Shown: piece by piece, positions 1 through 64,000 of the stretch
Position numbering within the stretch: the stretch's first letter is position 1
Layout of the letters: every line of letters begins with the position of its first letter
Source of the DNA: Iphione sp. A-MEVVRFRX5
Taxonomy: Eukaryota
Assembly (NCBI GenBank): GCA_976226885.1
Contig: OZ320318.1
Location: 26,598,001-26,662,000, forward strand
Direction: 5' to 3'
Length of the DNA: 64,000 nt
Notes under the pieces: model-generated
Database searches by the model: none
What the model saw: the letters and a program-made list of their open reading frames with translations, nothing else
Told to the model about the DNA's origin: nothing
Made by a program: the position numbers and the translations under genes

Positions 1-3000
1 ACGTTCTTGTGTTAGACTACATCATATCATTGATCCTCCTGGTATGAGCAGCGCAGTCAACCTATCTAGCAAAAACAGATAAATCAATCCAGGCATTCCT
101 GACTGTCTATGCGGTAATATCGTGTAATTAGACAGGACAAGCCTCAATTTTAAGAGGTACTATACATGGATTTGCGCCTTATAATAGAGAGATGCCGTCA
201 TTTGCCTGTTGTGGGCTGATTAATGCGATGTGGCACCATTTTGGTCGGTACGCGTCTTTGAAAGATGAAGCATGGGGTCATCAGAGTTTCCTTCGGTTGG
301 ACAATCCAAACGTCGCTCCTCTGCGATGGCTTTTTGACCCGGGGCGGCGCCCCACTTCCTCTTTCAGGCGTCTATTGGCTACATTAAACCTTGATTACGA
401 TGTGTGGCAGCTGGCGGTCGCCTGCTGAGGGCGAGGGAGGACTCACGGCTTTTAGCATGATCAGTGCTCGACACGGCCTGCGGTTGTGTCGATCAGCAGA
501 AGGCAATCACGGGGGCCGCAGGCACCGACGTGAATTTGCGTCTCTCTGTGTGATGTGTATTAGACTGTCTCCGCATTCTTCTACACAGAGCGTTAGGCTA
601 CTTGGCTTCGGTAAGAGGAGTGGGTCTTCCATCAACACCAATCATGTGATTACACCTCACGGTGTTCTCCTTGTAACACGAACACACCTCTATCGGTGTA
701 GATAACGTGTGAGCAGCTCACTAAGAGATGGCGGTCTCATGAGCAACTGCGCCTTTCCTAAACCATGGGGCAAACCGAATACCCGCCCAGATATCTTAAT
801 TAAAACTCGCAATGTGATCGACACAGCTCAGTGGACATGTATAGCTATTCCCGCAACTATTCATTACAGCCCTATGCGTCTATGTCTGAATTGAACTGCC
901 ACACATAAAGCATTTCATTTTCACAACAGCAACATATACAGGTGTGCTATACACCATACTGTTCTCAACATAGGATGCAAAAAAAAAACAAGACGAGTTG
1001 AAAACTCCTGTCAACCATCAGTGTAATATCTCATGGTTCAACGTGCGATTTAAATACTTATACCAATTGTTTTTTGAGAGAAGCATTAATCGCATTAATC
1101 TGAGCAGCTCTGGAGTTGTTAACTGTAAAAGCGACATTTGAAATGGAAGCAAAACTATCAAACTCTATAGAGCAAGTATGCTTTTTGGAAATTATCAAAT
1201 TACTGTTGTTCTGCTTTACGTTGAACGGAGAAGTAGGAACTGCAGTGCAGTTGGGTACATTTGCACATAACATACAAAAGCAACACAGTAATTTTACCAG
1301 GAAGTTCATGCCGCTCCCAGGTTGTGTCGCTTGCAAACAGGAAATAGCATCAGCTAACTGGTAAGCATGGATGAAAGGGCTCTGGAACGTGCTGAATAGA
1401 GTGCAAAGGAATAAGGCATGGAGCCAAATGCTAATAATGTTTAGCAAACATTTTAAACGGATTGAAGTGAATATCATGCATTTGATGTGCCAATGATGAC
1501 TAAATAACACGTGATTAATGCATGGTTTTATAATCTACTGGTGTTTATGTTCTGTTCTCCGTGACGATGTGCGCGTGTTTCGCTTCTGAAAGGCTTTCAC
1601 GTGAGTGGTCATGAGGTATACTAACGCGTCTACGGTACTGACACGGTAATCTGCCCATACACAGCTTTTCTATTAAAGAAACGTGACGCTTCTGAATGCT
1701 GCCAATCTGTGCTAGTGCCAAGTGACACCCGACCGCCGTTGACACATGTAAGAGATGGTACCCTCGGTCTAGGTTAGCCTGCAATTGCGAGCCAACGCAG
1801 GTTACAGGAGCTGCTTTCAGGAGCAAGGGTCCTGCGCTTAGAAGGAGTAATGCAAATACCGTGTCAGGGGAGGACAGACAAGTACTAGACACTAGCTTCT
1901 TGAGTGTACTTACATGTCAGTGTCCGCTAGATTGAATGGCCCATTCGAGGGGGGTTTTGCAAGGCCATCCCTTGTCTGAGTTGAGTTTGAGGAGGTCTCA
2001 TGCCCTGTCAGCTCCGGAGGTCTCTCGGTGCAAGGTTAAAGGTGGCGAGGGAGTTTCAAGGAGTTGTCGGCGATTACTTCTCCGAGTTGCTCACACCCCG
2101 TCGCCTTCCCTTCCGTCGGCGGCGCCTGTAGCAGACGCCGACTGCCTCTGGGTCAGAGCAGCGGGTGCTGGCTGTGCGGCCTGCCGACCGGGGAGGCGTT
2201 GCTACCCGTCAATACCCGGCGTGGCTGTGAAACCCGGTGGCTTTGCGCTAGCGCGTCAGGGTGATGACCGCCTCAGTCCTACTGCCAAAGCCGGACATCT
2301 GCGGGCAGTTGTGATGTTGACGGAGCAAGGTCTATGGTGGCTGGTGGGTCAGCTGACCTTCCTCTCTCTCGCTCTCTCACTTTCCTTGGTAAACGGGAAC
2401 CATTATATACACTTTTCCAGCACCCTCAAGTCAAGTGGATTATTCAACGCGTCCGTTATCGTCATATAGTCAATACATGAAACTCGGTATGCAGCTGTCA
2501 GAGGGGTTTCATGGCACCCAGCTGTCACACGGGTAACATGTAGACACTTAAGGGAGTAAAGCTGACGTCTATCACACTGCTGGAACGGGATCAAGGCACA
2601 TTGGTAATGAGCAATACACAGATGTGCCCACTACATGCAGCTGGGTGAGGAGCAGTTCAACTGTAGCTGTAGTCTTAAAGCAACGGGAACAGCGTGCTCG
2701 CCATCCATTATATATGCTCCCTAGCAATCTGCCAAACTACTATCCCATTGCCCAGGTCCCGATTACGCACATCCAATGGGAGCTTTCCTTGTCACTGGTG
2801 TCGTCCTATAGACGTCATTCTGACGTTGCCGGCCTAAATGTGCGAAGCCCTGCTGACACGTGGCTTCCATGCGCCCTATCTCCAGTGTGGCTTCTTTCCT
2901 AGTGCAGTCGTGCTAACGGCTCGCCGCCAAGAGTACCTCCTGCCGCCTAGCGGCCAGATGTGGAACCATACCGCGCTGGTCCTCTTACATGCTGCACAGT

Positions 3001-6000
3001 GTGCACTTAGTGAGGCATTGTTATTTCTGGTTCCTACACAAACAAACAAGCAGGTGATTTGGGCGTTAACACCGGCTACGTTTTCAGAAACATTCACAGC
3101 TTCCCATAGTGCTACATCTTGGCGGCGACACTGATTTGCTTGTTGGCGTGAAGGCCACCAGAAGAAAGGCACAGTGTCAGTTCTACGCACAGAAAGAACT
3201 GCAGTTGTGATAGTACATAGAGGGTAGGTTACCACGATTCCCAGTCAATAAATCATGCGGTAGGCGAATTCTGAGGCGTCGCCGTGTCTTGGAGCGGCAG
3301 ACGACTGCCAGGGGCATGGATCTGTGAGTTGTAATACTACCTGTGAGCGGCAGGTAATCTAATCGGCAGGTAGTGGCCGGGTCTAGAGGGAATAGACATG
3401 TCTAACACCCATAACGTCACCCATCCAAATAGAGCAATTCGGTATGACCTGTTAGAAACTGAGATGCCAACCACTCGTATATTACGCACCGTGCATGGGG
3501 GAGGGGGATGCACACGGTATACTGACGCGTGTGGTGGGGATAGGACCCGTTGTGATTTGGGAGAGAAGGTTTACTGTAAGATGATAAGATGATGTATGTT
3601 GGACAGAGCACACGACCTCCGGTAGCGCCTCATATATGGTGTGTATTTGTATATAGACGCATGGGATGTTGCTTGCCTTTGAAAGATACCCTTTGGATGC
3701 AATTATGGTGTACGGTAGACGGCATCCCATCAATATTGAAGCTCCCACCACAGAGAAGCTACCACTACTACTACTACCGAACACGTTCACTGGGACGTTG
3801 TAGTGATCGCACGCCGAACACGGGAGGAACAGGACAGCCCTTCCCCTATTACACTGACTGAAATGAAGAGAGCCCGTCTGTCCAAGTAACCATGTTAGAT
3901 CATGACGCGGTAATGACCCCCCTTGTCCGGAGCACATGGTCGCTACATGCAGACTGAAGACCGATGAATCCATGTCCCGTGCGGATAGAGGAGACCACCA
4001 GTTATGCGGTAATGGTGGCGTCACACAGCATCCTCCACCTGGGTAAACCGCCCAGTGAGACGCGCGACGCAACGATCAGCCGGGATTCGATAAAGATGGT
4101 GCCCTGTCCAATCTTACGTGTATAACCTCCGTTAATATAAGATAGAATATATATGTGCGTATCCATCTAGCCATATACATGTGTGCATAGCCTATGTGTG
4201 TTTATAAACACGTGTGTATACACGTATATGTATATACGTGTATATTTAATTTATGCATACTTTTAGAGATACATGTATGAATTCCTGAACATGTGCAGAT
4301 AAACAGATCGACAGACTTAGAGGCGTTCATTTGTGCGCATACGGGGGTCTATATGCAAACATAATATGCACATATATACATGTACATGTATGATGTGTAC
4401 ACATGACTGTAAGCAGGAACATAATGGACATGCCCTATCCTATACACAGATGCCGTCATGTGAACCTACCAATTTGCCCACAGCCTATTCACGTCTCCCT
4501 AGGCTATCGATACAGTCTTCCAATCATTGTAGTCCTGCCGTCATTGCGCCACAGAAGAGCTCGATGGCAGCCCGTTCAGCTGACTCCCCAGCCCTCGCCA
4601 ACCCTCTCCGCCTTTCAGGCGGTCCTTCCTGCCTGGTCGGCAGGGAAAACACGCCCAAATGCCTATTCACTCGTACATATATGTCTATCGATATATGGCT
4701 ATTGGGCGTACGCTAATCTAGGAATCGATCAAGGTTGTCTAGTCAGTCACAAACAGCGCGAATCCACCATAATACCTCTCATTTCCCAAACCAAATGACT
4801 CCTGTTCTCCGTGGCTTAGGGCTACACGAATATATAAGTACAATCGGAATAGTCAGAAAGAGAGAAGCTGCAGACGAATATAGCAAATCTCCTTGGGCGC
4901 TAATTCTAGCCTGCAAATCGGCTGAGAGTAATCAGGCGGTCACCCAGATCCTATCCTGCTAATCTGCATCCTTAGCGAGTCAGAGCAACGGCTCGATAAA
5001 CTCATCCCGACAGCTCAGAAGCTGCGAACAATCCACTTTATTCATATCAGTTGTCCATAATGCACCCCGGTAATTTATGTTTACATTGCGTTCGTGTGTG
5101 CTTACCCATTCAAGCGAACCCCCCTCCATGAGTGTTTGCTGTTCTTGCTGATCGATTGCGTTTACACTTTAAATTTTCATGGGCATTTCTGCCGAGCCTG
5201 TTAATCTTGAGAGGGTATCATCTGGACGTTTTCTACGTACCTACTTTTGAATATATCTGACAATTTTATATGGATATATACTTTGCATTTCGCACCAGTT
5301 CAAGGGAATCGGGGTGATCCTTGAAGACCTTACCTCAGTCGATTTTGCCTGGCTCATTTAGATGTCATTTGATCATAAGCCTGGTCGCCTTACCCAGAGA
5401 TCAAAACATTGCCGTCCACATTCTGGTGCGGCTGTTGCCTTTAATTCCCACTACATCCGATATTATGTACCGATGTAGCCCGTGGCTGAGCATCAGTGTT
5501 AACGGCGCGGGTCGGGCAGACAAGTGGGAGGGAGGGGTTATGTTGTCGGAGGCCGCTGGGTGGCGGCACAGTAGGGGCAAGGTCTCCCTGCCCAACTCGA
5601 TGTGGATCGTCTTGCACGTAACCCTACGCGCTATCCCCGCAACACTCACTTACAAAGCGCGGCCCCAATCTCACCCTATGGATCAATAGATGTCTAGTAC
5701 ATTAAATGCCACGCCTACCGATTTTTAGTTCTATATATTGACTGGGCACCGCACCAGTATCCGCTGTAGCCATGGCCGGGTGCCCAGGTGTCTTACGTTG
5801 GAAAACGCTCGTTGCTCGGTAAATGGCCGTTTTTTTATGCCCGTACCCTCGGCCAAGTCGATAATGAATGACTTTGCAAGCAGTGAGGGAAGGGCCCCGT
5901 TCCTTGCCATTGTAAAATTCTTAGAACAGGATGGAAAGACACACTCACGATGCATATACGAATTAGAAAAGGAAATTAATGGCTCTGTAAATGAGAAATA

Positions 6001-7363
6001 AAACAAAGGATAAGTTATAGTGTAACATAAGAAAACGCGACTTTTTGTTGTGACACTGCAAGGTCTAGGAATGCGATATAAATTCCTTACAAACGTGAAA
6101 CTAAGGGCACGTTACGCAGCGTGCAGCAGTATAACTTATCTACGAGAATTATTAAGAGTTAGTAATAGAAAACTTAAGAAAAGACATTATGAATATACTC
6201 GCATAGATTGAGAGGATACCATCGCAGATGGACATTTCTAAGCATTGGCCTAACGAGGCCGTATACCGTTTCATATTTATTTCTATACATTTACGACTTT
6301 TTGCGGTAGAACTCTGTAAATGTCCGAATGAAAATTGTTCATTGTAGCATTTGCAAACCATCCATGATATAGATATCCAACGACAAGGTGGAAGGAATTA
6401 TCATTTCGACATGAAATGTTCTAAACTTCGAATTCCTCAATATACCGATACTATTTCTAATGTAAAAACTAATCTAAAAGTAGATTTATTTTCATATTAT
6501 ATAGTGATTCGACACTCCAGATGATTCAGAACTCCAGACAGGATTTTGCATTAAGATAAACACAGCATATCCTTAGGCGCGTGTATTTCAGCGTGGATGC
6601 GTATGAGTTGGTATGAGCTAGAAGGTGAAGTAAGCTACCTTCCATAGTATGGTAACCCGTGCCTAGGTGCATTGCTGGTTGAGTGTAAATGTGAAAAAAT
6701 GACAACACTGACAACATTGTACTTCATTGTGTGCACGTGTGTATACATATACATGTACATGTGTATGGTGCTTGGTTTTTCTGCCAGTCGCATCTTTATA
6801 AGATCCCTATAGATTCATGGCTATCAAATAGAAAGTTATTGAATTATATGTGCATCTATTTATCTGTCTTAAAGCTTCACAAATTCGCTCTAAAAGCGGT
6901 AAAATTCTTAACAGACTACACATCTTCAGAGGGTTTTGAGATGCGCATCACTTGAGTTATTTCTAGAGGTGTGGTGCTTTATAATTAGCACGTGATACAT
7001 GTATACCAGTCATTTACCTCAATAGAATCTATATGTATATAATTGAAAAGTTTAATTTAATTTGGCAAATTCAACAGACGTGAGGTTGCGTAAATTCAGA
7101 CTAGACCATTATGTATTGCAGTCATATTCTATGTGTTAAAATAGTACTCAGTGGACAAACATACAAACAAACATAGTGCACTATCATAGTTTCAATTAGC
7201 AATGTGCCTTGAGCAGTTTTTTGAGGGAATGATCTTTCTGAAAATTTGCAGTCTAGTAGAAGCTCTCTCGTGCAAAGTTTGAACCAAGTTTCTATCTGAT
7301 ATATTGTCATTTTTAGAAATACTACAAAGATCTAATACATTAGCATTCAGTGAGAATATTATA

Positions 7364-8004
7364 CAGTTAGACCTCTCTAATCAGGACACCCTGGGTTCTT
7401 CCTCAATTCGTCCACATTGTAGAGGTGTCCTGATTGGAGAAGCAGTCAGTAGTATAGGAAATGAAATAACAACAGACTTTAATATACAGATATGTGTCTT
7501 TATTATTCAAAACACAGTTAAATAATGGAAAATAATGGAATATTACAATAAATTAGAACAAATACATACAAGTGGAATAATTTAAATACAAATGCAATTA
7601 TTTCTTGTACCACAAAATTCATAAGGTTCAAAAAAAGTGCTGATTTCAAGGTGTGAGAGACATCAGAGAGGTTGCTGTTGACACCCCTGGTGGGTATAGA
7701 CTGCTAATTGGCAGGTTTAGACCATGAATTGGGGGGGTTTAAACTGCGAATAGGTGGGTTTAGACTGATTTCAAGGTGTGAATTCACATTTCACGGTGCA
7801 AATTCACACAAAAACATGTACACAGGCTTGAAGCTCTACCCTTTGATGGTGTCCACAGGGAGAAGCTCTTCTAAAATGGGTGTCCTGATTAGGGAGGTCC
7901 TCTTATAATGCTTAACTATAGGAAACATTTTGGTTCTTCTCCAAATCGTCCACATTTTGGAGGTGTCCTTATCCCAGAGGTGTCCACAAGGGGAAGTCCT
8001 ACTG
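7364..8004. mobile_element. Related TA-flanked non-autonomous DNA transposon (composite)
   Basis: TA|CAGTTAGACCTC... and ...GAAGTCCTACTG|TA ends; repeated AGGACACC and GGTGTCCTGATT motifs shared with the element at 23854. Confidence 0.55.
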
Positions 8005-11000
8005 TATAATAGAAAGGAACATTCACCATAAGAAAGTTTAATCTTTCAGCTTTAATTTGATGTGCAATGTGTATATATTGTATATGAATAAGGTAATAGA
8101 AAAATTATGTGCAAGTAACTATCCCCTACTCCTTACATATCTTCTGTTCATATTTCATAAAAATACTTTTTGAATGTTAGGCCTGAAAATAATTCGGTGT
8201 TTCCAGTAACATACTGAAGAAACATAAGGTTGGTAGGTTGCTAGTTTAGGTAAATCTATCATGGTGTCACGTGTTAGTCAGTTGTCTACACAGTTCCTAT
8301 GGGACAAGATTTCACCTAATTCTTCTCTTTTTGTGGTAGGAAACCTTTTATAATTCAATAGTCACTTATGCAATTTTAAAAATTCAAAAAGAAAATAAAG
8401 GAGAGGGTGTGCTCTATCTGCTAGATGCAGTGTTAATGTCTTAGAACAGATTTCCAAAATTGTGTCACTGCTATTTCAATGCGTGAGGCTCCTTTATTCG
8501 ATAAATGTGAACGTTTAGACCCTACAAAATTAATCATCTTAGAATAACATATCTTAAGATGTTTAACATTGAGAAGTGATACGATCTGGACAAACACTAT
8601 TAAAGAGGTCACGAGTGCCTTCCAGAAGAGGAGCAGAGATATTCATCAAATAATTTGGTGAAAGAGAACAATGATTATCCTTTGTACATTTTCGTAGTGG
8701 ATCGACTCGAACGATACGCAGTGAAACGACAGAAGGAAGGAGACAGAGAGCAAGAGGCGATGGTCAAAGATGATACCTTTGCTACGAATGTGTGGCAGAC
8801 AGAAAGGAGATGATGGACTCTGATATACTACGCAGCAGAACCTTCCCTGGAAGGTAACGAGTTTTGTAATTACCCTCGAGCGCTTCTCTTATCAAGATGG
8901 CCTCTGAATTACAAAGTCAATTGCAACAGTTTACAAAGCGTCCCTCGATTTGTTATACAAAATGCATGTAGCATCACTTTTGTAAGAGTCGTTCGGAGTG
9001 AGTTTAGAAAAAAAAACACGTCAATTTACAAAGCTCAATACCTCCAAGGCAGACATTTCCATGCATTATCTCTTTAGAAATCGTCAACATCAACGTCACA
9101 TCGAAGCAACTATGGGTATGCGAATATAACATCGTGGAATCATTATGAAGTGATATGCGGTACACGATACTACATTGAATAAAACAAACCTTCCCCCTGA
9201 TTTTCCTCATCTACATTCATGAGACTAAGCGTTGGTATGATTCAGCGGAAAATCAACAGTTGGATAGGCACCAACTGAGGCGTCCTTATGTGAAATGTTC
9301 TTAAATTATTATTTAAAAGGACATCTTATTTTTTTTCTGAAACTATTGTTTAAACTTTATTCGTCTCACTTTTATAAACTTAAACCTTGAGATGATGAGT
9401 GTGATCATGTGTACTCAAATCTTTGTGGGCTAAGTTTCCAGCAATATGTTCCGGTATGTGTATAGTACGGCACACACAAGATACCGTAATTTTATTACAA
9501 AAGGAATTGAACGATTTCTCAGCTGCATTAGTCAGTGCTGTATCAAATATTTGAATCGCGAAGCGTGCAGTACAGTAGAAATGCAGGGCTGAAGCTTTCG
9601 CTCTTCGCCATATGACAATCGCACGAAAGGATAATTCCAAACAAGGTCACGTCAATTGAAATACTGCGACAGTGTCTAGCTGTGCTGCCAGCGACTTTCA
9701 TAATATTCCCACCTCTTGTTTGATCCATCGCGGAGTTCCATCAGGCGAGGCGAGGGGAGTGGCAGCTACTGGAGTTTTGGATGGCGCCTTTGTCAACCAT
9801 GCCCCCCAGAATGGGTGACACTGCTGTCTGCCGCGGTGCTACCGGTACAATATATCATAGAGCACAGGGGGTGGAGGTCAGGATGGCATGTCTAACTGCA
9901 AACGCTTCGATCTGGAACGATTTATTTTAATCCCGGAAAAGGGCGTGTTCAAATGCTTCAATAACATGTGGGGTAAAATATAATCAGATTAAGACATACT
10001 TGAAAGGAACTTTAGAAAAACTACATGCGCTGGGGCGGAACCTGTATCGTCCAGTAAAACTAGTGAAAAGGGTGCATTCGTTCTTGATATTAAAAGCATA
10101 TTCATTGTCTTTATTGAGGTGACCATGACTTAAGAGATTGCTAACGTCTTTAAAGGAGTAGGAAATAACTCAAACACGATAAGCGTACCAATTCTGGTCA
10201 TAGTAAAGTCGAGAGATGTGTTAAATATACCATGGTTTGAGATTTATAGCAGGCACATGGCAATATTAGAGTACAACTTCACTGTACCTCAGGGTTAACG
10301 TAACAAAGCAGGCACCGCTGGTCCTCATTTTCAACGTTTGTGGGATCCATAGCGTGTCCTCCTGCTGACAGTGAGCATGTCACATCTGCTCACAAAGCCT
10401 CGATTGATGAGTCCAGCCTTCGAGCGTGCTCCGCTTCCATCCTCGAACTCTAACACTATGCCACCGACTTGATAACGTGCTGAAACGGGCACATTTAGAG
10501 GCTTTGGTTTTTTCCCACTCCCACACCACTCAGTTTCACCCAGCAGCCTGTCTGCCTGAGCTGCCTGTTTTATTGACGTATGGCTGACAGGCTTGAAGCC
10601 CACACTCCCGGACCATCAGGACCTTCTTTGTGTCAAAACCTTTGCTTCTTATATCTCACCACAGAGCAATATGGTGCAATTTCAGATTTCGGGAGAATTG
10701 TGTTGTTTTCCATTTCGCGAAAAAGAAAATAAATTAAATCAACAAATTTTTCAAGAATAAAATCCCTTACAAAGCAGCTGTATTGGTGTTGGGAGATTGC
10801 TCCCAAATCATGAGCATTTAATTGCATAGTTATTATGTCCTCGTCTATTCGGAGTGTCATTTTATATCTCTCAGTGGAGGTAGGTATTTATGCTTCAAGG
10901 TCTCTCATTAATGTTAGTCGCAAATGGGAAGGATTAATCCATCCACGCCATAAGTAAGCAGACTTTGTCATGCGCCACTCCTGTCAGTCGTGGGTTTTGT

Positions 11001-14000
11001 ACAGATTATCCTGCTGAAATGGAGCAAATTACTCCAGGGTAGGGGCTAACTGAGCTTTGATGGGCATGTGTATTACATCAGTCAGGCTCTATCCTCTGTC
11101 TGCATCAATAGAACAGAAAACTATTCAGTAAAGGCTTTAAGTAAGTAAATTTTCAGAACCACGAGTAATATGTACACGTACCCAGGTAAGATTGCCTTGA
11201 TCATTAATCCCAAGTCTATTTTTTTATCCAATTTTTGAGTGAACTTCGCCCAGCTATACCTATCGTTCAAGATGGGAATAGAAAGTGAATGCCATTATCA
11301 GCTGTGTCATTTAACTGATCTTCGAACAGGCATGATGCAAGGAGACGACAGACCAAAAAGACGTAGAATAGAGAAGCATACCCCCACCAAAGTAGTTATA
11401 TGTAATAATCAGATTTGGACGTGCGAAGAAACTGTAGTTACTCGTGATATGACAAGGTATATAATCTGCGTCTGCAGTGGCTGCGCGTGACATCCACTGT
11501 GAAAAAAAGCATATCCAATTTAGCCCGGTCTTTGATGCATTGCCTGCAATAACCCATAGGGGCATCCCAGATATCCTCAAGTGCTGGCCAGCCAAAAGGC
11601 AATAGTCCTCTTTGTAGAGCAGTCTGTGAGAAAGGATGAGCCGTAGGGGAGAAGAGTAGGTGTGACCCAATACGTTCAGGATAAAGAAGTGTCTGGGGCT
11701 AAGTTCCTCCCAAACGGTCCTCTCGTGTCCTGCCTTAAATGCCACCAGGAAGCAGGTCCGTTTCCACTGACAGTCTACAGCCAAGAATGCCTTGGCGTCG
11801 GTGGCAGTGAAATCGTCCGAACTTGTCAAATTACTTTAATACCCCACATCGATTTCCCACTAGAGAGCATAACGCGAACAACACCCGAAAACGTGTGGCC
11901 GAAGAGATTAATAACCACATGAGATCTAAAAAGTACCTCTTTTAATTCTTCTCGAATTCCATCTTAGGCTTCCATTGGATGCATAATATGTAAGGTTTTA
12001 GAGACATTGACATTTAACTACATTTTGAGGAGAGGTTTTCAGTTGCTGTTGGTTGAATGAGCAGCATAGCGAAATGAATGGCACGAAGTCAACCCATCCC
12101 CCAACTTTCTTGATGAATACAGCTATAGGCCAAAATAAGCCGTCGAAAAGGCATAGAGGAGCATGTTCGTGGATTTGACAGAGAGCTTCGCATGTCTTAG
12201 AAAACAAAAGCCTTCCTCCTTTGGGCATGCGATCTGTGGAATGCCTTTCGGCTGGAAAAAAAAACCCTGCAAGCGTCCGATGAACGAGAACAAGTAGTAT
12301 AGGACGCCTGCACTTTGTGGCTGGCAACACCATGCAATCTATATGGGGGAGAATTACCTTCCGCTGGTAATGCACTTTATCACTTTGTGGCAACTCCTAC
12401 TTGGTGTTCATCTATCTCGAGACACGTAAATGGAATAACGAAGCGTGCCGGCTCGTGCATATGTCGCTTGGCCTAAATTTGGATCGACGACTAACAGCCG
12501 GAGCATCTCATTTATTTGCAAATACGCACTCATACCACTGCCTTTCAGCTTCGGCGCTGGTACTAATGGTCGGGAGTTGTCTACATGGTGTATTTCAGTG
12601 GGATAGGAGGCCAGTTTATATGCGTTGGATGCTTGCTCCGATGGCTTGATATGAACTTGACCGTGGGTTACGACAGTACACTGTCCGGTTCATGTGTCTG
12701 ATTCATTAGGGCTCCTTTAGACTTCAGCAATTGACCCTGCCATATGTGTGAGCGGCACGAGAGCCGATTTAAGGACCCCATGCATATTCTCTATGTTTCG
12801 ACGTAAGCTAGATGACCTCAGCCTTTCCTATGGGCGTTTTTATATTCATGGCCACTACTGACCCTGTTGTCTAGGAGATCATAATAATGAGATCGGAGCA
12901 CATTTAAGTAGATCACGGTTTGGCATTCAAAACAAACACATCCGGGCTAATTTCGCATGCCTTTCTCTACACCTCAAGCTACATATCCCTGCTTGTGCGC
13001 CTAAGGTGCGAGAGGAATATTAAATTAACGTTTAACGTTTTGAGAAGTTCACGCCTAATGATTAGGAAGCTACCGCATGCGGATTGAGGCACCTCCATCC
13101 GTCAACATATTTTACAGACAGCACTCTGCAGGACATATTTTGATGGAAATTCCCGTTTTTTTGGTTCACACAGCTGGATAGAGTTGGATAGAAAGGCCCA
13201 TTTACATGGTCGGTGCCATTACTGCCTGTCGACGTCGGCCGTCCGCTACTAGTAGTAGCCCGATGACATTTGAAGCGGAACTGCCGAAAAGAGCCGGGTG
13301 GCTCGGGGCGATGGCGCGCGTCGGACAGTCCTCTTCTGAACCCCCCCCCCCCCTTTTCCACACACACACACATACACACACACACACCTCCACGCTCACT
13401 AACTGCTATTCCACAGCTCGTCTCCCTCATTCCCATGCGCTTTATGGCTGAATTCACAGGCAACACAAAGCTGCTACGAAAACATGGACAGTAATTTATC
13501 CCGGTTATTGGCCGCCATCTGACCGCGCTCTCGTCTTCCGCGTGACTCTACGGGACACACCACGTAACCACCACGTGATGATCCAACGGAACCACGGGAT
13601 ACTTTCATGCCGAGGCCGAAGATCTTGGAGGAGATGCCTTGCTCTATGGTCTGGCGTAGAACACCCTCATTACTGTTCTATCTCTGCCCACCAGGCCTTC
13701 CTTGTCGGAGGCCCTCAAAGTGGCTCTATCTTTTAGTTCCACGAAGCAAGACCGTCCAAACTATCACAATACATATCGTATAGTAATAGGCTGTGGCGGT
13801 GTGGGCATTCGTAAAGTTAGGTCTCTCATGTTATAAAATTCCCCATTGTTATACGTGTATTAAAGGAAGGGACGTATGGTACATAGATAAGGGTAACAAG
13901 GAGGAAAACGTATATATTGACAGAAAATCACAGAATTCGAGAAGGAACAAAATTTGTTACTGAGAAAAAAAATCGTTTATACCTCATGGCTGTCATCCTG

Positions 14001-14897
14001 TGATGCATGTCGAAGATGTTTACGAAATGTTTCTCAACTACTATAATGGTGGAACTCTATCATGACGCGTTCGTCTGAAGCCATTACCACAGCCCTCAGA
14101 TTTACTCTGTTCACGACTAAACTCGCTTGAAAATGTTTCATCTATCAGAAACAACTCTCGTCTGGCGACTTGATTCCTATCCTGACGTTCAATAAATTAT
14201 ATTGTCACAGATCCGTCAAGGTGAGGATCGAATTGGTCTAATCGAACAAAATATCGTATCAACCTAATGGCTGGGCTGTTCCGTAAATGCCAACGGCTCT
14301 AGCGGGCTTCGCTCGCATGTGTCGGCGGAGGCGGAAGCACGTCCCAGTTAATGACTAGGTGACATGCCCCGGGACCTCAGCGGAAATGCCACTCGGTGGA
14401 TGATGTCTTGAGCTTCTCTGTGCACACATTGATTCAGGTATGTAGAGATTATATGTATGTACTTCTGTATGGAGATATAAGCGCGCACTGCCACAGATAC
14501 ACGCACACTTCTCTATGGATCTCATTTCTCTATGGACATATTTCCGTGGATTACTGGACTTTGAATTAGGCTCTGATGTACAGGTTAATCGTAAGTTGCA
14601 CATATACACTCTTAGATGCTCGATATATATATCACTGTAGTATACTGTGCTTTTTTGACAGTTTTGGATGTCATTTTAAACTATCCTGTGAAATTCTGGT
14701 ACAGTGTGGAATCACGGTATCATACTATAGAGCTAGTAAATAAAATATTGCAAATCATGATTGATTAGTACACCAAGCATAATAATTTGGGGTAAAATCT
14801 CTTTGTCATAATATGGTAGACATTTATATGATGCTATATTTTTATGTATAATTTTGATGTAAATATGTATACCATATTATATATACATATATGCACT

Positions 14898-15790
14898 CCC
14901 AGGGGAGTATTTAGGCCCCTTTTTGTTTCTATTATACATTAATGACTCAATTAATCTGTTTAGTGCTAAGAAATGTATACTTTATGCAGATGACACCACC
15001 TTGGTGGCGAGCAGACATAACCCACTAGTGGAAGATAAATTGACACGATAGTGTTATGATAATGGCCTGAAGATCAATACTATAAAGTCAGAGGTTATCC
15101 TGTATACACATGACTGCAGCCCCTATAAAAGGGTGAAGATATGCATGTTCCATGAAGGTAAAATGATTCCCCAGGTAGATACAGTCCGTTACCTAGGTAT
15201 AACCCTTGACAAACATATCAAAATAGAATCCCAATTGAAAAAGACCATACGCCAGTTAAAGCCATTGATGTTTACGTACAAACGGTGTAGGCCTCTGCTG
15301 TCACCAAAAGGTGCAAAGACAGTCTTAAAAGGGTTCACACTACCATACGTGGAGCAAGGGCTTGTACTACTAAACGACAAGAAAAACAGATTGTTTACCT
15401 CTACTATTAAAATACTTGACAGACTAGTAGGGCACTGCTGCCGAAATTTTAAGGATGACCTCATAGATCTATATGAAAGACTGAAACTATTGCCTCTTGA
15501 ACTTCATAATGAATACTACTTAGTAGTCTATGCAGTCAAAAACAAGGAGCTGATTAAAAGAGTAGTCAATGTTGTCCCCCTCAGAACCACTAGGAGTGTT
15601 CAACAACAGCATATCAAGCAAAGTAAACCAAAATATGAAAGTGAACACAGGTCAGTCGAGTAGAATGCAATAAGAGTTTGGAACTACTTACCTTCTACCT
15701 GCAAATACTCAGACACAAAGAGTATTAAGAGGACATTGAAAAAGTATTATATTGACAAGTTGAGAAGGGAAAACTGGAGAGTCCCCTAAA
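14898..15790 (+). mobile_element. Decayed 3' fragment of a CR1/L2-like LINE reverse transcriptase
   Basis: PQGSI-GP-LF-LYIND (frameshifted), LYADDTTL (14983-14994), VRYLGITLDKHI and C-terminal RVWNYLP-like remnants, with stops and frameshifts. Confidence 0.85.
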
Positions 15791-17032
15791 TGTAACAAGT
15801 ATGGCACACTGAATGACTAAGGTGAGCTGACAATGAACATAAGCGGTGATCGGTTCAAATTGCAATTTCTTGTGCACTTACCATACCTGGATAAATGATA
15901 ATAACAAGAAGCTGTGCTACGATGCTTACCAATATTCACTCTGGGCTTGGTGCAACACTAACACTACATCACTTATGCTTCATCCATTTGTTCCTACATC
16001 ATTCCATCCTTTCATCTATTTGTCATACATGTTCTCTACGTCAAAATGTCTGCACAATATGAAAACTGACAAGTGTAATGTTTGCTATATCAGTGACAAG
16101 ACACACTGGATCTGTAAGGCCATCGAGGCCTACTACATTCCGGAAGAAATAAACATTATAAAAAATATATTTCTGAAATGCTAAACAATATTGGTAATAA
16201 ACTGTATGATTGGCACTGACAGTACTGCACCATTATTTTATGGTCACTATGTTAGAGTGTTCATCTATAAATTTCTACCCTAATAATTCACACACCACAA
16301 CATACCAGTCAGTTTACAAATACAGTAACACTCAGCCTGTGACCACCTTAATAAACCAACCACCTCGCTATTCTATCCATTGAGGCTTGAAACCAAAATG
16401 TTTCCACTGTTTTCCAATATGACAACCCTTCAGGGTAAATGACAGGGCTCCCCTCAGCTTGCAACCACCTCTTTGATGGGCACAGCCCTTCAGAGCGAGG
16501 ACAAAGGAGCTCTGTGATTTTAGGAGGAGCTTGGTAGCGTCAGGAGGGGCTCTAACATGACATGCACCCTCCTGACTCTCACAACTTTCCTCTCACCTCC
16601 TGCAAGTGAGAGCAGCAGTATGGTCTCAGGAGCATCTAAACAGGCTCAGTAGCATGATGAAAGGTTCAGGAGTGTCAGTAGCCCTCCTTGTCATCTCTGT
16701 GTTGTTCATTCCTTGTTCCTGTATCATTGGTTTCATGCAATTTTTACAATAAATTATTATTCGTTGTCTAACTTGGCACATATATATATATACCCCTACC
16801 AGTGACCCTTCAGTAATGTGACCACTCCCTATTCTGGCCAAATCAACTTGAAACAGATGGTGGTCGAATTTCCGTGAAGATACTCAACACATCTTGTATG
16901 TGTTTTATTTGTGTCACTGATGAAAGTGTTCCTGGTGTGCTATCCAAATGTTTTATTTGCATGTACCTAAAGAACAAATAGCAGCAAGAATGGGCGTCTT
17001 ATATCTACGAGGCAATGTCAAATCCAGTCCTT

Positions 17033-17486
17033 TCACACTTTATATATAATTGTATTGAAGTGAGGCCTTTGTGTCGGCGATATATCTGACAAAGGCGGTG
17101 TGCCTTGACTCGACTTTGTATTAATATTGAACAACATTAGAAGTCCATCCTGCAATGATATTAAAATGAAAGGTTGACGGTCCGATACGAAATGACATAT
17201 GTTCGGAAATGTAAAGAACAACTAAAATGTGAAGTCTTACCTGTCGATAGTGGAATTTTGTCCAGGAATCACGAATTAGTCCAACAGTGGTTTGATATAA
17301 ATTCCTGTCTCTGCAAAACGAAAAAATATTGGTCGTATTTTATCTTGGCCTTTCATTGTATACACTACATAGAGTGTTATTTACAATATGATATGCAAAT
17401 CCTACCTGATTGCTTTTCTTGCCTCAATGATAAGGTGGCATACGCCGCATGCATCGTTTAGAGGTTGGTGAATATAAGAATTACAG
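17033..17486 (-). CDS. Candidate three terminal exons of an unidentified spliced gene or pseudogene
   Basis: Exons 17406-17486, 17241-17310 and 17033-17149 with GT-AG introns of 95 and 91 nt; continuous open frame; AATAAA on the minus strand at 16957-16952 and 16909-16904. Confidence 0.4.
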
Positions 17487-19432
17487 CTTGAAATTAAACT
17501 TCATGTTAACAAAAATAAAATTTTGACTGGATCATACGAACATCAATTATGCATGATTTGATCTTAGATATGCATGCAACATTACGGCATACATGTGTTA
17601 TAAATTATAGATTAAAATATATATTGATATATTCATATCTTTGCGTATGTTTATAGTTTGGGGGGAATGTGTTTTTCGATTTAAGCAATGATGAATAAGT
17701 TGGAATAAATGAATATTACGTTATGCATATTCTTCATTTCCAAACAATGTACTCCGGCATGTATATCTACGAATTGGTGTCCAAAGATTCATAGCGATCA
17801 AAAATATCTTTATGGCCTTCAAGTCGCATCTCTTGAATCGATCAATGTTTTCTCAGTATTCCTCCTACCCAATGGGCTTGCTGTACTACCATATTTTACT
17901 CTGATACGCATCACCACTTGCGCTCGGTATCTGAGGCCCATCAATTTGCGCGCAGACCGCCGTTGTTTCATTGGTCTGATGTAGGTAAAAGTGCCCCGTA
18001 TATATTACTTGCTTATCGGGCCTGAGCCATCGAGTCAGGGCTGGGTAATCCCGATGCGTTTATGATCATGCTGGCGACAGGAGGGCCACTGGCGACCCAT
18101 CTAAAAGGTTATCACTGTGCACCAGCTGGGATTTAGCCATGGCACTCAGTCCCGCCTCCCTGACACCCAGACACCAGTCTTGGCCAATCATATTGCGGGC
18201 CAACTAAGCTGGTGGCGTCATCTAGCGGCGGTCAGGCAGAGAGCGGGGCTGCTGGGGGTGGACCGGAAAGGATCTAAATGGTCCTTTGCTTTTACCCTTG
18301 TCACCAGGGTCACCTCGAGGGGGCGTGCCAGTTGTCACCAGTTGTATTTCCCACCCTTTTCACATTTCCTCTATCTGACTGAAAATGCGTGCCTGTGCTT
18401 TTTTCGAACAAATATCAACGTACCTTGACAGCTGAGAGTTCATTTGCCGGTAGGGCAAGCCTGGACATAAGTTATGCGGTATAGCAATCGAAACTAATTC
18501 GTTCGGCATCATTACCAATACCGTTTTATCGGTCGAATTTCATGCTTACTTCGTCGAATTTAGATGTTACGTGGATCTATCTCTCTCTATATATATACAT
18601 GCATATATAAGGATATGTACACATGTTATGGTCAGCTTCTGTCAACTGTCCTCCTCCTACCCTAAACTTTCTCTACAGATTTCAGGTAGTCTTGAAGTCT
18701 GCAATTGTTACCAGTCACTTTTCGCGACCCACTTTTCCATACATCCATGGGTAAGTTAGACATTTCATCTAACTTCTATATCAGACCAACAACAACTACT
18801 ACCTGAAATCACGTTTCCTCCTCATGTCTCAGTCTTTCGCCCCATTTCCTTTCCTCCACAGAAATACTACTGCTGCCGCTGCCTTTTTTTATGTCATCAA
18901 ACTCGTCTTTGAAAGTGTGGACAGCATGATTGTACAACAAATTCCAGCAAATATATGTATACATATATCACCTGCGCTGGTTTACGTAATGTAGTGTGTA
19001 TGTGCTTGTACGAAGTTATGATATTCACACTTGCACTCTTAGACACTGACCGATATTACAGTTTCCTGTGGAAAATGTGGCAGTTTTATACAATATTCAA
19101 TATATAGGTTTTAGAAATGTGGAATCAGATTGACTCACATGTTCAATAACATTCACACAGTACTATACAAGTTTCAGAGGAAACGTGAACGTGAATACAA
19201 TGGTTAGGGATGTGTTAATATAATAGTATGGAGTTCCATCTCAGTATTGATATGGTTCTCGTCACTGCCAACCCACTTTGGTCCAAAGCTACTTCTGTCT
19301 TAATCACGTTGGCCTTAGGGCCCTTTGGCTGTTTGTAGCCCGGATGGCGGGCACCACCTTGGGTAACTAGTAGAGGTAAAATGCATGTGGCTGGTACGGA
19401 TGGGATGTGCGATTAACTACAAATAGAAGGCA

Positions 19433-19437
<5 letters not shown>

Positions 19438-19469
<32 letters not shown>
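19438..19469. repeat. (GA)n microsatellite
   Basis: Directly visible. Confidence 0.95.
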
Positions 19470-19472
<3 letters not shown>

Positions 19473-22400
19473 CTGTTAGACACATCCCATTCAGACTCTA
19501 GAACATACACATGTCCCTTAATACACATACTTACTCCGACACTCAAGAACATACATACATCTCGTCCAACTCTGTCTTCAAGTGATGCATATTCACCTAC
19601 CGATTTTACCAGTAGGTGAATATGCAAGTGTTAAATGCACAAATGTCAAATCTAGGTCATTCACTCGTCTCATGCTTGTAAGGAAAAATGTCCTAAACAC
19701 GGCCTTTGGCTACAAAAAGTTTTCCAGGATTTTACTGTATTAAGGGACAGACGTCTGTTATGCCTGGCTTATAACAAATCTGTAGAACAAGAGTCAGTAG
19801 TTGCAACAAGGCGCTCATGCAGACGAAGAATTGTAATTCGTAGACCCAGAAAAGAGGGTGACAAACACTCGCCTGGGTATGTATGTTGTAAATTATGGGA
19901 TTTTCTAGCTACAGGTATGACAAGGCTGGCTACCAGCGACTTCAGAAGGAAGATTCAGAAACTCGGGAGGGAGTTTCAGCTATCTTTTGCGGTCCCTTGA
20001 GAGCAACTGTTACTAGGTGATGATAGTATGCTGTAGGATGTTACCTGCGTATTACTAGGGCTAACAGGGAAGTGTTTGTTATTCTTGTATGATCTGCATT
20101 AGCTTATATGGGGCAATTGCTGCGATAAGCTATAAAATCATTAGATTATAGCCCTAAAAGGTTCAATCAGCTAACCAGGTGCAAATGGGGCTCTGCCACT
20201 GTGTACCAGGTGGCCTTGACTCACAATCCCGCACATGGAGCCTGGTGCTGTGCAAATTGAAAACTGTATTTTTTATTATCCTGTGCTCATGGGGCATTGC
20301 TGCTGAGTGGAGGATTACAAAGAACAATCCTTCATCAAGGCACCTGGAGCTGACAGCTGCGGTGCTAACATTTTCAACATTTTCCAAAGTAATTCAGTTT
20401 TTGGAATTCAGCACTTTTCTGCAATATTCATTACATTCGTACATTGTTTAATGAACGGACTTGTAGAACAGACTCTCATTCTCATTATTTTCCATTTTGA
20501 TTAGTTTGGACACCATGTAAACTGGATCAACATACAAATATGTATAACAAAGTCCAGAATAAATAAAGATTTTTAAAAATGTAGGACTCCAGTAGCTTAG
20601 GCCAAAGTGCCTTCAGGCTGAATTGTCTTTCGACTGAGGTGTCTCACTCTCCATTGATAACATAGGACAAGAGTGACAACTTACAGGATTCCCTGCCTGT
20701 TAAGGACAGCAGTGATTATTGTGCAGATATTATGTTTGAAAGTCAAATGAATACTGGATTCACATCAATCTTCTGTTAAGAAAGTCCAGTTGACAATCGA
20801 CTACAACAATACAATGATCTGCGTGATTTCTCTGCTGAATAAAGAATGAAGAAACTCATAGAATTAAGATACAATTTTCGTATTTTTTAATCAATTCTGA
20901 AAATAACTATCTTGATACTTATACCTTAGAAGTCTATTGGTTTGAGAAAATGTCAATGCACTCAAAATTACACTTAGGTACCTATACATTTAGACGTTCA
21001 GGCCCACTAAGGCTCTGAATTTGGAGGATAGTTTTTGGTTAGGTGAGACCTTTCGGTATCTAACTTTGAATATTTAAAGGGTTTTCTTGATATCATTCAG
21101 CTATTAGCTCTATTGGTGTTAACAGACAAATTACGTGTTACTTGAAGCATGGCAACCCTCAAGCTTCATGATGAATTTCAGGATAGTATATTCTGTGTGA
21201 AACGCAACTGTTCTCTGATGAGGCGTTAACGGTTTCGACGAACACAATGTAGTTATGGGTAGATGATTTAAAAATAATTTCGACAGTTGGTTTTACCGTA
21301 TATTTAATTAACAGGTAATGTACGAGTGCTAGATTTTGTAGGAAAGTTGTTGTTTTTCACAAGATAGTTCACTCAGAAATCACAGATGGGCAACTTTTGA
21401 GGCTCCCCCTGTGTTGGGAGGTGTCTGGGCTAATGGGTAATATCAAAGGATGTTAAAAAGGCTTCTTGTTTATTTGGATTTTGGAAAATGTATCTTTAGG
21501 CACAGCTGACTTCCGAGATAGCACTCTGTTCGATTGTGATATCAGATCATGACGCCACACTACCGGCAGAGCATGCATCCGACGGCAACCTCATTCGAGG
21601 TAACACTGCACTTACAAGCGTCATCAGCTCAAGACGATTTTGATTTTGATTAACTCCACTAAAAGCGGTGCGTTTATCGAAAATGTGTGAAGATGGCCGT
21701 GTATCTTTGAATCTGAGGTGTGCGATCTAAAAAGGCATGTGCCGATAAAAACATACACGCGTAGGTTGCAGACAGAGCTCCAGATTTCATGTCGAGCAGT
21801 GGTCGAGTATGTGAATTCAAGGAATGTCTACCCGTTATATTGTACAAGTTGTATGCCGAGTCTTAATTGGAACATGTGAGAAGGATCACAATACACAATT
21901 GATTGATGGCGACCAATGATCACATGAGTGTTTAAACAATTATGTCCTAAGCAAGCAGGGTATAGTCTCCTTTGTAATCAATTCTTTCCGAAATGTTTGC
22001 CAATAGCTAATGGGCTGGGTTGATATAGTATGGGATATCCCGGGTGACGATTTATGAGGTCATTTCCCAATATCATCATATGGCTTGGCATTTTCCAAGT
22101 ACTTAATCCTCCATGTGCCATTCTAATTGTGATCCATCGCATGTAATATCCATCCACATCTTCTGAAGTTTCCCGATCAATTATGTGAGATATAATCTTT
22201 GAGGGCGTTTTATAACCTCTCGAAACAAACTCTGACAAGGGGAAATCATATTACATGTAAGGTTAGAAGGTCTGTGTCTGCAGACTACTCGGATATTGTT
22301 TAGACCCGAAACAGGTTAGTGGTATAACACGGGAGCAGTCTATCATATAAGGTGGACGTTTATGGAGTACCTCAATGGCAAACGTGCCCCCCTCCCGGCC

Positions 22401-23853
22401 CATGGTACCAGACCCTTCTTATCGATTGGTTTAAAATAATAGCTCATAGACGATATGCTATGTAATTTAATGATGAATAATGGTATCCTTTCTTAGCGTT
22501 CAAGGCAATTCCGACCTGCTTAATAACAAATGAACCTTTCATACAAACATAGACGGGTCCAAATTCATCAAGCGCGTATACCTCGATACAGTTTAACTTG
22601 TGACCTGTACTATGTCGGGCAAAAAACAAAATGTGAATAACATATTGCCTTCCCTAATCAGTTTAATGGTCCTAGAGTGGGATATAAATTCACTAAATTG
22701 ACTCCCTAAAGGATAGGGGCTAAAAGCTCTTTCACGCTAAACTAATATCCGAAGTGAATGGGTCCTGTACAGACGCATACATTTTGTGCTTACATCGAAA
22801 CTGGATCTTCAAGACATCGCGGAATGGCAGTAGGAGTTGCGTGATAATGTCCTTCAGCATTCACAGCTATGTTTGTGTTATTGATTTCCCCCCGAGGTAA
22901 TTGTTGGTTAGTTTCGACAACCGCCGAAGAACACGACCTAACAGACATCGCCTGTACTGAAACAATCTTTGTGTGATAGGGAAGGACCCACTTTTGCACA
23001 TGTTGCTGACTTGCAAAACGTGGCTAATACCAGGCTCAATTGGATTTAAGACATTTCCTTTCATAGTCGATGATATCATACCATACGAACGTATGGGTTT
23101 CAAAGGTACGCGAACACCAATAAATAGATCCGAAGTCTACAGATGCTGCTGCAATACACCTTCTATAATACCCTTCACCGCATGTTTTGCTTTTACACCC
23201 GTCCGCTCATGAGCAAAAGAATACATACTGATGCATATATCTGAGTAGAACCATTTGCTGTTCGTGTGAGCCATCGAACGATGAATGTTTGAATCCCCTC
23301 CCAAAATACGATCTGCAGTAGGTCTTTTTTGTTCCCCGTGGCGTGTCGGCGAGGCCAGTGCGTGACTAGGTTCGTTGCGGCTCTGCTGGGAGATGAGCCG
23401 TGCTCTGGCGTTGACAGACTGCTCGGACTTAATCTCCCCTCAACTTAAGCGGGCTGCCGTTTGGCGGCGCCATCGGTCTTATGCCTTCGACATGCGCGTT
23501 GGCTGGCGGTCATGTTTATCGGCAGACCTAACCTAATCTGACAGCGGGCTCGATGAGCCGGATGATTACCCTACCGACCACCAGGTGTCCCCCCCACCGT
23601 TGCCACCCACCCATCTCCAACGCCACTCCCACACAGACACAGAGGCGCAGAGGCACGTACGCTCACACGCGCCTAATATGCTGTTGGAATAGGCCATTGG
23701 GTGACGATTAGGTCGTCTGTCTCATTGGTAGATGACGTTTCGACCTCCGGGTGTTAATCACATGTAAAGGCCCGAGCAGGTGTTTCTTGGACGCTTGTTA
23801 AGGGCAAGTATGCCTTTTAGTAATGAGTATGGATACGTCTGAAACCCAGTGTA

Positions 23854-24057
23854 GAGTGGAAAGCCTCCTTGGGGACATGTCTGAAATAGGGACAGGCCTC
23901 TATGAGGGACAGTTTGGGGAAGAACTGATTCCATCTTCTGTATATCAAAAGAATCTCTAATCGGGACGTGTCTCAAAAAATCTCTAATCGGGACGTGTCT
24001 CAATTAGGGCCAGTTTGGGACAGAACCAGGGGTGTCCTGATTAGAGGCTTTCCACTG
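23854..24057. mobile_element. Tc1/mariner-type (pogo-like) MITE
   Basis: 14-bp TIRs (G/C)AGTGGAAAGCCTC and GAGGCTTTCCACTG, each flanked by TA; internal duplicated TCTCTAATCGGGACGTGTCTCAA; subterminal GGTGTCCTGATTAG. Confidence 0.75.
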
Positions 24058-25113
24058 TACCGCGCTAGTGCGTGGTCTGACCGATAGCTTTTCACAGTTT
24101 TTAAAGATGTGTCTCTAACCAAAGTAATAGAAGGCCGGAAATCGACACCAAATCGATAGAGTTACCTGTAAATCATTTATACACTTACAATATCATTTAT
24201 TGCCTGGTAATATATCTCAAATTTCCCCGTTCTCGTTTTCATGGAGTTTGATTTAAATGTTCAAAACAATGCCACCACATCGCTTGGCAAAGAGTAATGG
24301 TATTCTCCACGTCGCACTCTGTTAAGGAAAGGAATAAAATGACCAAAAGATTTAACATAAAATGTGGGCAGAATGCCGGTAAAGTATCCATACCTGTAGT
24401 GCAAATGGTGTGTTTAATACAACCGAATTAATGACAAGGAAAGTACATCAAGAGTCGGAAAGCCGGACCGAGGTGATCATTACTGCCACAGCACAAGTAC
24501 TGAGTGACGTGTAGGTAACGCAGTTCGCCAGGATTAAAGCATCACAACGCAGGAAGTACAGCAGGCAGGAAAGACAGGTGGGCGAGAGGCTGACCGGAAG
24601 ACAGGGGAGTAAGTGACCTTAACCTGCACCAGAATGCCCGAGACCTAGGCCTTTTTTATGTCCTACTTACCCGTAGAAGCTCACTGGTAGGACCTACCAT
24701 CTATACCCGCTAATTGGTGGACGAAAGGGAAAGCTTGGGTTATAAATAACATGTGTATCCATATACACAGCGAAGGTAGGGATAGCGTGGACGTAGGCGG
24801 GGATAAAGCCGAACTTTGCGACCAGTGACTGTCAAATCTGCTGTGAAAAGAGGAAAGTACTTTTAAAAACCTTCATAGACACTTTGTACTTGGAGATCGA
24901 TAGATGAAATGTCTGTTGATGATTCTATATGAATGGAAGTTTCTTTAACGCATCAGTTGTACCGCAATGCAATGGTCACATTGAGAGTCGTTGCGCAGTA
25001 CACATGGACAGTGGAATCTCACTATTCCGGACCAGTGAAGGACTTAACCACCTCTATCCTGAATGTGGGATTTGTCCGGGGATTTGTTAGGAAATGTCTA
25101 CATGTATACCCCA

Positions 25114-25216
25114 TCAAATTCACCACAACTCGGGTTTGTCTCCTCAAATTCACCACAAATAGAATTTTTACTTTCGAATTCACCATAACCTAGGCTTTTA
25201 CTCCTCAAATTCACCA
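25114..25216. repeat. Minisatellite of about 30 bp, 4 units
   Basis: Core TCAAATTCACCA at 25114, 25144, 25174 (variant) and 25205. Confidence 0.8.
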
Positions 25217-28200
25217 TAGCTCAGGGCTTTTCGGCGCTTATCGGGATTACTTCTTAAATTCGCCTCAAATGGGGTTTTTAAACCAGGCTTTCAATGTACA
25301 TGTACAATGTACACATATTCTCGGTGTCAGAAACGTAGCCTGAACATATATTTTTGACCAGCCTACAAATGACACAACAACCCTAGTGACCAGGCTGGGA
25401 ACTGTTTATTACTGTAATGAACCCATAATTTATCCCACTTATCTATCCATATGTGTGAAAGCCATTGATGATGGTTTGGTGTCAGGGTAAAACATCCATA
25501 TATATTATGTCTGGATACATGGGTAGTTACCAGGATTTCCTATGTCCTGGTTTGTCCCACGTGTTCCTACATATCAAAATGTGTGAATATGTGTACATGG
25601 AATGCCCACCTCACTTCTTTAATTTGCCATGACTCAGGGTTTCAGTCCTCTGCATGTCATATACTAGTCATACCTTTCCTCATGACCTTCTCTGCATCTT
25701 TCCTAAAGCATCTCCTTACACCTGAGAGCCTCAGTAGCGGTAATGTCTCAGCAGGGGCAGGAGGGGTTTGAAATTAAGACTTTTTTTCTTTCGGTTCTTC
25801 CTAGAATCTTTCTAGAATCAACGATATCAGGAATAGCCAGTCATATGGAATCCAGGATTCAAGTGTGTATATATTTACATGTGTGTGCACGTGCATTTTC
25901 TTTTACCTCTGTGTCTGTTCTGCTATCACATCAAAACTGAGTCGTTTTCATCTTTGCTTTACTACCGCCTACGTCTCTCTGACTTGTCATATCTTTAATG
26001 TACTACGGTCACGCCTTTTGTGTTCATGGAAGGCGCCCTGGCACCGAGGATAGGACGACATCAACATTGAGCGACAATACCTACATTCCCGGGCACCTGT
26101 GTATCGCTTTGAATGCCTATTCATTTTCTTAAAGGAAACTTCGTAACAGGTTGTTAACGGTTAGAGGAGAACAGAGGATTTCCCTTGAAGAGTGGAATGG
26201 AGGTACATGTACAACATTTCTACTACTGTTGTTTCTGTTTCCTAAGACTTGCTGTATCAGATTTGAAGTATATTGCTGCAAGCGTCTGCTTTATCATTCC
26301 TGCCACCGTGCTAGTTTCCTAAGATTTGCTGCACCAGACTTAAAGGCAGTTGCTGCAAACCTCCGCTTCTGATGTGTTGTGCATACTACATAGTAATCAG
26401 TCCTGCCATATACGAAACGCAAAGCGGGTGTAGGGTAATGTCTTCGCACAGCACGCTGCCCACACAGAAAAGAGAATGGAGCCAGTCAACTGCCTATTTA
26501 TCCACGTGGCCGCCGCTAGCGCCGCCTTGGGGCGAGAAGGATCATTTTATCGCACTTTCCTCCTCCATAGGGGCCGGTGGGCTCTCCGGGTAGAAGTGCT
26601 CACTCCGGAGGTCGATCTGCTTTGATCGCACACTCTTGATCTTACATCTAATCCTGTGATAATCCTACGGTCTGCAGCTGCGAGGGACGGTAAGAGGTCC
26701 ATTATTGGGACCTGAGTAGTCGACAAAGCATAGAGGAGTATCGCGTCGGTTCTGTAATAGAGGTCACGGTAATAAATAAGGGTGTCAGGGAATTGATTGT
26801 CTGCATGGCTGAAGGTAATGGCACGTTTCTGGAAGAAACGCGCATGAAGCGAATATTGGTCAATTTAACGCTCATGCGTTTAAGGGCTACAACCGATCAC
26901 CACAGGCGGCTGGGTGTTTTTTTTAAGAGTTCGTGTTAATTGGATCGTTGAACTGCTATTTATCATTATAATTACTGATCCTGTAAATCCTGAAATATGG
27001 CGAGCTATTTGTCTTTGACAGAGCTTGTCCTCCCCTCTAATTGACCCTGTTGTCAAGACTAAGTCCAGTTTGGCGGGTACTTCTTCATATTTGTTCACAG
27101 CAGTAAATTCCAATTTTCCCTTAAAGGGATAATCACTCCATCTAGGCGACACATAATATAGAAAGATATTACCACAATTACCATGGTAATGTACACACAT
27201 ATGTATATGTACATGTGCATGTCTGCATGTCTTCATCATACATGTGCTTAGACTTCTATCATGGCCTAAAGGAACAATTTCGCCCACTTGTTTACATATT
27301 ATCATAAATGTGTCGGGGGATGCAAAAATAAAACAAGAATAAAGTACATGTAGTCGCAATTGAATCTTTCATTACTGAAGTCCATGCGTATACATAATAA
27401 CTATTCTTCGTCCTACAGAATATTTATGTGTATGGGTATACCCCTCATAACGAATCTTCCGAGAATGAAACTTTCTAATTGAGAAGTATCGTTTTATTGT
27501 AAAAAAAAGTAGCCATTTCAGATCAACTGTTAGGATTTCCAATGATAATACATTATGCTTCTGTTAATGAAACTTTTGATAACTGAGTGATCTCTTGAAA
27601 CACATCTATTTCGGTAAGAGTAGTATACCTGTAATTTCCAGTGAGTCAGTGAAGTACAATTGAAGTGCAGTTGGCTCCGGCTAGGAGACCACCTGTGGGA
27701 CTGGACAAACCTGGTATCCCCTATGATCTTGTAACCCCTGCAGACCTTCCATCATTTCTGCTCGTTTTGCAATACAAGCAAAAGGATGATTGCCTTTGAG
27801 GCATGACCTGAGGACTTCGAACTTTGAAGAATCCACCAGCCCGGGGAGGTGTAAACCGAGTACTTCTCACAATTGGAGGCTATTTGGCCATCTCCGCAGT
27901 CTCAAAAGTGGTCTCTGATTCTCCTTCTGGCTGGCCTCTAGGCAGTCTGGTTTCCCTTGTGATCTGGTCTCCCACATAGTTCTCTCTGATATAGCAAGTG
28001 TATGTCAAACTCTTGGGTTCTATGAGGACCTCGTTTATACCCCGATCCGCTCTACCCTGGGGGGGGGTCTGGTCTTGCTGACAGGAGTCTATACTGTGCA
28101 TACATGTACATGTATTATTTTGCCCCTGCGCCAATGTGTTCTTTGGCGAGTTTCGCAAATTTCGAGCAGCTCTCGTAATTGAATGATACCCTGATATTTA

Positions 28201-29294
28201 ATTCAATATATCGTCATGATATATTGCATGAAATGCTTCAGAAATATTTGTTTTCTGCAGAGGACTTTTAGCTGAGCCCAGTACTCCCCTTGTATTGTCT
28301 CAAACACTTTATAGACTGTGTGTTCTTGTTGAAGCATTAAGTACACGGCCATCGCACCAAAAACAAGAACTGGCGTTGACCTGATCATGGTTGCCAACAT
28401 ATGTCACGTACTGCCCTTCTTTTACACAGAATGTTATTGCTGCTATTGCAAAACATGACCATCTGTCAATCAGTTCTTTTTCGCGATAAACTCTTCGGGC
28501 CATTATTTATACTTTAAACGACATTGTAAATACTGTTATGTGTGTTTCTACCTCTAATAGTTTTAGTATACCAATACAATCCGTATATTTGTTTGAGGTA
28601 GGTTTCCTATGCCTTCGCTCCAATGTAACGACCTAATACTATGAATATATTTGCCATTTCTGACCGCCAGGGCCCTTCTACTACAGCGTAACAGTAAGAT
28701 TCAGCAAGCTATCCATATCAAGAGTTGACCTATGCTGGGGTCGTTCGTTGCTGGGTCGTGACTCTCCTATACCTAGCACCCTCCAACCAGCAGCTACCTT
28801 CTCAGCTATTCTGCTCTGACCTCAACAGTGACACCTGAGTGACAGACACCAGCCCCGTGTGTCCGTCGATTGGAACCGCACCTCGTGCCCTCTGCTCATT
28901 TCGAACCCCTCCTCACGTTCACCTCATCTTCCGCCTCCTCTCCTCCCTCAATAATCCTCGACCTCCCCCTCCCCTTTTTTCGCTATGGTGCCGCCCTCGT
29001 ATGCCGACCCGATGCCCGAGCAGGAGGCTGCTGCCCTCGGCCTTTGTCACCCTCATCCTCGCCGCCAGGATGCGCCATAGAATTCTCATCATTCTGCCGG
29101 TCGCGACGGATTCACCGGAAAGCTTCTATGGGATTTTCCCGAACTAATCACAACTTTATCCCCAAGCTCTTGTGGACAGGTAGCACCCGCTGAATTGGCT
29201 CGCCCCGAGGGGAAGGTATAGACGTGCCACCGGTGTGGTGGAGGTACGCCGGTTGCTACCGCCGCGCCCCCTGGCGGTTTAATAAGAAGCTTTG

Positions 29295-30610
29295 GCAACC
29301 GTTATTTGCAATGAACCCCTCTCTAACAGAGGTATGATGATGATAGATGATGAATAAATAACGACATGTACTCAAATATAATTTTCATCGATCTTCGCAA
29401 AGCAGTTGACACTGTTAATCAAAGACTTCTATTGGATAAACGTTAGATATCACTTCGACCTAGCAGCAATTGAATGGTTCAATAATTATCTCAGTGAGAG
29501 CAAACAGTCTTGTTTGGTTAATGGTATTGAATCGAAGTTACAAAGTGTTACCATTGGAGTCCCCCAATGCTCAACACTTGGACCAGTGTTATTCTCTCTA
29601 TTTATTAACGACCTTCAAAAACAGTAAGTGGTGATAGGCCTATACATTGTTTGCTGACGATACACTGATACTTTGCAAAGAAAAAACGAAGGATGACATT
29701 ACCATCTCATGTCAACTTGTTATGCAGGCGATTGACCAATGGTGCAAGGCAAATAGATTAGTGATGAACATCGGTAAGACCAAAATTCTTCCTATCTGTT
29801 CTTGTAACAAATCACCAGACACAGCTGCATCAGTTGACAGCCATGAACTGGTATATGTCGATAACTACACTTACCTAGGAGTTATTTTTGATAAAAGTAT
29901 GAAATTTGACATAGAAATCAATAAAGTAATCATGAAGATGTCTCGAAAAATCAATGTTATATGTATTAAGAGGCTACTTCACTGTTGATGACATAGACTA
30001 TATAAAGCATTTGTCCATCCTCAAGTTGATTATTCAACAGTGCTGATGAATTGCTGCAGCAAATACAGTCTGGCAAAAATTCAGAGGCTCCCGGAGTGTG
30101 CTTTATCACTAGCATACTGCAAAATAAGAAAATATAATGTAAGCAGAAAGATGTTAACAAGCCCAGATCTCCACATTCGGTTTAACATGACTACTACCTA
30201 CCACAGACACAGTTGGTTTTCTGTTAATATCATCTATAATCTACACCTCATGACCAAGCTGCCCAAAAAACCTAAGAGAAACACTAGACAGCATGATGCA
30301 GACCTACTGTATTTACCCAAGCCAAAGTCTGAGCTAGTGAGAAAATCAGTCCACTATAACAGCATAAGAGAGTGGAAGAATCTAGATGTCATTTTGAGGA
30401 GTGCCTGACTTAATCCAATTTTTTAGACAATTGTGTAGATTCATAAGATAAACAAGTCATTTTATTTTTATTGTATTATTTTGCCATATAATCTCCACCC
30501 TTGTACATAATGTATATCTATTTCAATTTATATGTACCATCGACACTATGAACGACGCCCTATCAGGGTGAATGTTGGATGATGAATCAAATTGTTCTTA
30601 TCTTATCTTA
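29295..30610 (+). mobile_element. Decayed CR1/L2-like LINE (RT domain to 3' tail)
   Basis: IFIDLRKAVDTVN, GVPQCSTLGPVLFSLFINDL, LFADD (29650-29661), YTYLGVIFD and REWKNL; TCTTA-repeat tail at 30596-30610. Confidence 0.88.
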
Positions 30611-30616
30611 ATGTTG

Positions 30617-30730
30617 AATGATGATGATGATGGTGACGACGACGACGATGATGATGAAGATGATCATCAGCAGCAGCAGCTTCATCATGATAATGATGGT
30701 GACATCATTATTATGATTATGATGATTTTG
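30617..30730. repeat. Degenerate (GAT)n/(GAC)n/(CAG)n trinucleotide tract
   Basis: Directly visible, just after the LINE tail. Confidence 0.85.
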
Positions 30731-33700
30731 TAATTAACTTAGAAAGTATCAAGATTTTATAGCTACGAGTAACTCTTCATTCTGCTCGTGTCATTTCTCT
30801 ATATCCATGTAATATGTTGGGAGGATTTATGCCTAGTTATGCAGGTGGGGCACGTGTTTATGTCTGAATCTTCTGTACATTATTATGTCCATCTCGTGTC
30901 CGACTCGCCAGTGACATTTGCGTTTCTCGCTCTATAGTGTTGTCCGTCATCTTTGAAACTGACGCCATTGCTAAGCATCGAGGTCCATTTCTAGTAAAGG
31001 ACTTTACCAAGCATCAGAAATAGCGCTTTAACAATTCAGCACACACAACACCTCGAATAAGTCATCACCACGGCAATTTGTCTGATTGATCTTCATATTC
31101 ACAGAAGCTCATGCAATCTGTTCCTAATTACAATGAGCCGACAAGGACTCGAGCAAGTTTAAGGCTCCTCAATCCCAGTCACGGTTGCCTTTGGATCAAG
31201 GAGAAATAGTCCGACAGAGTCTGATCAAAGCTGACTTTTGCACGCCGGTCTGATCTTCAATGACATCCCTGACCAACCATTATTCTAATAGGGAAATTGC
31301 CTGTTGTCGTTTAATTCACGGCACTGTCCGAATGAAAGATTCAGATTTGAGACCAAATCTGAAGCCAGTGAAGATGCATTTACAAAAAGTCTCCAGCACT
31401 ACATACAGAAACACACAATGACGAACACACTCTAACTCACACACACCCTTCTCACGACACAAACACCTACAAATGTTTGAATTATTAGGTGCTGTTAACA
31501 CTGGGAAAAAATACTACAATGTATAGACTTTTACCATTTAAAAAATGATGTTTCCATGTGTGCTGAAAAACAACCTATGATGAGTAAACTAAGTGCACGA
31601 TTTCAAGAACACTATCGCCCCGCTGAACTGTTTACACTACTCTGAGACTGGCTTCTGCAGCCATCTTGAGTTATTTGGCTGTGGAACAAATAGTTGAACT
31701 ATGCCAGCCATCAGCAGAAAAGCTGATACTTCACCATAATTGCGATCCTCAGCCACCTCTCTGAGCATGCATCGAATGTTTACCCAGAGCTAGAGAGAAA
31801 GGTCTTGAACTTATGTTAGTCAGCATAACTTTGACCCCCTCCCCCGATTGCTCCAGGATGCTGGCGGACGTCTTAAGTACAGCCACTGCCAAACAGATCG
31901 TGGTAGATTGGTCAAGGGTGAAAAGCAATAGAGTGAACCTTCTGTACCATTCACCTTGAATGGCAACGACAAAAAGTTGGGTATTGCTATTAATAATTTG
32001 GAAAGATCTCCGCGTAAAATTTCTCACAGGAAATCTTCGATATTTTGATTATGTATGTAGGCTATGTCAGAATACTGAGTGCTTAGGACCAAATTGATGT
32101 TTCAGCCGTGTTTCTTGGCCAGCATCTGGCTGAGATAACGGCCAGGTGCCCTGCCATGTGCAATGAGCCGTAATATGAGCACGTGCTGTTGCAGCTACAG
32201 CAAAGCCAAATGTCAGGTAGGATTAAATTACGTCAAGAAAAATAAAGGCCAGAAAAAAAATACGGGCCCCCGTCTCTTCTCGCCTCACCGTCTAAACTCG
32301 TAGAGCCCGGTCTATAAACTAGTCCCATCGACCAATTACTGAACTTAGAAACCTCCACATGCGAAATGTCTTCCATTCTTATAGATATTCTTCAATTTTA
32401 GCCTAAGCCATGGAGGATTCCTATTATACAATACCTATGTTGATTGACAAGAGAGTTGGAATTTTATTGATTATCTTTTTTATTCCTATTTCTTGAATTT
32501 TCATGACTTTTTAGTACTCCCTCATACTTTTCTACGGCTTTACTTTACGTGCAAAAATGCTGAAAGAAAACCTGATTTTACCGCAGATTGATTTAAACGT
32601 TGTCTCAGTCTTGTTGAAATGTGTGTTTCAAACAATCTGAAAATGTTTATTTAAACTGATAATATACTTACATCACTTATTCTATAACGCTCTGCCTTTG
32701 TATTAACAAGTACACTGCTGATAAATCGATGCAGTTTGTTGAGCTGTATATACGTGCAGTTTCAATGTTTAGGCCTATCGTTATTACTTTTTGGTATATG
32801 CTTCTGAGCACAAAGTAGATTGCCTGATGGCCTCAGCCAAATGGTCAGACTCCATTGCATTAAATGGCGAGATGGATATGTGCATGCGATGTAGGCTATA
32901 ATATTATGGTATGAATAAACTCGATCAAAGGTTTCTGTTGGTACATCAGGTTTTGCTAGTACATGTATTGAGTATTTATTTGCTACATATATAGAAAGAA
33001 ATCGTTAAATGAATTGCCAGCGATACATAAATAATACATCCTACGTGAGATATCCCACAGATCGGAGTGTCACACCCGATGTGTTCCTTGTGGCAGTTTC
33101 GACCGATTATTGGTTTCATTACGCACGAAATGGATGGCGCTGTGTACACGGTAAACCTCCTGCAGACCCCCACGTGTTGAATCGGCAATTGACGGAGCGC
33201 ATCTTGTATTATAGATTAACAGCGGGTGGCACGAGCAGGCCACGGTAGGTGGTGAATAGTAGCACCGAGCATGCACGTTACACGTCCTGCCGACGCCGAC
33301 ACGAGTGCGGGTTGCGCCTCGTGGCTGCTTCATCTGGAACTTGTTATATCGGACAAATTGCTACAACCGCCCCGTTGATGTATCACTCGAGGCGCCGCGG
33401 GGTTGTTGCTGAACAGCTCGCATAGGGTGCTGTAGGTGTGGGTGAGCTACTCTCCAAGAGGGGTCAGGTCGTATGGGGCCCTGCTGGAATTGCTCATTCT
33501 TGTCTGTTTGTTCTCCGAGTCACTCCTTGTATTTTCTGACTGTCAGAGCTGCTGACTGACTCGCAGAGAGCGCCAGGAGCCGTTCACGTCTGGTAAGGCT
33601 CAGATAGCCATGTCAAGAAGAAGGCGGAAGTGGTCTGAGAGGCAATAAGGAAGCAGGACTGGTATATTTGTTTTGCCCAAATAGATAGTCCACTACGCAT

Positions 33701-34677
33701 AGTAAAAAACATTCTCTGTCATGATTTAACAGTTGCCAGAAGCCATAGATAGTAATATCCTTAGCCCCGTAGGAGGAGAAATACAACGGTTCAATGATGA
33801 TTCTAAAGTTGATTAAGAAATGCATGTTTGTGATCGGTACCAATTTTATTTGGCAAATTGAGTTTTACCTTACAACGGGTAGTGATTTTAGTGCTGTGGA
33901 TGTTTTCAAGTGAATGATTTGGTACTGTATCCAAATGGATATAGCCTTAAAAAGATTGCAGTACATCTTTATATGAAAACGGCAGCATTAGTTGTTCGAT
34001 TAAACATTCAGAAGTCATGACTGATAACATTCTATATCTAAAGTTATCCAGCCTAAATACAAGTGGCTGTTTTTGCTGCAGGTGTTTACTGGTTTAATTA
34101 AGGGCAAAATAGAAGTTACAATTCGTAGATACATGTATAAACGTTTTTCTGTATATGTCTGCCATATTGATATGAAACTTATTGCCCTTGGTTCATAAAC
34201 TTCGTCAGTCAACCTTGGGCGTCACAACTATTAATCTACCAGGACTTATTTTCGGGCAACTAGTGTTTTTCGGCCAATCACAAAACCATCCACATATGCA
34301 TACTTAGTATTATTTTGCCTGTCAGACCATCTGCCAGGCTTGCATAATATGAATTACATTGCCTATCACGAAAAAATGTATCTTAGTGTAGTTGCTGAGC
34401 GCAAGAATCGTTTAGTTGCTTTCACCGTTGTCCGTTTCTACTGAAAATCCAGCAAAAGTTTTAATTGGTTAGTGATACATTTTAGCTGAGGTTTCTATCA
34501 TTCATGTTCCGGAAGTTATCGCAATTTGTCAGGATATTGGAGATTAATGATTATGCGCGGTTTTGTGAGATGAGGCCAAATTATTTTATTACCAGAGACT
34601 GTCCACCGTTTGAGATGGTTCCATTTGTATCCTGTTTAGACAAATGGGATGCCACATTCTCTCTCTGCCTCCTTCAG

Positions 34678-34682
<5 letters not shown>

Positions 34683-34733
<51 letters not shown>

Positions 34734-34775
34734 CCCTTCTTCCTTTCTCTCTCTGTCTCTCTTCCTCTCTCTCTC
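34683..34775. repeat. (TC)n microsatellite
   Basis: Directly visible; perfect to about 34730, then degenerate. Confidence 0.95.
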
Positions 34776-35311
34776 CAAATGCTTGTTATGAGTTGTAATG
34801 TTTCTAAGAAGTTAAGCTCTGGAAGCTGCAGAACTTGGTAAAAGTATTGAATAAAGAATGTCTGAATACTGAAATATCTGGTTCACTACAACTATTTATG
34901 TTATATATATATATTTATTTAGACAACTATTTATGGTGCAGTTACATACAACATAAATATGTCACAGTGCATTCTAGGAGTGTTCCTGGATTCTCGGATC
35001 ACTGGATTTCAATCCTGCCAGATTCTATCCTCTCCAGATTCAAGACCCTTTTCCATTTTATCTTTAACCTGGAACTAGATATTCAGCTATTACCTGTTCT
35101 CCCATATCCTCCTGGAAAGTATACTACCATCCATTATCGAGAATTGAGAGGCAGAATATCCAGGGTCGTTCCCTATTCTTATTTCAAACAGGTTTCTGGG
35201 GTCTTTTTTGCATAGGGAACAGAATTCTAGGGTTAGGGTTAGGGCCTTTGTTACAAGTTGTGGACTTCTCTATGTTGTGCCTACAGTAAATTCATCTGGT
35301 CATGATCAAGA

Positions 35312-35395
35312 GTCTCAGGCCTAGAATTGAACCTGTGACCTCTCAAACAGTGGACCAGATCTAGTCAGCACTCTTACCAACTGAGCTAACTCCCC
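35312..35395 (-). mobile_element. tRNA-derived SINE head or tRNA pseudogene
   Basis: GGGGAGTTAGCTCAGTTGGTAAGAGTG...GAGGTCACAGGTTCAATTC; Pol III A box (35388-35377) and B box (35333-35323); I could not fold an intact anticodon or acceptor stem. Confidence 0.6.
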
Positions 35396-36534
35396 ACCCA
35401 CTTATGTGTGCCACATTGTATTCATAAATGGATCGTAATAAAGTGTCGTCATTTAGAACAAAACTCTACCAAATCGCTCTGTGATGCATTTAGGAATAAA
35501 ATCTTTAAGCGATTCTATTCGAATTATAGCATGGTTAAAGGCAATGGTAGGGATCTTTGAAGGAATCATTTTCCGACTATCATAACATATCAGCAGTTGC
35601 TTGGTTGTACTAGTTCTAATGTATTTCGATCGGACTTAGGGAAATCCAACTCAAAACTAAGGTACTTTGGCTGTTTATAACCCGTGCGTTATTGACCTTT
35701 TGTATTCTTCAGGAGTTGTTTTTCCCTAGCTTTCAATTCGCCTCTGGCGCTGCATAGAACTGCTATTCATTTGTAGTAACAGGGTCCCCGTCTCCTTTTA
35801 GGCAAATGCCTGGCGTTCCGCTCTTGCTTTTAATGTGTGTATGTAAGCCCTGCTAATGATGGTCTACGTTGAAAGGTGATTTTTTTTAACGATGAAAACG
35901 TAAAGACATGCTCCAAGAGAGGGAAGTGATAGAAAAAGTCATCGTTTCCTACGAAACTTCTCATGCATGGCTACTTGAACCATGAAATATTTCGCAGATA
36001 TTCAGTGGCAGCTGGCAAAATGTGTCAGTGGATCACCCATACGATTTGGCTAAACTCCTGCTGGTTTTGTGGTCTCCAACTTCAGATAATGAGAATGAGC
36101 TTATGTGAAGCGTGTTCATTGACTTGTTATATTTATAGAAACGAAAACGGCGTCTCAGCTCATCTGCACATGTATTGATGTGAAGCAGAGCTCGTAGATA
36201 CAGATTAAACCTGAGAGTTTTTTTTGTTACTTTCAGTCATTCACTCATGGCTAATAGAACTAATTTTAAAAGGTGATGAAGTTACATAGCTATATAAGGA
36301 ACTTGGAATCATCTTGCTGACTGGAAATGTACCTTGTTCACGTCACTGTTTCTCTATTATAATATTCTGGCGCGTAGATCCCAAAATGGAACCAAGGAAA
36401 CATAGCAACGACACTTCTATAGTTAATTCCAAACAGTAACAAACATGTTTTTTTTAATGATTTAGCTCCTCTTCCTACACGAAAGAGACAATTCTTTCAA
36501 TTACCAAATTTCTCATTTCGATGGACTGGCTCCT

Positions 36535-39496
36535 TTGGAATGCGAACGAGAACTAATCTTCTTAAAGGTTCCATATTATGTTATGACTGACGACATATTA
36601 AACCATGAAGATTATACTTTGTTTCGTCAAGATAGGGTGTCCTCAGTAAAAAAACGAGGTGGAGGTTTACTTGTATATGTTAAGAAAGCTGAGTCTGTCA
36701 CAGAATGCCAAGACTTGTCCTGTAATTCAGACAGTTGTGAATCAATCAGTCTTATATTCCATTCACAACACCGTAAACCACTAGGGGTCACCATTGTCTA
36801 TTCACCGCCATCTGGTTCCAAGACTGAGTTAATAAAATATCTGGAAAATAACACTGCTGCATTGAAATGAAAAGGGGCTAAAGACATCATTGTAGGGGGT
36901 GATATGAACATTGACTGGGCAAGAAAAAATCCAAATTCTATCAATCTTGATAAAGTCTGTTCTAAATTTGGTTTGAAACAATATATTAATGAGCCGACAA
37001 TAATTCATGAATCTAGCAAGTCAATTATTGATCTAATTTTCACCAATATGCTGAACATTACTGAGAATGGGACAATTGATATCAATGTTAGTGATCATAA
37101 GCCGGTCTTCATACTGAATAAGAAAATCAGGGAAAGGAAAAAGAAAAATTCCTATATAGGTAGGGACTGGAGCAAGTACGACAAGAGTGCCTTACGAGAC
37201 CATCTGCAACCAGTAATTGAATATCATGAAAGCAATAAGAATCTCTCAATTGATGACAAGTGGAATACTCTGCTTAGGGCCATTGTAGGGGCGGTTAAGG
37301 TCTTGTGTCCTAATAAAGCTAAAACTAGAAAGTCTGGTACAGATTGGATGACACCTGAACTTCTGGATGCAATTCGCAATCGTGATTATTTCCTAAAAAA
37401 GTACACATCAACCCAAAATATTGACGACCTCAGAATCTCAAAATTTTATAAATCAAAGGCCAAAAAACTTACCAAGCTAGCAAAGCGAGAGTATTACAGA
37501 AGAGTATTGGGAAATTGCACGACTGCGAAGGACTACTGGTCCTGTATTAACTCCTGCGTCTTAAACAAGGGTAAAGGTGCGTCCAAAATCAACCTGGTGG
37601 AGAATGATGTAAGTCAATCAGATAAAGACATCCCAGATATCTTTAATGCCATGTTTGTCTCCCAGGCTCAACAGTTGTGTCATGACATCAATCTACCACA
37701 CTTGGAAGGGGATCCCAAATGGGACCTCAAACCTGTAACTCATCAGTCTCTTGTAAAAAAGCTACTCCAGATCAAACCCAAAAAACCTAGTGGCCTTGAT
37801 GATGTTCCAACCACTGTACTCAAGGATGCTCTTCTAATAACTTCTGAATTGTTCCTCACTATTGTGAATGAAATAATTATGACAGGTAACTTCCCAGACA
37901 CTTGGAAAATCGCAAGAATAACCCCTCTTCACAAAAAGGGTTCAATGGTAAAAAAGGAAAACTTCAGACCAATTGCTATACTTCCCCTGGTTGGTAAGTT
38001 AGTCGAAGCCATTGTCCATGAACAGATGGTTAACTTTCTTGAGAACAGTAAATTCTATTGTCGTGAGCAGCATGGCTTTCGACGCCACAGAGGAACGAGC
38101 ACTGCGTTTGGGGTATTTTTAAGAGACATTTACTCAGCAATTGACGAGGACAGATATGTGGCCAGTATCCTATTCGATTACTCTAAAGCCTTCGACGTTA
38201 TCAACCACGAACTGATATTACACTGTCTGAGACGATCCGGCATGGGTCCGAAGGCTTTAAGCTGGGCTTCTTCTTACTTAGATGGTAGAAGTCAATATGT
38301 CCGATGTAACCAAGTAAACTCATCACTCTTGAATGTTGAGCAGGGTGTTCCTCAGGGGAGCCTAATGGGCCCCTTAATGTTCTCTATTGTTATTAACTCC
38401 CTTCCCAACGCTTTGTCTATAGCGAGCGCAGTTCTCTATGCTGATGATTTAACAATTACCTGTGTAGCGGCCAATGCACTAACACTCAGACTCAAGCTTC
38501 AACGTACTATCAGGGACGTACAGACTTGGTCACAGGCTAATGGCCTAACATTGAATACTGAGAAAACCCAGTACCTATCGTTTGGAAGAGCCAACCAATT
38601 TGCCCTTGACCTAACCATTGAAAATAAACAGATATCGAGGGTGACAAATTGCAAACTCCTAGGTTATGTGGTGGATGACAAATTATCCTGGAGGCCAATG
38701 GTAGCTAAAACTAAACGAATAATCAGACAACGATCCATTGGTCTCTCCAAACTTGTAAAATTTCTTCCTTTCAGGGATAGACTAAGACTCTACCATGCAT
38801 TTGTATTGCCTTGTCTTGATTATGGACTCCCATTTATTGTGAATGCTAGTAAATGCCTCGTTGATGATCTACAAATAGAAATGAACCGTGCGAGCAAATC
38901 TGTCCTCCTAGGCAGTACGAAAACCATGATATCTGCCAGTACCCTACGTGGAAAGGCACGTCTTGATACAGTCAGTGATAGAGGTAATAAGCAGCTTATC
39001 ATGCTGATTCACAGGCTTAAGTGTATTACCGAATGTAAAATTAGACCACATGCAAAACACCTCAGAAGAAGTAGCCTTGGCAATATGCAGCTGAAACAGC
39101 CTAAGAAGAACCTGTATCAAAAGTCATTCTGGTATAGAGGGATAGCTGCTTGGAATGAGCTACCCTATCCAAGTAAGTCTAAACTGTCGGTGCGAGAATT
39201 CAGAAGAATTGTATATAGAAATCATCAGCCATAAATGCACTAACCTCACATTGCCCTGTACTGTGTAAATAGTGTATATAATCATGTATCTTACCTCTGT
39301 TTCGATCCAAAGTCTCGAACTTGCCCTAAAATGTACTGTCACTATGCCCAACTTATTTAATTGTTCATCGTTTTTTTTATTTACTTTTCATTCTTTTTCT
39401 TATTTTCCATCCTCTTGTATTCACGGGAATATCTCGATGTATTTCGCAGAATTGCATTGAGCAGTGAATAAATCAGATTTCAATTTCAATTTCAAT
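36535..39496 (+). mobile_element. Near-intact, 5'-truncated non-LTR retrotransposon (CR1/L2-like LINE; APE endonuclease plus reverse transcriptase)
   Basis: One reading frame 36535-39234 broken only by TGA at 36868-36870. Endonuclease motifs RGGGLLVYV, GDMN, IDLIF and SDH. RT motifs FRPIAILP, QHGFR, FDYSKAFD, GVPQGSLMGP and YADD (38437-38448). AATAAA at 39467 followed by an (ATTTCA)3 tail at 39477-39494. Confidence 0.95.
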
Positions 39497-41546
39497 ATTC
39501 AACCCACTTCCCAGGGCTGGAGTCATTTTTCTTGGTAGTCAGTATCTTCTTCCATATTTATGTAATCATTATTTATTTATCGTAAGAAGATACGCCAATA
39601 TGTATTACAAGCATTACGGTTCATAAATTGTTTCCCACTAATGATGCTAAATTTAAAACTTCTGATTTCTTTTAAAAATATGCCAGACGGATCCGTTACA
39701 TTCCAAATATAATTTATCAAAATGGACTAATTAAAGGTTTTTGACAGATAGCAGGAAAGCTTCCATACCAGCTGCCATGTCGTGATTCAAGGCAGATCCC
39801 AAATAGCCAGCCTTACTTACCGGTCTAATCAAACAGGGTATTCTGTTTAACATTAGTAGATTTTCTCACGATATCGGTGGGCAAATATCTACTATGAATT
39901 AATAGGCCTAGATGCGCTCTGGGTACACAATTTCGCAGGGTATCAATGTACATTTCCTAAACTCCATTGGTGAGAATTATTCTATCAATATTAAAGATTT
40001 AATAAGATAGCATGTTAATTGTTGAAGAGAAATGCGTTGGTACTGTGTTTTTTTTTCACTATAACAGAAGGAATATGTAGACGAGGGGGTGATACAGTCG
40101 CTGTTCGAAGACATATGTGAGGCCAGGCGCCATCAGTCGCTCAGACAGTCCCTCAAAAAAGCGAGCCATATGGGGCGGTGAGTGATGGATTTATTGGTCA
40201 AGACTGGAGTATATGACATCCGATCCAGACACTGGAGCTGACAAGAAAGGATGGACCACTCCGTCGTCCCCCGCCACTCTCTACTTATTCCATTTCCAGC
40301 CACCCTCTGTGAGATTTTTTTGTGTGCTGGAACTCCTGGGAACGCCGTGTCAAGGAGTACCCTCGGCGCTGACACGGCTATCTGAGATGGCTTTAGGACA
40401 AAAAACATTAGAACCACATTTTCTTAAGGTGGCCAGGATGTATTTGTCACTGGCATCGTTGAGGGTTTGTGACTGTGGCACGCCAGTCTGGTAGACGTAA
40501 CAGCTTGTTTCCCACGCCAGCCTGGAGGTGAACGTCGTGAATACTCTTTTGACCTCGTCCTGTCTGTATTTCCTCCATCTAAATGGAAAACACACAGGAG
40601 GAAAGCGGGGGTCTTCTGATCGACCGAGGGCACCGACCTCTACTGAGGCAGATCAAAAGAATTTAAGTGTGCTTCCAAAGTAAAGCTATTTTCCTCCGGC
40701 TACAAAGAGGTATAAACCAGTGTTAAGCTAATAGGGGTATACATGTATTTGTCCAGTGAGAAAGTCCAACCAATGTTTCATCCAGCAGCATGATCCATGC
40801 TTACCAGTACAGATGTATGGAGGTATATTACCTTACTCCCCTGCCATTCCCAACAGTACTCGGTTTGATCTGGTATAACATGCTAATCATGCATGTTAGT
40901 AAGTCATATTGGTTAGGCTTATTAGAGAAATATCTGTGTTTCCAGTTACCTGACCAACCCTGATGTTTGTGCCAATTGAACTTTATATCTTTCTTTATTG
41001 TTTTCTAAATATCTTGAGAGTGAAGCAAGCTAGAGACTCATACTATGCACTGGTGTGTTCTTTACATTATTTGCTTTCATATGATACCAGTTATATTAGG
41101 TGGTATTACAATAAGTGTTTGTTGCTTTCAGGATCAATTAACATTGAAAAAAGAAAAAGAAAAAACTCCTTACGGACCCTATATTTTTTAAGCATGTTAC
41201 CAGAGTCAGATTTTTTCAGGCCTTATGGATGTCAGTAGCTGATAATGTCAATTTAAACCATTGATGGCTATCAGTAATGGACACCCATCGTTTCAGCTGG
41301 AACATACAAGCATTACGAAACCCTTCCTAAGAGGAACCATTTTTCATTCTATCCAATCATGAAATGTGTACTAAACGAATATTCAGCAAACGTTTCCAGG
41401 GTTTACTGTACGCTGAGGGAAGTAGCTTTGACACAAACTTTCGCTCTGAAACCACAGCTAATATGTCTTTACATTCTGCTCTGCATTGTGCTTATTCTAT
41501 AGCTTCGGCGGACATGTCATGACGCGATCCCTAATGTCATCGGGAT

Positions 41547-41728
41547 GAATGGATAGCCTCTTAAGTCTCTGTTCAGGACACCCTTGGTTGCGTCCCAAAC
41601 TGTCCTAAGTAAAACTTGTCCTCATGAGAGACTTCTTTTAATATAGAGCAAATATAATGTGTTCTTTGCAAAAGTGTCCCTATTATAGGCGTGTCCTTTA
41701 AGAAAGTCCCTAACGTGGCTTTTCACTG
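41547..41728. mobile_element. Degraded member of the same MITE family
   Basis: Left end GAATGGATAGCCTC (11/14 match to CAGTGGAAAGCCTC), internal CAGGACACCC, right end TTTCACTG|TA. Confidence 0.5.
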
Positions 41729-42364
41729 TATGTATTTGTGTGACGAAAATCAGCTGCAGTGGTACCTTGTTGCCCACAGTTGTGCATGGGGGGCGGGGGG
41801 CCAATAATCGTATTGCATTTGGGTGCATTTTAAATATACATGTACATGTAGTTATCCTACTGTCTGTTTTCCGATGTAGAGTATGTGTGTGCATACATGG
41901 TTTTCATGAGATAAAGACAGCTATAGCCTAACCACTTGTAACATTCCCTGTATTCTCATGAATTAATATCTATAGCAGGCTGGATGGTCAAATGTGTAAA
42001 GATGTACAACATACATACCCAGACATACAGACACACCCACACATACACCCACGTAGCCCGATTCTAACCTTACCTTCCATATCCTACTGTTGTGTTTAAG
42101 CGTTTGCATTAAATTTACAAGCAATGCTAAAAATCAGACCATACCTAAATGTGCATATTAGCACAAATGCATGACAATGCATGCATTCAACACGGGTATG
42201 GGATCAATTCCATTCATTATTATGTGCTATTTACAACTACACTGGACATCCACAGGGCACAACGCATAGACACAAATATAGAAATTGGCCCTAATATGGG
42301 GAGGCATTAACTGGATAGTGTCAAAACTAGAATTGGGATATTCTCTGCATGTTTCTTTCAAAAG

Positions 42365-42534
42365 CATGCCCGTAGCCAAGGGGGTATCGAGGGTATCGTC
42401 TGATACCCCCCAAAGCCATTACTGTCTATTAATTGGCCTTTATAGACTTGCAGGAATGGAAAAAATAGTTCCACTCCTGTGGTATCGGGGGTATCGCCTG
42501 ATACCCCCCAGAGAACCTCCTGGCTACGGGCCTG
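42365..42534. mobile_element. 170-bp MITE of unassigned superfamily
   Basis: TIRs CATGCCCGTAGCCAAG and CTGGCTACGGGCCTG; subterminal GGGGTATCG and GATACCCCC repeats; no clear target-site duplication. Confidence 0.65.
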
Positions 42535-44956
42535 ATAAGTGTCCCCCATTGTTAGGGTAACATGATTGTTCTGTATGTTTTTCATCGATCGTGTCAAATT
42601 TCCCAGGTTTATTCTCTAAGAAGATATGCAGTTGCAGGTGCTAAGAAGAACAGGAGTAACGTACTTGTATTTCCCTGATATGCAAGCCAGCAAAATATAA
42701 GGATTGCATGCTGTTCACTAGAGTTTCTTTAGGTCCTCTTTGGGTTTCATCTTGCTTTTGTTAATTTCTTCCCTTTCGACCGTGGGAACGAACCAATCCT
42801 ATGTACCTCTCCTTCCTGAAGGACTTAACTCCGGTCGGGATTAAGTACGAGATCAGGAGTACATATAAACATACAATGGAATCCCGCGGCTTTAATCCCT
42901 CTGGATATATAACCGGAGTCAGACCGATCACATATAATCCGGAAAGTAGCGTTTGCATAGGGAATATATGCATTATGTCGACCCGCTATGCGCATACCTG
43001 TACACAAAAGAAATGGCGCCCTCCAGCATGGACTATACGGGGGACAATCAGCCATCTGCTGTATATGCAGATTGTCATGCTTTATCACGCATATCTCTGT
43101 GTATTTACATATATAACACAAATGTAGAGAAGCTATTTAAATAGCTCTGTGGAACGGCTGCACTGGCAACGCACTCCCTTAAATCAACTGTGTACTTCAC
43201 TGGCAGCAGGCCATCTCTACAACTGAACAACCAGCTGGGAGCAGGCCAATGACGCCCATGTATGTATAACTACATATGTGGCGAGACACGGTTCTGATAT
43301 ACAAAGAGTTAAATGTATACCCGACTGCTTTTGGAAGCCCACTACATTTGATTATATGTTGCAGCGTAAATCGCAGATTGCAGCCCAGAAATAAGGGGGG
43401 TGAATGTATCATTTAAGATGGTTATTTGAAAAAAAAAAACAAAATTTGCCGCCTCGATTACTTCTATTTATATTCCGTGTTTGGAAAGTTTACACTAAAA
43501 CTAATAGATTAGCAGTAGTCTTTCGTGTAAGTTCAAGTCACCAAGAAAAACCCCAGGACGATATTTCCTACTATGAAATACCTCGATATTTTTTTTAATG
43601 AATAAAAGTTTGTGTAGGCCTAGATATTCATCTCCGATGAGGGAAAACGTCTCCTATTGGAAACGTTCTCTTCAACTACTACTGCTTTTGCTGTTGGTGT
43701 GGGTATTTGTTCTATACCACATTACCGGTGAGTATCTCTACATGTACGTGTACACCTGTACATGTATTTTCTAGATAAAGTAGGACAGTTGGTGTATCGT
43801 GTGATGATTTGTCAGAAGTAGACACTCGAAGGGCTCTCATCCTGGCGGTAGATTAGGGTATTAGTTCAAGGTGCACTGAGATATTTATTTAAAAATCTCC
43901 TACCTCCCCAAATAATTCGGGATTATCTTGTCTGTATACTACACGACAGGTGTTGCACACGAGGATATATCAGTCGGTGCTATCTCTATATTCGTGAGCA
44001 ACCCTGACGTACCCTCACGGAGGGAAGGAAAAGGGGAGCAACTATGTTCATGAACTACCGCTGCAAGAGCAATAACTGACTACAGTCTAAGAATATCTGA
44101 GCTTATCTATTCACTGAAATATAAAACGTTGACAAGAATCTGGAAGCAGAATCCTTTCACGTGTAGACATGAAGAAAACCTTTGAAATTTTCATTTCCGG
44201 GGAAACACTTTAGATGCTATCCCAATGTGTAACTGTTGTTGTATATTAATAATCTACAGTTTGGGGATTGTCTTTTCCCTTTTTGCATATTGTTACATAT
44301 AGATGTACTGCAGAGGCGTTGGGCCTAGATATTGCTACAGGCAGTATACAGAGACTTATTTCAGTTATATTACTGAGATGTGATACGCGACTTTCTTTTG
44401 GATATTACTTGATTTGTTTCTTTCGAAGCTACATTTATACCTGTGCCTTCATGAGATGTACATGATATACGGAGATTTTTTATCCAATTCTCTATTCTGT
44501 AAAATATGATGATACTGTCTGCAGAGCAATAAACCATTGTTACTGAAACGTTTAGACCGGAGAATTTCTACATGTGGTGCATGCACATATCTACAGAGGT
44601 CAATCGCTACAAAAAAAATACGACAGTTCCTGGTTATCATGACACACTCCAGATGAATAATGCTCGGTAATGTTTATTCTGGGCGATTGCATACCGTCTG
44701 ACCCATTGTTTCTCTTGTCAACAAGACCTTTTCTCAACCGGAGTCATACTTATCCCATGGAGCAGATACGTTGTGCATCTAATTTTGTAAACACATATTT
44801 AAAGATGTGCATCAACATGTTATGGTGTTCCTTCGCGTAAACACGGAGAAGATGAGCTCAAAATCATTGGGGGAAATACATCTCCCTGCTCAATACAAAC
44901 AAGCAGTCTGTGAGACAGAAGTTTAGAACAGAATTTTCTGTTAATGTAATCAGCAC

Positions 44957-45295
44957 TGTAATACTCACGGTCCTGAGATCAGGTTCTCGCCGTAACTGTG
45001 AGGAAGCCCTCTGTCCTGTAATTCCCTAGGCATTGGGCATAGGCTCTTGGCTGCACCTCTCTCTCTCTCTATTAAGTAGACCAGGCGCATTCTCCATGGG
45101 CACTCTCCCAAGAGAGAATGAATGTCAAGTCTGGTGAACGAACGTCTCCGGGGAGGCCAGTATAAACACGGATGTCGGTGGGTTCCCTCGTCACGTTCCG
45201 TCCTCGAGACCCGCCTCTGGCCTTCGCTGGGATAACGCCCTCTCTCTCTCCTGACGGTCACAGCGTCAACTCCAGCCACAGGCTGAGCTTTAACA
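44957..45295. mobile_element. Candidate solo LTR
   Basis: TGT...ACA termini, near-identical 5-bp flanks AGCAC (44952-44956) and GGCAC (45296-45300), GC-rich body with TATAAA at 45161 and CT tracts. Confidence 0.45.
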
Positions 45296-48200
45296 GGCAC
45301 CAGTGACAGCCAGAAGGGCTGGATTTTGTTTTTTCCCCCGCTCTCACTAAGTATGTGAATGATATGAGGTCAAATGCTACACGTAGCCAGACACACTTGG
45401 TCTGCGTGGTTTTGACAGGCCTTCACTACATGTACGTCTCTGCATGCCCGCCGTCTGTATGATGGTGCAAAGTCTTTTTGTACAAGAGTGTATCGAAATT
45501 TCTTTGCATCGGGCGCGCCCGCTCTCCTGCTCGGTGACATTTTGTCCGTATGAATGTGTACAGGTGCGTTTCCTCACAGGAAGGAAAGGATATGGTTACA
45601 AAAGGACTTCTAAAAACTGTAATTTGTGGTTACTCGCAGAGGGATGGCGGCAAAAAGAAACGGCCAGCTGTGAAAGACTGCACTAGTGTGGCGGTGATAG
45701 ATGATTAGGGAGTGAAGAATGCCTTTCCGCCGAATAATACGGACAACGGAATGGTGAGCCTGTTTAGGTGAGAGGTCAGGTGAACAGTTATCCTATACAC
45801 CCACATAAACCTTCTCGAAGTCAGTGAGTGAACCAAGATTGTTCTGGCGCAATCTGAAGTTACGTTGTTAAGTGACTTATTACGCTCCGAATGCCTGCAC
45901 CATGTGAGTTTGTGTTTGTACATGTACGTTTGCCCGACCCCGCTTCTATAACAGCCCCACACGACATTATAGGCCTACCTAAGGCACCTATAGTATCTGC
46001 TCTCCTCCTAATGTACCTAATATACTCCTCTCTTTCAGACTATCATGAACTCTGTTCTCAACTTCTTGCTTATGACCTGACTTCTGACGCTGCTTTGCAT
46101 CTTCAGTTCTCAAGACTCCCCCTTCATTGTGGAGTAAGACGCTTTGTAAAGTCCATGGACTTAGCAGGCTGAAAATGGGATTGTGATTTGAATATCAACC
46201 GCTTCAGCTAGGCATTAGCTTACTACGGCCAGTGGTCAGGAACGTGTCCGGCATGGGACAGGGGCAGACTGTCGTAATTACTGCCAGATACCCCCAGTGT
46301 TAAGGTGAAGGTAAACACTTTTCAAATACTGCTTGTCATATACATCAGATAAACATCATATCTTGGGTAGGTAATTGGTTTGCCGGATATTAAGTATTCT
46401 ATTCTATCTAAAGGGGGCAATGAAGGCTTAAGTTTGGTGGTTTTGACACCCATGCACCTACTGGTTCCAGTATCTATAAGGGTTAGGCTCAGCTGATTTT
46501 TCAGCTGGTTACGCTGATGGGCGCATGATAGACCAGTTTTACTGCAATGTATAAATGTATAACTACATATGTATATATACATACGCTCACACGGAACCCA
46601 CAATGTGCTGTATATTTCTTAGAGCAGTTTTCAACCTCCAGGTTGTATTTCTGTACCATACTAAACTGTTTCGCTTCATATTTGAAATTATATACATATA
46701 TCCTATATTAATATCATGTGCAGACATTTGCCTAGAACCTTCTTGTGGCCCACGTGGACATTTTCCAGTCTTCTCACGGACAAAGTGAATTCCAATACGT
46801 CAGATTTGAATTTAACTTTAGAAGAATAATCTCACTGTGCTCAAAACAGATCTAAAAATTATTTCGCGTACGTTAAGAATAGATTAAGAAAGCAATCCAA
46901 GCTCGCTCTGAAGCAAACTAACAACAAGAAAATGGTAGTATGGCTGGAGAAACCAGTGTACATGTTGAATCGGTACATTCGTATAGTAGGCCTAACTGCA
47001 CATCTACATGTAATATACGAGTGTTTCCATTAAATAAACCACAAAATGTAATCTGAAAAAAAGAATCACTAGGTATTTTCCTTGCCTCTCACATTTCTCT
47101 TTGTACTACCCTCCTGCCAATATGAATACGGAAAAACCCTATAGCTATATGGAAGAGCCATTCCGATTCTGTATGGTTGGACCTATGCATGATAATCTCC
47201 ACAAATATGTGGAGTCACGGAATATAAAAAGCTCGGCGCAAGTTAAAGACAAAATTGATGATCGGAAATATTTACCTTTTTCACACGAAACTTGTCGGCC
47301 AACATTTTGCGTGATCCCAGACCTCAGCCTCTTAAATCTATTGGACCACGGGATGATGAGGGACATCACCGGTCTCTGATCTATTAGTCACATTAAATCC
47401 TTGGTGACTCGGCGAAAATTGACAGTTAACAGCCGGTCTGATTCTCATCGAAATGATCAAAGTAGGCGACCGCTACAGCCGATCCACTGCGAAAATAAAA
47501 TGGAAAACCTCATAAATGATAAGTGCCGTTTTTTCTGTTTTCCAATGTTTTCCCCTCAGGATCTTTTTAAGTATCGAAAGTTTCTTCGGTTTCCAGCTCG
47601 TTGATGACTGCCTTTCAGGTTTTGGATTTAAACATTGGATTCCCTCAGCCAGTGGAAGGGCCACTGGAAATGGTGAGGGTGGCAACGATGAGAGCGTCCG
47701 TTGGCAGCCGGGGTAGGAGATTCAGCCACGGGATGTTTTGAGTTGCTCTCAGGACTGGAGGAAGATTTGAGAGCAACTGTCGCGGCGCTCGCCCGTGGAC
47801 GCCTGATTGAATGGTACGGCCAAGACTGCTAGTCACATGATCCTAGGGCGCCTCGGCCAAAACCTCGAGTTGCTTAGTGCTCTCGGTATTTCTCAGAGTT
47901 CGGCTTCGTTTTTTTTTCACAGTGTCGGTTTTAGTGTCATCTTCCTAAGGCGAGTGACTCCTCCAACAATATTGCGAGACCGTGTTTAAATATAAGGAAA
48001 GAATAGAGAGAACGAAACACGGAAAGGTAGAGGCAATCCTTGAATCTGCAATCATGATTTCATCAGGTCCCCTCTGGAAGCGTTCCTTGTCACTATGTAA
48101 AAGCTGTAGTGTCCAGCAGAATAGAGATTCCAGAAGATACCACTATATTTAAAGTCTCTCTGTTTGTGACAACGGCATTTGGTCAAGGGAATGACATAGG

Positions 48201-48839
48201 CGTCCCCACTGTTTGCAGACACCTGGAGGTACATGCATTTCATCTCCATTTGAGTGTAAGGACATTATCCTATGATAGAATAAATCATCCGGGGTCCGTG
48301 GCTCCCTCTATCGATAAGCCAAGAATAGCATCAGTTATACTGACAAAAAACGGTGGCAGAAACAAAGGTCTGTTGGATGGCAAGGAGTATTTTATGATGT
48401 ACATGTAGCAATCCCCAGTAACAGCCCGGTTCTAGGCTTACCGTACCCCCGGGGACTAATAATGGCATACAAGCATTACGTCTGTGCTGGTCTGCGTGAT
48501 AGTAGCGGTTCTCTGGAACGGGAATCTTTTAGCGAAGAGCGTAATTGGTCAATTTCCTACTACAGGGCGGCGTCCACTCAGCACACACACCTTAAAACAT
48601 CCTTTCCTTCGATAAATACAATTATACATTCCAAACAATTAGCTTTCATGGCAAGACTCAATTTTTGGGGTGTGCCTTTTTTTCTTTTTTATGCTTTTGC
48701 ATTCCGTCATTCGGTTTAGCTTATGTGATAGATGGATTCGATTTATTCTCCTGGTCTCCAACATGTCGTTCTACCACGTTCGGGCGAAATGTGAATAAGT
48801 AGTTATTGTTTATTGGACCTGCACGTCAATTTGCAGAAC

Positions 48840-48974
48840 NNNNNNNNNNNNNNNNNNNNNNNNNNNNNNNNNNNNNNNNNNNNNNNNNNNNNNNNNNNNN
48901 NNNNNNNNNNNNNNNNNNNNNNNNNNNNNNNNNNNNNNNNNNNNNNNNNNNNNNNNNNNNNNNNNNNNNNNNNN
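48840..48974. other. Assembly gap (135 N)
   Basis: Run of N. Confidence 1.
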
Positions 48975-49789
48975 ACAAACATTTGTCTTACCATCTCATT
49001 TTCCATATACCACACCATACCCTTGCCACCATCAAATTTGATAAAGACCGGCACTGTAAAAGACCTGAAGAACTCAAAGTCTTAAAGTCTATCGGAGTAA
49101 TCATTGGATAGACGAGCATAGGCCATGTAAATTATATTCAGTACGTTAGCATAGCATTGTGCTGTAACCTAAGTTTAAGGCCGAAAGGTAGCCTATCCCA
49201 CGTTAACTAATGTCACAAATTGGTAGAAACTGAACCCTATTATATGTAGTTCCAAGTGCTATATATACATATAAACAATAATCGGGACCACAGTCTGATT
49301 TCGCCACACTTGTAATATGTCACCCAAATAATGCCACCATCCAGCGCCATTTTTTATCTAGTGGTGATGCATGGCTTAAATTCCCTAGTATTTGAACCGC
49401 AGTTAGCAGCCCGGACAGGTTATTCCGCTATGTCTCAAGTTCTAATGCTTTTTTGATCTGGAACGGCATTAGAAATACGGCTTTTATACACAGTTTAATG
49501 ATGCTTTCAAGCCATGAAATTTCCCTAGTGTCTTTCCTGTCAAACACGGTTGACAATGATCTGTGCTTGGTACTGGAGGTGATTTTACGTCATCGTAAGT
49601 ACATGTACAGTGACTCTTCTCATGCATGATGTTCAGTTCACATAGCGTATGATCATGTTTTGTCTCATACATGTATATAATATCAGGACTTTTTTTATTC
49701 GAAATGCGCTCATAAACGCAGTCGAACGTTCCTTTGTGTGTGTAGGCCTATCTGGTTATTCCCGTCTGTCTGTGTGTCTGTGTGTGTAT

Positions 49790-49798
49790 CTCTCTTTC

Positions 49799-49829
<31 letters not shown>

Positions 49830-49843
49830 TTCTTTCTCTCTCT
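49790..49843. repeat. (CT)n microsatellite
   Basis: Directly visible. Confidence 0.9.
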
Positions 49844-52800
49844 CTAACTTTCTCATGGTTTCACCTAATGGATACAAAGGTTTATAATTATGATTAGGTT
49901 TTCCTTTATTTCTTGGGCCACTTGCACAAAATATGAACGTAAGTGGAGACACGAGAGAGAGTAGTGCGAAAACATCTTGCTTTCATATAAAATTCATCAA
50001 AAGTTATCAGAGGAAATAAACATGCAACAAACATTATAATAACGTGTCCCTTACAACACTGCCGGTAAGCTGACAAAGCATCCTGACAAACATGATCGGC
50101 TATGTGTATCTTTTCAGTGTGTATGTAGGTTGATTAGCCTATACAAAGTTCACCTTATAATACACATCAATCTGTGACGTGCATCAATGACCCTTCCATC
50201 ACGACATGTTCGGGTCTCCGGCCACTACCCTCAGGTCGGCCCGCTACGGCTTCCAGTATGGATAATACACCTCCTAATGGACATGGATGTATAATGTGAA
50301 ATGGCGGTCGTCGTTAACCTTGACGTCATAGGAAGTAGTGATTATGGAAGGTAATGATCGAATGAGTGCACCATTCCGGGAAGACAACGCTGTTTTTATG
50401 AATGGTGTATCCTATGTCCAATATGTGCTTTGATGTTCTTATGATTCATATAGAATCATCTTTCCTTCTCCAACATAGCCTATGTTACTGTTATAAAAGG
50501 GAGGTCCGTTGTTCGAGTCACGTCTTTTATTACTGTTGAATCTGAGACCCAACACAAAACATGTTTTTAAACCACAAGTTGCTTCTTATAAACTGGGACC
50601 TGAAAATAGATGTTGCCGATTATAAGATGTTAAATACCTATGAGAGTGTTACGTCCACTCGGTAATAAAGACACGATCCGCACGCCATTCTAAGTTTACG
50701 AGTTGTTTATTACAAGAGAGGTCGAGATCAACTGACAACTGACTGGATGGGGAGCCAGTATTTCTACAGGGATGATAAGCCCCTCCATCCGCACGCCGCA
50801 CGACACCATCCGCATCCACCGGATGCTGCACTCCGCACATGCCCAGGTAAACATTAGGGCTGTAGGTTGGTGGGTGTCTTTTTCAATATTAATTGATTAT
50901 GAAAGCAAGAAATGTCTATGATAATATCCCTTGTCCGGAAACTGATACCATATGAAAGTCGATGATCGAAGCAACAAGATGGTGTATAGTATGTGTCTAT
51001 ATCTTTATTCATTCTCAGGACATCCACAAAACCAAAAACAAAATTAAAAAGTTACAACTGGCCACAATGTAGGGTCATGCAGTCGGGTTACCGGAAACAC
51101 CGATATTTTTTCACTAGGCCTACAGGAGAACTTGTCATAAATTGAATAAAGCAACAATAAGTCTGGATGTTGGTCCCAGATCTGTGTAGACCCCTGCATG
51201 TAGGCCTAGTGATGCATTTCATCTTCATATTAAGAAATATGGAGAACAATGGATATATTCCCGTGTACACGGTCTTCCCTTGTACACGCATTCAAAATAA
51301 CAGGCAGAGTGCCTCCTTCGGGCCACCTTGATGTCTAAAATCAGTGCATCACGCATAGCCGATCAGCTTATCCTTAAAGGCCTACGTTGTATCTGGACAC
51401 ATGAGTAGGTGGTTTGTACATTCTTGCCCGACTGTTAGCGCATATGCTTCAAGTTAGTCCCAGAGTTAACTAGCTCAGGTTTAAGCCAGTTGAGTTTATT
51501 CTTCTGATGGGATTAATTTAGTGGCGATATTTTAAACGTGCTATAACTCTATCCTTCATCATAGACATGGAAACAAATAGTTATGACGCATTCTCTTTCT
51601 AAGTGCCTGAGCTTTTACTTGGTATATGTTTCCGTAATCCCACCATTGGAAGTGATGGAATGGCCTTGGACAACGTGATATGTTTCGTGTGCTGCCTAGA
51701 TTAAAAGTTAATCTTACTAGGTGAGTAGGATAAGTCAGGCCCGGTTTCTTTACCTCCAGAGCTGTCTATGTGCATAGTGGTGCAGTGCAGTGTATATTTA
51801 AAGAACAGGTTGGTATAATTGCAGGGTGCTCCTTACCTGCATTGGTGTTCAGTTGCATTATACCTTGTTTTACCTTGCATATGTTTGTTTTCACTGGATG
51901 CTTAATAAATTCCGGCCCATGCAGCCTCATACATGAGTAGAACAGTGGATACATGTATCCTTTGTTGGAGGCAACTAAACCTATGTTTAAGTAGAATAAC
52001 ATGACTCTGCACATGTCTACACGTCTGCACGTCCCGATCAAATTCAGCAGTATTTATACTTTTTCCAGCCAAATGCGCAGCTTTTTGCCACTTTTCCTAT
52101 CAACTTTGCTGGTTTTCATATATTTTCAAGTCAAATTTGCCACTTTTTACGTCAATTTCCCATTTTTCATATTGTATCCCTTCACGCATGCACTGCTCCA
52201 CAAGCGCCCTTAATAGACAGCCCTGGGCATGATGCTCCTGGGAAAAAGAAGTACACGGTACCATATGGGCACTGCATCTGGAGGTGACTGCACAGAGAGC
52301 CCTTGTCCCATCAGATTGACATGAAAATGTCACTCTTGCAAAAGTATTCATTATTTAGTCCCATGGGGCTAATTTTCCTAGGATCAAGTCCGGATTAACT
52401 GTGACTACAATCGCTCATAGATATGTCCTGATTTTTCCTTGATATTATGGCTACATATCTCACGATGAAAATACAATTCCTCAGTGGCACCTGATTATCT
52501 CCTATAAATAGATCGACCTACCTATGCTAACTATGACACACTTTCCTGCATTCCTACTGGTAGTTCCATTGTCATGTTATAATTTCATCAGCAGATACTC
52601 TCGTATATAAATTCATGGGTTTTTTATCCATTGCTCGCCATGTCTAGCTAGTTTCGCAAGACTTAAAGATCTGAATCCTGCTTCAGTTGATTTTTCGATA
52701 AAACCGAGAGATTTACTCTGTGAAAAGGCAAACATTTATTTCTGGAATGCTACAAGACAGAAAACAATGTTTCTCAAATGTTCCGAGTTGACCATATAGT

Positions 52801-55800
52801 ATGTTATCATAGTGTCTTATTCATCCCTCCCCACTGAAAAACAGGTTTATGGTTAGCTATATGGTCAGCGTTCCTCACCAACACGCTTCCATTACGGTGA
52901 GAGGAGGCCAGTAGTGACATAGAGAAATATAGAAGGCAGCCATGCTTTAATTTACATTCAGGGCTCGATATCCAAACAACTATGATCTGAATGTAAATGA
53001 TATCTGCATGTATAAAACTGTTACCACTGGTGTTTAAGGCATAATCGACTTGTGAATGGAATAACAAGTGATGGCGGTCGTTCAGTCCTGGCTGTATATA
53101 CCTACATATACACGCCAGTTGTCGGGACTTCATTGTTTTTAGCAGTTGACTCTTCAGACAGACACACCACAACCGAGTAATGATGTTCCTATCACGGCTG
53201 TGCTCTCCCAAAGGTACACATGCAAAGCAATATAAATCTTATATGTGCATGTTATGTACTGGTACCTTAACTTTGAGTTAAAGTACTACTTTTATGCTAT
53301 TTTACGATGTTAACCTTCAGCATACATAACCACTGCTGAATGATACCCATTTGAGTTGACCATTTACATTTGTAAATTCAAGCAATTAAAAGGGCATTTC
53401 TTACCTGTGGACGACTCCATGACTATGGTAAGAGTGTTGACATTTTCCATTCGATGGTAAATGTAGTGGGTTTCAGAAAAGATTAACTGAACCACGTATA
53501 AACATATTGACATAGTCAATCACACAGATTCTCTGAATTTCTATTAAAATCGGAATGATAGTAAAACACCCAGTGAACATACAATCACATTGAATCCATC
53601 TGTACTTCAACTCGAAGAAATGTGGATCTTTCAGAAATTTACGGTGTAGTTACCTGGCCAGCTGACATTGATTTTTTTTTTTAAATTCCTCATTTACCCA
53701 TCGGTGATGATACGAACATTGAAATGTTTCATTTACCTCCATCCGCGTTTACATCACTGAGGTGTTGATGGTCTTCATAACTATTGCGCTTGGCCCTTTG
53801 GCCAATATTTTTGTATGTAAATGTAAAATGAAAGCAATCCTGTGTTGAAGCGTACAACAGTCTCTTATGCACAGATGCTGTGCAGCCTGTATGGGATATA
53901 GAGAAAATAGGGCCATTCTATGTCAAATCAATGGCTTTAAAAGGGAGCCCCTGCACACTTTCATCTCAGATTTTCTTCAAAACTCTTATCAACTCTTATG
54001 TATCCCTAAATCAGGTATTAAGACAAATCAAGTTTTACCTTAGACAAATCTCGTTTACTCGTAGTGGAGTTTGAGATAGACCTTTAAATTTGTGTTCACT
54101 AAGCTAGTTAGAGCACACTTAGAATATATATTATCACAATAATCACACACAGAAATATGACATGCTCATGAACTTGCAAAAATTTACGATATTTACATCA
54201 GAATGAATGTTTTGGCTTTCCAAGAAGTCTCTTAATCAGATCACTCCGTCTTTTTTCTATGCATACTGATCCATTTGATTACTGTAAAAATCTTTTGAAT
54301 GCGTGGAACATTTGTTGCATTCGCATGGAATGATCCAATAAGCAGTTCCCATGGATGTCTCTGGCGCATATTTACTGCCAGGCATTCTCGTCCACCATGG
54401 GATGAAAGATAATTTGTAAGTACAAAATTAACGTCTTTTTATCCTCGAACGAGTGTAACCTTTTTCAGTGCTAAGGCGTTCTCATTCTGAGTCCTCCGTT
54501 TGAACGTCATGATAGGTACTCCGACTACAATTTCTATGGATTTTCTCCGTTGAATGGATGGACATTGCACATACCAGATAGCATTTCTGTGTCCAGCCAC
54601 TGTTCACCACTTTTTAACAGGCGGCGGGCCCTTCAGTTGGTGGCAAGGATGCATTGAGTAAGTCTAAGAGCCTGAGCTGGCCTGTGTGCAGAGGCCATGA
54701 AGGTCGTACCAACTCAACCCAATTACCAGTGCTCCCCGCTAGGATAGAGAGGGAACCACAGGGATACGCTTCTACAGTGGGCAGGCAGTCTTTCACATCT
54801 GTCCCTTATCTCTCAACACTGGTGTCCTTTATCACCTATATCTGCATAAGGACTTTCTATACTGTACACGAGCCACTAAAACATTCCTCGATGACAGCTT
54901 GTCTGTCAAAGATATATAACCCAGCAGGTCTCTGGGGTATATCGGTATCTCTGTCCTTAGCGTGATGTAAGATATTTAAAGATATAGTTGCTGAAATGGT
55001 CGGGAAAGTTTTTCGTTAACCTAAAGTCGTGCGGTACTCTGGCGTTGAGACCGCAAGTCTCGACAAGCAGACCTGGGGCCTTTGATGGGGGTACTCTTAC
55101 ACCACACCACACTAGCTAAACCTAAAAAAGCTGCTAGTGAAAGAATGCCACATAGATGCAAAGCATAAAGGTAGCGTTATTTAGGTAAATTTCTTGCAAC
55201 TGAGCCATGCCTGTGTGAATTGTGCATTTTCAGGTAATTTCCAAACCAAACCTGTGAATTGCAAAGTTTCTTTTTGTAGAATTCACTGACTGACCCATAA
55301 CTCTGTAAATTATGTAGCTTTTAGGCAAATATGCAAATTAATGTATTTTATTTCATGGTATCTGAAAGGTGGAGGGCCAAGTGCCTACGATGCACTGCAT
55401 TATAACCACCCACCCAGAGCTGACTTGACCAGTGAGGCTAGTTGATATGTCTGGCCTCCCGAGTCCATTTGTCCTCCTCATGCCATGTCCACAAGAGGTA
55501 CATTTACAGATGACCTTGTCAGATCATTGCTGTCGTAATGACACAGCTGGTCGACACTCAGCTTGGAGAGCACCAAAGGAAGAGAGAAGAGGGAGAATAA
55601 AGAAACAGAAGAATGGGAGAAAGAAGAAAACGGGAAATACAAAGGGGCAGATTAACCCATCTAGTGCGTGAGGAATGAATTCAGTTCCATAGCAGCAGCC
55701 CAACGCCAGTTAGATCGGTTGAACTCGTCTTATCCCAGAGATGGCGCCATCTTCTTTAGTGGAAATGACCCAACAGTGTGGTCGAGTTCATAACCTTATT

Positions 55801-56570
55801 TCAAACTTAAGGAATTTATAAGACGTGGGGAAATCATACTGGAGCCAGAGAAGTTGTCCTGGAATACTATCCAGAATCAAACCTAACTTTTGAAGAACAA
55901 ACACGAATACGGTGGATGTTGCAAATTTATTAATACACGTGCAAGTGCTATATTGACAAAGGTTAAGGTAAGGACATTTTGAAGACAGGCCAAATACTAG
56001 CCGCACTAACCTATATGGCACAGGGTAGTAGGCATTAAAGTGACCATATAATAGAGCTATTATCAGAACGACACACCTAGCATTACATAGTCCAAGTCGG
56101 AATTTCCTAAATAAAATGGAATACAGGCAAATATTGACGGGCATGCAATGCTTATATCGTACCATACTGACTTATTGTAGAAGCTCCCAGCCTGGATAAA
56201 CAACCTGCATCGACCAAATAACCCACAAAACCCTCTGATAGTCCTTACAATCACCAGGTTTAGGATATAATAGCAACAGTTAACCCGAAGGTGATAAATA
56301 TGTTATTGAAGTATAATACTATTACGAACCAAAGAATATATCAATTGCCTTAAAAAGGAGAATTCCTTCAATCCGTCCTCTAGCACTTGCCTATTAGGTT
56401 TTCAGGATAGCGGTTATAGTAATTGTTCTGCGCAGGGCAATAACTTCTCTCGATTAACTAGGCGGTGGCGGTGGCGGTGGGACTGCGGCGCCTAGCCACA
56501 GCCAGAGGCGGGCCTTCCAAGGCCGGGCCTTCGGGCCGTGGAGGTAGGATCTTGACGGAAGCCTGGTGCT

Positions 56571-56852
56571 CTACTCGCCGACGATCTTCTCTTCTACCTT
56601 CACCAGGAACTCCACCGTCTCCTCGTTCACCTCCTCGCTGGCACTCTCCAGCTGGTCCGTGTCGACCCCCCGCAGCTCGAGGCGCTTGTCCTTCTCCTGC
56701 TGCCACTCCTTGACGGAGCGCGCCTTCCACTTCTCGTAGTCGGACATCATCTCCCGCCGCTTCTCGATCTGCTCCTTGGAGGCCTTCGACTCGCGCATCT
56801 TGTCCTCCAGCTGGAAGCGCGGGTAGTACTTCTTGATGTTCTTCTTGATCTC
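56571..56852 (-). CDS. EIF3B: eIF3b last coding exon
   Basis: [27 protein letters not shown]...[10 protein letters not shown]...[16 protein letters not shown]; acacag acceptor. Confidence 0.97.
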   Translation of the reverse strand, partial: EIKKNIKKYYPRFQLEDKMRESKASKEQIEKRREMMSDYEKWKARSVKEWQQEKDKRLELRGVDTDQLESASEEVNEETVEFLVKVEEKIVGE

Positions 56853-59800
56853 CTGTGTAAGTAAGAAGGCGGGTTTTAAGTTCACCTCTGAGGGAACCCC
56901 AAAATACAAACATTTTAACACAACTTTTTGTGGTTAGTAGTCACCACAATGAATATCCGCATTTAAATGTTACATGATTTTTATGTATAAGAAAACCATC
57001 CTACCCGGTCGCTCCAGATTTATTCTGGAGGTTTAAATCACCACAATCGAAATTTGAATGACACTTAATTATGGTGATCCGAAATGGAGCCAAGCCGGGA
57101 GGGGGGGGGCGGCGAATTTTGATACTTGACCCAAAAAATTCAAGTACCTTGCAAATATATCAGTGGTAGCGACAAAAAAGGAAATAGTTTTCAAATGAAC
57201 TCTTAACGTTTGCGTGAAGAGACTGGTATTTGAGCATCCAGCACGCGTGTATATCAGTAGTTGTCTCAGCCTGACGTGCGTTTTCCACATAAGGATTGAG
57301 CTTGCGATAAAATCTTCATCATTGACAACTGTGGACTCATTTAAATCTTGGCAACTTTGAAATTACACGTTCGACATAGTTGCGTATGAAGAAACCGTGC
57401 AAACTTTTCACTGGTGGGTTGGAATCGTCAATATTGTCATTACCTCGGCGCGTTCATTCTTTGGCACTCACCTTAAGCTTGGCGTCGGTGAGGAGGGTGG
57501 CTGGTCGAGGACGCCAAACCAACTGACAGAAGCGCTCCATTGGCTGCTTTGTTTGTAGTTTGCCCTACAAATTGAATTGATCATGATATAAAAATATACT
57601 GTAGTAGCATTCGATGGTGATACATACAGACTCTTCCTAACTTGCTTTGTTGCCTACTCAACAGGTAATATAAGTCATGAGAAATGCAGTCGTTGAAGGG
57701 ATTTTTTCGGTCTTCATGTGGTAATCACTGGCCTAGCTACAATAAGAGTCGGTGGTGATGCCATGAGCCAGCCCATCGCAAAGTAAGGGGGAAAGATCTG
57801 GTTCTTGAGGATATGGTAAGCTGTTTCTAGGTTGTGAGATACTTTTTATCCGTCTACCAGCTGTCAACACTGCGACAGAAGAAATACTATATACTTGAAG
57901 GGACACAATCTTCACAGTACATAAGGCGATCAGTTGACACTAGTCTGTATTATGAAGCTGCTGCTAACGGGGACGGGAGAACTCACCTGGAAGTTCCAGA
58001 TCCAGTAGGCGTTGTCCACCTTGTGGCCCCACCAGCTGACGGCTGTGGCCACGAAGCGCCCGGTCGGGTCCCACTCCACATCGGTGGCCATGAAGTGCTC
58101 GGCTGAGGTCATCAGTGTCATGTCTGTCGTGTCCCAGAACTCGAGCACACCAGACATACTGCAGGCCAAAAAGAATGGGAACCTACTGTAACACTTTGGG
58201 CATGGCAGAGTGCTAGTCACCGTTAACCAGGGAAAATATGCATGTGTATTTACAATATGAATGAAGCGAGTGACAAGTGTGTGGGGGGCTGCTTTCATCA
58301 TTTACCATATACAAGGGCATGAACCTCTTCTTTTGGACTAACTACGGTAGGGTGCATGGCTATGTACGGAGTGTGGAAGGCAGAACATAAGAGTATTTGG
58401 TACGGAACAGTGATGGGTCCTCTACAGGCTTATGAATTGATGTACATAAGGAGGCTACCTCCTGGAGGACCTAATGTCGATTGTCATTTGTTACTTCAGT
58501 ATTAAAGATCTTTCTAACCAACGTGCTGAGTATGTACTTATTTGAGGAGTGGGCACACCACTACTCAACCAGGAGATGACCGGAGAAGTCTCACCTGCGA
58601 AGGCCGGCCAGCACTATGAACTGTCCTCGAGGACACCAGAAAAGATGGTTTGCCTGCCTCTTGTCGAGCGTTTCTGAAATGTGAAAATCACAAAATCTTG
58701 CTGAGCCTTCAAAATTCGGTATCAAATATTGGACAGTGTTAAATGATCGGATTCCATCAGCCCATGTGACCAGACAGACAACGTAAGGAAGTACTAAACC
58801 AGCATCGTCAACACGTTAATGCCAGCACTAAATATGACTTTCATTGTAGAGAGTTTGTGATTTAAGATATTTTACTCACTGATAATTTCCACGGCGCCTC
58901 CTTTCTTGACGACATAGAAGCTGACCGATATACGTGGTGCCTCCCCATGAATGAAGGCGAACTTATGTCCTACGGGTTCCCATGCGAATGCAATGACGGA
59001 TTCTGCAAGACAAAAACAATTGTATTTATCTTTACTAAGCATCAAAGGTATTAGGATGCGGTGTTACTGATTCTTCTACCTAGCCTTACACATTCAGTTT
59101 ACAAAGATCTGTACTTAGTTCTCCTTTAAAGAAGAGAGGTCTATTAGGACTGTCGTGAATGCAAACTGGATACTAATTCACATGAGAAAAGACTCACCTT
59201 TAACTTCTACAATATCAACCGGTATCTGCTTCTCTCTTATTCTAAAAACGTTGAAATTATGGAAGATACCCTGGAAAAAAAAACCAGAAATTTCATGAAA
59301 GCATTCTAAGGCTGATATAGCCGCTTCACTTGCTAAGATCAAATTAGTATAACACAATTGCATATGAGAGACTATTTAGGATAACAATAAGTAAAAACAA
59401 CGGAAAGGAAGCTTCCCAACCACTAGCTATACTCACGCTGTATTTTAACTGGCCGTCCTTCTCCTCCTTTTTCGACTTGTAGCGGTCAACTTTGACGCAC
59501 AGGTAGTCGCCGGCCTTCTGCCAGTGCATCTTACAGTCGCAGACGGTGAAGAGGTTCTTGACGTTGAGGATGTTCCGGGAAGGCACCTCGATCAGCGTCA
59601 CACGCGCGGGCGTGTCGCGCTCCTCGGGCGTCCAGTAGGAAATGATGTTGTCAGTGGGCGACCACGAGAACTCCCTGCAGGGGGCGAGACGAGACAAGAC
59701 CAAGTGTGGGTTAGCAGGGGCTGGTCATACACCGAACACTAACTGCTGTGTGAATGAAATGAGTCCTTCAATAATAGATTAAATACGACGTTTCGGCGCA

Positions 59801-62800
59801 GGCAGGAATCGACTGAAATTTGACCGGCACTAGAGAAACAAGTCAACACTCTATGGTTACTTTGTGAAATTGGTACTTTTTGTTGCTCATCCCATACTCG
59901 GCGTTACATAAATGTGAGGACTGGTGAGCCTTTATTAGTTTGCTAACAACACTGTTATAGTTCACCTTACAACTGTCCTTGTCTCAGATTAGTCGTTTCC
60001 TCATGTCTTTTTTTATATTTCAGACAGGGATAACTTTGTCACATCATAGACAGCGGCATATGTTTCTACATGTGACAGACACAGCCGTGGACATGATACA
60101 AATTCAGATTACACATTCACTTACTTGAGTCCCTTGATCTTGACACTCTTCTTATCCAATAAACCAAAGGAGGGAGTCTCATAAATGCTCAGCGTGTCCG
60201 GTCCAAGACGGGCGAGGTAACGTCCATCGTGATTCCACCTGTTGGCAGAAGTCGTGAAGTCATTATAAAACTACGTGAAAATTTAAACACCCGCAGGTCA
60301 CGTTTTCAAACAACAGTAACACCAAGTGCAGAAAAAATATTCTGCAGTCATTTTTCTCCTTTGTCGTATTTCATTTTTGTTTAAGCCTTGTCAAATTATA
60401 TGGAACTTACATGCCTTTCAACTATTTTCTTGGAAATAAAATATATATTGCAAGCCAAATCAGAAAGTTTTGCCCAGTTAACAGTCTTATCACTATCAAA
60501 TAGTTGTGGTGTACATTACATTGTGCACTTTCATTTCTTAAATTACACTGGCAAGAGTTACACCAGCATAAAACAAGCCTTGTGTAGGTGATCAACGTAA
60601 TAATGGATTTGTGAGAGCTTTTCTTCCCTTACTTGAATATGGGCCACATGGAGGCATTCTCACAGTGGAAGCCTCGCTTCTTCTGGCCAGTGCGGATGTC
60701 CCAAACAATGATGGCCTGTGGATCGTCTTTGTTATCTGGCAGGGGGCTGAACGTCACCATGTAGCGCTCGCAAGGTGAGAAGTCAATAAGCTGCACACCG
60801 ATGTGGCTGAAGCGCACGATCTGGTGAAACTTCTCGCCACCCCACAAGGCAATACCTTTGCTGTGGAAGGTGGCAAGGTAGGTGCCCTGCGGTGACCAGC
60901 AAACATAGGTCTCTGTCCAAAGCTGAAAATGCAACAGAATGTAACTTTAGGACAGTATGAAGGCTAACAAAAGCTTCTCATATATGTACAATGTATAGGC
61001 AAAACGTGGGTTAGCTGCCTTTTCCCTTATGGCGACGGAGTATGTGTCTCTATATATGTACAATGTATTGCTTTTCCGAGTTTTCGTGAGCTGCATACAA
61101 TTACTATGGGGCGACTGTCAAAGTTCCCTTTGTTTGTTTCAGAACTTGTTCAAGTCAGCCCCATCATTAGCACACATCTGCATGTGTAATGCATACTTAT
61201 GTGCATGTATACATGTATTGTAAATATACTAGGTTTGACTGCTCACGTTACCTTTCTCTCTTTCACCAGAGTGGGCTCCCCGTGCGAGTTCAGCATGACA
61301 GCAGTGCTCTCTCCTCCTTCATAGATGACACTGTACTGATCATAGCAGTGAGGATCTTGCAGCCACTTTCTCAGATCGCCCTGTCATGGTTTACGGGAAA
61401 TGAGTTAATGGTATGAGGATATGGCTGGTCTGGCAGAGGAGGTTCTCAGATAGACCCAACTTGGAAATGGCGCATTAGTTCAAGGTATTGGGGGGGGGGG
61501 GGGAGGGGAGACCTCAAGATTTAAAGGTTGTCTATATTAATCCTATCTCAAAAGAATGACCATAAGTGTTACATTAATATAATCTCAAAGGAATGACCAT
61601 AAATGTTACATTAAACTAGCCAATGAGTTTTTTTAATAGTTAATTTAAGCAGATTCAACAATACGAGCGGTAAATCTGAGATGCGCCTTACTGGATTGGG
61701 ATTTATACTTACGTGGTCGACATAATCTTGCATTTTTGGTGGTTCCCATTCTTCAGAAACATTTGCATACCTATTAAAATATGAAAGCAGTGTTGTTTAT
61801 TTACAAAATAGTAAATATATATAAGGAAAGTTCAGATGAAGAAATAAGTAATTCTGAACAATATGTTCATATTCAAATGAACGTGTCAAGACATCTGAAA
61901 GAGATTACTTCTTTACATTTAAACGCTCCATCAAGACTCCTCCAACATGTTTGAATAAATAAAATAAATGATATTATGTCTGTTTTAATAAGTAGGGTAA
62001 CTATCATGAAAATTGTCTCAGTAAAGATATCTGTCCACACATTATATTTGTTTTCAGACAGGGATAACTTGTTACATCACAGACACAATACTTATTTTTA
62101 CATGCTAGATAAAGTCCAAATGTATTAGAATACTCTAATTACTTGTTCCAGCATAAATTTGGTTCTTCATGGTTCACGCTGCGAACAGGATGTTTGCCCA
62201 TAATGCACTAGCAGGACTGCAAATTTCTACCAAAACCAAATTTAGCCACCACTGATTCAAAATCAAATCATATCTCAGCTTGTCTGTTATTTGTGGCGCT
62301 AGTTTGGCGATTGTGTAGGTTGGATGTCAAGTCTCAAATAAATTATATGTATGCCTATTCGGCTGTAAAATGTTGATAAATGATGGTCACGCACGTTTAA
62401 CTAAAACATGTGACATTTCATTTTGTTTCAATTTTGAAACGAGTTGTCAGGAACTGATGTATGGCGCAAACAAAGTAGCGACTTTGGGTAAATAGTTACA
62501 ATGGGAGGAAAAATATCCAAATGAGCAATCTGTTCTTGCACAGGTATACCCATGTTTTCACTGGAAAAGCTGTCTCAGTTTAGATTTCTGTCCACATATT
62601 CTTCTTTCAGACAGGGATAACTTGTTACATCACGGACAGGCAATATTTTAATCCAACCAAAATCGTATAAAAATGCTTAGGACTCTTTGCACGACCAAAC
62701 TAAACTAAATCTGCCCTGTCGCTTGTGAAATAGCCAAATGCTGACCAATTTAGCAACATTCTAATCTGCTTTATCTATTTTACATCAATGTCAGCTACAT

Positions 62801-63519
62801 AACCCTGCTCAAAATTACGGAAAGAAAATTAAGTTAAGATTTCCCGTACAAAACAAATATGTTGCATCAGCCAAGTTACTAATAGGTACCTTCTTAAAAG
62901 ATATTTTCATGCCAAAATGCTGCTCACTCAATGATGCAACCAACTTGTCGTCTCAGTATCAAACTTTTCCACACATCATTTTCAGACAGGGATAACTCCA
63001 ACTACATCATAGACGACTAAAGAGTCCACCAAGATTACTCTACTTACTTGTCAAAGTCTGTCAGAAGGTTGACAATAAATGTGTGTTGTCTGTCTAGTTT
63101 GTAGCCGTTTGTTGCTGCTACAGCCTCTGCTGCATCCGATGAATTCTGGTACTCAAGAAAGATGTACCTGAAAGATTTTGTGTAAAGAAAGACATTGTGA
63201 AATAGAGTTGTCCGCAGGGGATATCATATAGAACATTCACTGTATATTATGGAAATCAGTTTGATTTCCTTTCCATTTGGTGTAACCGCAACCGGTTCAG
63301 CGTAATCAAGTTGGCGAACTCACCCTTTGGTCTTGCCATTTTCCGTCTTTGGATAATGTTCCGTTTGAATTTTCCCAAATTTGCTGAAGATCTTGCGGAT
63401 AATGTTTTGGAGCTTTTCAAGACGCTCCTCGCCGACGACTGGTACATTGTCGACGACGACTACGGAGTCAATTCCATCTGTTTCGCTGGGTTTCTTCTTC
63501 AGAAGGTCACCAAGGAGCT
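56571..63519 (-). CDS. EIF3B: Eukaryotic translation initiation factor 3 subunit B, 5'-partial multi-exon CDS (13 exons, about 654 aa visible)
   Basis: Exons 63324-63519, 63048-63167, 61713-61770, 61252-61380, 60633-60922, 60125-60238, 59437-59674, 59198-59270, 58880-59002, 58595-58673, 57987-58158, 57472-57564 and 56571-56852. All have GT-AG boundaries with compatible phases (1967 nt in total, ending in TAG). The translation matches the eIF3b RRM ([31 protein letters not shown]), the beta-propeller ([39 protein letters not shown]) and the C-terminal helix. Confidence 0.98.
57259..57330 (-). ncRNA. Box C/D snoRNA with a D-box guide to LSU rRNA CCUGACGUGC (snR72-like target)
   Basis: 7-bp terminal stem AGTTGTC/GACAACT; canonical box C ATGATGA (57322-57316); putative D' CTCA and C' ATGTGGA; guide GCACGTCAGG (57279-57270) abutting box D CTGA (57269-57266); lies in intron 56853-57471. 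Confidence 0.85.
57472..57564 (-). CDS. EIF3B: eIF3b exon
   Basis: [31 protein letters not shown]; ttgtag acceptor and gtgagt donor. Confidence 0.96.
57987..58158 (-). CDS. EIF3B: eIF3b exon
   Basis: [57 protein letters not shown]; ctgcag acceptor and gtgagt donor. Confidence 0.97.
58595..58673 (-). CDS. EIF3B: eIF3b exon
   Basis: [25 protein letters not shown]; tttcag acceptor and gtgaga donor. Confidence 0.96.
58880..59002 (-). CDS. EIF3B: eIF3b exon
   Basis: [40 protein letters not shown]; ttgcag acceptor and gtgagt donor. Confidence 0.96.
59198..59270 (-). CDS. EIF3B: eIF3b exon
   Basis: [24 protein letters not shown]; ttccag acceptor and gtgagt donor. Confidence 0.95.
59437..59674 (-). 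CDS. EIF3B: eIF3b exon
   Basis: [27 protein letters not shown]...[19 protein letters not shown]...KYS; ctgcag acceptor and gtgagt donor. Confidence 0.97.
59980..60052 (-). ncRNA. SNORD1: Box C/D snoRNA, snR38/SNORD1 family (copy 4)
   Basis: TGTCT/AGACA stem; box C ATGATGT (60047-60041); guide AGTTATCCCTGT (60035-60024) plus D' CTGA; C' ATGAGGA; box D CTGA (59987-59984); only snoRNA I found in intron 59675-60124. Confidence 0.9.
60125..60238 (-). CDS. EIF3B: eIF3b exon
   Basis: [37 protein letters not shown]; cag acceptor and gtaagt donor. Confidence 0.96.
60633..60922 (-). CDS. EIF3B: eIF3b exon (beta-propeller)
   Basis: [32 protein letters not shown]...[16 protein letters not shown]; ttttcag acceptor and gtaagg donor. 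Confidence 0.97.
61252..61380 (-). CDS. EIF3B: eIF3b exon
   Basis: [43 protein letters not shown] with AG/GT boundaries. Confidence 0.95.
61545..61614. repeat. Tandem duplication of a 33-nt unit in an eIF3b intron
   Basis: ATCTCAAAAGAATGACCATAAGTGTTACATTAA at 61545, repeated with 2 mismatches at 61582. Confidence 0.85.
61713..61770 (-). CDS. EIF3B: eIF3b exon
   Basis: ttttaatag acceptor; [19 protein letters not shown]; |gtaagt donor; bridges phase 2 to phase 0. Confidence 0.93.
62014..62085 (-). ncRNA. SNORD1: Box C/D snoRNA, snR38/SNORD1 family (copy 3)
   Basis: TGTCT/AGACA stem; box C GTGATGT (62080-62074); guide AGTTATCCCTGT (62069-62058) plus D' CTGA; box D CTGA (62021-62018). Confidence 0.88.
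62571..62638 (-). ncRNA. SNORD1: Box C/D snoRNA, snR38/SNORD1 family (copy 2)
   Basis: TGTC/GACA stem; box C GTGATGT (62633-62627); guide AGTTATCCCTGT (62622-62611) plus D' CTGA; box D CTGA (62578-62575). Confidence 0.86.
62947..63017 (-). ncRNA. SNORD1: Box C/D snoRNA, snR38/SNORD1 family (copy 1)
   Basis: 7-bp terminal stem GTCGTCT/AGACGAC; box C ATGATGT (63010-63004); guide AGTTATCCCTGT (62997-62986) directly before D' CTGA; box D CTGA (62956-62953). The guide is complementary to the conserved LSU rRNA sequence ACAGGGAUAACU. Confidence 0.92.
63048..63167 (-). CDS. EIF3B: eIF3b exon (RRM C-terminal half)
   Basis: tttcag acceptor; [39 protein letters not shown]; AA|gtaagt donor. Confidence 0.96.
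63324..63519 (-). CDS. EIF3B: eIF3b exon (RRM N-terminal half)
   Basis: tgtag acceptor; [66 protein letters not shown]; GG|gtgag donor. Confidence 0.97.
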
Positions 63520-64000
63520 CTACAGTGTACAAAATTAAAGACAGATATTAATGATATTGTGCGGTTATACACTTCAACTCAATCATATGTCTACCTTGCT
63601 TTCAGTACAATATTGCGCGCGTTTCAGCGGGATGAAGCGCCATACACAAAGCAAACATTGGTCTATCAGTAGTTATCTCCCAGTGATCCTACAGAATCTC
63701 TAATGTGAGGCAGGATTCCGAAGCAGAATTACACGTGCATAGTTTAACAATCAATTTATAGGCTTGCAAGCACGGAACACGCTCCCACCCTTGCCAATCA
63801 GACGTGTCAAACTTGACACGCAACTACATGTAGTGACAGTGACAGATGTTAAGCAATTTGAATGGGTTGCTTGAAAAATCATGTGTCAGATATACACAAA
63901 TGTACTAGCAAAATACTTCCGCAATTACTGTTCTCACATTGCAGATATTCTATAGCGCGCACGGCAGCTGGAATTAAAATTTCCCCGCCGGACACCAATG

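What the first reader, a model, noticed from the sequence alone, without database searches (positions are those of the whole stretch)
61771..63047. Three snR38-type C/D snoRNAs packed into a single eIF3b intron
Seen: this 1277-nt intron carries three complete C/D units (62947-63017, 62571-62638, 62014-62085). Each has a terminal stem, RTGATGT, the invariant AGTTATCCCTGT-CTGA and a terminal CTGA, while the spacer sequence has diverged. Their 3' ends lie about 240, 800 and 1175 nt from the 3' splice site. Established: vertebrate intronic C/D snoRNAs are usually one per intron, are released by debranching and exonucleolytic trimming, and preferentially sit about 70 nt upstream of the 3' splice site. 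Polycistronic clusters, as in plants and yeast, need endonucleolytic separation. Inference: this locus needs an endonuclease-type cut between copies, internal splicing, or one-copy-per-lariat maturation. Any of these would be an unusual processing mode for an animal C/D cluster.
Basis: partly seen in the sequence, partly recalled or inferred. Interest (0 to 1): 0.75.

Follow-up and report, generated by a model that had tools for sequence, protein, structure and literature searches.

The report
Three snoRNA copies in one intron
One short intron of the translation-factor gene eIF3b carries three intact copies of a small guide RNA that directs a methyl mark near the ribosome's catalytic centre; this layout is uncommon in animals but already described, and how the copies are cut apart could not be tested here.

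Summary
Rfam's snoR38 model (RF00213) scores above its gathering threshold on the minus strand at 62946-63018, 62568-62641 and 62011-62088. All three lie in the 1277-nt eIF3b intron 61771-63047. A fourth copy (59977-60055) sits in a downstream intron, and an unrelated C/D snoRNA lies at 57259-57330.

There is no room for a constitutive coding exon between the copies. The flanking exons account for human eIF3b residues 232-290 without a gap.

The snoRNA bodies are 76-88% identical while their flanks are randomised, so all copies appear to be maintained. A 20-nt relic of the exon/5' splice-site junction upstream of copy 3 shows that the array arose by tandem duplication across that junction.

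- Earlier scan notes call this genome an invertebrate.
- Intronic snoRNA clusters are a named category (rice, Drosophila, Plasmodium; 48 of 400 human snoRNAs).
- Endonucleolytic, splicing-independent release (XendoU) and sno-lncRNA formation are known in animals.

No RNA run was listed, so the processing route is inferred, not shown. eIF3b loci of about four other animals carry no snoRNA. The scan had already noted the four guides here (s1-327938).

Verdict: new member of a known kind, modest interest.

The parts
61771..63047 (-). eIF3b intron A (1277 nt, phase 2), host of three snoR38 copies
   Evidence: 5'ss ACAA|GTAAGTAG, 3'ss TTTTAATAG|G; flanking exons join in frame DFDK|YANV; residue bookkeeping against human eIF3b
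62946..63018 (-). snoR38 copy 1 (C/D box snoRNA); 5' end 29 nt from the 5'ss, 3' end 1175 nt from the 3'ss
   Evidence: Rfam RF00213 51.8 bits, gathering 45; 6-bp terminal stem GTCGTC/GACGAC
62568..62641 (-). snoR38 copy 2; 3' end 797 nt from the 3'ss
   Evidence: Rfam RF00213 47.0 bits; 63/72 identical to copy 3
62011..62088 (-). snoR38 copy 3; 3' end 240 nt from the 3'ss
   Evidence: Rfam RF00213 52.3 bits
62127..62146 (-). Relic of the exon/5' splice-site junction (ACAA|GTAATTAGAGTATTCT), about 40-58 nt upstream of copy 3
   Evidence: 18/20 identical to the real junction at 63032-63051; best local alignment of the upstream flanks, reached by 0 of 500 dinucleotide shuffles
63048..63167 (-). 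eIF3b exon upstream of intron A (end of the RRM domain, ...YIFLEYQ...LLTDFD)
   Evidence: aligns to human eIF3b residues 232-270, E 8e-10
61713..61770 (-). eIF3b exon downstream of intron A ([19 protein letters not shown]), followed by 5'ss CAC|GTAAGT
   Evidence: in-frame join; fills human residues 271-290
59675..60124 (-). eIF3b intron B (450 nt), host of copy 4
   Evidence: 5'ss CTCAA|GTAAGTGA, 3'ss CCCCTGCAG|G; frame ...KGLK|EFSWSP
59977..60055 (-). snoR38 copy 4, alone in its intron; 69 nt from the 5'ss, 302 nt from the 3'ss
   Evidence: Rfam RF00213 47.2 bits; coordinates
57259..57330 (-). Fifth C/D box snoRNA of a different family in another eIF3b intron (ATGATGA ... CTGA, 7-bp terminal stem AGTTGTC/GACAACT)
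   Evidence: box and stem scan; no Rfam hit; intron 5'ss AAG|GTGAGT at 57471

Best explanation
This is an intronic snoRNA gene cluster. Four paralogous snoR38-family C/D box guides are carried by eIF3b, three in one 1277-nt intron and one in a later intron.

Function: all four keep the 12-nt guide AGUUAUCCCUGU next to box D'. This guide directs 2'-O-methylation of the large-subunit rRNA guanosine equivalent to yeast Gm2815 / human Gm4362.

Origin: the three-copy array arose by tandem duplication of a segment that spanned the exon/5' splice-site junction. All copies have since been kept by selection while the spacers decayed.

Most likely mechanism (inferred, not shown): the copies have no promoters of their own and are made from the eIF3b pre-mRNA. 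Core snoRNP proteins assemble on each unit. The intron is spliced out and debranched, or the pre-mRNA is cut without splicing. An endonuclease then cuts the AU-rich spacers, with EndoU/XendoU-type or RNase III-type enzymes as the known candidates. Finally, 5'-3' and 3'-5' exonucleases trim each piece back to its snoRNP.

Sub-confidences: real and maintained snoRNA paralogues in one intron, about 0.9. Origin by tandem duplication across the 5' splice site, about 0.75. Endonucleolytic separation as the main route, about 0.45.
For: Identity: four Rfam RF00213 hits above gathering; guide plus D' box invariant in all four, against a chance expectation of 0.12. Target assignment snR38 = yeast Gm2815 = human Gm4362 (snR38A/B/C) comes from PMC8817022.

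One intron: splice sites and in-frame join. Human eIF3b residues 232-270, 271-290 and 291-332 are fully accounted for by the three exons.

Maintenance: bodies 76-88% identical (z 10-19.5), while 120-nt flanks are at background (z -1.3 to 0.9). Differences within the bodies fall between D' and D. The inner 4 bp of the terminal stem pair in all copies, with UA to CG exchanges at two positions, and the stem is in register (75% paired against 21-50% when slid).

Origin: a 20-nt relic of the junction lies upstream of copy 3, 18/20 identical, reached by 0 of 500 shuffles.

No own promoter: no shared upstream word except the splice-site-like one.

Internal splicing is poorly supported: only two weak 5'ss-like sites, neither GTRAGT as in all four real donors examined, and no 3'ss with at least 70% pyrimidines.

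Precedent: intronic clusters and splicing-independent endonucleolytic release are described (PMC2780460, PMC11028025, PMC10557570).
Against: No expression or RNA-end data exist: no sequencing run was listed, so neither accumulation of any copy nor a cleavage site has been seen.

The spacers show no convincing cleavage signal. Spacer 1 folds no better than shuffles (z +0.9); spacer 2 only mildly better (z -2.1).

Stem covariation is not significant with four sequences (136 of 500 shuffles reach the observed count of pairs changed on both sides).

Body-only conservation could also come from gene conversion limited to the snoRNA.

In mammals, two snoRNAs in one intron can give a stable sno-lncRNA instead of free snoRNAs (PMC11028025).

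The orthologous introns of other animals (L001, L004-L007) carry no snoRNA, so there is no cross-species conservation to lean on.
Confidence: 0.55

Rival explanations
1. sno-lncRNA outcome. After splicing and debranching, exonucleases stop at the outermost snoRNPs. The main product is then a ~1.0-kb RNA capped by copy 1 (5' end 63018) and copy 3 (3' end 62011), with copy 2 buried inside. Free snoRNAs come mainly from copy 4 or from a minor fraction.
For: Two snoRNAs in one intron are the stated prerequisite for sno-lncRNAs (PMC4234469, PMC11028025). There is no strong cleavage signal or structure in the spacers. A separate single-copy intron could supply the guide.
Against: All three clustered copies, the inner one included, keep their boxes, guide and stem while the flanks decayed. 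That is hard to explain if copy 2 were never released. In human cells only seven sno-lncRNAs were detected although 48 snoRNAs are paired in introns, so pairing usually does not give a stable sno-lncRNA. None has been reported outside mammals in the papers read.
Confidence: 0.2
2. Alternative or nested splicing gives each copy its own intron in some transcripts. For example, the relic 5' splice site at 62142 could be used with an upstream acceptor; a 36-nt in-frame micro-exon at 62143-62178 is possible. Alternatively, a nested intron around copy 3 could be removed first.
For: The relic junction ACAA|GTAATT has stayed 18/20 identical while everything around it decayed. An acceptor-like CCTGTTCGCAG| at 62179 would make a 36-nt stop-free in-frame exon. 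PWS-region sno-lncRNAs and their snoRNAs depend on alternative splicing (PMC4234469).
Against: The relic has T at +5, whereas all four real donors examined in this gene are GTRAGT. No usable donor exists between copies 1 and 2, so those two would still share an intron. No acceptor reaches 70% pyrimidines. A stop-free 36-nt segment in frame is expected by chance about one time in five (my estimate). Constitutive inclusion is excluded by the residue count against human eIF3b.
Confidence: 0.1
3. Each copy is an independent gene with its own promoter inside the intron, as for many nematode intronic snoRNAs, so no separation step is needed.
For: All five snoRNAs at this locus ignore the position of about 70 nt from the 3' splice site that marks splicing-coupled C/D snoRNAs.
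Against: No shared word or motif lies upstream of the four copies apart from the splice-site-like one. Copy 1 starts only 29 nt after the 5' splice site, leaving no room for a promoter outside the exon. All copies lie in the sense orientation of a translation-factor host, the classic host-dependent arrangement.
Confidence: 0.05
4. Only one copy is functional, and the others are young pseudogenes that have not yet decayed.
For: There is no expression data. The cluster is absent from the eIF3b genes of other animals sampled, so it may be recent.
Against: The flanks are saturated with change, so the duplications are old. Even so, C, D' and D boxes, the 12-nt guide and the inner stem are intact in every copy. 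No decayed copy exists in the window.
Confidence: 0.07

Closest known systems
Intronic snoRNA gene clusters of rice and Drosophila melanogaster (Liang et al. 2002; Huang et al. 2004, 2005, as cited in PMC2780460 and PMC3089462)
   Same: Several snoRNA genes, often paralogues from local duplication, lie inside a single intron of a protein-coding host. They are presumed to be co-transcribed with the host and then separated.
   Different: The Drosophila clusters are described as mainly H/ACA (PMC3089462). Drosophila C/D snoRNAs such as DmSnR60a-d follow one gene per intron, about 70 nt from the 3' splice site (PMC1821038). Here the cluster is C/D, in a different and unidentified invertebrate, and no copy sits near 70 nt.
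Mammalian introns with two C/D snoRNAs that yield sno-lncRNAs (SNORD116 region; SNORD49B/49A in SNHG29)
   Same: At least two C/D snoRNAs share one intron, so exonucleolytic trimming alone cannot free them (PMC11028025, PMC4234469).
   Different: Here there are three copies rather than two, the host is a protein-coding translation-factor gene, and no long RNA product has been observed.
snR38 / snoR38 / human snR38A-C (SNORD1A-C) family, Rfam RF00213
   Same: The same D' guide and the same conserved rRNA target (yeast Gm2815, human Gm4362, Arabidopsis Gm2805; PMC8817022). The family is intronic in yeast and human (PMC2656528, Table 4), and it is multi-copy in human (A/B/C).
   Different: The host gene differs. 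From memory, not tested, the yeast host is TEF4 and the human host is SNHG16 with one copy per intron. Here the host is eIF3b with three copies in one intron. eIF3b loci of other animals sampled lack it.
Splicing-independent endonucleolytic release of intronic snoRNAs in Xenopus (U16/U86, XendoU)
   Same: It offers an animal precedent for an endonuclease cutting intron sequence beside a C/D snoRNA before exonucleolytic trimming (PMC10557570, PMC11028025).
   Different: It was shown for single snoRNAs per intron. Nothing here shows that such an enzyme acts on this intron.

Membership tests
snoR38 / snR38 C/D box snoRNA family (Rfam RF00213) | Score at or above the curated gathering threshold of the family covariance model | tested here: met
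   52.3, 51.8, 47.2 and 47.0 bits against a gathering score of 45, full model length 1-91
snoR38 / snR38 C/D box snoRNA family (Rfam RF00213) | C box (RUGAUGA-like), D' and D boxes (CUGA) and a terminal stem bringing C and D together | tested here: met
   A/GTGATGT, internal CTGA and terminal CTGA in all four. The inner 4 stem pairs form in all copies. The last C-box base is U, not A.
snoR38 / snR38 C/D box snoRNA family (Rfam RF00213) | Antisense element upstream of D' that places the Gm2815-equivalent G of LSU rRNA at the fifth pair | tested here: inconclusive
   The guide AGUUAUCCCUGU is identical to the Rfam consensus, and the family's target is given in PMC8817022.
snoR38 / snR38 C/D box snoRNA family (Rfam RF00213) | Accumulates as a stable ~75-nt RNA, and the target is methylated | not testable with these tools
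   No sequencing run was listed.
Intronic snoRNA gene cluster | Two or more snoRNA genes within one intron of a host gene, same strand | tested here: met
   Three hits lie inside 61771-63047 on the host strand.
Intronic snoRNA gene cluster | No exon between the snoRNA genes | tested here: met
   For constitutive coding exons, human eIF3b residues 232-332 are fully accounted for by the three known exons. Rare alternative or non-coding exons cannot be excluded without RNA data. Internal splice-site candidates are weak.
Intronic snoRNA gene cluster | Copies are made from the host transcript and released as individual snoRNAs | not testable with these tools
   Indirect evidence only: there is no shared upstream motif.
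sno-lncRNA locus | Two snoRNAs in one intron | tested here: met
sno-lncRNA locus | Stable non-polyadenylated RNA with snoRNA ends that spans the inter-snoRNA sequence | not testable with these tools
   No RNA data.

The most novel reading that the evidence does not exclude
The eIF3b intron could yield a stable ~1-kb sno-lncRNA, capped by copies 1 and 3 with copy 2 inside, or it could be resolved by nested splicing at the conserved relic 5' splice site. Either outcome would be the first such product described in a non-mammalian animal. It would also link a translation-initiation-factor gene to a structured nuclear RNA as well as to four guides for a methylation near the peptidyl-transferase centre.
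Probability: 0.15. Interest if true: 0.55.

Novelty: new member of a known kind. Interest (0 to 1): 0.3.

Why it matters
The locus gives a compact natural substrate of 1.3 kb, with three distinguishable C/D paralogues and a single-copy control intron in the same gene. It could be used to ask how an animal cell separates several C/D snoRNAs that share an intron, and whether the rule of about 70 nt from the 3' splice site holds outside vertebrates and flies.

It also records how such clusters are born, because the duplication carried the 5' splice site with it. And it shows that the snR38 guide has changed host gene in this lineage.

None of this overturns current understanding. The arrangement and the candidate processing routes are already in the literature.

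Tried and rejected

2. Orthologous introns. A word search with the 101-aa exon and four look-ups gave eIF3b loci L001-L007, about four other animals of unknown taxon. Their exons map well, but the loci have no snoR38 motif and no Rfam snoRNA. So there is no conservation test, only evidence that the association is lineage-specific.

3. Metagenome scan for the guide plus D'. It returned 120 loci, none with eIF3b and none close to these copies.

4. Shared promoter motif upstream of the copies: none found.

5. Extended external stems. Flank duplexes were at best weakly better than shuffles (z -0.3 to -2.05), and single-copy folds were unremarkable.

6. RNase III-like structure in the spacers: z +0.9 and -2.1, not convincing.

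7. Decayed extra copy near 62780: not supported by nhmmer.

8. Stem covariation: present, but not significant with four sequences.

9. Identifying the organism. A paper search for assembly GCA_022702835 found nothing. The 'invertebrate' label rests on earlier scan notes only.

10. Huang et al. 2005 and Liang et al. 2002 are not held in the library, so they are cited only through papers that cite them.

11. Proteins P0005 and P0006 look mammalian, possibly human, eIF3b fragments. I did not fetch, compare or search their contigs.

12. L046 comes from a human-gut metagenome. I did not inspect it individually.


Full report
**1. Observation**

Rfam cmscan of the whole window returns exactly four hits, all to snoR38 (RF00213) and all on the minus strand:
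- 62011-62088, 52.3 bits
- 62946-63018, 51.8 bits
- 62568-62641, 47.0 bits
- 59977-60055, 47.2 bits

The gathering score is 45. A relaxed scan of 50000-64000 adds only weaker overlapping C/D families.

The four sequences share the C box (A/GTGATGT), the guide AGTTATCCCTGT directly followed by CTGA (D'), a terminal CTGA (D), and the stem halves TGTC/GACA. The 15-mer GTTATCCCTGTCTGA occurs four times against 0.12 expected. A profile built from the four copies finds no fifth or decayed copy anywhere in the window.

**2. Host gene and intron**

The minus strand encodes eIF3b. The 101-aa exon ORF 60632-60934 matches human eIF3b at E 1.5e-54, and other exon pieces hit the eIF2A/WD40 Pfam families.

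The intron has these boundaries:
- 5' splice site: ACAA|GTAAGTAG, with the first intron base at 63047
- 3' splice site: TTTTAATAG|G, with the last intron base at 61771
- length: 1277 nt, phase 2

Joining exon 63048-63167 to exon 61713-61770 reads ...NLLTDFDK|[19 protein letters not shown].

The residue count against human eIF3b closes without a gap:
- The upstream exon aligns to residues 232-270.
- The exon after next (~61246-61383) aligns to residues 291-332.
- The 20 residues in between are exactly the split K codon plus the 19 codons of exon 61713-61770.

So there is no room for a constitutive coding exon between the snoRNA copies.

**3. More snoRNAs in the same gene**

Copy 4 sits alone in intron B (59675-60124, 450 nt). 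It lies 69 nt from the 5' splice site and 302 nt from the 3' splice site.

A simple box-and-stem scan also finds a fifth C/D snoRNA of another family at 57259-57330. It has a 7-bp terminal stem and lies in a third eIF3b intron, 141 nt from that intron's 5' splice site and at least 325 nt from its 3' splice site. It has no Rfam match.

None of the five lies near the position of about 70 nt upstream of the 3' splice site. That position is described as optimal in vertebrates and is also seen for Drosophila DmSnR60 (PMC1821038). The unusual spacing is therefore a property of the locus and not just of the cluster.

**4. Are all copies maintained?**

Pairwise, the snoRNA bodies are 76-88% identical (alignment z 10-19.5). 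The 120 nt on either side align no better than shuffled sequence (z -1.3 to 0.9).

Within the bodies, the changes fall between D' and D, whereas the C box, guide, D', D box and inner stem are invariant.

For the terminal stem:
- The inner four pairs form in all copies.
- Copy 1 has C-G where the others have U-A, and a second position shows U-A in copy 1 and C-G in copy 2.
- The stem is in register: 75% of cells are paired, against 21-50% when the 3' strand is slid.
- With only four sequences the covariation is not significant (136 of 500 shuffles reach the observed count of pairs changed on both sides).

I read this as long-standing selection on every copy. Gene conversion confined to the body is an alternative that I cannot exclude.

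**5. Origin**

One flank segment escapes the general decay. On the minus strand, 62146-62127 reads ACAA|GTAATTAGAGTATTCT. This is 18/20 identical to the real exon/intron junction ACAA|GTAAGTAGAGTAATCT at 63051-63032. It is the best local alignment between any pair of flanks, and no dinucleotide shuffle out of 500 reaches its score.

The relic lies about 40-58 nt upstream of copy 3, much as the real junction lies 29 nt upstream of copy 1. The array therefore grew by tandem duplication of a segment that began in the exon and carried the 5' splice site and the snoRNA with it. Copies 2 and 3 are the most alike (63/72) and probably come from a later duplication.

**6. How the copies might be separated (inference only)**

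No sequencing run could be listed for this stretch, so nothing below has been observed.

- *Independent promoters.* The 200 nt upstream of the four copies share no word other than the splice-site-like one. Copy 1 starts 29 nt into the intron.
- *Internal exons.* The intron holds only two sites with at least 6/8 matches to AG|GTAAGT: 62889 (GAAG|GTACCT) and the relic at 62142. Neither is GTRAGT, which all four real donors examined here are. No acceptor reaches 70% pyrimidines. One combination, an acceptor at 62179 plus the relic donor, would give a 36-nt stop-free in-frame micro-exon. By my estimate that is expected by chance about one time in five, and it would still leave copies 1 and 2 together.
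- *Structure.* Spacer 1 folds no better than shuffles (z +0.9), and spacer 2 only slightly better (z -2.1). Flanking complementarity beyond the terminal stems is weak.

By elimination and precedent, I think the likeliest route has three steps:
1. Transcription from the host promoter, with snoRNP assembly on each unit.
2. Splicing and debranching, or splicing-independent cutting, then endonucleolytic entry into the AU-rich spacers.
3. Exonucleolytic trimming back to each snoRNP.

The main rival is the known mammalian outcome for two snoRNAs in one intron. Here that would be a sno-lncRNA of about 1.0 kb running from 63018 to 62011.

**7. Comparison with what is known**

- Target: snR38 guides yeast Gm2815, human Gm4362 (snR38A/B/C) and Arabidopsis Gm2805 (PMC8817022). 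It is intronic in yeast and human (PMC2656528).
[quoted passage not shown] The Drosophila clusters are described as H/ACA (PMC3089462), while Drosophila C/D genes follow one per intron (PMC1821038).
- A 2024 review lists 'intronic snoRNA clusters' as a standard category in animal genomes, while stressing that one snoRNA per intron predominates (PMC11028025).
- In human, 48 of 400 annotated snoRNAs pair within single introns, but few give sno-lncRNAs (PMC4234469).
- Splicing-independent endonucleolytic release with XendoU is known in Xenopus (PMC10557570).
- Plasmodium has two C/D snoRNAs in one intron (PMC2656528).

The finding is therefore a new member of a known kind: a C/D version, in an unsampled invertebrate lineage, in a new host gene.

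**8. Comparative sampling**

eIF3b loci from about four other animals (L001; L002/L003; L004/L005; L006/L007; taxa unknown) have recognisable orthologous exons. They carry neither the guide motif nor any Rfam snoRNA. The orthologous intron A is about 0.7 kb in L001 and 0.45 kb in L004, with no snoRNA in either. The association of snR38 with eIF3b is therefore lineage-specific. This also means cross-species conservation of the cluster could not be assessed.

A metagenome scan for the guide plus D' found 120 loci, none of them eIF3b. Seven have 2-4 copies within a few kb. L031 has four Rfam-positive copies 0.4-0.7 kb apart, and L045 has three. Tandem amplification of this guide recurs in eukaryotes.

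**9. Taxon**

I did not establish the organism. Earlier scan notes on the same genome call it an invertebrate, 'worm-type'. Another unverified note reports four H/ACA snoRNAs in one RPS24 intron of the same genome. If true, multi-snoRNA introns would be routine here and the finding still less exceptional. The scan had also already noted the four redundant guides on this same stretch (s1-327938).

**10. Verdict**

The mechanism is unresolved for lack of RNA data. Novelty is 'new member of a known kind', with interest about 0.3.

Two proteins that look mammalian or human (P0005, P0006) were not followed to their contigs.

Noticed in passing
window 57259-57330 (-): Fifth C/D box snoRNA of a different family (AATGATGA ... 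CTGA, 7-bp terminal stem) in another eIF3b intron. It has no Rfam match. An earlier scan note predicts a yeast Am876 (snR72)-equivalent target, which I did not check.
   Followed up: partly
window 62127-62146 (-) against 63032-63051 (-): A 20-nt relic of the exon/5' splice-site junction is preserved at 18/20 inside the intron, while the surrounding spacer is randomised. It could simply mark the duplication, or it could be kept for a function such as U1 binding or a cryptic donor.
   Followed up: partly
window 62143-62178 (-): Hypothetical 36-nt stop-free in-frame micro-exon between the acceptor-like CCTGTTCGCAG| and the relic donor. It is at chance level and unsupported by RNA data.
   Followed up: partly
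window 61533-61606 (+ coordinates), in the intron after exon 61713-61770: Tandem 37-nt direct repeat, two copies, 84% identical (family D5). Meaning unknown.
   Followed up: no
L031 5239-6942 (-) and L045 484-1510 (+): Metagenome-derived eukaryotic contigs with four and three Rfam-positive snoR38 copies 0.4-0.7 kb apart. Their C box is GGATGA. Each copy is followed by about 70 nt of conserved flank and a long T-rich tract. This is a young tandem array in an unknown organism, and the host gene was not identified.
   Followed up: partly
L002 935-1090 / 1716-1850 and 2435-2803; L004-L007 likewise: eIF3b intron positions differ among the sampled animals. The 101-aa exon of the window is split by an extra intron in L002 and L004-L007. 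The intron that hosts copy 4 is absent in L002, where the exons are fused.
   Followed up: no
window 48840-48974: Run of 135 N (assembly gap or mask). Left untouched.
   Followed up: no
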